A stretch of 64,000 nucleotides of DNA, taken from contig JACKGH010000001.1 of NCBI GenBank assembly GCA_020632075.1, positions 601,778-665,777 of the forward strand. The letters run 5' to 3'. The position numbers were made by a program, and so were the translations under genes. The notes beneath the pieces are model-generated. The model saw nothing but the letters and a program-made list of their open reading frames with translations, was not told the origin of the DNA and did not search any database. This stretch comes from Candidatus Nomurabacteria bacterium. Its GTDB lineage: Bacteria; Patescibacteriota; Minisyncoccia; Phycocordibacterales; UBA918. Shown here piece by piece: positions 1-64,000 of the stretch; position 1 is the first letter of the stretch; each line of letters starts with the position of its first letter.

Positions 1-114
1 AATAAATACCAGCGTTTCTTTCATCGTTCAAACAATTCAGTGCGGACATTGTAACAGCATCATCAGTGTTTTCCCAAATGAGAAGCACATTCCGACACAG
101 ATTCACGACTGTTG

Positions 115-798
115 CTACGTCTGGCAATTGACCAGGACGACGAATTCACCTTTTTGAGTGACTGGATCTGCTTCGAGTTCGGAGTGGAGTTCAGCCGCCG
201 TGCCGATGTGCATGGTCTCATGGAGCTTGGTGAGTTCACGTGCGAGGTATACCTGCGCAGTCGGCACGGCGGCCGAGAGCGCTTCGAGCGTTTTCATAAT
301 ACGATGCGTTGATTCAAAGAACACAACCGGCTGTGCTTCGATGGTCGGCAGACGTTCGAAGAACGTCTGCCGACCTTTCTTCTGTGGCACAAACCCAAGG
401 AAAGTGAACTGATTACCAGCGATACCAGCGAGCGATACTGCAGCGGTCACTGCAGATGAACCAGGGATGACTTCGACTCGGGCGCGCGCTTCGCGCGCGC
501 CCTGCACCAACAACACCCCCGGATCGCTCACGCCCGGTGTGCCCGCATCGCTCACGAGCGCAATATGTTTGCCAGCGAGCAAGTCCTCTAGTATTTGTGA
601 GTGCACTTGCTCGCTGGCATGTGCATCATACCGCCGTAGCTTCGCCTCGATCTCATACCGCTCCAAAAGCCGCCCGGTCACCCGTGTGTCTTCACAGAGC
701 ACATAGTCTGCCTCACGCAAAATTCGCACCGCTCGGTACGTAATGTCTTCAAGATTCCCGATCGGCGTCGCTACAAGATAGAGTGTTCCTGGTTCCAT
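115..798 (-). CDS. rsmI: 16S rRNA (cytidine1402-2'-O)-methyltransferase RsmI (tetrapyrrole methylase family)
   Basis: 227-aa ORF with N-terminal YLVATPIGNLEDITYRA...CEDTR motif typical of RsmI. Confidence 0.85.
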   Translation of the reverse strand: MEPGTLYLVATPIGNLEDITYRAVRILREADYVLCEDTRVTGRLLERYEIEAKLRRYDAHASEQVHSQILEDLLAGKHIALVSDAGTPGVSDPGVLLVQGAREARARVEVIPGSSAVTAAVSLAGIAGNQFTFLGFVPQKKGRQTFFERLPTIEAQPVVFFESTHRIMKTLEALSAAVPTAQVYLARELTKLHETMHIGTAAELHSELEADPVTQKGEFVVLVNCQT

Positions 799-873
799 AA
801 TGCCACTACCCTAGCATAAAAATAGAAAAAGGGCTGCTGTAAAGCAGGCCCTTAATGGATCCAGTCAATGACA

Positions 874-1089
874 TCAGATCGTCATCAGACTGCGGTTGAA
901 CTTCCAGCGGCAAATCCGCTGCCATACTTCCTCGTGGAAGTAATATGCAACGGTGTTCACCACCGGCTCTACCAGCGCAATCGCCGCACCGACGACCACA
1001 TCTCCGGTCAGCTGATACGCGACCGTAAACGCGATCGAGAAATGCATGATTGCGAACGAAATAGTCTTTACCATGATGGATTCCTCCAT
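874..1089 (-). CDS. small membrane protein, DUF2061-like
   Basis: AYQLTGD...VEPVVNTVAYYFHEEVW resembles the DUF2061 family; start chosen at an internal Met (MEESIMVKT). Confidence 0.45.
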   Translation of the reverse strand: MEESIMVKTISFAIMHFSIAFTVAYQLTGDVVVGAAIALVEPVVNTVAYYFHEEVWQRICRWKFNRSLMTI

Positions 1090-1216
1090 GTTGGCAATAA
1101 AAGAAGATCGAAACTTTATGTTTTTATTATACATGTAAATATCTAATTGTCAATAGACATTCATGTTTGTACATTTTACTGTGTCAGCAGTACCTATTTT
1201 ATTGTGGAGGTAGCCT

Positions 1217-1990
1217 GTGGCTACATTGTCCTTCATTCTCTTCTGCGTCGGGATCGGCATTTCCCTCTCGATCGATGTGTTCTTTGTCACCTTGATGAAG
1301 CTGCGGGAAAAGAAGTCACTGCTTGACTGGGCGCTCTGGGTCGCATTCCTGCACACTCTCTTCCCCAATCTGACCTTCACGCTTGGCTGGTCGATAGAGC
1401 AACTCGGTCACTGGCCCACTATAGCAGTGAGCCTCATCGGGGGCTCACTGGTGTATATCTTCCTCTACGAGGAATTCAGCGAGAAGATCGACAAAACACC
1501 GATCTTTGCTCCGATCGAAAAGCTAAAAGATCTGCTTGGGGTCTCTCGTGAGACTGCTGGCATGCTCGTCCTTGGTACCGGCGTCAGTATCGACTCTGCA
1601 CTCTTTGGGCTCACTTTTGTCGCCACCAAAGCGACCGAGGGATGGAGTCTGACTGAGACGTATGTCGCTATCGGGATTTCCGGCCTGACCGTCTTTGCGG
1701 TGACCTTCCTGACACCACAGCTGTTTCACTTGCTGGCATACATGGCGAAAAAACTCGGCATGTCGATGCAGGAAGAAGTGGCAGAGTCACACTTCTGGGC
1801 CGACCTGATGGTCTTCTCAGTGATCGGTGGCTTTGGCGCACTTGCGTTCGCCAATGTCTTGTTTAGTGAGGCAAGCATCTTGTACAGCATGCTTGTATCG
1901 ACTATCTTTTGGTCTTTGCTCTTCTATCGCTTCCGCGTTGAGCTCATGACTGGCGAATGCGAAGATGCCGCGAAAGTTCTCTCAAAATAA
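1217..1990 (+). CDS. polytopic membrane protein, possibly MntP/DUF204-like efflux pump
   Basis: GTG start preceded by GGAGG (1206-1210); highly hydrophobic; two SIDxF/SIDSALFG motifs reminiscent of the MntP SMDAFA repeats; product assignment weak. Confidence 0.35.
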   Translation: MATLSFILFCVGIGISLSIDVFFVTLMKLREKKSLLDWALWVAFLHTLFPNLTFTLGWSIEQLGHWPTIAVSLIGGSLVYIFLYEEFSEKIDKTPIFAPIEKLKDLLGVSRETAGMLVLGTGVSIDSALFGLTFVATKATEGWSLTETYVAIGISGLTVFAVTFLTPQLFHLLAYMAKKLGMSMQEEVAESHFWADLMVFSVIGGFGALAFANVLFSEASILYSMLVSTIFWSLLFYRFRVELMTGECEDAAKVLSK

Positions 1991-1991
1991 A

Positions 1992-2022
1992 CAAAAGCGC
2001 TGCCTATCGGCAGCGCTTTTTT
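1992..2022 (+). terminator. rho-independent terminator
   Basis: aaaagcgctgcctatcggcagcgctttttt hairpin plus T-run directly after the stop of the 1217-1990 ORF. Confidence 0.6.
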
Positions 2023-2027
2023 GTGTA

Positions 2028-2975
2028 CTACTTCCAAGAAAATCCTCTTCCAAAGTGACCCCATGCCGCTGTATCGGCATAGATCGGTGCATCTAGTTGC
2101 AGGAATGAACGGATACCCGAAGGAGTCAGATCATACCCTTCCACTTGCTCAGGCACCCCATCGACGATCGCTACGGCCATGAGTGCTTCGGGATGTCCGA
2201 TCGCGTAGGCCAGCTTCACCAGCACAGCCTTGGCGTCCGGGTACTTCTCAAGATAATCGACCGCGATCCGGCGGGCCATGTAGGCGGCTGAGCGATCTAC
2301 TTTAGAAGGATCTTTACCGGAGAACGCTCCGCCGCCGACCGCCACCTCAGGTCCATAGTTGTCGACAATGATCTTGCGCCCAGTGAGTCCTGCGTCAGCG
2401 TCAAAACCACCCTGATTCCAATCCCCCGCTGGATTTACGTGATACTCCTTTACACCAGGTATCACTTCCTTAACAAGTTGTTCAAGATCGCTCTTTGGTG
2501 CGTTCTGAAAACTCGTTACTACGGACGTAACGTTACCCTCTTCATCGATCGTCACCTGCGTCTTACCATCGTACGGATATTTTTCGTAAACCTTCTGGCA
2601 TAGATTACGAGCGAGTTCATATTCCTTTGGCATGTACGTATCTGTCTCGCGAGTCGCGTAGCCAGTCATAATTCCCTGATCACCGGCGCCGCCAGTATCG
2701 ACCCCTTGCGCGATCTCTGGGCTCTGCGCCACGATATGAATATCGATCGTATGCCCCTCGCCCGCGATCTCTTTTACGATCTTGGTGACATTCACCTCAG
2801 TGGCGTTTGAAGTCACTTCTCCGGTCACCAGGATCTTCCCGTGCGAACCAACTGTCTCTACCGCTACGCGACTTTTTGGATCTTCGGTAAGGTACGCATC
2901 GAGGATCGCATCTGAGATCCGGTCACATAATTTATCTGGGTGTTTCGGTGACACACATTCGGCTGTCTTAAACAT
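2028..2975 (-). CDS. metK: S-adenosylmethionine synthetase (short form)
   Basis: SPKHPDKLCDRISDAILDA, GAGDQG and GGGAFSGKDPSKVDRSAAY motifs; 315 aa, i.e. a shortened MetK. Confidence 0.9.
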   Translation of the reverse strand: MFKTAECVSPKHPDKLCDRISDAILDAYLTEDPKSRVAVETVGSHGKILVTGEVTSNATEVNVTKIVKEIAGEGHTIDIHIVAQSPEIAQGVDTGGAGDQGIMTGYATRETDTYMPKEYELARNLCQKVYEKYPYDGKTQVTIDEEGNVTSVVTSFQNAPKSDLEQLVKEVIPGVKEYHVNPAGDWNQGGFDADAGLTGRKIIVDNYGPEVAVGGGAFSGKDPSKVDRSAAYMARRIAVDYLEKYPDAKAVLVKLAYAIGHPEALMAVAIVDGVPEQVEGYDLTPSGIRSFLQLDAPIYADTAAWGHFGRGFSWK

Positions 2976-3312
2976 AATTACACTTACTTAGTACTTGGTC
3001 AGACATTTTGGAATAAGTGAAATTCGCGGAACCAAGGAGTCTGAAGACGAGTCGTATATACATACGATGAGGCTTCAGACGACGTAGGTGACAAAGAAGT
3101 TCACTATTCCAAGATGGTCTGAAATAAAAAACACGCTCACATGAGCGTATCCAGGAGTCTTTTGCATCTGCCCTACACTGTAGGTTGAAGTTCGCACCGT
3201 TCTCGTGTGAGTGGTTGCGGACGGAGTCAGCGGGTCAAATCCCTCTTCCGTACTCTGGATACTTTCTATGAAATTGTGTTACTGCAGTATAACAGACACC
3301 GCGGCAGAAAAG

Positions 3313-4608
3313 TTACCGAGTCAACGCCGAAGCAAGCTCAGTCACATCCCCTGCCCCCATTACCACCAACACTTCGTGATCGGTCAGCTGTTGTCGTAAG
3401 AGCTGCTCGGCAGCTTCAAAGGATTCAGCAAAGCGAGACTCTGGCACATACTCAAGTGCCTTCACCGCGAGCTCACGACTCGAGACGCCCGTTTCGTTAT
3501 TTTCACGCGCTGCGTAGATCGGCAAGAATACTACCGAATCAGCTCCAGAAAACGCCTTCGCAAAATCATCAAAGAGTGCAGCAGTGCGCGTAAACGTGTG
3601 CGGCTGAAATGCGACCACGATCCGCTTGTCAGGATAGAGCTCGCGCGCACCCGCGATCGTCGCCTTAATCTCGGTTGGATGATGGCCGTAGTCATCGTAG
3701 ACCGGTGCACCATTACAATCCCCTTTAAATTCAAACCGGCGCCACGTACCCGCAAAATGTAGTAAGGCATTCTTGGCGGCATCGAGATCGAGTTTTTCAT
3801 GCGTTGCCACCGCAAGCGCCGCGGCAGCGTTAAGACAATTATGTATACCTGGCTGTTTGAGCGGCAGTTCAAGGTCGACAAAGTCCATATAGTTCACCAC
3901 TTCAACATCGAGTCCTTTAAGGATCGGTGCGACATTTGGATCAGTGATATTTGCGATGATCACTCCAGTATCACTCACCTGCTTCGCCAGCTTCCGAAAT
4001 GCACGCTGCACTGCTGCTAGGTCTGGGTAGTAGTCGACATGCTCATGCTCTAGGTTGGTGATTACCAACACTTCCGGCTTCAAGCTCAAAAAGTCGCGCT
4101 TATACTCACATGCCTCGACGATCGCGTACTTACTCTTCCCAGCACGGTAGTTACTCTTAGTGGTCGCGCGTAACGAGCCGATCACTGCCGTTGGATCTTT
4201 CTCCGCTGTCTCGAACACATCTGTGATCATAGCGCTCGTAGTAGTTTTCCCGTGTGTACCCGCTACCGCGATGAGATAGTACGGATTCATCGCGAGCCCG
4301 AGTGCTTCAAAGTAGTTCATCATCGGCACATCAAGTTCGCGAGCTGCTTTCATCTCCTCATGCGTCTTGGACATTGCTTCGGTGTACACAATAAGCTCAA
4401 TATCATCAGTGATGTTACTGGCAACCTGCTCACCAAAAATTTGCACCCCTTCTGCTGCGAGTGCTTTTGTAATTGGTGAAAGTGAGCGGTCAGAGCCACT
4501 AACAGTCTTCTTTTCAAACAGGAAGTGTCGCGCGAGCGCTGACATGCCAATTCCTCCAATACCGATGAAATGAATGCGCTGTATCTTATTGATGTTCGGT
4601 GTTGACAT
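3313..4608 (-). CDS. murC: UDP-N-acetylmuramate--L-alanine ligase
   Basis: IHFIGIGGIGMSALA and AGTHGKTTTSAMI motifs; ATG at 4608 preferred over the upstream GTG at 4632. Confidence 0.9.
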   Translation of the reverse strand: MSTPNINKIQRIHFIGIGGIGMSALARHFLFEKKTVSGSDRSLSPITKALAAEGVQIFGEQVASNITDDIELIVYTEAMSKTHEEMKAARELDVPMMNYFEALGLAMNPYYLIAVAGTHGKTTTSAMITDVFETAEKDPTAVIGSLRATTKSNYRAGKSKYAIVEACEYKRDFLSLKPEVLVITNLEHEHVDYYPDLAAVQRAFRKLAKQVSDTGVIIANITDPNVAPILKGLDVEVVNYMDFVDLELPLKQPGIHNCLNAAAALAVATHEKLDLDAAKNALLHFAGTWRRFEFKGDCNGAPVYDDYGHHPTEIKATIAGARELYPDKRIVVAFQPHTFTRTAALFDDFAKAFSGADSVVFLPIYAARENNETGVSSRELAVKALEYVPESRFAESFEAAEQLLRQQLTDHEVLVVMGAGDVTELASALTR

Positions 4609-4665
4609 ATTCTGAGCGTAGCATAATATCACACCTTAGAGAGTCTTTTCAAAGAGGATTTCGCG

Positions 4666-5397
4666 ATGCAAAATATTGTTCATACAGAGTACGACGGTAC
4701 GGATAGGCTGTTTACCGTTGCCATGTATGGGCCAGATGACGGCAGCCCCGCTCGCAGGCTCGCAGTTGAGCTTGGCGCAGACATGGAAGAGGCCTTCCTG
4801 ATCAAATCAGCTAGCACTGCCAGCGATACAGGTTTCCGTAAGATCTGGCACCCAACCACACACGCACAGTATCCAAATCTGTTTGATGCGTATGTAGACG
4901 CAGTACACCTGACAGATCCTGAACAGTCTGCGATCCATTTCACTGCAGATTGTCCGGTGGTAGTGATCTATGACGCCATACTACACCAGCTCATTGCTAC
5001 GCATGCCGGAAGACCAGCAATGAGTCCAAGTAACGAGCCTAGCGGACCGATCAGCAACATCATCACCGATTGCTGGAGGTTCTTGAATCCAATGGACCCG
5101 AATGAGGTCAATGTGATCATTGTTGGTTCAATTGCCGCTGAAGATTTTCGGCATAACCACCCAGAAGCACGAGCACTGACTAAACCGTTTGAGCAGTTTG
5201 GAGATAGAGCCTTTGAGGACCACGACCTCGGTACGATCGATCTACCTTGGGTAATCACCGAACAGTTGGCAATGTATGGGGTACCCCGAAGACAGATCCA
5301 AATGATCGGTCCCTTCACCTCGAAGACGAGCTCCCTTGCAAGTTACCGGCGAGACCGAACCAAGAAACGAAATACCATCATCACCGTTCTTCACTAA
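4666..5397 (+). CDS. laccase-domain protein PgeF/YfiH-like (peptidoglycan editing factor family)
   Basis: ADCPVV, HAGRP and a C-terminal ...SYRRD motif resemble YfiH/DUF152. Confidence 0.55.
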   Translation: MQNIVHTEYDGTDRLFTVAMYGPDDGSPARRLAVELGADMEEAFLIKSASTASDTGFRKIWHPTTHAQYPNLFDAYVDAVHLTDPEQSAIHFTADCPVVVIYDAILHQLIATHAGRPAMSPSNEPSGPISNIITDCWRFLNPMDPNEVNVIIVGSIAAEDFRHNHPEARALTKPFEQFGDRAFEDHDLGTIDLPWVITEQLAMYGVPRRQIQMIGPFTSKTSSLASYRRDRTKKRNTIITVLH

Positions 5398-5399
5398 AA

Positions 5400-5445
5400 C
5401 CAAGAAAGCGCTATGCAACGGTTGTTGCATAGCGCTTTTTATGCC
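5400..5445. terminator. bidirectional terminator between convergent genes
   Basis: aaagcgctatgcaacggttgttgcatagcgcttttt inverted repeat flanked by A and T runs. Confidence 0.6.
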
Positions 5446-6038
5446 TTGTACTCAACGGAAATCGGGTAGTTGTATTGAGTCCCTGGACGGTAGTCAAAGT
5501 GGAAGTACTCCCGCTTCGTTCCGAGCCGGAAGCCGTGCTTTTGCATAACCTCGATAACCCATTCCTGCATGACCTGATACCACTCAGCCACCTCGCCCGG
5601 CTTGCGCTTGTAGAAGTCGACAAACAGCGCATCAACTCCATCGTTGCCATCGCGCAAGTAGACCTCACGCTGTCGCCGGATATCCCACAATGTCACGTCG
5701 ACACTGAGACCCGTTGCGTGCGGCATGTCGGTCATATTGAAGAGTCGATTTGCCTCATCAGCCTTACCCGACTCAACGCGCTTCTGGTAGACAAGCTCAT
5801 AGAGCTCGACCGGACGATAGCCTTCTTTGACGTACAGCTCGTACCCTTTCTGACGAAAGACCGCATCGACAGCTTTGAGTGCATCGATCAGATGCATATG
5901 CACGAGCACCTCGTTGCCGGTAATACCCACCTCAGCCAACTCAGCTTCGGTTAGACCAAACTGCTCACGACGATCCCAGTAGTAGTTAATACCCCGAATG
6001 CCGTGTTCGCGCAGCGAAACCAAACCTTGCTCGTTCAT
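5439..6038 (-). CDS. M15 family D-Ala-D-Ala dipeptidase (VanX/DdpX-like)
   Basis: HATGLSVDVTLWD and EYFHFDY motifs (H-x-x-G-x-A-x-D, E-x-x-H); canonical SD GGAGG 8 nt upstream of the ATG. Confidence 0.55.
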   Translation of the reverse strand: MNEQGLVSLREHGIRGINYYWDRREQFGLTEAELAEVGITGNEVLVHMHLIDALKAVDAVFRQKGYELYVKEGYRPVELYELVYQKRVESGKADEANRLFNMTDMPHATGLSVDVTLWDIRRQREVYLRDGNDGVDALFVDFYKRKPGEVAEWYQVMQEWVIEVMQKHGFRLGTKREYFHFDYRPGTQYNYPISVEYKA

Positions 6039-6189
6039 TGCTTGCTCCTCCGCTAGCAGCTGTATCCAAGACGCATCCTAACACACCAGCACAATATGAA
6101 AAGCGCACCACACTATGTGTGATGCGCTCTGAGTACTGAGCATGTAGTGACTGTGTTTTGTGCATGTCACACAACCTCTTAAATTGTAT

Positions 6190-6699
6190 TTACAATAGTG
6201 CTAACGCTGCGTTGCACGTTTCGATCAACGAACTGTGCAGTGGCGGAGCACTGTCGGCAAACCACTCGTACGTATGCAGAGTGCTCGCCAAGCCTGGGTA
6301 GCCGTCTTCGGCCCCAATTACCATCTTGAGTCCAGCTGTAGCGCGAAGCGTGGCCGAAAGTGCCAACTCATGACCGGTGCGCTGTCCATAATTATGGCCG
6401 TACGTCTCACTCTCGCGAAGCGGTAACCAAAACAGCCAAACACCAGCTCGAGCCGCAGCCAAGAGATGATCTCGTTCCCAGTCCATTTGCTCGAGCTTTT
6501 TAGTATCTGAGTATGGACCAGCATCACGATCATCTCGTCGCTCTGGAGAGCAGATCAGTACGTCGTCTGGCACGCGCGAAACCAAGTACGGTACCGCTTC
6601 TGCAAAGCGCCACGACGGCGCAAAGCGATTGGGTCCAGCCAAAAATAACAACTTCTTGTTTGTCAGATCAGTTCGATCTGGACAACAAAGAACACCCAT
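6190..6699 (-). CDS. hypothetical protein (LLFLAGP motif, possibly nucleoside 2-deoxyribosyltransferase-like fold)
   Basis: Strong SD GGAGGTGA (6702-6709) 2 nt before the ATG at 6699; function uncertain. Confidence 0.4.
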   Translation of the reverse strand: MGVLCCPDRTDLTNKKLLFLAGPNRFAPSWRFAEAVPYLVSRVPDDVLICSPERRDDRDAGPYSDTKKLEQMDWERDHLLAAARAGVWLFWLPLRESETYGHNYGQRTGHELALSATLRATAGLKMVIGAEDGYPGLASTLHTYEWFADSAPPLHSSLIETCNAALALL

Positions 6700-6748
6700 A
6701 TTCACCTCCGTAGTCTTGTGTGAATGAGCCTACAAAATACAACTATAT

Positions 6749-8092
6749 CTATAGTTTGTCTACTGCTTCGATAAATGCATCGTTGCGCTCATATTCATTT
6801 TTAAATAGTCCAAATGACGCAAAGCCTGGCGAGAATAGGAGGACGTCGCCGGGCTCGCCGCAGGCGAGCCCGGCCTTAACTGCCGACTCAACACTCCCGA
6901 CCACCTCAGCTTCGATCTCTTCTTTAATACAGTCTGTTCCTGTGCCAGGTAATAACACTACTTTCTTGCAGTACTGTGGGATCATCTCAAGAAGCGGAGA
7001 TGGGTCAAGATTTTTGTACGCACCACCCGCGATCAAGATCACATTTTTATCATCTTCATTGCCAACTGCCTGCAGGCCGCGGATGGTCGCCTGCGGTGTC
7101 GTAGCATTGTTGTCGTTATAGATCTTTACACCATCTCGCTCACCAAGATACTGCAACCGACCCTCTACTCCCGGAAAGCTCGCCAGACCGGCGAAGATCT
7201 CTTCGTCACCCAGGCTCACGGCTTTCAGCGCCTCATACGCGAGTGCTGCATTGAGTCGATTATGCTCACCCGGCATTGAGAGTAGTGAATCCTCAGGAAT
7301 ACTCGAAACATCTGCCAAGACAATCTCCTGCCCCACCGACACACTACCAAGCTGCTTTGCCCATTCAAAGACCTCTGGAGTCGTGACCAATACACCAGTC
7401 TCCTCTTGATACTTAAAGATGTTCGCCTTATCTGCAAAGTAGAGCCTCATCGCTTCTTCCTTACTCCGACCTCCTGCCATGTAGTAGTTAAGATGATCCT
7501 CCATGAAGTTAGTAAAAACTGCGATCTGCGGACTGATCTTCGCCCAGCCGAAGCCTTGCAGTTGCCACGAGTCGAGCTCCATCACGCAAAGTGAATCTTC
7601 CTGTACTGCCTTGAGAAGCTGCAGGTTAGACAAACCGCGGACATTACCGCCAAGCAAGATCTTCTCACCAGTAACTTCAGATAGTACGTGGTGGATCATG
7701 TGGGTCACCGTGCTCTTGCCGCGCGTGCCGGTCACTCCGATCACCGGGACCTGCGACAGCTCCGCAAACCACGCCGCACTCTGTTTAAGTTCGACCCCAG
7801 CGGCACGCGCGGCTTCTAACTCCGGCATATTCAGTGGCGCACCAGCTCCCACCAACACATAGTCAGCCTGCGTAAAATGTTCCTCCTGGTACGACCCAAA
7901 CGTAAAGCGTATGTTTGGATAGTCTTTCAGTGCGTCGACTGACGGTTGCATCACCTCGGCTGGTGCATCATCCACCACGTGCACATCGGCACCCATTTCA
8001 GCCAAGAACGCAGCATCTCCAACACCACGACCCAACAAGCCGATGCGCATCACCGTCACTCGCTTGCCATTAAAATACTCAGCATAATTCAT
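6749..8092 (-). CDS. murD: UDP-N-acetylmuramoylalanine--D-glutamate ligase
   Basis: GVTGTRGKSTVT P-loop, MPGEHN and NDNNATT motifs. Confidence 0.9.
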   Translation of the reverse strand: MNYAEYFNGKRVTVMRIGLLGRGVGDAAFLAEMGADVHVVDDAPAEVMQPSVDALKDYPNIRFTFGSYQEEHFTQADYVLVGAGAPLNMPELEAARAAGVELKQSAAWFAELSQVPVIGVTGTRGKSTVTHMIHHVLSEVTGEKILLGGNVRGLSNLQLLKAVQEDSLCVMELDSWQLQGFGWAKISPQIAVFTNFMEDHLNYYMAGGRSKEEAMRLYFADKANIFKYQEETGVLVTTPEVFEWAKQLGSVSVGQEIVLADVSSIPEDSLLSMPGEHNRLNAALAYEALKAVSLGDEEIFAGLASFPGVEGRLQYLGERDGVKIYNDNNATTPQATIRGLQAVGNEDDKNVILIAGGAYKNLDPSPLLEMIPQYCKKVVLLPGTGTDCIKEEIEAEVVGSVESAVKAGLACGEPGDVLLFSPGFASFGLFKNEYERNDAFIEAVDKL

Positions 8093-8198
8093 CGCTACAT
8101 ACTAGATAAATTATGCAGAAAAAGCTAGTTGCATGCATACTGTACACACCATACTGTTCAACCTACCTGAATACTGCCTTATACTTACTTACATGAAA

Positions 8199-8399
8199 AC
8201 TAATGGAAATGACAAAGCGCTTGAGTCATACAAGATCTTCCCGTATGTTGCATGGTTAGTAACGATCGGTTTTGCGATCTTTGTGTACAACATCACTGTC
8301 GAACTACAGACCGTGACAAGAGACCTGCAAGTACAGACTTCGATTCTGATGGACAAAATTAACACTCCAGCAGAACAGATCGAGGACTTTGAATCATAA
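8199..8399 (+). CDS. small hypothetical membrane protein
   Basis: ORF with one TM segment; followed by a terminator. Confidence 0.35.
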   Translation, partial: TNGNDKALESYKIFPYVAWLVTIGFAIFVYNITVELQTVTRDLQVQTSILMDKINTPAEQIEDFES

Positions 8400-8425
8400 A
8401 AACCGCCAGTGGCGGTTTTTATGGT
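8400..8425 (+). terminator. rho-independent terminator
   Basis: aaaaccgccagtggcggttttt. Confidence 0.6.
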
Positions 8426-8442
8426 TCAAGTGAAATTCTTTG

Positions 8443-8516
8443 TCCGCGCTCTAGGATTCGAACCTAGGGCCTTTCGAGTATCAGTCGAATGCTCTAGCCA
8501 ACTGAGCTAAGCGCGG
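8443..8516 (-). tRNA. tRNA-Ile (anticodon GAU)
   Basis: Reverse complement folds as CCGCGCT-TA-GCTCAGTTGGCTAGAGC-A-TTCGA-CTGATAC-TCGAA-AGGCC-CTAGG-TTCGAAT-CCTAG-AGCGCGG-A; CCA not encoded. Confidence 0.85.
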
Positions 8517-8612
8517 AAGTGGCCAGAACTATAGCAGATTTTTGTCAGATATGAAAGTCCTACTACAAAAAACTACTTAGCGCGGGAACGCTAAGTAGTT
8601 GGATCTATCTTC

Positions 8613-8891
8613 TTACTGCGCGCGCAGCTCGAAAGACGTAGTGCCGGGGCGAACGAAGATCGTGTCGTCTCGTACTGCCGGGAGATCTTCGCAACCTGCC
8701 CACCTGCCGTTGATCTTCGCATCAACGCAGTTGTCGCTGCCGAGGGTGTGGTCGACGTAGACTACCACAGTCGATGTTGGTGAGGCCTGCGACTTGGACA
8801 CGCTCATGATAAGCACGGTACAGAGGCTCACAAACCCCGCGGCAAACATGAGAGCAAGTGCAATTTGACGCAAGGTGTACGTCAGCTTCAT
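8613..8891 (-). CDS. small secreted hypothetical protein
   Basis: 92 aa with an N-terminal hydrophobic signal-like segment; lies between tRNA-Ile and 16S. Confidence 0.4.
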   Translation of the reverse strand: MKLTYTLRQIALALMFAAGFVSLCTVLIMSVSKSQASPTSTVVVYVDHTLGSDNCVDAKINGRWAGCEDLPAVRDDTIFVRPGTTSFELRAQ

Positions 8892-9008
8892 CTCCTATCC
8901 TCCTTAAAGGTACTTCAAATTCTGTGTTTAATATTTTAATACATAAAATTCAAAAGTCAATACACACCCTAAGACTTTCCCTACTTTTTGCTACGGTATA
9001 ATGACTGT

Positions 9009-9371
9009 ATGAAAAAACTTGCCCCCTACACACTTTCGATACTTCTGTTAATTCCAGTTGTTACTCATGCGCAATCAATACAAGATGCATTTATAAACAT
9101 TGATGACTCATTCCAAAAGTATTTCATTCCTTTCTTTCTAGCACTAGCCTTCATCCTCTTTGCGTTTAATGCGGTTCGATACTTCATTATCGAAAGCGCC
9201 AACCAGGAAGGTCGTGAGAAGGCTCGTTCCCTGGCTCTGTATGGCATCCTTGCATTTGTCATGATCCTGATCTTATGGGGAGCAGTTAACTTCATTGCAA
9301 AAGCGATCTTTGGCAACTCTGCTCCAGGCGCACTCCCAGATCAAGACTATGTTAAATTAATGGGACCGTAG
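9009..9371 (+). CDS. TrbC/VirB2-like pilin-type small membrane protein
   Basis: Signal peptide MKKLAPYTLSILLLIPVVTHA followed by two long hydrophobic helices, as in T4SS pilin families; TATAAT at 8989-8994 just upstream. Confidence 0.4.
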   Translation: MKKLAPYTLSILLLIPVVTHAQSIQDAFINIDDSFQKYFIPFFLALAFILFAFNAVRYFIIESANQEGREKARSLALYGILAFVMILILWGAVNFIAKAIFGNSAPGALPDQDYVKLMGP

Positions 9372-9384
9372 TACACGAATAAAA

Positions 9385-9418
9385 TAGCGCGGCGCCCAAG
9401 GGCGCCGCGCTATTTTAT
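9385..9418. terminator. bidirectional rho-independent terminator
   Basis: aatagcgcggcgcccaagggcgccgcgctatttt with A/T flanks; ends the pilin gene and probably also the 16S transcript. Confidence 0.6.
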
Positions 9419-9628
9419 TGCTACGTTCATTTTCATACAATGTAACAAAAGGAGTTTATGTTCACTTTTGTCTTATCCTTTGGTTAGGTCTTTCCCTAAA
9501 GTCTAATACCAGTTTGGAGAATGAGTATTATGTCTCATTATGTGCTCAATTGAGGCACATAATACCGACCAATTAGCTGTCATTGTGAATGGGTCACCCC
9601 ACCACGACAACGTGTCCAATTGGAATTA

Positions 9629-11079
<1,451 letters not shown>

Positions 11080-11099
11080 ACAGGTACACAAATGTGTAT

Positions 11100-12040
11100 C
11101 TGCGTTTTGCGAGCAGCCACTCACCGAAGAGCGCGCTCAAAAGCAAAACGATTTACCTAAGGATAAGACAAAAGTATCTATAAACACTTTTGTCTTGTGC
11201 TCACATATCTTTGTGGAAAGAATATGTGTTATTGCTGTGTGATGCATACCATTCTGATCAACAAAGTTGATCACAACAATATACTTCTCATATCTATAGT
11301 TGGGCTATAGATATGTTGTATGAAAATGTCAACGTACACACTGATCCCTTTCGGAAGTTCTCCTCGGAACTTACCCGTGAGAAAAGTGCCTCAAGGCACT
11401 CTTGTATTACCTCCGATGAACAGTGGCGCCATTATACAGATCGCTAAAAAAAATGCAAGCGTTTCCTGAGGAAAGAAATTCAGAACCCATCCCTGCAGCT
11501 CGCTGCAGCCATAATCTCCCCTTGGTCGGGGTCGATTCTGGCTAAGCGCCTACATAAATTCAGAATAATCGCTGCGCTCATTTCTTCATTCAAAAACTTT
11601 GCAAGTACTTTTTGGGTATATTTTTGTAAAGTATCAACAATGCAAAATCACCAACTAAGAAACCCGTATCACTGAGTCCATTTCCATAAAAAATAGAGCC
11701 TCCGGCGCGTGACGCGGCCAGGAGGCTCAGGCTGACTCGAGAGCACACACAATGTGGTGCTCGACCGAATCGAAGAACTGTTTGTTCTGAATTAGGAAAC
11801 AATTTGTATGTAGAATCTTTGGTGACAGTTCGGTGAAAGTTCGGACGGGTTAGGTCGTACAGGTCACGTACAGGTCACGTTTGATTTCACATGTTGTTGC
11901 AGCACATCTTTCAGCAACGGTTCAGACGGGTTAGGTCGTACTTGGTTACGTACTGTATACACTGCATCAGCATTCGGTAAGAGAATGTTTAGGAGCTCTT
12001 TCTCCTTGTCACCGGCCGCAGTTGCGGCCGGTGACTTTTT
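11100..12040. other. ~0.9-kb ORF-free spacer/16S leader region rich in perfect hairpins and direct repeats
   Basis: Inverted repeats (catatctatag-ttggg-ctatagatatg, gacaaaagt...acttttgtc, tgatcaac-aaag-ttgatca); direct repeats GTTCrGACGGGTTAGGTCGTAC x2 and tandem gtacaggtcac x2. Confidence 0.5.
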
Positions 12041-12045
12041 CTTCC

Positions 12046-13608
12046 TTACACTGCCTGTGCAACAGGGTCACCCAAAGGGACCCGGCCGTTCATGACAGCG
12101 TTCTCGAGACGAAGCTTCAAGCGCTTGAGCGCAAAAGCCTCACCTGTCTCCTGACCACTCACTTCGTTACGCACCACATCTGTTTGCACCTGACCCTTCG
12201 GAGTATGTTGCTCCCTCCAGATCTTGATAACAAACGGACGTTTTTTGTACGTACCTTTCCATTCCACCGCGTACTCCTTGCCTTCCGTCAGGTTGGCGAG
12301 CATGTCGATGGTCAGATTGGACGAGTTCCATTTCGGCATCTCATCCGCAGGATTGTGAGCTGCCACGTCGAGCGCATCTTCAGCCATATGTACAGCTTCC
12401 GATGCTTGCCGCTCGACAGCTGACTGCCGCATACGAAGCGACGTGCGCAGAGCAGGATCATTGCTTCGCTTGTCTCCGAACAAGTACACACGATGGCGTG
12501 CTACCTGTTTCGCAAGATTGCCGACATCCTTCCGGGTCTTGCGACCCAAGAGCCACGAGATCAGGACTGCCAGCAGTACGAGTACCGCTGCGACGACGGC
12601 CGCCGTCCACACCTGATACTTCTCAGGGTTGAAGGTGTAGCTCTTAGCGAGATCTTCACCACCCCAAGCCAGCACCAGGTCGTGCAAGAACGGCTTCTCC
12701 AGCTTTTTGATACGACCATCGAAAGTAGACACCGTAGCACCCATTTTCTTAACCGTCTCTCCAAGATTGGAGATGTTGCCAGCATTCTCAGCAATGGCCC
12801 CGTTGGCCACGCCGATCTGCTCCGCCATCACCTGATAGCTTGCCTCAAGCTTTGCGGTGCGTTCCTTCAGGCCACCAATTTCGAGCCCATGGAGACGTAC
12901 CGTGTCACGCAGCTTGCCGATCTGGCCTTCGAGTGCAGCAACAGCGTCATCGAGCATTTTCGGTGCCACGACTCCAGCCGCTACCATCTTCTCGGCCTTG
13001 GCCAGCCTCGCGTCGAGCTCGACATCAGCTGCCTGCAGTCCTTTGATCTCGTTGATCTGCCGCAAGAATTCTGCCTTGTCAGCATCGCTGACGCGGTTGT
13101 TCTTGCTATTGGCCCCCATGACCGTGATGAACTGCCGTACCGTCTGGAGCTTCCCAGCTGCCAGTGCGGCCTGCCGACGCGTTTCCATTTGCGTCGTCAG
13201 TTCGGTCTTGGGAACGAGTCCCAGGTAGACACCGTACTCCACCATATCCTTCAGGTGACCGACCGGCATATCCGGCGTCACTTCACCTTTCAGCGACATG
13301 TTGCTTTCGCTCATCACGTGATGGACGAAGCCGTACGGCTGCTGCTTCGCTTCGCTCAAGCGAGCGAAGGGTGCAGCACAGTGCGTCTTTGCGTATCCAC
13401 GCAGCAACTCACCCACCTTGGTCCGCGAAACCATCGTGTCACCGGACTTGATCCCCAGCACCCGCTGGGTGTTTGTCCAGTCAGATTCGAAGGTGGCCGG
13501 GTCGCCCCAGACCCCTTCGCATGAGTACACCGGCTCTGCAGCCGACGCAGCCAGACTGGTCACCATGAGGAGACCAGCCATGAAGGCTCCTGCAAAAGAA
13601 AGTTTCAT
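12046..13608 (-). CDS. secreted coiled-coil protein with C-terminal TM anchor, hypothetical
   Basis: Signal peptide MKLSFAGAFMAGLLMVTSLAASAA, heptad-like central region, TM VWTAAVVAAVLVLLAVLISWLL near the C-terminus; GC-rich. Confidence 0.55.
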   Translation of the reverse strand: MKLSFAGAFMAGLLMVTSLAASAAEPVYSCEGVWGDPATFESDWTNTQRVLGIKSGDTMVSRTKVGELLRGYAKTHCAAPFARLSEAKQQPYGFVHHVMSESNMSLKGEVTPDMPVGHLKDMVEYGVYLGLVPKTELTTQMETRRQAALAAGKLQTVRQFITVMGANSKNNRVSDADKAEFLRQINEIKGLQAADVELDARLAKAEKMVAAGVVAPKMLDDAVAALEGQIGKLRDTVRLHGLEIGGLKERTAKLEASYQVMAEQIGVANGAIAENAGNISNLGETVKKMGATVSTFDGRIKKLEKPFLHDLVLAWGGEDLAKSYTFNPEKYQVWTAAVVAAVLVLLAVLISWLLGRKTRKDVGNLAKQVARHRVYLFGDKRSNDPALRTSLRMRQSAVERQASEAVHMAEDALDVAAHNPADEMPKWNSSNLTIDMLANLTEGKEYAVEWKGTYKKRPFVIKIWREQHTPKGQVQTDVVRNEVSGQETGEAFALKRLKLRLENAVMNGRVPLGDPVAQAV

Positions 13609-13674
13609 GAGTTTATCTCCCCATTTTTACGTTGAGTTTGCGGAGCCGGCGGCCGTGAGGCCGCCGGCAATTCC

Positions 13675-14361
13675 TTACCGACGCGGTGAGAATGCCCCAC
13701 CGCAGCAGTCGCCCCCTGATGCGTTAAAGTTGAGATCAACCCCCGCACCAGCACTGGACTCCGAACCAGAGATCGCTCCTGCCGAGCTGTTACCACCCGC
13801 GTTGATGAGAGTGGTATTTCCGGCACAGTTGCCGTCTTTACAGCTGTCGGCACGAATCTCGGCGGCCCAAGCACCATGTCCAAGAGCGGACAAGAGCTGA
13901 ACGCCGAGCTTCGCTACGAAGCGACCATTGGCCTCTTGCGAGAACGGCTGCGTCAGCAGAACAACGGGCTTACCGTTGTTCAGCTTCATCGTTCCATCAG
14001 GCCCTTCGGTCTGGTAGATGATGAGTGCTCCGACCTCCATCCCCATTTCGCTGGTGATGTGTCCTTGATACACTGCAGCCTGGTCGAGCAGTCGGTTACG
14101 AAGAATCGTACCGGCTGTCTTCCCTTCACCAAAGTGCACCGGGAATCCGGCACGGTAGTCAGTCTGCTGTTTCTTGAGCCAGCGGTCCGACAGAATCGGC
14201 ATCTGAGTATCGTACTCAGTGCGTTGATTATCATCCCACTGGTTGACGTACGTGTCATCCGAGACACGCTCGATCGGAGCTTTGGGACCCAATGAAGAGC
14301 ACCCCGTAGCTCCGACTACCAAGGCCGCAAGCAGCGACCGCGAGAAGATTTTCGTCTTCAT
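13675..14361 (-). CDS. lipoprotein, hypothetical
   Basis: Lipobox LVVGATGC after MKTKIFSRSLLAA; Gly/Ser/Cys-rich C-terminus. Confidence 0.55.
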   Translation of the reverse strand: MKTKIFSRSLLAALVVGATGCSSLGPKAPIERVSDDTYVNQWDDNQRTEYDTQMPILSDRWLKKQQTDYRAGFPVHFGEGKTAGTILRNRLLDQAAVYQGHITSEMGMEVGALIIYQTEGPDGTMKLNNGKPVVLLTQPFSQEANGRFVAKLGVQLLSALGHGAWAAEIRADSCKDGNCAGNTTLINAGGNSSAGAISGSESSAGAGVDLNFNASGGDCCGGAFSPRR

Positions 14362-14377
14362 TCTACATCTCCTGTTG

Positions 14378-15178
14378 TTAGTCGCAGATCACGCGGAATT
14401 GCTGCGGCATGTTCACGGTATCTTCGATTCGAAAATCGAAACTCGGAATATACTGATCGTCAGTACAGCAGCATCCAAGCACTTGGCTCGGTAGATGCAG
14501 ACTGTGATCACCATTGATCGGTTGACCTGTCGCTACGATCCGACACTCAGGCTCGACCGGAGGGGTCGGGGCTGGAGGCGGTGGTTTGGGTGGATCGTAG
14601 GTAAACCCTGCGTTGTTGCAGCTCTTGCCCGGGTCATCCCGGAACCAGTAGCTGAACAAACCCTCACCAAGCGGACAGATGAGCGCCTTGTCTTCGCGGC
14701 CAAGCAGTTTTTCAACCAGCTCGGTCACGCCATGATGACCATTGATGAGGCCATTCATGTAGAGAAAGACGATCTCGTCTGGTACCGTTTCCCAGTAGCA
14801 CTGCTCGGCAGCCGAATACTTCTCCGGATGCTCATACTTGTCCCGGGAGGTAAAGCAAGTTTGCTCTACCATCAGAGGTTTGAGTCCCTTGAGGAACTCT
14901 TTCTCTTCCTGGGTCTTACCTGGGAAACCAGCCGCAAGATCAGACCGATAGTGATCGACCGTCCGAAGACATTGGTCGAACAACGATCCAGGTGTTGCGT
15001 GGAATGACGAGTATCGCATCGATTTCCACTTTCCCCGAGGGGCAAGCGGAGTCGACGGAAACTCTGTTTTGATTTGGGCGTCGCCTGCGGGCTCTGCCAC
15101 AGACGAGGTTGAAAAACACAGGCAGCCGATGGCTACCATCGCAATCCAACCGAGCGCCCGCAAGCGTATGCTATGCAT
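14378..15178 (-). CDS. secreted hypothetical protein (Pro-rich segment PPKPPPPAPTPP)
   Basis: N-terminal signal peptide; in-frame 266-aa ORF. Confidence 0.5.
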   Translation of the reverse strand: MHSIRLRALGWIAMVAIGCLCFSTSSVAEPAGDAQIKTEFPSTPLAPRGKWKSMRYSSFHATPGSLFDQCLRTVDHYRSDLAAGFPGKTQEEKEFLKGLKPLMVEQTCFTSRDKYEHPEKYSAAEQCYWETVPDEIVFLYMNGLINGHHGVTELVEKLLGREDKALICPLGEGLFSYWFRDDPGKSCNNAGFTYDPPKPPPPAPTPPVEPECRIVATGQPINGDHSLHLPSQVLGCCCTDDQYIPSFDFRIEDTVNMPQQFRVICD

Positions 15179-15443
15179 TGTTGTTTCCTCTTCAGTTGTG
15201 ACGAACGCGGTTCCCTTATCATGACACCACGAATGATCCGTGTGTCAAGATATAATCCGTGGAGGGTTTTATAGCATACTTTTAATAAAAAATCAAGTGA
15301 TTATTGAAGCTTGTCCTGCAGTCAGATCTAGCGACACAAAATCAATGCTGTAAGCCCTTGACCTGTTCCAGGAATCGGCGGCAGGCAAAAGCCGCCGATT
15401 CGGAACTAAATTCGTAATATACTCTTCGAGTATTTACTCATTT

Positions 15444-15474
15444 AAAAAATGCCCTACCGGGCTGGTAGGGACAT
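15444..15474 (-). terminator. rho-independent terminator
   Basis: minus-strand gccctaccagcccggtagggc hairpin followed by UUUUUUAAAU. Confidence 0.5.
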
Positions 15475-15561
15475 GGATGTATTGATCACTCGAAGAGTGT
15501 CAAAGGTTAGGATGCGGTGACCCAAGCAAGCTTGAGTCACCGCGACAGCGATGCGACCGAG

Positions 15562-15993
15562 TTACTGGCCGGTACTACCCCGGCTTACGCCGTAGGTGAC
15601 ACCGATCAAAGTTTCGGCGACCGAACGGTTGGCGACTCCCGCTGCCTGGCCGGGCGTGTTGCTGACGGCCTCACCGAAAGAAAACACATGCTCACTGGCG
15701 AGACCCTGGAAGCTTGCCATGACGCTTTCGCATCCATTTGCGCAACCCTGCAGACTGAGGTCGATCTGCTGGTTCAGCGAGAGGTTACCCTCCTTGATGA
15801 CGTGAGCGACCGATTCGTCGCCTTCGGTGTTCACGACACCTTCACCGGCGATGCCACCGACTCCATTGAGGACCACCTGGAGGGTCTCGATGGGCTGAAC
15901 GCAGATTTCCGGGTCGCAGGCCGATGCATTGGTCACGAGGCCGAGTGCCAGTGCTGCCGAGGCAGCGGTCAGTGCGAAGAACTTGGTTTTCAT
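15562..15993 (-). CDS. small secreted hypothetical protein
   Basis: Signal peptide MKTKFFALTAASAALALGLVTNASA. Confidence 0.5.
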   Translation of the reverse strand: MKTKFFALTAASAALALGLVTNASACDPEICVQPIETLQVVLNGVGGIAGEGVVNTEGDESVAHVIKEGNLSLNQQIDLSLQGCANGCESVMASFQGLASEHVFSFGEAVSNTPGQAAGVANRSVAETLIGVTYGVSRGSTGQ

Positions 15994-16225
15994 GTCTCAT
16001 CCCCTTCTGGATTGACGTGATGTATGTGTTGGCAATGCGCCAACGGTTCTTGCCCCACAGCGTGGGACAAGGTTGGTGGTTTCCAGAATTTTGTTCTGGA
16101 AGAGACCAACACATGACCACGTCGTGAAGACATGCCAAAGCTAGCATACATTAGAAAAAAGTCAAGCCTCAACTGTTGACGTTGCGGCTTGACCTCGCTT
16201 GGCTTCTGGAACAGAATGATTTCCC

Positions 16226-17338
16226 TTACTCCTCACCAAAACGCAGCTCCTGTGCGCGATCCTTGAAGTCGATCTGTTCTTGTTGTTCAAATCCAGATTC
16301 TGGTTGCCACAATTGTTCAAACTCAGCCATATCTTCTTCACCACCTGATGGCATAAATGATCCAAGCACACCAATGATCACAAGCACAACATACTTCCAC
16401 TTATCAGTACCAATTCCACTAGCCTCTGTCACTGGTCGTGCTGCTACTAAATGACGGAACAAAAGCACGTTGAAACGGAAAGACCAGATGCTTGTAAATA
16501 CGGCATACACAATAAAGAGGAGTCCCCCTGCTGCGATTAATCCAATATTTCCAAGCAGGTCTGGATAGTCTGCCTCTCCGGGAATGCCCAGGAAGAAGAT
16601 CATTGCAACAACAGCCCCAATAACCATAACTACCATCGGCAACGCAATAATAGACACGAATAGGCCCTTACGCCACAAGAGCGGCCACCAGTTACCCTTA
16701 CCTAGTTCACGGGCCCGAAATACTGAGGACAGACCAGTGAAACCTTCCATGATGTATGCGTACACCATGAAAGAAATGAATGGACCGATCACAATATACG
16801 GAATGATGATACTACTCGCTCCTTGGACGATCAGCATCATCAGTAACATGACCCATAGCCCAGACCAAAAGAAATGTCCCTTGGCCCAATCCCAGCCATC
16901 CTTGAGACGTACTTCAGCCGCATCAGAATCTGTTGCAACCACCCGCTGCACAGCCAAACTGAAAACCAAGAACAAGAATGAACCACCAACCGCAACAATG
17001 AACATCAGCGCTCCAGCCACGATCGGTTGCGCCGTCATAAGCATTGCCGACAAACCTAGGAGCGCAACAAAAACCACAAACAGCAATAATGTCCATCCCA
17101 CAAGTGACCACTTCTTCCAAGCGTACGACAAGCTACCCATAAACAGACTGCCGAAACTCGGTAACAAAACGGCGTCTGTACTGACCGGCGTATCACTGCC
17201 ACTGTGCTGTGCTGCGGTGATCGCAACCTCAATAACAGACTCATCGTGGCCCGCGGTACGCATCTCAGCCTTGATCGACTCAACATCGTGACCTAATGAT
17301 AGTCGTTCTTTCACTGCTGCGAGTAATTCTGGAGACAT
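16226..17338 (-). CDS. polytopic membrane protein, hypothetical
   Basis: 370 aa with a soluble N-terminal ~90 aa followed by at least 6 TM helices. Confidence 0.55.
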   Translation of the reverse strand: MSPELLAAVKERLSLGHDVESIKAEMRTAGHDESVIEVAITAAQHSGSDTPVSTDAVLLPSFGSLFMGSLSYAWKKWSLVGWTLLLFVVFVALLGLSAMLMTAQPIVAGALMFIVAVGGSFLFLVFSLAVQRVVATDSDAAEVRLKDGWDWAKGHFFWSGLWVMLLMMLIVQGASSIIIPYIVIGPFISFMVYAYIMEGFTGLSSVFRARELGKGNWWPLLWRKGLFVSIIALPMVVMVIGAVVAMIFFLGIPGEADYPDLLGNIGLIAAGGLLFIVYAVFTSIWSFRFNVLLFRHLVAARPVTEASGIGTDKWKYVVLVIIGVLGSFMPSGGEEDMAEFEQLWQPESGFEQQEQIDFKDRAQELRFGEE

Positions 17339-17411
17339 AGAAATAAACTGATTAACCTGGATAAACTTATTCGTAGCATACCATTTTGCAGGCGGGAGTG
17401 TTTAGCGTACA

Positions 17412-18116
17412 ATGCACAACAATATGGATACACACGAAACGATCGTTATGTCAGTGGGCGGATCGCTCATTGTGCCCGACCAAATCGATACTGAATTCCT
17501 CAGTACGTTTAAAAAATTTGTAGAAGCAGAGATCGCCGAAGGAAGGCGATTTATTATTATTGCCGGCGGCGGCCGCACCGCTCGAAATTATCAGGATGCG
17601 GCCGCCGCCGTAGCTGAACTCGCCACCGACGACCTCGATTGGATGGGTATCCACGCCACTCGCCTTAATGGCCACCTACTCCGCACCATCTTCCGTGATT
17701 CTGCCCACCGCGTGATGCTCACCAATCCAGACGAGATCCTCGATGTACCAAAGGATGAAAAAGTGGTGATCGCGTCTGGCTACCGACCAGGCAGCTCGAC
17801 CGACCTTCGTGCAGTCCAGATCGCTGAACTCGTCGGTGCTAAGAAAGTGATTAACCTTTCAAATATCGACTACGTCTACACCGACGACCCTCGCACTAAC
17901 CCAGACGCAAAACGGATCGAAAATATCAGCTGGGGCGAGTTCCGTGCCCTGATCCCAAGTGAGTGGGATCCAGGACTGTCTGCCCCGTTTGATCCGATCG
18001 CCGCTAAGGCCGCTGACGAAAAAGAGATCGAGGTTGCCATCATCAATGGCAACAAGCCAGACGCACTGACTGATTATCTCCACGGAAAAGAATTTATTGG
18101 AACAAAGATCGCGTAG
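17412..18116 (+). CDS. pyrH: UMP kinase (amino-acid kinase family, archaeal-type short form)
   Basis: SVGGSLI and IIAGGGRTARNY motifs; 234 aa. Confidence 0.7.
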   Translation: MHNNMDTHETIVMSVGGSLIVPDQIDTEFLSTFKKFVEAEIAEGRRFIIIAGGGRTARNYQDAAAAVAELATDDLDWMGIHATRLNGHLLRTIFRDSAHRVMLTNPDEILDVPKDEKVVIASGYRPGSSTDLRAVQIAELVGAKKVINLSNIDYVYTDDPRTNPDAKRIENISWGEFRALIPSEWDPGLSAPFDPIAAKAADEKEIEVAIINGNKPDALTDYLHGKEFIGTKIA

Positions 18117-18119
18117 ATA

Positions 18120-18158
18120 ACAAAAGCGCCGGTCCCTTCGGGACCGGCGCTTTTGTTA
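18120..18158. terminator. bidirectional terminator
   Basis: aaaagcgccggtcccttcgggaccggcgcttttgtt. Confidence 0.6.
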
Positions 18159-18159
18159 T

Positions 18160-18519
18160 CTACGCACGCTTCACTTTCAGCAGATGACGCAAGTATCGTA
18201 GTTCAAACAACTCCAAAACCACGAGCATGACAACACTCAATAAGATCAGGTACACACTGGTCGCCTGAATGAGTGACAATGTAAAACCGATCATGGTTGG
18301 TACTGTATCGGTGTGAATCGTTGTTGGAGCTGCATGATTCATTTCAAAATCCATCAGGACCGGCTGAGCTTGTGGCACACCAAACAACACTGCCGCGGAT
18401 AAACAAGACATCTGCCCGGCGCCACACTGTGTCACGATACTCTGAATAGTAACAACACTAAACGCCAAGAGTCCGATCACACCCAGTGCGGCCGCCACCC
18501 TTCTTATTGAATCTTTCAT
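18160..18519 (-). CDS. small membrane protein, hypothetical
   Basis: 119 aa, 3 predicted TM helices. Confidence 0.4.
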   Translation of the reverse strand: MKDSIRRVAAALGVIGLLAFSVVTIQSIVTQCGAGQMSCLSAAVLFGVPQAQPVLMDFEMNHAAPTTIHTDTVPTMIGFTLSLIQATSVYLILLSVVMLVVLELFELRYLRHLLKVKRA

Positions 18520-18551
18520 AGTACGCTTAGTATAACAGAGAACGACACACG

Positions 18552-19280
18552 CTATTGCAACTCTTTGTACACTGACTCCTGCGCATCATGAAGCCGCTCT
18601 GCAACATTCTTACAGTACGGATTGAAGCGATACACATCTTCAAACAGCTTCATATCGTCTTTCACGCTCTCAACCGCATCCATCAAAAATTGGAATGAGA
18701 GCGTATCGATCTCGGTTCGATTAAAGCCAGCTCGCACGATCGACTGACCAATGTAATGTGTCAAAAACAAAGTCTCCGCCAGACGCTTATCATGTTCATC
18801 GGCGGTCATCTCAATAATATTGAAACCAAAATCAGCAAACTTCTGCTTCAGCATCTGATACATGTCGTTCTTGAGCGCATAGTCAGTAACCACAATACGG
18901 AAACCACTCACATCGCCTTTATGTTTTTTGTAACTAACCGGGCCGAACATCGGATGTGTCGAAATAAATCGACGCCCATCGCAGTGCTTGTGACAAAGCT
19001 CGCTGGTGTGTTTCTTTACCGTTGCCACATCGATCAGCACCGTCTCGGGTAGTGCATGTTCGAGCACTGCCAACATCCGCTCTTCGTACTCACTGATACC
19101 ATCGCACAAGATGACCACATCTGACTGCGCTGCGGTCTTGAGGTCAAAGAAGTTCTTGCCGTCTGGCTCGTGCCGTCGGGAATGCACTCGAAACTCAACC
19201 TCTGGAAAAAAGCGCTGTCCCAGCTCAAGCAAGAACTTTCCAAAGTTTCCGTGTCCAATGATGCCAACTGTATTAACCAT
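18552..19280 (-). CDS. prephenate/arogenate dehydrogenase family protein (TyrA-like)
   Basis: GIIGHGNFG Rossmann motif and THPMFGP motif. Confidence 0.55.
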   Translation of the reverse strand: MVNTVGIIGHGNFGKFLLELGQRFFPEVEFRVHSRRHEPDGKNFFDLKTAAQSDVVILCDGISEYEERMLAVLEHALPETVLIDVATVKKHTSELCHKHCDGRRFISTHPMFGPVSYKKHKGDVSGFRIVVTDYALKNDMYQMLKQKFADFGFNIIEMTADEHDKRLAETLFLTHYIGQSIVRAGFNRTEIDTLSFQFLMDAVESVKDDMKLFEDVYRFNPYCKNVAERLHDAQESVYKELQ

Positions 19281-19824
19281 GATGTGTACTTAAAAACTGC
19301 TCAACTTCAGCTTCTAACGCCTCAATTGAATCGGTGTTCATAATCACGTAGTCCGATTCTTTAAGTGCACCAAAAATATCCTGCTTGGTTGGATCGTCTG
19401 GATTCATCTCACGTAATTCTTGAGCGTGCCACTCTTCAAATGACACGTGGTCAGTCTCACTTCCCCGCTTCACGATACGTTCGTACCGGATCTGCGGATC
19501 AGCATCAACACCAAGCACAAATCCTCCCTGCTCTTTGATGTACTTTGCTTCTGCGACGGCTCGTATACTTTCTATTACCGCATCGCCGCCACATTCTTTC
19601 GCTCGTGCTACCAACTGTTCAAAGATAAATGTTGGACCACCTTGTTTCCGAAGATCATTTGCGGTCTGTGTCAATGTATCTCGATTGACCGGCAAGCCTC
19701 GCTTCTCCACTTCTTCGGTAATAAGCGTACGTGCTGAAAAATGACTGAAGCCTTTCTGCTTCACCAAATAATCAGCCACACATCCTTTTCCTGCACCAAA
19801 TGAACCTGTGAGACCGATGAACAT
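19273..19824 (-). CDS. P-loop nucleotide/nucleoside kinase (dephospho-CoA kinase/dNMP kinase-like)
   Basis: GLTGSFGAGKG Walker A motif at the N-terminus; 183 aa. Confidence 0.5.
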   Translation of the reverse strand: MFIGLTGSFGAGKGCVADYLVKQKGFSHFSARTLITEEVEKRGLPVNRDTLTQTANDLRKQGGPTFIFEQLVARAKECGGDAVIESIRAVAEAKYIKEQGGFVLGVDADPQIRYERIVKRGSETDHVSFEEWHAQELREMNPDDPTKQDIFGALKESDYVIMNTDSIEALEAEVEQFLSTHHG

Positions 19825-19826
19825 AA

Positions 19827-20801
19827 CTATTTCGTTTTTTTAGCAGCCTTGTACATTGCGTACGTCACCACGAGTGGGCTGGCAATACAGATCGAAGAGT
19901 AGGTACCTGCGAGTACACCGGCCAGCAATACCAGCGCAAAGGTCTGTGTCACTGAACCGCCAAAGAAGTACAGACCAAGGAGCACTACCAAGGTTGTTAC
20001 AGATGTGTTTATAGAACGAGCCATAGTTTCAGAAACTGCTGAACCGACGATCTCATCGTATGGCTTGGTGAGTGTGTAGGTGACTTCTTCACGCACTAAA
20101 CCACCTGGCTCAGTATGCTTCTTGCGGTGTTCAGTCCGGTTCTTGGTCAAGTTTTCACGCACGCGGTCAAACACCACAATAGTGTCGTTGACCGAGTATC
20201 CCAGTACCGCCAAGAGAGCCATCACAAAGAGCACGTCTACTTCCACTCCAAAGGTGTAGCCCAAAATACTCATAAGCGCAGTTGGCACGAGCACATCGTG
20301 GATGAGCACAAAGATCGTGATCGCGCCATACATCCATGAACTGACCGGAGTACCGATACCAGCAAACGCAAACGCAACGTACAAGACAATAATTGAAACT
20401 ACTCCAAAGATGGCCCAACCGGCCTTTCCTCTAAGCTCCTCCCCGATCACTGGACCAATAGAGGTAAATCGAGTCACTTCTCCTCCTTCACCGATCTGTG
20501 TAACAGCTTCAACCAACTCACCACGCTGCTCATCGGTCAGATCTTGCGTACGAATGAAGTAGGTATCTTTACCAGATTCATCAACCGACGCGCGAACTGA
20601 ATACTCTGCAAAACCAAAGCCACCAACTGTCTCCTCAACTGTTTCTTTTGACGGAGCTGCTTCATATGACACCTCAGTCAGTGAACCTCCTGTAAAGTCG
20701 AGACCTAAGTTGAGTCCAAGAGCGCTGATAATGATTGCGCTTCCAACCATTACGACCGCAGCAATGGTCAACAACAATTTTCGATAGGTAATTACAAACA
20801 T
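19827..20801 (-). CDS. secF: protein translocase subunit SecF
   Basis: LGLDFTGG motif and 6-TM SecDF architecture; directly downstream of secD. Confidence 0.9.
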   Translation of the reverse strand: MFVITYRKLLLTIAAVVMVGSAIIISALGLNLGLDFTGGSLTEVSYEAAPSKETVEETVGGFGFAEYSVRASVDESGKDTYFIRTQDLTDEQRGELVEAVTQIGEGGEVTRFTSIGPVIGEELRGKAGWAIFGVVSIIVLYVAFAFAGIGTPVSSWMYGAITIFVLIHDVLVPTALMSILGYTFGVEVDVLFVMALLAVLGYSVNDTIVVFDRVRENLTKNRTEHRKKHTEPGGLVREEVTYTLTKPYDEIVGSAVSETMARSINTSVTTLVVLLGLYFFGGSVTQTFALVLLAGVLAGTYSSICIASPLVVTYAMYKAAKKTK

Positions 20802-20806
20802 ACGCG

Positions 20807-22282
20807 TTACTTTACGAGACCATTACCGAATAAAAATGATAGTGGTTTGCCATCCTTCTTTTTCACATCAGGCAATGCAACAAGTAGCGTTCGAGTGATC
20901 ACCAGTGCCGAGAACATAGAAACAAGTACACCCATACCAAAGACGAGGGCGAATCCTTTCACGAGGGACGTACCAAACCAGAACAAGATGATCGCTGAGA
21001 GAAGACTGGTGATATTACCATCACGGATCGCGCTCCACGCTCGAGAGAACCCAACAGTTGCAGACTCCCGACTACCAGCACCATTCTTATACTCCTCCTT
21101 CATGCGCTCAAAGACGAGCACGTTAGCGTCGACTGCCATACCGAGCGAGAGGACGAAACCAGCGAGACCAGCAGCAGTGAGTGTAACTGGTACCAACTGG
21201 AAGAGGGCAAGCATAATGATAATGTATGAGAACAATGCTACACCAGCTACTAAGCCTGGCAAGCGATACCACAACACCATAAAAAGCAGTACCAGCCCAA
21301 GACCAATGACACCCGCTTCGACACCACGATCAAGTACTTCAGCACCAAGTGTCGCACCGATGGTTTGTGTGCTCTGAAGCTCGATCGGTACTGGAAGAGC
21401 ACCGAAGCTTAAGTTTTTTGCAAGCTCACGCGCTTCCTCTGGAGTAAAGCCACCTGAAATGATCGCTGTTCCACCAGTGATCGGCTCATTGATAACCGGA
21501 GCAGAAAGCAGTTCACCATCAAGGAAAATACCGAGCTGGTGTCCGACATTATTTCGAGTAATTTCAGCGAACAGGTCAGATCCCTCTGCGGTAAAGCGAA
21601 CCGCCACTAACGGTTCATTAGAAAGCTGTCCCGAGTTTGAGCCTGCAAACTGCAAAGTAGCGGTTTCCAAGTACCGACCAGTTAGACCCGTATCTGTAAA
21701 TGGAAGCGGTAATTCTTCTGCCGCCGTTGCTGGGTCTACCATTTCTCCATTGATCTCAACTGCACTGATCGCTGCACCAGTGCCACTGGCTGATTCGGCG
21801 AGAGAGCTGAGGCTCTGCAAGGTGTCATACTGTGCTGCCAACTCTTCACTGTACAACTTGAATTCAAGAAGTGGTGTCCGACCGATCTCTGCTACCGCTT
21901 GACTCACGTCGGTCACACCAGGAAGCTCTACCACCAACCGCTCTACCGGCTGATCAGTCACGAAGCTACTGCGTTCTACTTGCACGATCGGCTCTGATAC
22001 ACCAAAGACGTTCACACGGCGTTCAATGACATCACGCAATACATTCATGAGTTCAGGTATTTCTGCTGGCGCAATATTCGAAGTGTCTGCTTCGTATACC
22101 AAGTGCGACCCGCCAGCGAGATCAAGACCAAGTTTAAATGGATGCTCAGAGTCAGGCAGGACCGCATTACTTTTAACTGTCAATGCCAACCAGCCCAATA
22201 AGCCGATCAGCACCAACACTCGGAACCACCGCAAAAATGCGACTGACTGCTCCGAGGGTTGCTCTTTCGTGGATTTAGACAT
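20807..22282 (-). CDS. secD: protein translocase subunit SecD
   Basis: LGLDLAGGSHLVYEAD motif, large periplasmic domain, C-terminal 6 TM. Confidence 0.9.
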   Translation of the reverse strand: MSKSTKEQPSEQSVAFLRWFRVLVLIGLLGWLALTVKSNAVLPDSEHPFKLGLDLAGGSHLVYEADTSNIAPAEIPELMNVLRDVIERRVNVFGVSEPIVQVERSSFVTDQPVERLVVELPGVTDVSQAVAEIGRTPLLEFKLYSEELAAQYDTLQSLSSLAESASGTGAAISAVEINGEMVDPATAAEELPLPFTDTGLTGRYLETATLQFAGSNSGQLSNEPLVAVRFTAEGSDLFAEITRNNVGHQLGIFLDGELLSAPVINEPITGGTAIISGGFTPEEARELAKNLSFGALPVPIELQSTQTIGATLGAEVLDRGVEAGVIGLGLVLLFMVLWYRLPGLVAGVALFSYIIIMLALFQLVPVTLTAAGLAGFVLSLGMAVDANVLVFERMKEEYKNGAGSRESATVGFSRAWSAIRDGNITSLLSAIILFWFGTSLVKGFALVFGMGVLVSMFSALVITRTLLVALPDVKKKDGKPLSFLFGNGLVK

Positions 22283-22349
22283 ATATAAGAAAAACTATGG
22301 TTCCTGTTATACCACACACTGGCCTCGCTCTGCACTCTACACAAAAAAA

Positions 22350-23168
22350 CTATGTGTTTTCTGCTTTTTTAACTTTTTCTCCAGAAAGAGAAACGAGATT
22401 GTGAAGCAAGTACGCAATAGTGATCGGACCAATACCACCCGGCACTGGCGTGACCAATGCTGCTTGTGGATAGACATCACGATGAACATCGCCCACCAAT
22501 TCACCACCATCTTCAGAAGTGCCCGCATCAAAAATGATCACTCCTGCTTTGATCATGTCAGGAGTAATAAACTGCGGCTTACCAACACCACTCACAATAA
22601 TGTCTGCTTGCTGTAATACGTGAGGATCGAAGGTATCTTTATTGAGCACTGTTACTTCAGCACCTGCTTGCCGCGCATACGCTGCAGCTGGTGCTCCGAC
22701 AAGCCTACCTTCACCAAGCACCACCACTTGCTTCCCGACCCACTCGACTTGGTGCTGCTTGCTGATCTCGTCGATGGCACCGACCACTGGCGACAAACAC
22801 GCTGCTGGATCATGACCAAAGACAAACCCATCTGGATCTTTCTCGACTGGCACGGTAGCCAATACCGCCTGCATATCAACTTGAACAGGAAGCGGTAACT
22901 GCACCACTACCCCATCGGCTTCAGGCGCAACTCGAGAGACACATGCGATCACATCGTCTGTAGTGACCGTTGCAGGTAGCTCGACCACATTAAGTGCAAT
23001 ACCAACTTGTGCGGCTTTTTCTTTTTTCATCGCTAAGTAGCGCTGCGTCTCGAAGTTGGGAGCGCAGGTAATGGCAGTGAGTCGCGGCGCGCCCGAAGGG
23101 CGCGCCGCGACCACTGCCGCTACATCAACTAAGATCCTCTCTGCAATTGCTCTACCCTCCACGATCAT
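22350..23168 (-). CDS. folD: bifunctional methylenetetrahydrofolate dehydrogenase/cyclohydrolase
   Basis: VQLPLP and LVTPVPGGIGPITIAYLL motifs. Confidence 0.9.
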   Translation of the reverse strand: MIVEGRAIAERILVDVAAVVAARPSGAPRLTAITCAPNFETQRYLAMKKEKAAQVGIALNVVELPATVTTDDVIACVSRVAPEADGVVVQLPLPVQVDMQAVLATVPVEKDPDGFVFGHDPAACLSPVVGAIDEISKQHQVEWVGKQVVVLGEGRLVGAPAAAYARQAGAEVTVLNKDTFDPHVLQQADIIVSGVGKPQFITPDMIKAGVIIFDAGTSEDGGELVGDVHRDVYPQAALVTPVPGGIGPITIAYLLHNLVSLSGEKVKKAENT

Positions 23169-23205
23169 AATGGCGGCAGTATAGCAGACTTTGTACTATT
23201 TTGGG

Positions 23206-24114
23206 CTAGAGTCCAGCGTCTTTTTTGAGTGCTGCTACCCCATCCTCGATCTTCACTTTTGGCTCCCAACCCAAACACTTCTTTGTCTCAGTAATATCTG
23301 CCATGGTCCGCTTTGGCTCTAGTCGAGCAGCCACGTACTCGATCTCTCCACCGATCATCTTGGCGAGTTCGTTGATACTCGTTTGCTTTCCGGCTCCCAC
23401 ATTAAAGACCTCGCCATTCCCTACTGTATCGAGTGTTGCAGACTTCATGACCGCGTCGATCACATCACTAATGTGCGTAAAATCTCGCGTCTGTTCACCA
23501 TCACCAGTAATGGTCATCGGCTTCCCTTCTTGGCGCTGCTTGAGAAACTTGCCGATCACCAGCGCATACGCCCCTTCCGGATCGAAGTGCGGACCGTACA
23601 CATTGAAGAAGCGGAGTGACACCGTCTTAAGACCATAGATCTCACTCCACAGACGCATCAGCTGCTCACCCACATGCTTCTGGAGCGCATACGGGCTTTT
23701 TGGTTGTGGCGGTAGATCTAGTGATAGCGGCAAAGTTTCCTGATCACCGTAGGCCGAACTCGACGCCGCGTAGACAATTCTCCCTACCCCAGCCGCACGT
23801 GCCGCTTCAAGCACCGAAAGTGTTCCATTCACATTCACATCATGTGTTTCCTTTGGATGCTCGATCGAAAACTGCACTCGTGGCAGTGCTGCCAAATGGA
23901 CGATCACGTCAACACCACTGCATAACTTGGTCAGCTCTGCTGTATTACGAATGTCTGTCTTATGAAAATCAACCGCATCCGGCAAACGTGCCGGGTCAGT
24001 CCCCGCACTGAGATCATCAACCACTTTCACTGTATGACCCTCAGCGACCAAGTACTCAGATAAGTTGGTTCCAATAAAACCAGCGCCGCCGGTGATCAAA
24101 AATGTTTTTGCCAT
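23206..24114 (-). CDS. NAD-dependent epimerase/dehydratase (UDP-sugar 4-epimerase-like)
   Basis: LITGGAGFIGTNL Rossmann motif and YxxxK-type SDR architecture. Confidence 0.8.
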   Translation of the reverse strand: MAKTFLITGGAGFIGTNLSEYLVAEGHTVKVVDDLSAGTDPARLPDAVDFHKTDIRNTAELTKLCSGVDVIVHLAALPRVQFSIEHPKETHDVNVNGTLSVLEAARAAGVGRIVYAASSSAYGDQETLPLSLDLPPQPKSPYALQKHVGEQLMRLWSEIYGLKTVSLRFFNVYGPHFDPEGAYALVIGKFLKQRQEGKPMTITGDGEQTRDFTHISDVIDAVMKSATLDTVGNGEVFNVGAGKQTSINELAKMIGGEIEYVAARLEPKRTMADITETKKCLGWEPKVKIEDGVAALKKDAGL

Positions 24115-24161
24115 AGTTACTACTTATTTTTATGTAGTTTCTATAACTGCACGAATCTCAT

Positions 24162-25514
24162 TTAAGTTCCAGTTCTCATTAAGATAGTTGCAATGGTCTT
24201 CATTGCGATCTGGACATCAAGTAGGAGCGAGCGCCGCTCAAGATAGAAAAGGTCATAGGACAACTTTGTGACCGTACGTTCAACATCAAGTCCACCTCGA
24301 GGCACATCAAAGTTGTTGATCTGTGCCCAACCAGAAAGACCAGGCTTCAAAAAGTGACGCGCGTTGTAATACGGAATCCTCGTTGCGTACTCAGAAGCAA
24401 GTGCAGGCATCTCCGGTCGAGGCCCGATAAATGAAAGATCACCTCGCAACACGTTCAAGAGTTGCGGCAACTCATCGATCCGAGTCACTCGCAAGATGGA
24501 ACCGACTTTTGTATCGACAAGTTGACTACTGAGCGCCTGCGAACCAACATCAGCACCATTCTTGGTCCTAAACTTGTAAATAGTGACTGGGCGGTTGTAC
24601 TGACCAACTCGCACTGTGGTGTAGAACAGTGCGCCGCGATCTTCGAGCTTGATCGCCAAAGCAACAAGAGGAAATAATAGCGCCGACGGAAGCAATAGCA
24701 TCAACGCCCCCACAACATCGATCGACCGTTTCACCACATCGTAGATCGCCTTCTTTGACTGCGAGATATTTGAGATAAACCAATCGTACCGCAGCGTGTT
24801 GACCGGCACCCGATCGAAGGTGTCCTCATACAGACGATTGAAGTCTAGAAACGTGAACTCAAAACGCAAGAACGACAGATCAAACAAGACTGGCAGGAAT
24901 GATCTGATGTGTTTCCCGGTCGAATCAGCAACGATCAGTTCCACCCGCTCCTTTTCCATGAGAGCCAAGATCTTACTTTCAAAATCCGGTGTATTGATGA
25001 GTGTCTGTTCGTCAACGATCCGAATGAAGTAATAATTATACCGATCGTTATGATTGATCTCGTCCACTAACTCCACCGCTTCTGGACCATCTGCGATCAA
25101 GATCGCTTTATGTCGTTGCTTTGGTGACAAACTCGGCACTAAGCGAAGTCGCCACGCACTTACCAAGATCGTCGAAATGATCAGATACAACACCAGGTTT
25201 GTCTTCGGTGTGATGCCGAACGGAATAATGAAGAAGAGGACACCTGCCACTACCACATTGATGATCTGCGCGTACAAAATTCGACTGACGAGCAGTTTCT
25301 TAAGCAAGTTGGTGTGTTTGTCATACAAGCCAAGGATGAAGAACACAAACAGCCAAACACCGGAAAAGATCAAAAACGGTGGCACGTGCATTTCGAGCCG
25401 TTCGAGGGTGGGCAGCTCAAAATAGCGCACTAGCAAGGTCAGCCACAGTGCGACATTGAACGCAATAATGTCTCCCAAAATAAGGATTGACAATTCTCGG
25501 GCTCGTTCTCCCAT
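24162..25514 (-). CDS. polyprenyl-phosphate sugar phosphotransferase (WbaP/WcaJ-like bacterial sugar transferase)
   Basis: C-terminal KRSIDVVGAL...KFRTK...DELPQLLNVLRGDLSFIGPRPE...PGLSGWAQ motifs; N-terminal TM helices. Confidence 0.8.
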   Translation of the reverse strand: MGERARELSILILGDIIAFNVALWLTLLVRYFELPTLERLEMHVPPFLIFSGVWLFVFFILGLYDKHTNLLKKLLVSRILYAQIINVVVAGVLFFIIPFGITPKTNLVLYLIISTILVSAWRLRLVPSLSPKQRHKAILIADGPEAVELVDEINHNDRYNYYFIRIVDEQTLINTPDFESKILALMEKERVELIVADSTGKHIRSFLPVLFDLSFLRFEFTFLDFNRLYEDTFDRVPVNTLRYDWFISNISQSKKAIYDVVKRSIDVVGALMLLLPSALLFPLVALAIKLEDRGALFYTTVRVGQYNRPVTIYKFRTKNGADVGSQALSSQLVDTKVGSILRVTRIDELPQLLNVLRGDLSFIGPRPEMPALASEYATRIPYYNARHFLKPGLSGWAQINNFDVPRGGLDVERTVTKLSYDLFYLERRSLLLDVQIAMKTIATILMRTGT

Positions 25515-25611
25515 AAATGTGTTAAATCCTACCTAAGTTTGCTGGAATAGCAATACTTTTCAAACACTGGACTCTACAACCCCAAAACCGTATGCTTGGT
25601 TATATCTCTTT

Positions 25612-26772
25612 ATGGAAAATCAGAAAAAACTGAATATCCTCTACCTCATCACCAAAAGTAACTATGGTGGTGCACAAAAATATGTCTTGGAGCTGGCGGT
25701 AGCAGCAAAAGAAGCTGGTCATACGGTGCAAGTGGCGTGTGGCGGCACCGGCGAAGCCGGTGCCGCCACTGGCAAGCTGGTCGATAAGCTCACCGAGGCT
25801 CAGATCAAAACCCACCCGATCAAACACTTTATGCGAAACATGTCACTTGGTCGAGACCTCCTCGCTTTCTTTGAAGTCTGGCGACTGCTACGCAAAGTCA
25901 AACCAGATGTGCTGCATGTCACTAGTTCAAAAGCTGGCGGTATCGGTGCGCTCGCTGGACGTCTCGCGTTCACGAAACGGATCATTTTCACCTCACACGG
26001 GCTCACCGTCGATGAAACTTGGCGACCACGCTGGCAGCGGATTTTGATATACGCAGGCACATGGATCACACTGCGTCTCGCCCACCACAGCATTATGATC
26101 TCAACCGAAACCTACAAACGAGCACGTGCTATGCCTGGCATGACTGACCGCGTTTCACTCATCAAGAACGGAATTGGATCGATCGAGTTTTTGGAGCGGA
26201 AGGCGGCGCGAGCGAAGCTCGCGCCGCACGTTCCCTCTGAAGCAACTTGGATCGGCGGCATTGGTGAACTCCATCCAAACAAAAATTGGTCTGCAGCGAT
26301 CGAAGCAATGACATCCCTACCCCCACACACACAGCTACTCATCATTCATGACGGTGAAGAAAGAGAACGACTAGAGACACTGATCCTTACCCATGAACTG
26401 GAAGACCGAGTACACCTCATTGGCTACGTAGACAATGCACCAAAATATCTATTGGCCTTTGATGTGTTTCTCTTGCCCTCTGTAAAAGAAGGACTTCCGT
26501 ATGTCCTACTTGAAGCTGGACTGGCAGGACTGCCAATTGTCGCAAGCAACCTTCCTGGCAACCAAGACATCATTGACACCGGCCACACCGGTCTACTGGT
26601 TGAACCGACGCCACAGCTACTCGGAACTGCGCTTGGTATGCTGGTCAGAGATGAAAGTATGCGAAACCGTATGGGCACTGCGCTCCAAGAAACCATACAA
26701 AAGACCTTTTCACTTGAGCGTATGTGCAGAGAAACCTTTGCAACCTACTCGGTCAACAACTCCCGCGGCTGA
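25612..26772 (+). CDS. glycosyltransferase family 4 (GT-B)
   Basis: N-terminal ILYLITKSNYGGAQKY and C-terminal LLPSVKEGLPYVLLEAGLAGLPIVAS (E-x7-E-like) motifs. Confidence 0.8.
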   Translation: MENQKKLNILYLITKSNYGGAQKYVLELAVAAKEAGHTVQVACGGTGEAGAATGKLVDKLTEAQIKTHPIKHFMRNMSLGRDLLAFFEVWRLLRKVKPDVLHVTSSKAGGIGALAGRLAFTKRIIFTSHGLTVDETWRPRWQRILIYAGTWITLRLAHHSIMISTETYKRARAMPGMTDRVSLIKNGIGSIEFLERKAARAKLAPHVPSEATWIGGIGELHPNKNWSAAIEAMTSLPPHTQLLIIHDGEERERLETLILTHELEDRVHLIGYVDNAPKYLLAFDVFLLPSVKEGLPYVLLEAGLAGLPIVASNLPGNQDIIDTGHTGLLVEPTPQLLGTALGMLVRDESMRNRMGTALQETIQKTFSLERMCRETFATYSVNNSRG

Positions 26773-27863
26773 TACTTCGCTGTTGCGTAACGCCGCATAC
26801 CCATCACCATCCCCACTGCCAAAAACTCCGTCATGAGATGCGATCCACCATAACTTAAGAACGGGATCGTGGTACCTGTCACTGGCAACAGTCCAATATT
26901 CATACCAATATGCACAAAAAAGTGTGCCACAAACAAGATACATACTCCAGCCGCAAACAGGCGCTCGAAGTTCGCCGCACCACGCACAGCGCTACGTAAC
27001 AATCGCCACACCACCAACGCAAACAGAATAAATAAAAGTATCACCCCCAATAGACCCCACTCTTCAGCAAATGCAGCAAAGATGAAGTCTGTCTCATACT
27101 CTGGCAAAAACAACAACTTCGACTGTGTTCCGTACCCGATTCCTTTTCCAAATAGCTCTCCGGAACCAATCGCGACGGTCGATTGATACGCGTTGTATCC
27201 AGCACCCTGAATATCAGACAGCGGATCAAGGAAGGTCATAATGCGCTCTTTTTGATAGTCAAAAAACACAAATTGCCACATGAGTCCGAGCACTACCGAT
27301 CCCAACGTAAACACAGTTAGCAAATGTCGTAGTTTGATACCAGACACCAAAACCATGCCTAGCCACACAAAAAATAGGATGATTGCTGAGCCGAAGTCTG
27401 GCTGAATGAACACGAGTCCAAAAACCCCAATTGCGTATATTCCCGAGACAATAATATGACGAAAGTCACCGATCAATTCGTGCCGTTTCGCAAAGTACTT
27501 TGCCAGCACAATTATCAAAATTAGCTTAGCCGGATCTGAAGGTTGGAGCGAGAAGAATCCAAAGTCGAATCGACTTTGGGCTCCGAGGGTGATCTCACCA
27601 ATCACTAACACCAAGAGCAGCATTGCCACCGTTGCGACATATAAGAAAAAAGCGATGTTACCGGTGCGCAGAAAACGATAGTCCGGAATCATAGCCAGAA
27701 ACATTACGAGTACCGCCAGGCCGATCCAGAGAAGCTGTCGATCAAAAAAAGCGTTATCGCCGACGTGAGAGTACATGGTGACCAACCCCATACAGGTCAA
27801 GCCAAGGACGCTCAAAAAAAGTGTGAGGTCAAAACCAGAAAAGAATACCCGCAACTGTCCCAT
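26745..27863 (-). CDS. SEDS-family peptidoglycan glycosyltransferase (FtsW/RodA)
   Basis: 10-TM protein with NAYQSTVAIGSGELFGKGIGYGTQSK...FLPE..TDFIFA motifs. Confidence 0.85.
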   Translation of the reverse strand: MGQLRVFFSGFDLTLFLSVLGLTCMGLVTMYSHVGDNAFFDRQLLWIGLAVLVMFLAMIPDYRFLRTGNIAFFLYVATVAMLLLVLVIGEITLGAQSRFDFGFFSLQPSDPAKLILIIVLAKYFAKRHELIGDFRHIIVSGIYAIGVFGLVFIQPDFGSAIILFFVWLGMVLVSGIKLRHLLTVFTLGSVVLGLMWQFVFFDYQKERIMTFLDPLSDIQGAGYNAYQSTVAIGSGELFGKGIGYGTQSKLLFLPEYETDFIFAAFAEEWGLLGVILLFILFALVVWRLLRSAVRGAANFERLFAAGVCILFVAHFFVHIGMNIGLLPVTGTTIPFLSYGGSHLMTEFLAVGMVMGMRRYATAKYQPRELLTE

Positions 27864-27908
27864 AGCTGCTATTGTACGATACTTAGCATGATCGTTGTCT
27901 TGCGAAAG

Positions 27909-29297
27909 TTACCGAAGTGGCGCGAAGTTGGCCTTCGTCTTTGCAATTACATCGATCTTAGTTGGTCCGAGCTCACAGAGCGCCGAGGTGATCTCTTCAT
28001 AGATACGCGCGAGATCAGCCCCGGTCGGAGCAAAATAAGCATTCTCAGGAGCCGTCGCGATCGCTTGAATAAAGGAACGATCAACCCCTTCACCAAGCCC
28101 GATAGCGTAGATCTCGATACCAGTCTCATCAAGTTGCTTTGCGGCAGTAATTGCCGCTGTCACGATCTCTTCATCTCCTTCTGCGGTTGGCAGACCGTCT
28201 GTCAGTAGCACCAAGACACGACGAGCGTTTTCATTATGCTGTGCTGAGTTAAGGACAGCATCTACTAACGAGAACGCGGCTGGTGTGTTGGTAAAGCCAG
28301 TTTCTTCAGCCGCATCAATTTTTAGGCCTCGTACCAACTCAGCTACATTCTGTTGTGTGCGAGAAAGTCCAGAAACTATCTGCGCTTCTGTCGCAAAGGT
28401 TACCACCGCCACCTGGTCGTTCTCCTGCAGCGAGGAAACAAACTGTTCTGCGGCCGCAAGTGCTGCCGAGATCGGCTGTGGCGGATCGCCCCCGTCGTTA
28501 TTCATACTACCTGACAGGTCGATGCCGAGCGCAACATCAGTTGGGATGACACAACTACGCACCGTCTTCGCGATCGGATTAGGCCAGGTAAACACTAGAT
28601 CCTGCGTCGACCTGGCTGGGATGAGTTCCGCAAGTGTTTGAGATGCAGCAACTGGTTCTCCTCCTTCATTGAAGATAGTCGCCACCACCTCAACTGCGTT
28701 TGCATCTGTTAGTGCTGTGTTTTCGATCTCGACATCAAGTCGTGGTCTCGTATCTGCTCGGATGAGTTCAATCTCTTGGGACCGGAATTGATCACGACCC
28801 ACTGACGCAGGGATCCACATATCCGCTTGTTGCAAGACCAATCTTGTTTCGGTCACCGGCGCTGCCCCATCAGTCTGTATCCTTCCTTCAAAGATCGGGT
28901 AGACACTGTTTGGTGGCAAAATAGTACTACCTGACCGAGTCGCAACCAACGTATTACCATTGTATAACTCAAAGGTATAAGGCAACTCTGGTGTTGCTGC
29001 TACCTGGTTTTGATTATCAACATAGGCAACAACGTTGTACTGACCCTCGACGATCTCGAAACTCTTTGCCCAGACCAACCGTGGCGGAAGCACGTCTGCT
29101 GTACAAATACGCACACAAGAACCACCACAGTCGATTCCTCGTTCATCGCCACTCTGTTTTCCGTCAAAGCAGCTTGTTGGTTCGTAATACACCGTAAAGT
29201 ACACCAACGCAAAAACGAGTACCCAAAACAAACCAAAACCAGTACCGTACTGAATACGGCGGCCAATTGCCCACGGGCGCATAGTTCTACGACTCAT
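27909..29297 (-). CDS. membrane-anchored von Willebrand factor A domain protein
   Basis: N-terminal TM; Cys-rich motif CFDGKQSGDERGIDCGGSC; C-terminal VWA with MIDAS DLSGSM and LLTDG. Confidence 0.8.
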   Translation of the reverse strand: MSRRTMRPWAIGRRIQYGTGFGLFWVLVFALVYFTVYYEPTSCFDGKQSGDERGIDCGGSCVRICTADVLPPRLVWAKSFEIVEGQYNVVAYVDNQNQVAATPELPYTFELYNGNTLVATRSGSTILPPNSVYPIFEGRIQTDGAAPVTETRLVLQQADMWIPASVGRDQFRSQEIELIRADTRPRLDVEIENTALTDANAVEVVATIFNEGGEPVAASQTLAELIPARSTQDLVFTWPNPIAKTVRSCVIPTDVALGIDLSGSMNNDGGDPPQPISAALAAAEQFVSSLQENDQVAVVTFATEAQIVSGLSRTQQNVAELVRGLKIDAAEETGFTNTPAAFSLVDAVLNSAQHNENARRVLVLLTDGLPTAEGDEEIVTAAITAAKQLDETGIEIYAIGLGEGVDRSFIQAIATAPENAYFAPTGADLARIYEEITSALCELGPTKIDVIAKTKANFAPLR

Positions 29298-29329
29298 GAT
29301 GTCTCTATTGTATCAGGTAACCCGCCCCA

Positions 29330-29375
29330 TCAGCAGCTGTACTCACAAAGAAAACACGAGACCTGTAGGACTCGT
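29330..29375 (-). terminator. rho-independent terminator after giant protein B
   Basis: gaaaacacgagacctgtaggactcgtgttttc perfect 11-bp inverted repeat. Confidence 0.55.
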
Positions 29376-29387
29376 GTTTTCTTGTCT

Positions 29388-32300
29388 TTAGGTCTCCTCA
29401 ACTCGACCTGGCGTCTCAACTGTAACCTGAGTGCTTCCCTTCGCTCCAGTCGTCGATTCGACACAATCGAGTGTATACGTACTCTTTGCAGTGATCGGAC
29501 CAGTCACAAGTGACCCGGTTGGACCGGACACACTCGGATCAAAATTATGTGTCGCGATCTGAGGTCCGTACAGCGAACAGGATATTGGGTATGATACTTT
29601 TGTGTCCCAGTGGATCGTTGCTTGATCACCACTTTTCACAAAGTCTTCGATGGTCAGGGTCATCGGTAATAGTGGTGCAGCGAGCTCGTTCGTGATCGTT
29701 ACAATATTATCCGTCTCATCTCCCTCTTCGATCTTATCAGTGCTATCGACATGCACAATGACTCGATACGGTCCAAACGGCACATCAATGGCAAGTAACT
29801 CATTTTGAGCTGGAGTATCACCAGTAGCAAGACCAGCAAAACTCGGATTCACTGTTGCATCAATGGTTCCATCATTCCCAAAATCTACATCAAGTTGGTT
29901 GATGAACGGACCAGCTGAACCTTCACCATCATTACGAACCACATAAGCAAGAGTAAGCGCGTGATAGGTACCAGTAGTAACATCAAACGCAGCTGATGGT
30001 GTCACACTACCGACGATAGGAAGCAAGTTTGGTGGCGTCATCGCACGAATTTGTACAGTTGCTGGTGCTGAGGTGCCGCCTGGTCCAGTACAGACGATCG
30101 TATAGGTCTGATCTGCGGTAATGTTGCTGATCATCTCACTACCAAGTGGTACAGCCTTACTTCCTGCCCAGTCACCACTGGCGGTACATTCAGTTACCGA
30201 TCCAGTAGTTGTCCAATCTAACGTGACATTCCCATGATATGGCACATCGATCGGCACAGTTGAACCATTAACAGTCAACGATACAGTTGGGGTTACATAC
30301 ACTGTGTAATCGAGATATGTCTGAGATCCTTCATACTGCACCGTAATACGTTCAGTCTCGGTTCCTGGAGCACCATTATCTCCGGTAACCTCCCAAAATG
30401 CACTGGCAGCATTTTGTAGTACATCAATTGCATCAGGACTATTGGAATCAGTCATTGATGTTGCAGGGTCAAGTGTGATATCAGGGTCCGAACAATCATG
30501 ATTGTCACCAAAATGAACCGTTAGATTTTCGACTTGTCCATTCATCAAATTTCTTGCCGCGATACTACCCGGACCTACTGCGATCGGCAGGTTTGTGTAG
30601 ATATCACAAACCGACACCAGACTTGAGTTTTCATCTGGATTGACCGTGATCGTTCGCGATGGACAATTAGTCGACCAAGCACCGGCCGTATCCTTTACTT
30701 TGTAGTACACAGTGTATACACCCGGAGTCAGTGCAGCCGTATCAAAACTTGAATCGCTGCCTGGTCCGTCACTATGCCACAAAGTTCCAGTTTCACACGA
30801 GGCGATTCCATTACCGACACGCCATTCGTGCTGCGCTATTCCGTTTACCGCATCATAGCCCATACCCTCAAAATGCACACTCGCCCCATCTGAAACCGTC
30901 ACTGCACCTGCCGGTTGCAGGATGAACGCCATCGGTGGCTCATTTAGAGGAGCATCACAAGTACCAGCAACTGCATTCCATGTGTATGCGTCCTGACAAC
31001 TAAATTCACATTTCGCTGTTGTATTTACAGCTGAATACACTTTTTGAGTATCAACCACAAGATCCAGCTGATCACTAACATACAAGACTGCATGCAGTGG
31101 GGTTATCCCGAGACATTGCGCTGTAGTGGCAGGAATACATCTCGCTCCATCCCACTCTTCGTCAGCCGCACATAAAGTCACCGAAACAGACCGCCAACCT
31201 GAAGTCAACGCACCATCATCCTGTGCTAAAACTTGAAAGGTCTTCACGCCACCGGTCAGCCACGCATGACTAGTTGGCAAATGCGTATCACTAGGAATAT
31301 ATCCAACACCTGGCAGCCACTCATCGACCACAGCGTCCATGTTCCAATCAATGCCATATCGAATCAGATCACCCGGGTCAGACGCAACGATCGTAAAGCG
31401 CTGCTGATCACCACTTAAATTACTATTACCACTATCTGGAGTAACCACTGGCACACTTGGCGCCGCGTTTGCTTCAACGCCAGCAGTTCGTACGGTATAC
31501 ACGATGGTTGTGGCAGGAATTGGATGCTGGTACGGCGTCCAACTATGACCACTGTCACCAAGAAGTAAACCAGAAATGGTTCCGGTATATCCAGTCAAGC
31601 TGACACCAGCTGGTTGTTCACTCATCGGAGTATTGTCCCAAGAGGTACGACAGATACCATCGATCCATTCATACTCATAGAAAAACTGCCCATAGGTTGC
31701 ATCAAAGTGAAATTCTGCAGTGACTGTTCCGGGTGACGTGATGCGATACACATTCCCGCCTTCTGGCGATAGTCCAGCAGTGGAACCACTGAGATCAAGA
31801 CTCATTTCTTCGGGATGAACCGACAGCGGCACGTATATGCCATACATGCCAGATACTAAACTTGCGCTACCGAGAAAGTACACCGGACTACAATCGCCGA
31901 TCTGCGTTTGAGCCAGGTTCACCACTGCCTTCTCTCCCCCATCAGGCCACGCCGCATCAGTTTGCCATACACCATACGGTGTATCCATCGCGTATCCCGT
32001 TCCATGCCAGGCTATCTCTCCACGAGCCGGTTCAAATCGTAAACGAGTACCGACCGGAACAGTACTATTATCAACCACCAATACACCCGTATCATGATCG
32101 TATACTGACGCCTCGTAAGTCACATTGACGTTTGGGTCCTCTAAACCTGGCACCCAGTTCAGAGTGCTCCCAAACTGAGTTGTCTGTCTATAGAACAGCA
32201 CACCATTGTACATACTGCTCACCACATCGCTTTTTCCAGCCGCAAGCACTGCCGTACCAGTCCACAGATAGCTGGCGGCAAAGAAGAATGCAACGAACCA

Positions 32301-33836
32301 CAGAAAGTGCGGCATACTACCGGTACCTGAGGTGTGCCGTTCATCGTCTTCATCAGCTTCAATGTGATTGAACTTCCTTCGCTGCAGTATAAGGAAAAGT
32401 ACAATGCCTACCGCCACTAAAACCAACAGTACTACAAAGATGCTTGCAATACTGATACCGCCATCTTCAGACAGAGTCGTGGCAGATGGGGCCATGCAAT
32501 TCCCGAGTGTTTTACAGTCATAGCGGACTGTTACCTCCTCTATCACCTCCCCTCCTTGCTTTAAAGTTGCAGAAAGTGTGAACGTGTCATACGCCTGCTT
32601 TGGAGTAAATATATCCGCAACAGCCATCATACTACCGGTGACATCTCCCTCATACTCATACTGATAAAATGGCATGTTGTTCGCACCGATCAATGTCAGG
32701 GTAAGTGTTACATCTTCAATTGTCGCTACCGTACCCGCTCCGTGTACACACGAGAACAAAACGGTTTCTTCTCCGGGTAGTAATGGAAATTCAGTGACAC
32801 TTGGAAAATTGATCCGTGGTACAGCTACGTTTTCACGCACAAATCGAACATTTATGACACTTTTAGTATCAATATATTTTGCTTCGGCGACCACCAAATA
32901 CACTGCACTGCTATTATCTGTGACCGTATGAGCAAGTTGTTGCGTGCTGTCAGTCGGAATGGTCACCATTTGTGTTTCTTGATGAACGATATTCTCTGAC
33001 CGCTGTTGATCCCACGCATAGGTGGTCCACGTCACTGGAATAGTCACTTCCTGACCCGTACTATTCTCAAGCATCGCCTTTACCACGATCGGTGATGATT
33101 GATCAACTTGCTTCGGTGCAGCAGTAAACTGATACGGTTCATTCGCTACCACCACCTCGTCCTTTTTAAATCCAACGTACCCCCCGATCTCACCAGCCAC
33201 CGCGAATGTTACTGAATTCCCGCCAACGTCATCGGTAAATGGCAGACCAAGTAAATTGAATCGCTTAGCACTTGAGAAGTAAAATACTGCTCGGTACTCT
33301 CCCGTCGCCAAACCAACCGGCACATTCCAGGTGAATGATGCTGGTACCGTTGCTTCAGCTGGAAGATCGATATCTTCTAGCACAAACCGCTGCTCTACCA
33401 CATCATACCCATTGAGCGGTCGCTCTCCAGATCTTGGTATCCGGAACACTTTCATGTAGACCGCGCCATCTATGATCGGATATGGATTCTCATTTTGGAT
33501 CGTGCCATGAAACGTCAGCGGAGCCCCATTTACGGTACTGCCCACTTGTGGAGAGAGGTCCACCTGCACCGAACCAAACGTGTAGTGATCAAAACAGGAT
33601 ACTGCACCATCTGGCAAGCCTACGATTGGACCAGCAAACAAACCAGGACCACCTGACGCAATGTATTCATCGGCTACGGTCTGTTCAGCCTCTGAGAGAC
33701 GTTCGTAATCTTCGACCGTCTCGATCTCAGTGACAAAATCAGGTGGCGCACTTCCCTGTTGCGCAAAGGACTGACTTGGCAAAAAAACCAAGACAAACAG
33801 GAACACTCCCATCCAATTTTTACCGATCGTATTCAT
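29388..33836 (-). CDS. giant cell-surface protein B (1482 aa): signal peptide, ectodomain, TM hairpin, large beta-rich ectodomain, C-terminal CARDB-like plus Ig-like module
   Basis: Signal peptide MNTIGKNWMGVFLFVLVFLPSQSFA; TM pair near aa 461-484 and 509-532; C-terminal ~200 aa homologous to the neighbour (NDGEGSAGPF ... VETPGRVEET). Confidence 0.8.
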   Translation of the reverse strand: MNTIGKNWMGVFLFVLVFLPSQSFAQQGSAPPDFVTEIETVEDYERLSEAEQTVADEYIASGGPGLFAGPIVGLPDGAVSCFDHYTFGSVQVDLSPQVGSTVNGAPLTFHGTIQNENPYPIIDGAVYMKVFRIPRSGERPLNGYDVVEQRFVLEDIDLPAEATVPASFTWNVPVGLATGEYRAVFYFSSAKRFNLLGLPFTDDVGGNSVTFAVAGEIGGYVGFKKDEVVVANEPYQFTAAPKQVDQSSPIVVKAMLENSTGQEVTIPVTWTTYAWDQQRSENIVHQETQMVTIPTDSTQQLAHTVTDNSSAVYLVVAEAKYIDTKSVINVRFVRENVAVPRINFPSVTEFPLLPGEETVLFSCVHGAGTVATIEDVTLTLTLIGANNMPFYQYEYEGDVTGSMMAVADIFTPKQAYDTFTLSATLKQGGEVIEEVTVRYDCKTLGNCMAPSATTLSEDGGISIASIFVVLLVLVAVGIVLFLILQRRKFNHIEADEDDERHTSGTGSMPHFLWFVAFFFAASYLWTGTAVLAAGKSDVVSSMYNGVLFYRQTTQFGSTLNWVPGLEDPNVNVTYEASVYDHDTGVLVVDNSTVPVGTRLRFEPARGEIAWHGTGYAMDTPYGVWQTDAAWPDGGEKAVVNLAQTQIGDCSPVYFLGSASLVSGMYGIYVPLSVHPEEMSLDLSGSTAGLSPEGGNVYRITSPGTVTAEFHFDATYGQFFYEYEWIDGICRTSWDNTPMSEQPAGVSLTGYTGTISGLLLGDSGHSWTPYQHPIPATTIVYTVRTAGVEANAAPSVPVVTPDSGNSNLSGDQQRFTIVASDPGDLIRYGIDWNMDAVVDEWLPGVGYIPSDTHLPTSHAWLTGGVKTFQVLAQDDGALTSGWRSVSVTLCAADEEWDGARCIPATTAQCLGITPLHAVLYVSDQLDLVVDTQKVYSAVNTTAKCEFSCQDAYTWNAVAGTCDAPLNEPPMAFILQPAGAVTVSDGASVHFEGMGYDAVNGIAQHEWRVGNGIASCETGTLWHSDGPGSDSSFDTAALTPGVYTVYYKVKDTAGAWSTNCPSRTITVNPDENSSLVSVCDIYTNLPIAVGPGSIAARNLMNGQVENLTVHFGDNHDCSDPDITLDPATSMTDSNSPDAIDVLQNAASAFWEVTGDNGAPGTETERITVQYEGSQTYLDYTVYVTPTVSLTVNGSTVPIDVPYHGNVTLDWTTTGSVTECTASGDWAGSKAVPLGSEMISNITADQTYTIVCTGPGGTSAPATVQIRAMTPPNLLPIVGSVTPSAAFDVTTGTYHALTLAYVVRNDGEGSAGPFINQLDVDFGNDGTIDATVNPSFAGLATGDTPAQNELLAIDVPFGPYRVIVHVDSTDKIEEGDETDNIVTITNELAAPLLPMTLTIEDFVKSGDQATIHWDTKVSYPISCSLYGPQIATHNFDPSVSGPTGSLVTGPITAKSTYTLDCVESTTGAKGSTQVTVETPGRVEET

Positions 33837-33927
33837 ATCTTATAGTTACTAACTGTAATATCATCATGATAGCAAGGAAACTAGTGTGTAGTGCTCTGAT
33901 TTGTAAACACGTGTAGACAGTTGCTTG

Positions 33928-33975
33928 CTCACAAAAACGCACCTGTTTGGGTGCGTTTTTGTGAGCAAATAATCT
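33928..33975. terminator. bidirectional terminator between the giant genes
   Basis: gctcacaaaaacgcacc-tgttt-ggtgcgtttttgtgagc, perfect 17-bp inverted repeat. Confidence 0.6.
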
Positions 33976-33980
33976 TTCGA

Positions 33981-36900
33981 TTAAGTTTCTTGGATGATTC
34001 CGGTTGTCTCAACGATCGCTGTGTCCTGGTAAACTGCGCCAGTAGTTGGCTCGGTGCAAGTTAATATGAATTCTGATTTTGCAATGACCGGACCGGTCGG
34101 AAGCTCACCAGTTGGGTTGATCGGGTTGCTCGGATCAAACGAATAGGTGGTAATGCCCGGACCAGCAACCTCACAGTCCATCGGGAACACTGCGTGTGTA
34201 TTCCAATCAAGCTTTGCAGGCAAACCAGCTTTAACTGTTTTTGGATTTATGTTCAATTCGATCCCCGGATTTGGGACTGGCACAACTGTATTTCGATACA
34301 CTATATTATCTGATTCGCCTGCAACACCTTCATCCACTTCATAATCTGAATCAACGGTGATCTTGACACTGTGCGTTCCAAATGGAACATCGGTTGCCAT
34401 GATCTCATTGAATGAACCTGTGTCTCCACCCCCACCTGACAATCCCGCAAATCCACCGAATGGACGCACCAATATATCATCAATAACCCCATCGTCACCA
34501 AAGTCTAACTCGAACTTCAACACGAAGTGACCTGCATCAGATTCGCCCTCATTTACGATACTGTAGCTGATAGAGAGATTGTCATACGTTCCTGTGACGG
34601 GATTGAAGGTAGCAGACGGTGTAAGGGCACTTACGCTAGGCACAAGATTAGGCTTTGTATTCACATTCACCACAACTGATTCAGTGATACTTGACCCATC
34701 ATCACCAACACAATCTAGCGTGAATGTTGTGTCAACCAAAACCACCTCAGTATCATCTCCACTTGGAGACACTGGAACTCCCCAGCTTCCAATACAACTA
34801 TCTACGTCAGTTGATGACCACTCCAAGTACACGCTATCACCCTCGGTAACAGTGATCGGACCATTCGAACCATCCGCGGTAAGTCCTAACGTCGGTGGTG
34901 GCGCCACCGGACCCGGGCCAGCTGCAGGATCAATGCAATTTGCACCATCGTAAACAAGATATGGTTCACACTCAGCTTCAACCACAACATAGTCTAGAGT
35001 GTTGCCTAGCAACCATGGACCAGTGGTCCCCCCACGGACACTCACTGTATTATCACCATGTGGCAAAGCACAATTTTTACTCAAGTTTGTATTCATTTGA
35101 TCACAGATTGTCGTGATCCCAGTATCAGCGTTTCGAACCGCTACAAACGGCCACAAAGCATTAGTTGTCCAAGTAAAGAGACTGTTACACGCACTCTCAC
35201 CTTCACCAATAAAACAACCAGCGCCATTGATGTTACCCCATGCAGCTGGCACTGGTGCACTTACCGTGATCGTCCTACTACACTGGACAATTCCTGAGGA
35301 ATACACCACTCGCAATACATAGTTTGTTGTTGATGGAGGGGTCACTGAATACGCATTGTGCTGGAGCGGAACCGCAACGCCATTGATAGTAGCCGAGACC
35401 GCACTTCCACCTGTAACGTCCCACAATAATGTGGTTGACTGTCCGGTCGTAATCGTCGCGTCTGAAGTATTGAGTGTACAAGCTGGCAACGCTACTGGCG
35501 GCGGAGGTGGCACTGAAACATCCTCACACTCACCATTGACAGCATTCCATACAGTACCAGCTACACAACTACCCGTTACCGCCACCGATGCAAGCACTGT
35601 CGAGTTGTCACGTGCTACAACCACGTTAGTACCATGTCCGATCGGTCGCAGCACATTGGTCATTGGGTTCATGAGCGGACCGCCATATGACCCATTGGTA
35701 GTTGAGTTCAACACATTTGCAAAACTTGCATTTTGAATATTCCAAGAGAACGTACCATTACAAGTGCCTTGATCAGCCTGAATAGTACAACCAGTACCGG
35801 TGATAGTAGCTGAAGGTGGCGCTATTACGTTAAAGTTAGTCGTGATTTGTCCACTGAAGTAAACTGGTGGCGGCAATGGATCCTCACAGTTGTACTGATA
35901 TCCAACAGTACCTCTCAAGATCTTTGACTTCACGCCAGGAGTACTGTATCCAGCGATACTTCTTACCACCAGTGAATTCGGAACCGGTACAGCTCCCAAG
36001 TACCCTCCGCCTGCCGGTCCCCAGATAGTATCGTACGTGACCGTCTCGGCTCGTTGTGCCTGCACATATGGCGCAATACGATCACCACAGTCAGGTGCGT
36101 ATGGAATGCTTTCACTAAAAGGGTTTGCTTGAGTTGTCACTGTAAGAGCCTCTCCCACATTGTACGTTCCTTTATTGAAACTGACAGTAAACGTCAGACC
36201 ATTTGATAAAGTTAAGGTTGCTGCATTGGTACGCTCTACTCCCACACCAAGGAGAACACCTCCAGCTACGATAATCGCAAAAGCGATGCTCATTAGTTCA
36301 GACGAGCCAACAGTACCACCCTGGTCATCAGGATCGTTGTGATCACTTCGCTTACTTTTTCGAATTGATGCAATGATCAATGCTGCAATCGTCAAAACAG
36401 CAAACAACACTACAATGAGCAGTAAGATAGCTTGCCCGGACATTTTTGGAGTAGCCTTAGTCGCTTGAGTTTCCATCATGCCACTCACATCCGTAAATAC
36501 TGGCGGCACATGACCAAACGAATCGGCCGCGAGTGTTTTCTCACCAGACCGAACCTGAACTCCTATCTGTGGATTTGCACAGGCTCCAGTGATCGGGACT
36601 GAGACTGTAGTTATGAACGCCTCTGCTCCGAGGTCAACAGCCTCTCCCGTTCCACACTGTGTTCCGGCTGTATCATAAATACTCACTGCAACAGACTGAC
36701 TCTCCTCGACTGTTGGTCGCGCAAACCAGGTCACGGTCACCGCAGCAGTATCACCTGCAGCATAGCTACCAGCATCGAGTGTGACATTCTGTACTCGACC
36801 GAGTTCATCACCAATGGTAAATCGAAATGGAATATCTGCAACCACCGGATCACCAGCCTCATCAACCAACACAAGAACTGATTCATACGAACCTGACTCT

Positions 36901-37628
36901 GCAGTTGTTGGCAAAGGAACAGAAACATATCCTATCTCATTTGAACCAAGAGTTGCTGAACCGAGTACCGCCGCATCAACACCCTCCACAACCGGACCAA
37001 GCAGCGTACCCTTATGTGTTTCGAAGTCGGTATACACTGTCGTCGTAGCACCTGAGTTTACTACCGTACATCTGATCGCTACAGACTCCTCACCGGAAAG
37101 ACGAGCGTCAGTGAGTGGTTCAAGCGTATCGCTGTCGCCCATGTACATCCCACAGTCTTGGACCACAACAGCACTACTTGTGCCTTCGAGCGTGACAACA
37201 CCAGCCATATTGGTAGCCAGCAACAAACCACTTGTGTTCTCAGCCACCACCCAAACTTCGTACTCACCAGAGAGAAAACCTGGCGCAGTGTAGTCAATCG
37301 AAACTGGCAACGTCTCATCAGCTCCGAGCCCAACGAGTCGATCCGCATATGACTGAGTATCGATCAGATACCGCTCATCATCGATCACTTGATACAGTTT
37401 AACTCCATACACGATACCCGGCTGCACCCCTTCCGCATTGTATAGATTGAAGAAAATAGTCATTTCAGACCCATTTTGAGCCATTATTTGAGCATCATAG
37501 ACTTCAGTGGTGGCGATAACGGTCATGTCCCCTGCCGGCTCGCCTGCAGACTGCGCTGACACAAACGTCGGCATGACCAGGAGCAACATCATCAAAAGAC
37601 CGGTTCGGATTCTACTAAAAAATAACAT
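33981..37628 (-). CDS. giant cell-surface protein A (1215 aa), paralog of B with the same architecture
   Basis: Signal peptide MLFFSRIRTGLLMMLLLVMPTFVSA; TM pair near aa 399-422 and 447-464; C-terminal module NEGESDAGHF ... IVETTGIIQET homologous to B. Confidence 0.8.
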   Translation of the reverse strand: MLFFSRIRTGLLMMLLLVMPTFVSAQSAGEPAGDMTVIATTEVYDAQIMAQNGSEMTIFFNLYNAEGVQPGIVYGVKLYQVIDDERYLIDTQSYADRLVGLGADETLPVSIDYTAPGFLSGEYEVWVVAENTSGLLLATNMAGVVTLEGTSSAVVVQDCGMYMGDSDTLEPLTDARLSGEESVAIRCTVVNSGATTTVYTDFETHKGTLLGPVVEGVDAAVLGSATLGSNEIGYVSVPLPTTAESGSYESVLVLVDEAGDPVVADIPFRFTIGDELGRVQNVTLDAGSYAAGDTAAVTVTWFARPTVEESQSVAVSIYDTAGTQCGTGEAVDLGAEAFITTVSVPITGACANPQIGVQVRSGEKTLAADSFGHVPPVFTDVSGMMETQATKATPKMSGQAILLLIVVLFAVLTIAALIIASIRKSKRSDHNDPDDQGGTVGSSELMSIAFAIIVAGGVLLGVGVERTNAATLTLSNGLTFTVSFNKGTYNVGEALTVTTQANPFSESIPYAPDCGDRIAPYVQAQRAETVTYDTIWGPAGGGYLGAVPVPNSLVVRSIAGYSTPGVKSKILRGTVGYQYNCEDPLPPPVYFSGQITTNFNVIAPPSATITGTGCTIQADQGTCNGTFSWNIQNASFANVLNSTTNGSYGGPLMNPMTNVLRPIGHGTNVVVARDNSTVLASVAVTGSCVAGTVWNAVNGECEDVSVPPPPPVALPACTLNTSDATITTGQSTTLLWDVTGGSAVSATINGVAVPLQHNAYSVTPPSTTNYVLRVVYSSGIVQCSRTITVSAPVPAAWGNINGAGCFIGEGESACNSLFTWTTNALWPFVAVRNADTGITTICDQMNTNLSKNCALPHGDNTVSVRGGTTGPWLLGNTLDYVVVEAECEPYLVYDGANCIDPAAGPGPVAPPPTLGLTADGSNGPITVTEGDSVYLEWSSTDVDSCIGSWGVPVSPSGDDTEVVLVDTTFTLDCVGDDGSSITESVVVNVNTKPNLVPSVSALTPSATFNPVTGTYDNLSISYSIVNEGESDAGHFVLKFELDFGDDGVIDDILVRPFGGFAGLSGGGGDTGSFNEIMATDVPFGTHSVKITVDSDYEVDEGVAGESDNIVYRNTVVPVPNPGIELNINPKTVKAGLPAKLDWNTHAVFPMDCEVAGPGITTYSFDPSNPINPTGELPTGPVIAKSEFILTCTEPTTGAVYQDTAIVETTGIIQET

Positions 37629-37732
37629 ATGGGTGGGTTTTAACTGCTTACAATATATGCACTATGATACCAAGCACTAGACAATAACAGACCAGACTTG
37701 TGAACAGTTTTGTACACCACAAATAATAAGAA

Positions 37733-37757
37733 AACCACCTTGCGGTGGTTTTCTCGT
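37733..37757 (-). terminator. terminator downstream of 5S rRNA
   Basis: aaaaccaccttgcggtggtttt hairpin with T/A runs. Confidence 0.6.
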
Positions 37758-37774
37758 AGGAATTAAATGCTTTA

Positions 37775-37882
37775 AGTTGGCGCCTACCTACTCTTCCGCT
37801 TGCGCAGTACCATCGGTGGTAGAAGACTTTACTTCCGTGTTCGGAATGAGAACGGGTGTACCCCTTCCCCCAAAGCACCAAC
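37775..37882 (-). rRNA. rrf: 5S ribosomal RNA
   Basis: Reverse complement contains CCGTTCTCATTCCGAACACGGAAGTAAAG...CCGATGGTACTG...GAAGAGTAGGTAGGCGCCAACTT with a helix I pairing of the ends. Confidence 0.85.
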
Positions 37883-37961
37883 TTAAAAGATTCAATTCAG
37901 ATCGTTGCTACGGTCGTGTGAAATGGCTCCCTGACCAAAGAACAAATGAGAGCCAGAGAAG

Positions 37962-38094
37962 TGGACGGGGTAAGAGGAATCGAACCCCCGACCCCTGGCT
38001 CCATGAGCCAGTGCTCTACCGGCGAATCACCAGCATTGCTTTGTCGAGCGGCGCCTCACAACAAAGCACCAGCGATTCTCTGAGCTATACCCCG
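37962..38094 (-). tRNA. tRNA-like gene with 57-nt insertion in the D-loop and atypical anticodon loop (UCAUGGA); function/identity unclear, possibly pseudo-tRNA or processing element
   Basis: CGGGGTA-TA-GCTCAG[57-nt insert]CCGGTAGAGC-A-CTGGC-TCATGGA-GCCAG-GGGTC-GGGGG-TTCGATT-CCTCT-TACCCCG-T-CCA; perfect 7-bp acceptor stem and encoded CCA; lies between 23S and 5S. Confidence 0.5.
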
Positions 38095-38199
38095 AGAAAA
38101 CCATTTCACACGATCGTATACGCATATTCAATTTTGGTAACTTCCTTCACTCAAATCTATACATGATGTACAGCGTTCCCTATGGGAAACCACGTCCAA

Positions 38200-41445
<3,246 letters not shown>

Positions 41446-41889
41446 ACACCGCTGTATAGATTTTGAGTGATGTCCGCGTTCTCACGCGGACGATGTTTTT
41501 GTCTATCGGGGACGAAAAGACCCGAGCGGTTGCTCTGTTGTCTTAACCCGATAGACGGTTACCTGCTCTGCATGAAAGGCTTGCGACTTTCATGCAGAAC
41601 TTGCCTACCGGGCGTCGATTCCACGGTAGGACTTTTCGAAGACAGATCTTATCAATCTGTCTTCTTGAATATGCGATTGTCAACGATCGCGTACCCCCTT
41701 GAATTTTGGAAGAAAAAAGCCGCGGTAGTCGCGGCAAGAAAATCACGAGTGACTTGCTTGCTACGACGTGGCGTTTTCTCCAAACTTCATAAATACGTGA
41801 CCGCTATCTTATACGAATTAAAAATAAAGTCAAGCATCTACTCTGGATATTTTGATGGATTTATCCTCTGCTCTATCAACAGTGTTTTC

Positions 41890-41925
41890 CACAAGCTACA
41901 ACGGCCGGAAAATCGAAGATTTTCC
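41890..41925 (-). terminator. terminator-like 13-bp hairpin after the regulator gene, within the 23S leader
   Basis: cggccggaaaatc-gaa-gattttccggccg perfect inverted repeat. Confidence 0.4.
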
Positions 41926-41958
41926 GGCCGTCAATGCGCAAAAATCGCAAAGAATACA

Positions 41959-42594
41959 CTACATCCGTTGCGACATCACTTCGTCTTTCACACCGATCTT
42001 GTCGACCAGTACCTGATGTGAGTAATCAAAGAAATCGCGGGTGAGCTTGTCGTACATACCAACACGATACATAAGATCCTCTGAAGACATCGCCGCAAAT
42101 CGGATCTCGATTCCCACCTCTGCCTCAAGTGAACGGATCGCTTTCTCTACTTTTGCTTGTGAAAATTTCTTCATCGCGATAAGTACATCAAGGCGCTGTT
42201 CAAAATCGCGCACGAAGACACCGCTCACACCAACAAAATCAAGTACGCCTGCCTGACGCAAATGCTTGAGGAGGTTCTTGCCATCGATCGGCGCCGTCTC
42301 AAAGAGGAAGGTCTGCAACGCCTGCAGCTCTGGAAAATCTTTGTTGAGCATATACCCAATTGCCTTCATCTTTTTACTCTTCCCTTCTACATCGATGTAC
42401 ACGCTCTTCTGCTTGATCACTCCAGCTTTCTCCAGCGAGTTCATTTCAGTTCGTGCTGTGCGACGTACGAGCTTGGCACGACGACTGATGTCGTCAAAGG
42501 TAAATTCTTTCGAGGGATTAAATAAGAAAAAGCGGAGGAGTTTTACGCGAGCTGTGCTGCCAAACAGGATTGAAAGTGGATCTCGTGCTGCCAT
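41959..42594 (-). CDS. putative winged-helix DNA-binding protein
   Basis: Start taken at MAARDPLSILFGSTARVKLLRFF; N-terminal wHTH-like segment FTFDDISRRAKLVRRTARTEMNSLEKAGVIK. Confidence 0.4.
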   Translation of the reverse strand: MAARDPLSILFGSTARVKLLRFFLFNPSKEFTFDDISRRAKLVRRTARTEMNSLEKAGVIKQKSVYIDVEGKSKKMKAIGYMLNKDFPELQALQTFLFETAPIDGKNLLKHLRQAGVLDFVGVSGVFVRDFEQRLDVLIAMKKFSQAKVEKAIRSLEAEVGIEIRFAAMSSEDLMYRVGMYDKLTRDFFDYSHQVLVDKIGVKDEVMSQRM

Positions 42595-42685
42595 ACTGGA
42601 AGTTGGTGTGGCGATTATAGCACAGCTTCTTTGTAGACAGTGTGGAGAGAAAATGTCGTAACCAATCGTAACATCCAGGCACAAA

Positions 42686-42716
42686 AAAGGTCGGCCTAGA
42701 CCGACCTTTTGCGCGA
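42686..42716. terminator. bidirectional terminator
   Basis: aaaaaaggtcggcctagaccgacctttt. Confidence 0.6.
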
Positions 42717-42726
42717 TACTCGCGCA

Positions 42727-43008
42727 TCATTTGAGCAGGTTACACTCCCAGCTGTTGCCATGGCCAGTCGTGAACTTGACCTGGCCCGGTGCCGTGCGTG
42801 TCACCATGTAGGAACCGCCATCGAACTTCATACCCTCAGACACCTGAGCATGATCACCGCCGGTGTAGTACCAGCTATTGACCTTGGCAGTGCCACTCGT
42901 AACGCGGCAAGCCCAATCGCCCGGCTTGAGCGTCTTCTCCTTGCAGCCTGCGGCCATTGCGATCAAACCGATCGCTCCTACAGAAATAATGAGCTTACGC
43001 AGCTTCAT
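42727..43008 (-). CDS. small lipoprotein, hypothetical
   Basis: MKLRKLIISVGAIGLIAMAAGC lipobox; 93 aa. Confidence 0.5.
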   Translation of the reverse strand: MKLRKLIISVGAIGLIAMAAGCKEKTLKPGDWACRVTSGTAKVNSWYYTGGDHAQVSEGMKFDGGSYMVTRTAPGQVKFTTGHGNSWECNLLK

Positions 43009-43174
43009 TGTCTTTCTCCTGATGAAATGAGCCGCGACCGGCTCGTTGAACTGACAGCAACTGCTGCCCTGATGTACGAACTGGTTGCTAGATTACAAAA
43101 CTGTTGTGTAATTGTCAACTAGAAGCGAACCTACTTAAGTCTTAATGTCATGTTAAACTGCTTAAAAACCTGAC

Positions 43175-46100
43175 ATGAAAATGAACATTAAAAAACACTG
43201 GTGTTTATTGATAGCCACTCTTTCAGCCATTCTGGTGTTTGGATCATATACAACAAACGCACTAGCACAAGTAAAGGTCCTCTCCAATTCTCGACACGCT
43301 TTTACCAGCATTACGGCTGCGATCGATCAACTGCTTGGGGCGGGGCATGTCGGTACCGATATCATAGTTCATAGCACCAACATGAACACCGGTGGTGGCT
43401 TTATCGGCGATGCCTCTGTCACCCAAGATACAGACGCTGAGTACTATGACGAAACTGGTGCCACCACCACCTCAGCCGCCCCCTATCAAATGTACACGTC
43501 TTCATACTCAGGCTACTATGGTGACAACGTAAATATCTATAATGAATTCGACGGAGTTGATTTGACCCACAATTATGCGTACCAAGCAACGGCTTCACCA
43601 TTACCACCTCCGACTTTTATGACCGCACCAGGGCGCTCTGGCGACACCAGCAAATCAGGAGTGGAGTGGATACTCGATGGTTCTGATGTATTCATCGCCG
43701 GCACTACCCTCTCTGAACGCACTGCCCGCAACGCCGGTATGATGACAGCAATCAGATACAACCATCCAAGTTGGAATTGGTACGATGTGAAGGCAGCTGT
43801 TCGACAGACCGCCACAAATTGGGATGCAGGATATGACGGTGCAAATTATGGCTTTGGTGTCGTTTCCTACGCCTCATCTACCGCCCTTACTGATGGTGAA
43901 CTTCTGCTACAACCACCTGCTGCACTTGTTTCTACTTCATCTCTTGGACAGATTACTTTTACCCTCTACCCATACAAGCAGACGCGCCGCATAAAAGAAG
44001 TGCTATTTCAATTCGCCAGCGACCCTGGTTTCCAAGCTGACGAGCTTTCATACAGCGATATCACCGGCACACTCGGTGCCACCAAAGTGATGGAGTGGAC
44101 CAATACTACCGCAACCAGCACCATCCGCCCGTACTTTACGCCAGTAACCGATGCGTACTTCGTTTGGCTCACCGCTGATGACGCCAACGATAATACCGCA
44201 AATTTCTCCCGCATTGATACCTACGCCATTCTGGGACCGATCAGCCAAGAAGAAATTTCATTTTCAAATTCTTTTTCTCTCTCTTCACCGAGTGACGGAT
44301 CAGTGACCGACGAACTCCCCACCTTCTCTTGGACGGAAGCAGAGAGCTATGTAGGAATTGCGAAGTACCAACTATATATAGACGGCTCACTGCACACCGA
44401 CAACATCACTGGTACCAGTACTACCCTAGGCAGCGCACTGACTGATGGCTCGCATACCTGGTACGTCGTTGCTGAAAACGGCAATGGTGCTACCACTTCT
44501 GCCGCCAGCCGAACTATCGATGTGGTATCAGGCTACGCCGCTTCACAAACCTGGTATGTCGACAACGTCCTCGGCAACGATAGTAATGACGGTACCATCT
44601 CTTCTCCCTGGGCAACCCTCGCCAAGGCAGCCACTACCGCCCAACCAGGCAACACAGTCATTGTTGTAAAGAACGACGACGCTCCATACCGAGAGACACT
44701 CACTCCTGCAGCGGGTAACACACAAGACGGCAATATCACCTTCCGCGGGGTTGATGCTGCGCACAAGCCAGAGATCTGGGGCTCGACCAATGTGTCACAA
44801 GATATAGTTGGAGACTGGGCAGTATACGGCGGCGGCAATCCTGATACATACCAGCGCACAATGGCATTTACCAACACGATTGCAGCGGGCGTTTCAACCG
44901 ACACCCTCTCACAGCGTGTAAATGACGGTAATGACCAAACCGTCCTTGGCGAAGGAGAATGGGCCTATGTTAGCGGTGTTCTATATTACCGACTCCAGCC
45001 AAGTGAGGACATTAATTTACTCCATATTGAAGCCGGCACCGAGCCGCAGCTCCTTACATGTACTGCACGAAATACTTTCAAAGATATCATTGTGCGATAT
45101 GCAACCATCTTGAACGTCAGCCTTGGGACTGGATGCATCGGCGAGCGTCTTGAATCATATGGAAGTGGTCTCTATGGAGCCGCTCTCTTTGGTGCAGGCA
45201 CTGCATCAAATCTCGGGCCAATCCTTCGCTACTCCACCGTGAGCAACAATAAAACCTACGGCGTTTCTATGGCCGGTACAGCGTACGCGAGGATGTATAA
45301 CAACACCGTCTACAACAATGGCACGGGGTTGAGGCTTAGTGGAGCCGTTGATGATTCACTCATCCACAACAACATCTTTTTCGGCAATACGCAAAACATA
45401 GACACGAGTGCGATCGGCTCGGTCACTGGATTTGTTGCTTCACATAATAACTGGGCAAATGGCAGCGTTGATACTGGATGGCAAAACACATACCAAGGCA
45501 CCAATAACCAAGCCTCTACTTCCCCGCTATTGACTGACCCAGCAGCAAGAGACTTCTCACTCGACACACTCTCACCAAGTATCGACGCAGGTACTGATGT
45601 GTCACTAACTTCAGACACTATCGGCAATCCAATCTACGGCTCTCCCGACATCGGGGCTCTGGAATACCAGCCTCCATACACAATCGGAGTCGACACCCTG
45701 AACACATCTGGTCCCGTGCGCATTTACGCAGACGGAAAATATCGATACACCTCTGCTACCTCAAGCAGTTCGACCGCCAATCTTCAAGTCTCACCAATTG
45801 GCGGCTTTGGCTCTGGTGACCATGCCGAGTACATGAACCTCACTATCAACACATGGGAAACGGACGCTACTGATGCCACCAAGGAATGGACCGCAAGCTC
45901 AAGCTACGCTACTTCCACTACTTTCACAATCTCAGGCTTGGCGGCAAGCACTGCGTATGAAATAGAAGTTGATAATGCAGCATCTGCTTACATCTCGGGC
46001 TCAACCTGCGATTCAAACGAATGCACTACAAACGGTAGTGGGAACCTCAACTTCACCTACTCAGGTGGCTGGTCGACCCACACATTTACCGTCACTCGTA

Positions 46101-46591
46101 CAACAGTCTCTTCTGGCTCTTCTGGTGGAGGTGGTGGCAGCAGTTCACGCACAACCAAAAATGAAAGCACGACTGAACTCGTTTCTACCAGTACAGCTTC
46201 CTCTTCCCTCCTCATCACCGACGAAGCTACATACCGCCAGTCACTCCTCAACAAGATCAGCGAGCTTCAGAACCTTATTAAAGCGCTTACTGCACAGCTT
46301 TTGGTGGTACAGAGTAAGATGGACACACAACAATTCACACGACCACTAGATGTCGGCGATGAAGGATACGATGTGCTTGCACTTCAAATGAAACTCAATC
46401 GTCTTGGTTTTACCATTGCTGATTCAGGTCCCGGCTCTCCAGGACTCGAAACTCTTTACTACGGCCCACTTACTACCCTCGCCATTCAGAAGTTCCAGTG
46501 TCACTACAATATTGTCTGCGAAGGTACGCCACAGACCACTGGTTTTGGAAACTTCGGACCACAGACAAGAGCAAAGTTAAATAGTTTGTAG
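43175..46591 (+). CDS. large secreted right-handed beta-helix protein with FN3-like region and C-terminal peptidoglycan-binding (PG_binding_1-like) domain
   Basis: Signal peptide; DUF1565/pectate-lyase-like motif GTISSPWATLAKAATTAQPGNTVIVV..YRETL; repeated NNxxxNN beta-helix rungs; C-terminal DVGDEGYDVLALQMKLNRLGF...YYGPLTTLAIQKFQ. Confidence 0.8.
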   Translation: MKMNIKKHWCLLIATLSAILVFGSYTTNALAQVKVLSNSRHAFTSITAAIDQLLGAGHVGTDIIVHSTNMNTGGGFIGDASVTQDTDAEYYDETGATTTSAAPYQMYTSSYSGYYGDNVNIYNEFDGVDLTHNYAYQATASPLPPPTFMTAPGRSGDTSKSGVEWILDGSDVFIAGTTLSERTARNAGMMTAIRYNHPSWNWYDVKAAVRQTATNWDAGYDGANYGFGVVSYASSTALTDGELLLQPPAALVSTSSLGQITFTLYPYKQTRRIKEVLFQFASDPGFQADELSYSDITGTLGATKVMEWTNTTATSTIRPYFTPVTDAYFVWLTADDANDNTANFSRIDTYAILGPISQEEISFSNSFSLSSPSDGSVTDELPTFSWTEAESYVGIAKYQLYIDGSLHTDNITGTSTTLGSALTDGSHTWYVVAENGNGATTSAASRTIDVVSGYAASQTWYVDNVLGNDSNDGTISSPWATLAKAATTAQPGNTVIVVKNDDAPYRETLTPAAGNTQDGNITFRGVDAAHKPEIWGSTNVSQDIVGDWAVYGGGNPDTYQRTMAFTNTIAAGVSTDTLSQRVNDGNDQTVLGEGEWAYVSGVLYYRLQPSEDINLLHIEAGTEPQLLTCTARNTFKDIIVRYATILNVSLGTGCIGERLESYGSGLYGAALFGAGTASNLGPILRYSTVSNNKTYGVSMAGTAYARMYNNTVYNNGTGLRLSGAVDDSLIHNNIFFGNTQNIDTSAIGSVTGFVASHNNWANGSVDTGWQNTYQGTNNQASTSPLLTDPAARDFSLDTLSPSIDAGTDVSLTSDTIGNPIYGSPDIGALEYQPPYTIGVDTLNTSGPVRIYADGKYRYTSATSSSSTANLQVSPIGGFGSGDHAEYMNLTINTWETDATDATKEWTASSSYATSTTFTISGLAASTAYEIEVDNAASAYISGSTCDSNECTTNGSGNLNFTYSGGWSTHTFTVTRTTVSSGSSGGGGGSSSRTTKNESTTELVSTSTASSSLLITDEATYRQSLLNKISELQNLIKALTAQLLVVQSKMDTQQFTRPLDVGDEGYDVLALQMKLNRLGFTIADSGPGSPGLETLYYGPLTTLAIQKFQCHYNIVCEGTPQTTGFGNFGPQTRAKLNSL

Positions 46592-46592
46592 T

Positions 46593-49500
46593 TTAACTTT
46601 CTGGAGTTTCTTCTGGTGTCGGTTCAGTATTGTCAGCTGACGAAGGAACATCCTCAGATTCTGCCTGAGCAACCTCCTCAACGACTTCTTCTACCACCTC
46701 CTCCGTGACCTCCTCTGTTGAGACAGGCTCTTCTTCAGACAATCCTGGATCAGGTAACACCTCGCTTTCTTCTTCCTCAACCATGATCTCTTCACTTGAA
46801 GAAGCAGTGGTGTCTTCAGGCTGATCAGCATTGTCTTCTGCGCCAGTCTCCGAGGAAGTTGCAGTCTCGTCGTTTGCTTCACCATTATTTTCTGTCACAA
46901 CTTCATTGTTATTGGATGATGAAGGAGATGAGGCACCACCACTCTTCTCACTTGTAGATTCAGTTTTATTCGTATTGGTACCTCCTAGCTGCGCCTCCAG
47001 CTCTGCCACTCGTGCTTCGAGTGCAGCCGTGCGATCATCTTGTTCTTTATTCCAATCAGCAAGCTCAAAGACTCTGAGGAAGAGGTTCTCTAGACCTTCA
47101 AGCACCTCATTGATACGAGTCGTAAGCGACATTGCTCCAGAGCCACGAGGCGTGAGCCATGGCAGGTGATCGTTTTCATCCACGAAGGAGCGAATCTCAT
47201 CGAGGGTAAGGTGTTGGTAGGCCGGATCATCAAAAACATAGTCAGGGGCTGCGATGGTAATACCATCGTCAATAAAGGCTGAAGCGTAGATACTGCCCGC
47301 CACCGCGAGCTGGTAGCCTGGTGTGGTAGAGCCAATACCAACCTTACCGTCTGCGGTCACGATCATGTACGGATTGTTTGATGAGGACGCAACCAAAAAG
47401 ACAGGATTAGTCTGACCAACCATTGCCGCAACAGACAATCGAGCGTGCGGACTTGAAGTGCCGACTCCGATACCACCACTTGAATACGTCGTGCCGGTGC
47501 CGTCTACTCCCGTACCGAAGATGAGGTTTCCGATGTTGAGGACGTCGTCTTGCGTCGTGCTAAAGGCATCAATGTCATAACCGATGAAGATGCTGCGGTC
47601 GACGGAGACGGCGTTGTTGGCGGTTTGGTAACCAATGGCGATGGTGCCGGTGCCGTTGTTGGCACTTAGAGCGGAACGACCGATAGCTACGTTATCCGAT
47701 CCGGTGGTGTTATCAAGCAATGCACTGTAGCCAAGTGCGGTGTTGTATGAGCCAACCGTATTATGAAACATTGACCAGTAGCCATACGCGGAGTTGTATG
47801 AGCCGGTGGTGTTGTAGTGCAAAGAGAGATACGCTGTGGCGCTATTACCCCAACCTGTAGTGGTGTACCGCAACGCGCGACTTCCGATTCCAACATTGAA
47901 GCTTCCGGTTGTGAGATTATCTAATGCATACTGACCAATAGCGTAGTTATAACTAGCGTTTGCCATTGAACTTGATGCCGTGGCTCCAGCCAAGAAATAA
48001 CTGTTTCGAGTAGTTGAGCCCGATAGCACCGAGGTACCATTGAGCCAATATGCACGATCAGAAGTAGCAACAAACTGCGCTGCTGTTGATGTTGCAATTG
48101 CGGTGAGCTGTGCGGCAGTAACCGTGCCAGTAGCAGCAATACTTCCCGCCACCGACAGCTTCGCATACGGACTACTCGTCCCAATACCAACATTCCCAGA
48201 ACTGTATGACGTACCAGTACCGTCTACTCCCGTACCAAAGATTAAGTTTCCAATATTGAGGACATCATCCTGAGTTGTACTAAAAGCATCAATGTCGTAA
48301 CCGATGAAGATGCTGCGATCAACACCTGTGGCGTTTACTGCTGCGTTGTAGCCGATGGCGATGGTGCCGGTGCCGTTGTTGTTAAAAAGCGCATGGTAAC
48401 CGATGGCATTATTGTATGAGCCGGTTAAATTCTGGAACAAAGCACTATTACCAAAGGCGTTGTTATTAGAACCAACTGTGTTTAGCGCCATAGCTAAGTT
48501 GCCGAAGGCATTATTATCTGAACCCGTAGTGTTAATAAATAGCGACCAATATCCAAAAGCGTTGTTAAATGAACCGGTCGTGTTTGCTGAAAGCGAAAAC
48601 CAACCCAAAGCATTGTTATAGGAGCCAGTGGTATTAGCCTGGAGTGCACCACTACCAAGGGCAGTGTTGCTGCTACCTATCATCCCCGCCGCTCCTCCCT
48701 TTAGCGCACCTGACCCCACCGCAAAGTTGTAGTCTCCTGTGGTGAGATTAGCAAGCGCATTACTACCAATGGCATAGTTGTAATCAGCATCCCCGAAGGA
48801 ACTTGATGCTGTAGCACCCGCTAGAAAATAACTACCCTGAGTGGTTGAACCTGACAAGACTGAAGTATTGCCCAACCAATACGCATGATCATTGGTTGCC
48901 ACAAACCGTGCTGCAGTGGAGGTAGAAGTAATGGCTAGCTGTGTGGCAGTGATAGTACCGGTTGCAACAATGTCACCAGCTACTGAAAGCTTCGCATACG
49001 GACTACTCGTCCCAATACCAACATTCCCAGAACTGTATGACGTACCAGTACCGTCTACTCCCGTACCAAAGATTAAGTTTCCAATATTGAGGACATCATC
49101 CTGAGTTGTACTAAAAGCATCAATGTCGTAACCGATGAAGATGCTGCGATCAACACCTGTGGCGTTTACTGCTGCGTTGTAGCCGATGGCGATGGTGCCG
49201 GTGCCGTTGTTGTTAAAAAGCGCATGGTAACCGATGGCATTATTGTATGAGCCGGTTAAATTCTGGAACAAAGCACTATTACCAAAGGCGTTGTTATTAG
49301 AACCAACTGTGTTTAGCGCCATAGCTAAGTTGCCGAAGGCATTATTATCTGAACCCGTAGTGTTAATAAATAGCGACCAATATCCAAAAGCGTTGTTAAA
49401 TGAACCGGTCGTGTTTGCTGAAAGCGAAAACCAACCCAAAGCATTGTTATAGGAGCCAGTGGTATTAGCCTGGAGTGCACCACTACCAAGGGCAGTGTTG

Positions 49501-52361
49501 CTGCTACCTATCATCCCCGCCGCTCCTCCCTTTAGCGCACCTGACCCCACCGCAAAGTTGTAGTCTCCTGTGGTGAGATTAGCAAGCGCATTACTACCAA
49601 TGGCGTAATTATAGATTGCATTCCCCACCGAACTTGATGCGGTTGCTCCACCAAAGAAATAAGTGTCGAGTGTGGTTGAGCCAGAAAGCACATCTACACT
49701 GTTGAGCCAATAACCACGATCATCGGTTGCCACAAACCGTGGTGCGGTGGAGGTCGAGGTGACAGTAAGTTCCGGAGCCGTGATAGTACCTGTTGAAACA
49801 ATATCCCCTGCCACACTGAGCTTCGCGTATGGAGAGGTGGTACCAATACCGACATAGCCCGTTGAAGCAATCGTTAAGCGCTCTTGCAGACTAGTGCCGT
49901 TATGTGTTTTAAACAAAATTTTGCCATCCTTGCCACCTGTGGCTCGAGCAAACACTATCGAGGCTGCCGTACCTGTCGGGTCGTAATTACTACGCTGCGC
50001 GTTGATAGCAAAAATTTCTGCATTTGCAGTCGCACTGTCACCACGCAAAGTAAGTGTACTTGAACCAACCGCAACACCCGCCACGCCCAAGATTGCGCTT
50101 CCCTTTACTTGCAGCTTTGCTCCTGGAGTTGATGTGCCGATACCAATATTTCCTGTTGAGTAAGTAGTACCAGTTCCATCTACTCCCGTACCAAAGATGA
50201 GGTTGCCGATGTTGAGGACGTCGTCTTGGGTGGTACTAAAAGCATCGATGTCGTAGCCGATGAAGATACTGCGATCAACAGAAGCAGCGTTGTCAGCCAC
50301 TTGGTACCCGATGGCGATGGTGCCGGTGCCGTTGTTGGACCAAAGTGCCCTATACCCAATAGCGTTGTTGTATGAGCCGGTCGTGTTGAGATTGAGCGCA
50401 TAATAACCGAGAGTGTTGTTGTATGAGCCAACGGTAGTGTTAAAACCTGCACTTGATCCAATAGCGTTGTTGTATGAGCCGGTCGTGTTCCAAAAACCTG
50501 CACTTGATCCAATAGCGTTGTTGTATGAGCCACTACTATTAAAAACTAGTGTACTGGGCCCAAAAGCGTTGTTGTATGAGCCACTACTATTACTACCCAA
50601 CGCACCAGAACCGAACGCGGTGTTATATGTACCAGAAGTGTTGTTAAATAGGGACGAGGATCCCAAGGCGATATTGTATGAGCCGCTCAGCCCTCCCCCT
50701 CCTCCCTTAAGAGCGCCCGAGCCCATTGCAACATTGAAATCTCCCGTGGTGAGGTTGCCAAGCGCATTACTACCAATAGCGTAGTTGTAGTCTGCTGTCC
50801 CGAAAGAACTAGACGCTCGCGCTCCCGCGAAGAAAAATGAATTGCGGGCAGTGACACCGGAGAGTACCGGAGTATTACCGAGCCAGTAGGCAGTGTTGTC
50901 TGAGGTCACAACACGATTAGCGGTTGTAGTGGCAGTGGACACAATATTACCCACGACAGAGAGCTTGGCGTATGGCGAAGTGGTACCGATACCCACCTTA
51001 CCACCATTCTTCACAATGAAGTAGTCACCTTCTTGAGCCGGAGCGCTTGATACGGCAAACGGATCAAATGTAGCAGAAGACCCAGATGTCTGGTTGGTAA
51101 TTTCAAAAGTAGTGTTGCCTTGATTACCACTATTGAAAACGCCAATTTTATCAGTACCTCCTCCCTGCAATACAAAATGCGATTCTGAATCTGCTATACC
51201 ACCAATAGTGTATGATCCGATTACGAGGTTTGAGCTTTGATTATTACCAATCACCCATTCTCTACTACCAGTCATACCGTTCAAGATGGAAAATCCCATT
51301 TCGACATCACTGTTTGGATTGTATAGTCGAAACATGTTGTTACCATATGAATTATTCCCTGTATCAGTGGAAATAAGTGTCATACGAGCCCCGGTTGTTG
51401 TGTTACCAACTTGAACGTAATTTTCATCGGTGAGAACAGCAAACACATCGCTGCCCACATTGAAGTCTCCTGCTAAGGTTGAAGTCGCTGTACCTAGGGT
51501 AGCCACAAAACTATCAGCTACAGTTTTTCCAACCACACTCAATGTTGCATACGGACTACTCGTCCCAATCCCCAACCGCGTACTCGCGTTGTTCCAGTAG
51601 AGCCCGGTCGCATCATCCACTGTCGATGTGGCGCTAGGATAGTACGCTAAAAGACCTGCGGTAGCAGACGGCAGTACGGTACCTGATCCTCCCCCACCCG
51701 AAGCGACTGGAGCGCCGTCGAAGTACAAAAGTCCACCAGAGTTGTAGAGGCGGCTGGCAGTATTCGCAGGCGACACGTCATCAAGGTAGATTGGACCAGC
51801 GACAGACAGAAGTTCAGCGGGACTTGAAGTGCCAATCCCAACACTGCCGCTAAAACTAGTGACGCCACTGAAATTAGCATTTGATAAAGCAGGATCAGTT
51901 AGAATTGCGTCAGTTAGCGTCGAGTTAAGAAAAGAACCACCATCGGTCAATTCTTCAGTTGGGTCTGAACGATTGTCGTTATCACTACCAACATATCGAT
52001 CAAAACGGCGTTCCAATGCAGCAATCTGAGCTGTACTGTCAGTATCACCCGCCATTGCAATTGGCGCCTCAAGCCCCTGACTCGTTAACAACCACCGAAT
52101 ATGATACAAAAGGCCGACTAGGCGCTTGTTTAATTCGGCCTCAGTGACACCCCTACTTTCTATAACCACTTGTGGTGATTGTATTGACGCTGTCACCGAC
52201 GGTATCGGTGTAACTGGAAGAAGGTGCTCTTGGGGCAAATCCGTGAAAGACTCATACAATACTGGTTGTGTTTCAAAATTTTTCAGAATAGAAAAACCAC
52301 CTGCTGTAAAACTGGTTAGAAGCAATAAAAACAAAAGGATTCGGATTCTTCTAGGAAACAT
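46593..52361 (-). CDS. giant secreted repeat protein (1922 aa) with tail-fibre-like Asn/Gly-rich repeats, at least four ~277-aa repeat units and an acidic C-terminal tail
   Basis: Signal peptide MFPRRIRILLFLLLLTSFTAGGFS; recurring GSYNNAIG.. and DRSIFIGYDIDAFSTTQDDVLNIGNLIFGTGVDGTGT..YS.GN.GIGTSSPYAKLSVAG units; C-terminal APDYVFDDPAYQHLTLDEIRSFVDENDHLPWL then coiled coil and E/S/T-rich tail. Confidence 0.8.
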   Translation of the reverse strand: MFPRRIRILLFLLLLTSFTAGGFSILKNFETQPVLYESFTDLPQEHLLPVTPIPSVTASIQSPQVVIESRGVTEAELNKRLVGLLYHIRWLLTSQGLEAPIAMAGDTDSTAQIAALERRFDRYVGSDNDNRSDPTEELTDGGSFLNSTLTDAILTDPALSNANFSGVTSFSGSVGIGTSSPAELLSVAGPIYLDDVSPANTASRLYNSGGLLYFDGAPVASGGGGSGTVLPSATAGLLAYYPSATSTVDDATGLYWNNASTRLGIGTSSPYATLSVVGKTVADSFVATLGTATSTLAGDFNVGSDVFAVLTDENYVQVGNTTTGARMTLISTDTGNNSYGNNMFRLYNPNSDVEMGFSILNGMTGSREWVIGNNQSSNLVIGSYTIGGIADSESHFVLQGGGTDKIGVFNSGNQGNTTFEITNQTSGSSATFDPFAVSSAPAQEGDYFIVKNGGKVGIGTTSPYAKLSVVGNIVSTATTTANRVVTSDNTAYWLGNTPVLSGVTARNSFFFAGARASSSFGTADYNYAIGSNALGNLTTGDFNVAMGSGALKGGGGGLSGSYNIALGSSSLFNNTSGTYNTAFGSGALGSNSSGSYNNAFGPSTLVFNSSGSYNNAIGSSAGFWNTTGSYNNAIGSSAGFNTTVGSYNNTLGYYALNLNTTGSYNNAIGYRALWSNNGTGTIAIGYQVADNAASVDRSIFIGYDIDAFSTTQDDVLNIGNLIFGTGVDGTGTTYSTGNIGIGTSTPGAKLQVKGSAILGVAGVAVGSSTLTLRGDSATANAEIFAINAQRSNYDPTGTAASIVFARATGGKDGKILFKTHNGTSLQERLTIASTGYVGIGTTSPYAKLSVAGDIVSTGTITAPELTVTSTSTAPRFVATDDRGYWLNSVDVLSGSTTLDTYFFGGATASSSVGNAIYNYAIGSNALANLTTGDYNFAVGSGALKGGAAGMIGSSNTALGSGALQANTTGSYNNALGWFSLSANTTGSFNNAFGYWSLFINTTGSDNNAFGNLAMALNTVGSNNNAFGNSALFQNLTGSYNNAIGYHALFNNNGTGTIAIGYNAAVNATGVDRSIFIGYDIDAFSTTQDDVLNIGNLIFGTGVDGTGTSYSSGNVGIGTSSPYAKLSVAGDIVATGTITATQLAITSTSTAARFVATNDHAYWLGNTSVLSGSTTQGSYFLAGATASSSFGDADYNYAIGSNALANLTTGDYNFAVGSGALKGGAAGMIGSSNTALGSGALQANTTGSYNNALGWFSLSANTTGSFNNAFGYWSLFINTTGSDNNAFGNLAMALNTVGSNNNAFGNSALFQNLTGSYNNAIGYHALFNNNGTGTIAIGYNAAVNATGVDRSIFIGYDIDAFSTTQDDVLNIGNLIFGTGVDGTGTSYSSGNVGIGTSSPYAKLSVAGSIAATGTVTAAQLTAIATSTAAQFVATSDRAYWLNGTSVLSGSTTRNSYFLAGATASSSMANASYNYAIGQYALDNLTTGSFNVGIGSRALRYTTTGWGNSATAYLSLHYNTTGSYNSAYGYWSMFHNTVGSYNTALGYSALLDNTTGSDNVAIGRSALSANNGTGTIAIGYQTANNAVSVDRSIFIGYDIDAFSTTQDDVLNIGNLIFGTGVDGTGTTYSSGGIGVGTSSPHARLSVAAMVGQTNPVFLVASSSNNPYMIVTADGKVGIGSTTPGYQLAVAGSIYASAFIDDGITIAAPDYVFDDPAYQHLTLDEIRSFVDENDHLPWLTPRGSGAMSLTTRINEVLEGLENLFLRVFELADWNKEQDDRTAALEARVAELEAQLGGTNTNKTESTSEKSGGASSPSSSNNNEVVTENNGEANDETATSSETGAEDNADQPEDTTASSSEEIMVEEEESEVLPDPGLSEEEPVSTEEVTEEVVEEVVEEVAQAESEDVPSSADNTEPTPEETPES

Positions 52362-52515
52362 TTTTTAGGTAGACCTCAGATACATGATATCAAACCAACC
52401 CTTGTTCCAGATCTGAAATTTACGTGACATCTGTGGATTCACTTAGGTTCCCTAATCACACAACACAAAAAATACGGCGTAAAGCCGTATTTTTTGTAGA
52501 ATCTATTATGGCTCT

Positions 52516-52989
52516 TTACTTAAGGGTGACCTTAGCTCCAGCTTCTTCAAGCTTTGCCTTGATCTCCTCAGCTTCTTCCTTCTTCACACCAGTCTTAACT
52601 TCAGCTGGAGCGCCGTCTACCATTTCCTTTGCTTCCTTGAGACCAAGTCCACAAACTTCCTTAACGACCTTGATAACCGCGATCTTCTGAGCACCAGCTT
52701 CGGTAAGTTCTACAGTGAATTCTGACTGCTCTTCACCAGCGTCACCGCCAGCTGCAGGACCAGCGACTGCTACTGCAGCTGCTGATACACCAAACTTCTT
52801 CTCAAATACCTTTACGAGTTCATGAAGCTCAAGTACGGTCATTTTCTCAACCGCTTCTACGATCTCCTTGAACTGCGCTGGCACTTCTACCTCCTCAGCT
52901 TTTTCTTTGGTCTCTTCTACTGCTGCTTCAGGAGCTGCAGTTTCTTCAGTAGTCTCTTCTACTACTGTTGTCTCTTTTTCGTCAGACAT
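52516..52989 (-). CDS. rplL: 50S ribosomal protein L7/L12 (with acidic N-terminal extension if the first ATG is used)
   Basis: [28 protein letters not shown] dimerisation/hinge region and C-terminal ...[36 protein letters not shown]. Confidence 0.9.
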
Positions 52990-53003
52990 GTTTCTTATTT
53001 AGA

Positions 53004-53492
53004 TTATGCACCCTTCTTTTCAGCAACAGCATTGAGAACAATAGCCATGCTCTGGATTGGTGAATTGATAACGTTTACGAACATACCACGGAGTACTGGT
53101 AGTGGTGGAATAGACGCGATCTCAGTCATTTCAACTGCATCTTTGTATACTCCCTGGAACACGCCGCCAGCGATGCTGAGGTTATCCTTGTACTTACCAG
53201 CAAATTCCTTGATCTGCTGTGCTGGAGTGATTGCGTCAGCGCTGTACGCGACCGCGATCTCTCCTTCGAGTGTAGGCATTTCTCCCTCAAACGCGCCGTC
53301 AAAGGCTCGCTTCATGAGTGTCTTCTTGGCTACGAAGTAACCAACTCCCTGCTCGCGAAGCTGTGCTCGCATTGCAGTGGTGTCTGCTACGGTCATGCCG
53401 TTGAACTTCACGAAGACGATTGAATCTGAGTCCGATTTGACTCCATCAAGCTTCGCGAGAATGTCCTGCTTTTTTGCTTTTGTAATTGCCAT
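53004..53492 (-). CDS. rplJ: 50S ribosomal protein L10
   Basis: MAITKAKKQDILAKL... typical L10; start taken at the internal ATG at 53492 rather than the upstream in-frame start. Confidence 0.85.
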   Translation of the reverse strand: MAITKAKKQDILAKLDGVKSDSDSIVFVKFNGMTVADTTAMRAQLREQGVGYFVAKKTLMKRAFDGAFEGEMPTLEGEIAVAYSADAITPAQQIKEFAGKYKDNLSIAGGVFQGVYKDAVEMTEIASIPPLPVLRGMFVNVINSPIQSMAIVLNAVAEKKGA

Positions 53493-53650
53493 GTGATCTT
53501 GTAAATCAATGGATAAATTCCCAGGCCCGAGGGTATAAAAAATACCCTTGACGGGCTCGACCTTCCACACTATGCATTAGCACAATAGTTGGACCTCGGC
53601 CGGCGCTTGCGCATTATCTCTTTCGAGACCGACTGTCATGAGCCTGTTGG
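53493..53650 (-). promoter_or_regulatory. putative rplJ leader (L10-L12 autoregulatory leader region)
   Basis: ~160-nt untranslated region between the upstream terminator (53660-53700) and the rplJ start; assignment by position only. Confidence 0.25.
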
Positions 53651-53725
53651 GAGACAATATAGCAGAAATTAATAATATGTAAACCACAAAAAAGGCCCGC
53701 CTTCGGCGGGCCTGCATCAAGTCGG

Positions 53726-54361
53726 TTACGACCAACGCATACTGATCTGTGATCGGGCGGGAGCGGCGTACACCCAGGCACTATAGAGACTGAGTGCAGT
53801 CGCGTAGCCAAAGATAGCCACTCCAATGAGCTGCAGCGGCCACCACCACTCCCCAGAGAGAAGCGGGACCAAAGCCACCAGCTGCAGAGCTGTCTTGAGC
53901 TTCGCCACCGGCAGTACCACACTCTTAGAGAGGCGCAGTTTCCGCAGCCACACCATGACGATGTCACGCAGTACGGTCAGTGACCACGCGGCCACCAGTA
54001 CATACCACAGCCAGCCGACTGACTCAGTATACCAGTACCACCGTGCCAAGAGCGCAGCGACCACACCGAGCACGAGGAGCTTGTCAGCCCGCTCGTCCCA
54101 GCGTTTACCCCACTCAGTCATTGGACCACGAGCTCGAGCGAGCCAGCCGTCCATCCAATCAGTGAACCCTGCCACAAACACGAGCAGCAACGAGGTTACC
54201 CACCAACCGAAAAAAACAGTTGCTACCACTAAAGCACTGGCTACAAACCGCACTCCGGTTATCAGGTTTGGCGTCACAGACTGCGGCAAAACCGGCAGTA
54301 ACACCGCTTCCATGACCGCATCGAAGCGGTCTTTCATCTGCCACACATTCATAATGACCAT
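53726..54361 (-). CDS. CDP-alcohol phosphatidyltransferase family protein
   Basis: DWMDGWLARARG...KRWDERADK matches the D-x2-DG-x2-AR...G-x3-D-x3-D signature; multi-TM. Confidence 0.7.
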   Translation of the reverse strand: MVIMNVWQMKDRFDAVMEAVLLPVLPQSVTPNLITGVRFVASALVVATVFFGWWVTSLLLVFVAGFTDWMDGWLARARGPMTEWGKRWDERADKLLVLGVVAALLARWYWYTESVGWLWYVLVAAWSLTVLRDIVMVWLRKLRLSKSVVLPVAKLKTALQLVALVPLLSGEWWWPLQLIGVAIFGYATALSLYSAWVYAAPARSQISMRWS

Positions 54362-54450
54362 CTCCCCACAATCAATATCAAAAACGAACTATATGCACTA
54401 GATCCCTCCGGCACTGTATCGTATTTTATGAAAAAATCCTAGGGGATACC

Positions 54451-54936
54451 TTAGGATTCGTTTTCAATCTTGAGTTGCTCGGCACGATTTCCGATCAGAT
54501 TAGAAAGTAGCTGCAAAAATGTCGCTACCCCCGCCACCGCCAGAATGACCACCGGAAAGACAAAGTAGCCACTGATGAGATAACAGAACGTCACGATCGT
54601 GGCGGCCCAGACTCCGAAGCACCATGGACAATCAAAGAGGTCTGCCAAAGTACGGCGTGGGCCAACTTTTGGTTTCTCTAGTCGGTACCCCTTCCCCGCT
54701 TTCTTCACATCCCAGAACTGCTCTCGTACGAACTTAGTGACTGCGTCGTACACAAACAGTCGCGTGATTCGCCACGCAGCCAACGTAATGAGTGCGTAGT
54801 CTGTGAACGAAAGTTCGGTGAGCGGAATACGCGACTCGGTCTCCAGAATGATCGCACCCATGACTAAAATGAGTACATAGAAAATCGTAAAGATAAAATT
54901 CCAAAAGTACTGATCGGTAACTCGCAACATACGCAC
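54451..54936 (-). CDS. DUF1360-like membrane protein
   Basis: LFDCPWCFGVW motif and 4 TM segments. Confidence 0.45.
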   Translation of the reverse strand: MRMLRVTDQYFWNFIFTIFYVLILVMGAIILETESRIPLTELSFTDYALITLAAWRITRLFVYDAVTKFVREQFWDVKKAGKGYRLEKPKVGPRRTLADLFDCPWCFGVWAATIVTFCYLISGYFVFPVVILAVAGVATFLQLLSNLIGNRAEQLKIENES

Positions 54937-54942
54937 TACTAT

Positions 54943-55101
54943 TGTATCGCACCATTACTCGCGCCAAGCACCAAAATAAACATCAGCACGCCGGCAATGA
55001 CCGCAATGAAGCTAAACAAAAACCGATAGAAGGTCTTGTTCAGGATCCGTTGCGACATTGGCACGCGCTCCTTTGGCACTTGATCACGAACTGGCATAGA
55101 T
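54943..55101 (-). CDS. possible 52-aa small membrane protein (below ORF-track cutoff)
   Basis: ATG...TAG ORF MPVRDQVPKERVPMSQRILNKTFYRFLFSFIAVIAGVLMFILVLGASNGAIQ, preceded and followed by terminator hairpins. Confidence 0.25.
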
Positions 55102-55130
55102 ACTGATAGTATAGCATCCCTACATACAAA

Positions 55131-55228
55131 AAAGCCCGCCGATAAATCGGCGGGCTTTTTTAATAGAACCTAGAAAAATAATCTCCTGGCTCAAATAACA
55201 AAAGCCCCTCCCCAGGGGCTTTTGTTTT
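55131..55228 (-). terminator. two consecutive terminator hairpins
   Basis: aaaaagcccgccgataaatcggcgggctttttt and aaaagcccctccccaggggcttttgtttt. Confidence 0.6.
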
Positions 55229-55264
55229 AGCTTAGACGTTCGTCTTTGGCTATAACTTCGTTAA

Positions 55265-57289
55265 CTAGTTAACGATAGTTACAACGTCAGTTCGGAACTC
55301 TGAAGCAGGTACAGTCACCTGTGACTGGTCGTCAGTGTTTGTAGCTGTACCAGTCTCATCGAAGGTGATTGAGTTAAGCACCATACGTGATGCTGTGTTA
55401 GCTACACCTGGGGTGTAAGTAACGGTGAGGGTGAAGGTCTCAGTTGAGCCCTCGTTTACCTCGAAGAATGCATCACCTGCACCTCCTTCGTCAGCTGTTG
55501 AGGTCAAAGTCACGCTTCGTGAACCAGCTACAGATGTTGAACCTGAACCGTCCTGAAGGGTGTATGACACAGATGAAGCAACTGCGATCGGTACGAATAC
55601 ATCCTGTTCAAAGGCAGTAACCTCGAACTTGATCACGTAAGTACCGTAGTCATCAGTGTTGTTGTCACCGACTGTTACGTCAGCGTCAACTGATACTGCT
55701 TCAACGTCAGCACCTGCTGTACGCAAGGTGTGCTGCTCACCAGTAGCTGAACCTGAAAGCTGGCTGTTACCAAGGTCATCAGCACCTTCAGCATCTACGA
55801 TAGATGTTGTAAGTGATGAGATTGAACCCTTAACAGTTGAACCTTCGTCTGAAGGATCAAGTGACTTGAATCGAAGCATAAGTTCTGCTTCTACTCGGTC
55901 ACCAGCGTCGATCACTACATCACCATTCACATCGAAGGTGAGTACTGCAACGTTACCAGTTGCAACAACAGTTACGTCGTCGATAGTAGTACCATCGATC
56001 ACGAGCTCTGCATCGTCAACGAGTGTTGAGTAAGTTGCACCGGTAGTAGCAACGTTAACCTTGATTGAGTTAAGCTCAATATCATTTACTGAGTTATCTG
56101 TATCAAGATCGAATACGAATACTGTGTACCAGTCTGACTTAGAGTCATCATTTACCTGAAGGGTAGTAGCGTCTGGGTCGTTTGATGAGGTCTTAGCCTT
56201 AAGTTCATCTTCGTAACCAGACTCTTCAATAGTGAATGATTCACCAGTAGGGTCACCGAGATCACCAGTAGTGGTGTCGGTTGAAGCTACACCATCAGCG
56301 TCGAAGTAACGAATAGCGTCGAATTCAACAGTCCAGTCGTTACCGTCAGCTGTACCATCTACAGAATTCTGTACAGTAGCAGCAACTACGATCTCAACTT
56401 CTTCATCTTCCATCGCTACAAGGTCAAGACCTGAGAAACGAAGTGTACCGAAGTCTTCATCGAGGTAGTCATTTCGACGTGAGTCAGCTGACTTCTCAGC
56501 GATCTTGTCGCCATCAACCCAGAGTGAGATAGTTTCGAAAGTATCCCATGGGTCAGATTCGGTTACGTCAGAACTTTCAAGAGCAAGGTCGAGACGTGAG
56601 ATTTCAGCATCACCATCAGCGAACTCAACAGTTACTGTAGCGATTTCTGCATCTTCTGCACCTTCCTCGATCTGGTCATCTGAAGCTGAGTCAGTCTCGA
56701 ACTTGTCGAGTGAAGCCTCACCTGAAAGCTCGAAGTCAGCGTCATCTGAATCATCCATCATGTCGTCTTCGTCATCCATCATGTCGTCTGATGAATCATC
56801 CATTACTGGAGCTGAAACACAGAGGCCGTTAGCCTTAGTACGTGATGAAGGACCGAAGTAACCAGTTGGGTTCACCAAGTTTGCTGGTGAAAGAATTTCT
56901 GAACGGTACTTAACCTGGAACTTTGATACAGCAGCAGCTGTTGCTGGACCGTAGTACTCAGTTTCCATACCTGCAGAACCTGCGCCTTCTACTGCCACGC
57001 GAGTGTCAGGGTCAGCGTTGAGGAACTGCTGGAGCTTCATAACGTCACCACCAGTTGAACCTGATGAGAGGTCACGAGTCCATGTGTAAGGACATACACC
57101 TGCAGCTGAAGTAGCACCCTGGCCAGCCTGTGACTGGAGAGCTGCTACCTGCGCAAGCAGGTCATTGATCATCTGCTGAAGGTCTTCAGTAGTCTGCGCC
57201 TTTGCTGAAGCAGCAAATGCAGAAAAGACCATAGCAACTGCTACAAAAGCTACAGCGAGCTTTGCAACAATATTGTTTGTGATAGTCAT
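55265..57289 (-). CDS. secreted protein with N-terminal peptidoglycan-binding domain, acidic linker and beta-rich C-terminal region
   Basis: Signal peptide ...AFAASAKA; GSTGGDVMKLQQFLNADPD...EYYGPATAAAVSKFQ PG_binding_1-like motif; DDMMDDEDDMMDD acidic stretch. Confidence 0.75.
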   Translation of the reverse strand: MTITNNIVAKLAVAFVAVAMVFSAFAASAKAQTTEDLQQMINDLLAQVAALQSQAGQGATSAAGVCPYTWTRDLSSGSTGGDVMKLQQFLNADPDTRVAVEGAGSAGMETEYYGPATAAAVSKFQVKYRSEILSPANLVNPTGYFGPSSRTKANGLCVSAPVMDDSSDDMMDDEDDMMDDSDDADFELSGEASLDKFETDSASDDQIEEGAEDAEIATVTVEFADGDAEISRLDLALESSDVTESDPWDTFETISLWVDGDKIAEKSADSRRNDYLDEDFGTLRFSGLDLVAMEDEEVEIVVAATVQNSVDGTADGNDWTVEFDAIRYFDADGVASTDTTTGDLGDPTGESFTIEESGYEDELKAKTSSNDPDATTLQVNDDSKSDWYTVFVFDLDTDNSVNDIELNSIKVNVATTGATYSTLVDDAELVIDGTTIDDVTVVATGNVAVLTFDVNGDVVIDAGDRVEAELMLRFKSLDPSDEGSTVKGSISSLTTSIVDAEGADDLGNSQLSGSATGEQHTLRTAGADVEAVSVDADVTVGDNNTDDYGTYVIKFEVTAFEQDVFVPIAVASSVSYTLQDGSGSTSVAGSRSVTLTSTADEGGAGDAFFEVNEGSTETFTLTVTYTPGVANTASRMVLNSITFDETGTATNTDDQSQVTVPASEFRTDVVTIVN

Positions 57290-57365
57290 AACTATAATTA
57301 TCTGTAAGTTGTGCGTAATTACTACGCGCGTCCACTTTCGCGGACATTACTTTGATAAGCTCTAA

Positions 57366-57387
57366 TAATATGAATTAATTCATATTA
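57366..57387. promoter_or_regulatory. perfect 22-bp palindrome (candidate operator) upstream of the 674-aa surface-protein gene
   Basis: taatatgaattaattcatatta, ~80-100 nt upstream of the ATG at 57289; immediately followed by the hairpin gtaagcggtttatcagatcgcttac. Confidence 0.35.
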
Positions 57388-58194
57388 GTAAGCGGTTTAT
57401 CAGATCGCTTACCTAATATCACCAAACTCCGATCTCGTAAGACGGGAGTTTAGCTGCGAATTCAGTCTGTGTGTCTGTGCGGCGGTCAGTGTCGGGATAA
57501 GGTCAGGCAGAGGTTTTGCCACGAGCAAGTCGTGGGCTTTGAGAGTTTTAGATATTCAATTGTATGGTTTCCATACAATTCCCATTCACTCGGTCATGCA
57601 AAAAAATGTTTTCTTGCGCGACTTTTATTCATGGGTGTTGTCAATGATCATAACGCCCCCAGCGGCTTTGTCTCTTAGTCGCGGTGTTGGCGTGGTCTAC
57701 ACGGAACACAGAATTCGACTTAGAAAAAAAGCGCACTTGCGCATACAAAGATAGTAGCATTTTTTCGATCAGCTAGTAGTTCACAGGTTGTGGATACGTG
57801 GTGCTATGGCGCACGCGTCGTATGCAAAATAATGTGAAGAAACAAGTGATCTACATGGAGAAAATGCTCCGTCTCTGTTGGTCTGATGTAGATGACGATA
57901 GGAGTGTTGGCTTCTTACCTGAGATGCAAACTACATAACATATTTTGCAAATTGCAAACCAGGTAGGCTACGCACCAGTGTAGAAGAGGAAGCAGGTCTC
58001 GTACATGAGTACTACCCGCATGACCGCAACACTGTCCTTTGTGTCTCGTATCAGATGTCACCTACTCTAAGCTCCTAGAAATAAAAGTCAATACTTTTAG
58101 GTTAGCTTTTATGTCGTTTATAAAGTCATGTCCAGTTTATAGAGACATGTACTTTAGAAAAGTATTTTTAATTTCTATACTAAATTAAAGGTCA

Positions 58195-58941
58195 CTACTT
58201 TGAGACAGAATATCTTGACCATCGCCTCTCACCTTCTCGTACCACTTGTCCTTTTTCTATGAGACTATTAAGTTCACGTTGGATTGTCTTTTCACTTACG
58301 TCAGTGATCACTTCTGCGATGTCCCTCACGGTCGCTTGTGGCTTGGCTTCAAGGACTGTCTTTATACGCTCAGCTCGATCGGTCAACTGACTGTACACGA
58401 GGTACGCGTCAGTACTGATGTCTCCAGCCGGGATGGTCACCCGACGCTGTCGGCTGCCACTGCTGGCAGCAGGATTCTTTGGACGTGGTGCAGACTTCGA
58501 TTCAGTAATTGGCACTACTGTTTCAGTCAGTTCATCTACTGTTACTGCCCCTTGCTGCAGATAGTGATTATTGATGTACCGCATCACTCCATCAAGCTGA
58601 TCAGACAAGAGCATAAAGATGTCCTTCGGGATCACCTGTGCCATCTGGGCGATCCGCAAGGTACTCTCAAGTGCCACTAGTCCATACTGGAATTTTAGAA
58701 GACCATCATGGACTTCAAAAGACTGGAGTGAAAGTGTCTCTAAAGAAAGTTCATGTGTTTTAAGTGCCCTGTCTTTAATACAAGAGACGTGTGGTTCTAT
58801 CTTTGATGTGTCTTTTGTCTCAGACAAAATATAGAAAATAACCGACACAATCTTCTCAGTCTTTTTAAAGACATTATTAAAGTAATTGGTGTCGCTTGAG
58901 AGTCTTTTAATCTGTATTAAGTTGTCTTTTTCGCTTTGCAT
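58195..58941 (-). CDS. hypothetical protein with C-terminal HTH (DeoR/winged-helix-like)
   Basis: C-terminal ATVRDIAEVITDVSEKTIQRELNSLIEKGQVVREGERRWSRY; gene is conspicuously AT-rich relative to its neighbours. Confidence 0.5.
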   Translation of the reverse strand: MQSEKDNLIQIKRLSSDTNYFNNVFKKTEKIVSVIFYILSETKDTSKIEPHVSCIKDRALKTHELSLETLSLQSFEVHDGLLKFQYGLVALESTLRIAQMAQVIPKDIFMLLSDQLDGVMRYINNHYLQQGAVTVDELTETVVPITESKSAPRPKNPAASSGSRQRRVTIPAGDISTDAYLVYSQLTDRAERIKTVLEAKPQATVRDIAEVITDVSEKTIQRELNSLIEKGQVVREGERRWSRYSVSK

Positions 58942-59132
58942 GAGGTGTGTTCTTTAGACGGTATTAAAGACTGTCTCTTTGTCGTACGTACCATACACTA
59001 TAAGGACATTTTGGCTCTTGGCAAGTGGTCTTTTAGGTTTTTTATGGCTTAGCTTGGCCCTTATTTTGAGTGTCTATCATGCTATTATTGGGACACTTAT
59101 TCATTCAATATTTAGTAACGCTAGAACACCCT

Positions 59133-61352
59133 ATGGCCCGTAAGAAACGAAATGCAAAAGCTGACCGCAAGCCTCTTTTTGATGACCTTACCCCACAAGC
59201 CAAGCAAGCTATCTGGGCAGTGGTAATGGGAGTCTTGGCCGTTTTCTTTCTGTTCTCGCTTCTTGATTACGCCGGACCAGCTGGAACAATGACGAGCGCT
59301 GCGCTGGGTGCGCTCTTTGGTGGAGGTGCCTGGCTCGCACCGCTGGTGTGTCTCCTCTATATATATGTACTCCTCAATCCGCGAGAAGAGGACCAACACC
59401 TGAGTGGCGCAAAGATCACTGGCACCATCCTCCTCTTCCTTTCTCTCCTTGGAGCACTCGAGCTCTACCATGAGAGCTTCGGTGGCTATGCGGGACTTGC
59501 AGTGGCCTGGCCCCTCTCAACACTCCTTGGTACCGCAGTCGCTGGTATCTTGATCTTTGGACTGATCCTCATTTCTATTTTTCTCCTCTTCAACACCGGA
59601 CTCAAGAATCCATTCACTCGTCGCACAAAGGAAGTCCTTGAGGACGATAGCGATATTGATGCACTCGATCTCCCTGAAGAAGACGACGAACCACTCGATG
59701 ACGAAGATGAGGAATCAGAAGATGAAGAGACGGAGCGAGGCGGACTGGCAGCAGCAGTCTCAAAGAAGGTCTCTGGTCTCACCAAGGGTAGGGACGGCAG
59801 TGAGATCGTGATTAAGAACTTCAGCGGCAAGTACGTTCCACCTTCCCTCTCACTTCTTAGTAAAGAAAAAAGCAAAGCACAGATCGGTGATGTGAAAGCA
59901 AATGCCAACACGATCAAGCGCACCCTCAGAGAGTTCGGTATCAGTGTTGAGATGGATGCCGTCGAGAGCGGACCAACTATCACGCGCTATGCGCTGAAGC
60001 CAGCGCAAGGGGTCCGTATTGCCAAGATCGCTGGTCTCCAGCAGGAACTCCAACTAGCTCTCAAGGCCAGCTCGATCCGTATCGAGGCGCCGATCCCAGG
60101 TAAGTCACTGGTTGGTATTGAGGTGCCAAATGAGACCCGCGCCACGGTCGGTCTCCAATCCATGCTCGCTACCCCTGAGTACACTGATTCCCCACATCCA
60201 CTCATGGTGGCACTCGGTAAGGATGTGACCGGGCATGTGCACTTTGCCAACATCGCCCGCATGCCCCACGGACTCATTGCTGGTACGACCGGTGCTGGTA
60301 AGTCGGTATCGATCCACAACATCATTATCTCACTCCTCTACCGCAACTCACCCGACCAGCTGCGCTTTATCCTGGTCGACCCAAAGCGGGTCGAGCTCAC
60401 CCTCTACAACAAGATCCCGCACCTCCTCACTCCAGTGATCACCCAGGCCAAAAAGGCAATCCAGGCGCTTTCCTGGGCCGTAAAGGAGATGGAACGCCGG
60501 TATGACATCTTGGAAGCAGAACAGGTCCAGAACCTCACCTCCTACCACCAGAATGTCTACCAGCCAGCCAAGAAGGAATGGGAAGCAAGTGGCTCACCAG
60601 AAGAAGAGCGACTAAACCTCCCCGAAGCACTTCCATATATTGTGATCATTCTCGACGAGCTCAACGACCTCATGCAAGCCTACCCACGCGAACTTGAAGC
60701 TTGTATTGTTCGTTTGGCGCAGATGTCACGAGCGGTTGGAATCCACCTCCTCCTCGCAACCCAGCGACCGTCGGTAAACGTTATTACCGGTACCATTAAG
60801 GCCAACGTGCCAACTCGTGTAGCACTCATGGTGGCTTCACAGGTAGACTCACGCACCATTATCGACACTGTCGGGGCTGAAAAACTCCTCGGGCAAGGTG
60901 ACATGCTCTACCTCTCTTCAGATAGTCCAAAGCCAGTCCGACTCCAGTCGGCCTATGTTTCTGAGGAAGAGATCAAGAAAGTGGTGGATTATCTCAAGAA
61001 ACAAGACGCGCACGAGCTTGATACCATCAACTTTGATGAACAAGCTGGCAGTAACGACGCGGTCTTCAACGCCATGGTCGGCGGTGGAGACGATGCTGAC
61101 GATGACCTCTACGAAGACGCCCGCATTGCGGTGATCGAGGCCGGTAAGGCGTCTACCTCATACCTGCAGCGTAAGCTGCGCGTTGGGTACTCTCGCGCAG
61201 CTCGTTTGATGGATCTCCTTGAAGACAACGGCGTCATCGGCCCAGCGGATGGCTCAAAACCACGCGAGATCCTTTCTTCTGGCAATGAATCTGGCGAGGA
61301 AGATGAAGGATACGGGTCAGATGACGATCCAGAAGACACACACCGATACTAG
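59133..61352 (+). CDS. ftsK: DNA translocase FtsK/SpoIIIE
   Basis: N-terminal TM helices, acidic linker, Walker A GTTGAGKSVSIHN, LLLATQRPSV, and C-terminal gamma domain SYLQRKLRVGYSRAARLMDLLEDNGVIG; start taken at MARKKRN. Confidence 0.9.
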   Translation: MARKKRNAKADRKPLFDDLTPQAKQAIWAVVMGVLAVFFLFSLLDYAGPAGTMTSAALGALFGGGAWLAPLVCLLYIYVLLNPREEDQHLSGAKITGTILLFLSLLGALELYHESFGGYAGLAVAWPLSTLLGTAVAGILIFGLILISIFLLFNTGLKNPFTRRTKEVLEDDSDIDALDLPEEDDEPLDDEDEESEDEETERGGLAAAVSKKVSGLTKGRDGSEIVIKNFSGKYVPPSLSLLSKEKSKAQIGDVKANANTIKRTLREFGISVEMDAVESGPTITRYALKPAQGVRIAKIAGLQQELQLALKASSIRIEAPIPGKSLVGIEVPNETRATVGLQSMLATPEYTDSPHPLMVALGKDVTGHVHFANIARMPHGLIAGTTGAGKSVSIHNIIISLLYRNSPDQLRFILVDPKRVELTLYNKIPHLLTPVITQAKKAIQALSWAVKEMERRYDILEAEQVQNLTSYHQNVYQPAKKEWEASGSPEEERLNLPEALPYIVIILDELNDLMQAYPRELEACIVRLAQMSRAVGIHLLLATQRPSVNVITGTIKANVPTRVALMVASQVDSRTIIDTVGAEKLLGQGDMLYLSSDSPKPVRLQSAYVSEEEIKKVVDYLKKQDAHELDTINFDEQAGSNDAVFNAMVGGGDDADDDLYEDARIAVIEAGKASTSYLQRKLRVGYSRAARLMDLLEDNGVIGPADGSKPREILSSGNESGEEDEGYGSDDDPEDTHRY

Positions 61353-61360
61353 TTACCCCT

Positions 61361-61741
61361 ATGTACGAGCACGAACCAGTCACTTTCCGGAGCATTATCA
61401 AAATCAGCATCATCGCGATCGGCCTGGTGCTCATGGTCTTCTATATCCTCTTCCAGGCCAGGTACCTGATCATGGGACCGCAGATCACCTTGCATGACGT
61501 TCCTGAAATCAGGCAAAATCAGCGACAGATCGAACTCACCGGGGCCGCCTACAATATTTCACGTCTCTGGCTCAATGATCGCCCGATCTATACCGACGCT
61601 CAGGGAAATTTCAAGGAGGCACTGGTACTGGAAAACGGGTATACTGTAGCAACATTACGAGCAGAAGATCGGTACGGACGCGAGACCACCGTAACGCAAG
61701 CATTTGTGTACGCACCAATGAATTTTGTAAGCAGCATTTAA
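61361..61741 (+). CDS. hypothetical protein with one N-terminal TM helix
   Basis: 126-aa ORF between ftsK and recA on the same strand. Confidence 0.4.
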   Translation: MYEHEPVTFRSIIKISIIAIGLVLMVFYILFQARYLIMGPQITLHDVPEIRQNQRQIELTGAAYNISRLWLNDRPIYTDAQGNFKEALVLENGYTVATLRAEDRYGRETTVTQAFVYAPMNFVSSI

Positions 61742-61761
61742 TCACCAAGTAATAGATCACT

Positions 61762-62841
61762 ATGGCAGCAAAGAAAAAAGCAACAGCAGCACCTAAAAAG
61801 GCTGAACCGACTGAAAAAGAGGAAAAGAAAGGGACTTCCGAGATCCTCGAGACGATTCGTAGCATCAAGACCAAGTTTGGCGATGAGGCAATTATGACAT
61901 TGGCTGAAACCAAGCATGTTGATGTTGAAGCTGTGCCGTCTGGCTCTATCGGCCTTGATGATGCCCTCGGCATTGGTGGCTACCCACGGGGTCGTATCAT
62001 TGAGATCTACGGTCCTGAATCGTCTGGTAAGACCACCCTTTCCTTGCACGCCGTCGCTGAAGCGCAGAAGATGGGCGGTATCTGTGCCTTTATTGATGCT
62101 GAACATGCCATGGACCCAGAATACGCTGCTGCTCTTGGTGTCAAACTCGATGAGCTCCTCATCTCTCAGCCAGACAACGGTGAACAGGCGCTCGAAATCG
62201 TCGAAAGTCTCGTACGCGCTGGTAAGCTGGATGTGATCGTCATTGACTCAGTGGCAGCCCTCACCCCGCGTGATGAGATCGAGGGTGAAATGGGTGCACA
62301 CCATGTCGGTAAGCAGGCTCGCCTCATGAGTCAGGCGCTTCGTAAGCTCACTGGTATCGTCGCTAAAAGCAAGACCGTGGTGATCTTTATCAACCAGATC
62401 CGTATGCAGGTCGGTGTGATGTTTGGTAACCCAGAAACCACTCCGGGTGGAAAGGCTCTCAAATTCTACACCTCAGTCCGACTCGATATCCGTCGTATCG
62501 CTCAGATCAAGAAGGGCGACGAAGTAGTTGGTGGCCGACACCGCGTAAAGGTGGTGAAGAACAAAGTCGCTGCCCCATTCCGGACCACTGAGTTCGACCT
62601 TCTTTACGGAGAAGGAATCTCAAGCGAGGGTGAACTCCTCGCGCTCGGTGAAAAATACAAGATGGTCTCGAAGGCCGGCGCTTCATACTCATATACCCCA
62701 CCAGGCGGCGATGAATCAGCCGTCGTGAAGCTCGGCCGTGGCTACGACGCTGCCCGCACCACTCTCAAGGAAGATAAGAAACTGAAAGCAGAGTTACTCA
62801 AGAACATTCGCAAGGCACTCAAAGAGGAAGCTGCGAAGTAG
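61762..62841 (+). CDS. recA: recombinase RecA
   Basis: GPESSGKTT Walker [25 protein letters not shown] motifs. Confidence 0.95.
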
Positions 62842-62851
62842 ACATAATAAA

Positions 62852-62882
62852 AAAGGCCGCGCGGAGCGCGGCCTTTTTGATT
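62852..62882. terminator. bidirectional terminator after recA
   Basis: aaaaaaggccgcgcggagcgcggcctttttga. Confidence 0.65.
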
Positions 62883-62897
62883 GTATCGATTCTCGAA

Positions 62898-63206
62898 TCA
62901 ACAGATGAACGGTCCACCCCGCTGAAGTTCAGCGACTGCTTCCTGCAACCGATACACCTTCTCAGCTAGCTCGCGAAGTGCTGCCGGCTCCATGCGTTCA
63001 CAGCGTTCAGCAAACGCTCGGATCTCGTCCTCGCGCTCCTGATGCTGGCAAGCTGGGCACAACTTACCCATCAGTTTAAACGACAGACCTTCTGGATACG
63101 GTTTTTTACACCGCGGGCACCGATCTAGTGCAGCCAATCTTTCTGCAGCACGCTTGGTCCAATCGGGATCAAGGTCAAAATTGTCTTGCTCTGACATAAC
63201 ACTCAT
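62898..63206 (-). CDS. zinc-ribbon protein, hypothetical
   Basis: CPRC...CPAC double CxxC motifs, coiled-coil tail. Confidence 0.45.
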   Translation of the reverse strand: MSVMSEQDNFDLDPDWTKRAAERLAALDRCPRCKKPYPEGLSFKLMGKLCPACQHQEREDEIRAFAERCERMEPAALRELAEKVYRLQEAVAELQRGGPFIC

Positions 63207-63261
63207 CCTCCTTTAGGTAATCGGAACAACTTCATACAGAAAACCACACTTTGGATGAAGG

Positions 63262-63300
63262 CACAACAAAAGGCCGGGCGCTTCGCGCCCGGCCTTTTGT
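63262..63300. terminator. bidirectional terminator
   Basis: aaaaggccgggcgcttcgcgcccggccttttgtt. Confidence 0.6.
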
Positions 63301-63322
63301 TAGTTTGTTTAGTTATGTATGA

Positions 63323-63664
63323 CTACACTATCCTTGGCATCACCCCAAAGCGAGACACAAACGCTTGAGCTAGGTGATATCCCACTGAAACGGTCACTGC
63401 CCCCGCCAACATCAGGGTACAGACCGTCAGCATCTCGCCGTGGGTACCGGCAGACCACACCGCGTTCGCGACATATTGCGGTGTATGCCCCACTGGTACA
63501 GCGAGAAAATTATGAATAATGCTCGCGACGTGAAGCCACTTCGCGAGAAGCAGCGCCGCTGCCCCCAGGAAGATCCCCTGCCAAAACATCACATGTGTAC
63601 CAATGCTGATTGCATAGGCATAGTACACGCGACGCATGATGGCTTTTTGCATGTTTGACTTCAT
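63323..63664 (-). CDS. small membrane protein, hypothetical
   Basis: 113 aa, 3 TM helices. Confidence 0.4.
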   Translation of the reverse strand: MKSNMQKAIMRRVYYAYAISIGTHVMFWQGIFLGAAALLLAKWLHVASIIHNFLAVPVGHTPQYVANAVWSAGTHGEMLTVCTLMLAGAVTVSVGYHLAQAFVSRFGVMPRIV

Positions 63665-63700
63665 ATCTACTTATACTAGCTTCGACTCAAAATAGTTACA

Positions 63701-63967
63701 CTACATGTACGCGAGGACAATTTTTTTGACTCCAACATAGAATGTGATCAACGGTACAAGTATCAACGGAACAGCACCTGCTAATACGACCGCAAACAGG
63801 AGGGCTCCAGACAAAAAGATGAGTGCAGAACCTTTAAAAATCTGTTGTTTATTACCATCGTTACTAAAATGATCGTACAAACCAAGCAAAATCACTAAAA
63901 TACCAACAAAGATAAAGGATCCTTTAGAGGTGATGGTAGTTGCCTGTGTAGCCAAATACAAAAACAA
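63701..63967 (-). CDS. small membrane protein, hypothetical
   Basis: 88 aa, 2-3 TM helices. Confidence 0.35.
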   Translation of the reverse strand: MFLYLATQATTITSKGSFIFVGILVILLGLYDHFSNDGNKQQIFKGSALIFLSGALLFAVVLAGAVPLILVPLITFYVGVKKIVLAYM

Positions 63968-64000
63968 AGCAGCAACTGTTGCTACAAGGAGTACTTTAAG

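Follow-up and report, generated by a model that had tools for sequence, protein, structure and literature searches.

The spacer between the 23S and 5S rRNA genes on the minus strand of the window (the whole stretch of DNA that was analysed, 64,000 nucleotides) harbors a 133-nt tRNA-like element, which is best explained, from the comparison of related loci, as a former tRNA-Pro(UGG) gene of the 23S–5S spacer of Candidatus Kaiserbacteria and their relatives. Within the unit, selection acts on the top half only (a 7-bp acceptor stem stacked on a T stem of 5 bp, with the T loop and N73-CCA), and it acts likewise on an 18-bp helix formed by the flanks of the unit (the clamp helix); the half carrying the D and anticodon arms drifts freely and is remodelled differently in every relative. 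We lean towards the reading that this tRNA-Pro-derived module serves, through its top half, as a signal for RNase P and for 3'-end processing that separates 23S from 5S. The locus comprises the following features:

41436..38177, minus strand: 23S rRNA, 3260 nt (Rfam LSU_rRNA_bacteria, 2412.6 bits)
38121..38162, minus strand: 23S 3' trailer, including the 3' side of the 23S processing stem
38101..38118, minus strand: clamp helix, 5' strand, TACGATCGTGTGAAATGG
37962..38094, minus strand: tRNA-like element, 133 nt, cloverleaf with 3' CCA
38094..38088 with 37972..37966, minus strand: acceptor stem, CGGGGTA / TACCCCG
within the element, minus strand: D stem, GCTC / GAGC
38023..38079, minus strand: 57-nt insert between D-loop nucleotides 15 and 16
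38011..37995, minus strand: anticodon arm, CTGGC-TCATGGA-GCCAG
within the element, minus strand: variable loop, GGGTC
37989..37973, minus strand: T arm, GGGGG-TTCGATT-CCTCT
37965 and 37964..37962, minus strand: U73 and CCA
37927..37961, minus strand: segment between the CCA end and the clamp 3' strand, a weak hairpin in the minimum-energy spacer fold
37909..37926, minus strand: clamp helix, 3' strand, CCATTTCACACGACCGTA
37775..37882, minus strand: 5S rRNA, 108-nt short form (Rfam 5S_rRNA, 72.9 bits)
37728..37755, minus strand: intrinsic terminator, 3' of 5S

The gene order on the minus strand is 23S, tRNA-like element and 5S, with the element beginning 82 nt past the end of 23S and ending 79 nt ahead of the start of 5S, in a spacer of 294 nt (38176..37883). 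From 23S to 5S the minus strand shows neither a promoter-like nor a terminator-like site, and the terminator at 37728..37755 is the sole terminator-like site on this strand from the 23S 3' end to the next gene. The trailer segments GTATAGATTTGAGTG (38162..38148) and TTGAATATGCG (38131..38121) are complementary to the 23S leader at 41469..41454 and 41675..41664, respectively, by sequence reading and RNAduplex, and the GAATATGC / GCATATTC pair of this processing stem was found in the related locus L177 too. The hairpin between the CCA end and the clamp 3' strand is strong in the relatives and weak in the window, where AGGGAG of this segment pairs with UUUUCU of the 5' leader in the minimum-energy spacer fold. 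Helix I of 5S continues into the flanks (CTTTTAAG / CTTAAAG, read from the sequence). A 5S rRNA of 105–110 nt is the Parcubacteria type (PMC9297842), to which the 108-nt form of the window corresponds; this fits the Candidate Phyla Radiation (CPR), as does the separation of 16S (11078..9619) from the 23S–5S pair by 27 kb. Relative to E. coli rrlH, the 23S gene contains three insertions, one of 232 nt at E. coli position ~1931 and two in domain I (99 nt and 54 nt); the 232-nt insertion gave a full-length but weak group I intron match and is probably a small group I intron, and the 23S genes of the relatives contain clear group I introns or a LAGLIDADG ORF. The CPR setting is one of unlinked, intron-rich rRNA genes and a reduced ribonuclease set.

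On the minus strand from 38094 to 37962 the element reads CGGGGTA-TA-GCTC-AG-[57 nt]-CCGGTA-GAGC-A-CTGGC-TCATGGA-GCCAG-GGGTC-GGGGG-TTCGATT-CCTCT-TACCCCG-T-CCA, and the near-perfect cloverleaf with an encoded CCA that the sequence-only reading had described on this strand is borne out, every one of its sequence statements being correct. All four tRNA stems are kept together with the nucleotides of the tertiary core (U8, A14, G15-C48, G18, G19, A21, T54, T55, C56 and A58), and the cloverleaf with the insert hairpin was calculated at -57.1 kcal/mol versus -59.1 kcal/mol for the unconstrained minimum, a gap within 2 kcal/mol. The check with ARAGORN and Rfam proposed in that reading gave a divided outcome: the native element was not called by ARAGORN and obtained a partial tRNA match in Rfam (17.3 bits versus a gathering threshold of 29), whereas the 76 nt left after deletion of the 57 nt by hand were accepted by ARAGORN as a tRNA with anticodon ATG. 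U33 is universal in tRNA anticodon loops; the loop of the element, UCAUGGA, has C33 instead, exactly as had been read before, together with an AUG anticodon that, to our knowledge, occurs in no standard bacterial tRNA set. Because positions 32/38 and 33/37 are complementary, the anticodon arm is able to form a perfect 7-bp stem with an AUG triloop, with probabilities of 0.64–0.93 for all 7 pairs; this possible closure and the flanking 18-bp helix are additional to the earlier description. Canonical decoding tRNAs come from contiguous genes of 70–95 nt and have an anticodon loop of 7 nt in which U33 and a purine at 37 flank an anticodon in bacterial use; interrupted, and with C33 and AUG, the native element is not one of them. 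A tmRNA was likewise considered and rejected, as neither ARAGORN nor Rfam detected one in the window.

L004 and L005 contain the full 294-nt spacer at 100% identity, and the shorter spacer stretches present in L002 (262 nt) and L003 (222 nt) are likewise 100% identical, the insert being included in all cases. With four independent metagenome assemblies identical, the sequence is therefore real and no assembly artefact, and the homologous elements at the same place in relatives show that it is not a product of chance.

The precise 57-nt interruption of the D loop claimed from the sequence was confirmed at 38079..38023, its boundary being ambiguous by 1 nt because a G is present on either side, and its removal does restore a canonical D arm, in the 76-nt product that ARAGORN accepts. 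Taken alone, the insert folds into an imperfect hairpin of 18–19 bp (-25.7 kcal/mol, z = -3.35 versus shuffles); the hairpin and the direct repeat GCTGGTG noted earlier stand as sequence statements, but the two repeat copies are the G.U-rich strands of the lower part of this longer hairpin. The insert is single copy in the window, has no similar sequence in any retrieved relative locus and is missing from the homologous units of L183, L177, L184 and L187; a repeated mobile mini-element was rejected on these counts. The lower halves of the relatives are variously altered, and the insert can thus be regarded as a species-specific hairpin outgrowth, one of many independent remodellings of this half. 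Selection on the 57-nt hairpin itself found no comparative support among the relative loci, where the hairpin is absent. The site between nucleotides 15 and 16 lies in a variable, solvent-exposed part of the tRNA D loop. With this entry site and an intact tertiary core, the L-shape and the elbow could therefore form with the hairpin pointing outward, and the hairpin would be tolerated in this manner; it is also long enough to offer a possible site for a double-strand nuclease.

The relatives were retrieved with a spurious plus-strand ORF (37777..38166) that runs antisense across 5S and the element and whose matches are predicted metagenome proteins; the contigs encoding these ORF 'homologues' yielded ten related 23S–5S loci (Ca. 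Kaiserbacteria-like, CPR), of which nine are distinct because L187 and L189 are the same. The adjacent 1215-aa CARDB protein matched 2 homologues. A scan of genome contigs for the odd anticodon loop with the T loop returned two chance matches in coding DNA, without an RNA family match, and a scan of metagenome contigs for a T loop 90–150 nt upstream of a 5S core returned, among the matches listed, none like the window spacer; these matches were 5S genes preceded by unrelated tRNA-Glu, tRNA-Lys and tRNA-Met. In all ten relative loci the 23S–5S spacer contains a tRNA-like unit or two, and outright loss of the unit was observed in none of the 11 loci examined. The units observed in the relatives are diverse, with anticodon loops of 6 or 8 nt, insertions of 20–60 nt in the anticodon or variable region, or reduction to a minihelix:

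L183 (closest relative): uninterrupted unit, called tRNA-Pro(UGG) by ARAGORN; loop CUUGGGG; A73-CCA; Rfam 53.3 bits
L177: 8-nt anticodon loop
L184: degenerate, 73 nt, 6-nt T loop
L187, unit 1: perfect D arm TAGCTCAGCCTGGTAGAGCA; 35-nt anticodon arm
L187, unit 2: 6-nt anticodon loop; variable region of ~60 nt
L178/L179 and L186: about 120–140 nt, with the acceptor and T arm as the only recognisable parts
L190: two units, with ~50 nt inserted in the anticodon loop of the second
L181: 8-nt loop and long variable arm
L182 and L185: 11–12 bp minihelix with N-CCA, nothing more

The L183 unit shares its clamp helix and its neighbouring VWA gene with the window, and the D arm of the first L187 unit equals the window D arm without the insert, except for one T. 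Apparently decoding-capable units number two of ~14, namely that of L183 and the first unit of L180.

Differential conservation was observed for the parts of these units. The clamp strands (38118..38101 and 37926..37909) are paired at 17 of 18 positions in the window; in covariation sets put together by hand from 10–12 units, some of them possibly from different ancestral tRNAs, the clamp helix is 97.2% paired over 10 loci with both-side changes in 12 of the 18 pairs, which none of 500 shuffles equals, and in the acceptor and T stems of 12 units 92.4% of cells are paired, with both-side changes in 11 of the 12 pairs, where no shuffle equals the observed pairing or covariation score and the double-change count is equalled in 1 of 500. 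Slid controls were paired at 30–42% for the clamp helix and 43–54% for the acceptor and T stems, and the clamp strands had been aligned by their invariant TGG and CCA/CTA ends, independently of complementarity. N-CCA is encoded in every spacer unit; in the sole genuine tRNA gene of the window, tRNA-Ile(GAU) at 8516..8442, CCA is not encoded. The neighbouring 5S genes of the relative loci are 82–97% identical to the window 5S, and the lower half therefore changes far faster than its surroundings.

The descent from tRNA-Pro is indicated by several features. Common to the window element and the L183 unit are the C1-G72 pair, the CGGGGTR acceptor and the loop nucleotides G36-G37; in the variable loop and T arm of the window element, 20 of 22 positions agree with E. 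coli proM, and the units mostly have the form CGG...CCG-A-CCA. The combination of C1-G72 and A73 in spacer units is what we take to be the bacterial tRNA-Pro signature. Overall identity to E. coli tRNAs (69.7% for proM, 72.4% for hisR) does not discriminate. An origin from tRNA-His, as suggested by the ARAGORN label 'His(atg)', was rejected, the element being without G-1/C73 and its orthologue being a tRNA-Pro.

According to the model that we favour, the spacer tRNA-Pro would have given up decoding and become a tRNA-like module within the pre-rRNA. Its top half would be recognised by RNase P and the tRNA 3'-end enzymes, and from this recognition would follow an RNase P cut at 38094/38095 and a 3' trimming or cleavage at or after the CCA (37962), both of them predicted; with these cuts the trailer of 23S and the leader of 5S would come apart. 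The clamp helix would hold the module in a fold separate from the rRNA flanks and might also be the target of a double-strand-specific nuclease, and the 57-nt hairpin would stay in the RNA or be clipped, not spliced. A kept top half, CCA and clamp, a drifting lower half and a constant position are what would be expected of a tRNA gene recruited as a recognition module by enzymes that need no more than the acceptor/T-arm domain, for which RNase P and the tRNA 3'-end nucleases are obvious candidates. Two of the explanations first proposed for the locus are supported: a tRNA-like processing structure, through the acceptor/T half, N-CCA and enclosing helix kept by compensatory changes, and a decaying tRNA gene, through the spacer tRNA-Pro(UGG) that is intact in L183 and whose decoding features are lost in the window. 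They are two aspects of a single story.

Several points weigh against this processing model. As the element lies 82 nt from 23S and 79 nt from 5S, cuts at it could not directly make mature rRNA ends. The clamp of 18–24 bp could by itself separate 23S from 5S via a double-strand nuclease, although the conserved top half would then be unexplained. In some bacteria, a CCA encoded in the gene acts as an anti-determinant of RNase Z. [quoted passage not shown] Both the leader pairing and the encoded CCA can be unfavourable to cleavage by RNase P and RNase Z.

The same conserved parts could instead belong to a stable, non-decoding 133-nt tRNA-like RNA with CCA, made one-to-one with rRNA and serving a separate function, such as the binding of a protein that recognises tRNAs, aminoacylation for a purpose outside the ribosome or incorporation into the ribosome; we consider this unlikely. 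It would agree with the clamp, which encloses the unit as processing stems enclose 16S and 23S, with the encoding of N-CCA in all units though the tRNA-Ile of the window is without it, with the full tertiary core kept in the window element and with the strong selection on the top half, but it is opposed by the bare minihelices of L182 and L185, by the replacement of the whole core in L178 and L186 and by the disappearance of the anticodon-based identity elements of ProRS. With these reductions, a stable-RNA function could therefore rest on the acceptor/T minihelix only. A more specific version, which we hold to be very unlikely, is that the clamp-enclosed RNA is a stable product in 1:1 ratio with 23S and 5S, acting via the acceptor/T minihelix and CCA. 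It would then be either an additional structural component of the reduced CPR ribosome, comparable to the tRNA that mitochondrial ribosomes recruited from between their rRNA genes, or a dedicated ligand of a tRNA-binding enzyme; if this were true, one would regard the variable lower half, with the 57-nt hairpin in it, as a lineage-specific expansion segment.

The lower half taken by itself would suit a dead tRNA-Pro pseudogene that received a random hairpin insertion and persists as a functionless passenger in the spacer: the anticodon loop is non-functional (C33, AUG), the insertion is seen in this species only, and the lower half differs in every relative, as decay predicts. This nevertheless appears distinctly improbable, as the compensatory double changes in the acceptor and T stems are unexpected under decay, as N-CCA and the enclosing helix with its double-changed pairs are kept where the rest is unrecognisable, and as the unit has not simply been lost in any of the 11 loci.

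Group I and group II introns in tRNA genes are at least 200 nt long, have a catalytic core and usually occupy the anticodon loop, and archaeal-type tRNA introns need a bulge-helix-bulge at their junctions and a splicing endonuclease. Here the two junctions are on facing strands at the foot of a single continuous hairpin, so that a bulge-helix-bulge is absent, and a search of 37700..38300 against the ribozyme and intron families of Rfam gave no match even at E <= 10; splicing of the 57 nt, too short as they are, by a known route was rejected on these grounds, and the mini-intron or other excised element suggested from the sequence finds no support, given also the C33 and AUG of the product. A genuine tRNA gene interrupted by a short intron in the D loop, whose halves would be ligated into a 76-nt tRNA working in translation, is accordingly barely credible: it would account for the canonical D arm and the ARAGORN-accepted cloverleaf restored by removal, and it could draw on the probable small group I intron in the 23S of the same organism and on the group I introns reported in CPR tRNA genes (PMC8172020), but the insert is far below group I or group II size, lacks an Rfam ribozyme or intron match and has no bulge-helix-bulge junctions, the host is a bacterium, the product would carry C33 and an anticodon outside the standard bacterial sets, and the homologous units of the relatives have no consistent anticodon and bear insertions at other sites.

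A tRNA in the 23S–5S spacer and tRNA-like processing elements are already known, and the degenerate, helix-enclosed family is apparently new, as no description of such a 23S–5S tRNA-like family was found in the literature searches. The processing model taken up again, the clamp helix, the tRNA top half and the CCA would offer a concrete conserved module for questions of CPR rRNA maturation, and the relatives provide a stepwise series from a tRNA to a minihelix signal, running from an intact tRNA-Pro through altered anticodon loops and large insertions to a bare 12-bp minihelix. The spacer units are missed or mis-named by tRNA finders ('His(atg)', 'Asp(gtc)' with A33, '???'), and these errors can bias the tRNA inventories of the genomes concerned and what is inferred about their genetic code.

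Bacterial rRNA operons commonly known for their spacer tRNAs have genes such as tRNA-Ile and tRNA-Ala between 16S and 23S. The window unit resembles these in being a tRNA-shaped unit co-transcribed with rRNA, in which an RNase P cut would help to split the precursor, and L183 still has an intact-looking tRNA-Pro(UGG) at the site; it differs from them in lying between 23S and 5S, in being without U33 and a usable anticodon, in its 57-nt D-loop hairpin, and in having its own conserved 18-bp enclosing helix and shrinking to a minihelix in relatives. At the level of annotation, a few CPR genomes have been described with a tRNA in the 23S–5S spacer (PMC8172020). In Haloferax volcanii, a tRNA-like structure 5' of 5S is cut by tRNase Z, as PMC5627344 relates it from Hoelzle et al. 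2008. Both are tRNA mimics in the 23S–5S spacer with a proposed role in rRNA maturation, that of recruiting a tRNA-end nuclease; the Haloferax mimic is archaeal and abuts the 5S 5' end, so that its cut gives the mature end, and the window element is bacterial, has an encoded CCA and ends 79 nt before 5S.

In animal mitochondria, tRNAs punctuate the transcripts (the tRNA-punctuation principle). Plant mitochondria have t-elements, degenerate tRNA-like folds that act as RNase P/Z signals in polycistronic transcripts (PMC1920247). The window element displays structural and positional attributes of this class, namely a conserved acceptor/T mimic, a dispensable lower half and a position between two mature RNAs, and as in t-elements it is mainly the acceptor and T arm that are retained; t-elements are however organellar, located beside mRNAs, and without an enclosing helix or an encoded CCA, and the window element differs in all of these. 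Archaea possess non-canonical tRNA introns, D-loop positions included, that are excised via a bulge-helix-bulge; the insert is likewise short and its removal restores a cloverleaf, but the bulge-helix-bulge is absent, the host is bacterial and the restored tRNA is non-decoding. Finally, bacterial RNase P cuts hairpin substrates other than tRNA, such as the 4.5S RNA precursor, the minimal shape being a 12-bp hairpin followed by N-CCA. The reduced forms of L182 and L185 match this minimal substrate, a 12-bp hairpin and then N-CCA, with the difference that substrates of the 4.5S type are precursors of functional RNAs, whereas the hairpins of L182 and L185 sit in an rRNA spacer.

A second tRNA-like unit, also enclosed by a clamp, was observed in the related 23S–5S loci L178 (spacer positions ~472–546) and L187 (unit 2), where the helix around it is conserved and distinct from the first clamp (AATTGTGTGTAGTGG / CTACTACACACAATT). 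The second unit of L178 is called tRNA-Asp(GTC) by ARAGORN, yet it carries A33 and U73, and because of these residues it is likely another non-decoding unit, which annotation would mis-name as a tRNA-Asp gene.

The clamp itself, the 18-bp helix enclosing the tRNA-like element of the window, showed a further possibility of pairing. Two adjoining segments within 38109–38131, the trailer TTGAATATGCG and ACGATCGTGT from the 5′ half of the clamp strand, can both pair with the 23S leader at 41664–41690 (ACGCGATCGT...CGCATATTCAAG), so that the clamp strand has two possible partners, the far-upstream leader or the local strand. Similar complementarity of the leader to the trailer and clamp strand was detected in the related locus L177, and the pairing between leader and clamp strand may serve as an alternative-pairing or ordering device during pre-rRNA folding.

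The 57-nt D-loop insert of the tRNA-like element contains the 10-mer TGGTGCTTTG (38062–38071), which is also present at the 5′ end of 5S rRNA (37871–37880), and the AGGCGCC in its loop recurs at the 3′ end of 5S. By a rough estimate, made against the 5S gene alone, the 10-mer match has a chance of ~1%; the sharing may be a coincidence or may hint at the source of the inserted DNA.

Insertions were also observed within the 23S gene, as follows:
39133–39364, minus strand, 232-nt insertion at E. coli 23S position ~1931
41124–41222, minus strand, 99-nt insertion in domain I relative to E. coli
41005–41058, minus strand, 54-nt insertion in domain I relative to E. coli

The 232-nt insertion is probably a small group I intron without an ORF, since it matches the group I intron model weakly but over its full length (14.4 bits, E 0.25). 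Among the relatives, L185 harbors a clear group I intron (50.9 bits) and L186 contains a LAGLIDADG ORF inside its 23S. The 99-nt insertion appears to form an extended hairpin, and both domain I insertions may be either expansion segments or excised intervening sequences.

The 16S gene (9619–11078) is unlinked, lying 27 kb away from 23S–5S (37775–41436), and the stretch between it and the tRNA-Ile(GAU) gene, which has no encoded CCA, contains small ORFs and terminator-like hairpins. A SAM riboswitch and a short metK-like gene were additionally identified:
8442–8516, tRNA-Ile(GAU), 1.1 kb downstream of 16S
3161–3265, minus strand, SAM riboswitch (55.7 bits), upstream of the metK-like gene
2028–2975, metK-like gene of 315 aa, downstream of the SAM riboswitch

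Directly downstream of 5S the window carries the following:
29388–37628, two giant CARDB-domain ORFs of 1215 and 1482 aa

In comparison with this region, the relatives L177, L183 and L184 lack both ORFs, and there the gene immediately after 5S encodes either a VWA-domain protein or an aminotransferase, the latter with the VWA gene behind it; it looks as though surface-protein genes had recently been inserted beside the rRNA locus of the window. L004, one of the metagenome assemblies with the window's 23S–5S spacer at 100% identity, departs from the window at 38274, inside the 23S 3′ domain, and its sequence upstream of this point (1–667), which bears a 258-aa ORF, is unrelated to the 23S of the window. 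Either the assembly is chimeric at the rRNA, or the contig comes from a strain in which the junction differs.

Four IMG/VR viral contigs each carry one tRNA-shaped gene with matching acceptor halves:
L014, 2326–2438, plus strand
L025, 8123–8223, minus strand
L034, 5567–5686, minus strand
L044, 982–1099, plus strand

All four contain a D-loop insertion of 50–69 nt at the same site, after TAGCTCAG, and when the insert is deleted, three of them show abnormal 6-nt anticodon loops by ARAGORN. Since such genes occur on these viral contigs, non-decoding tRNA-like genes with an expanded D loop may be spread beyond the lineage of the window.
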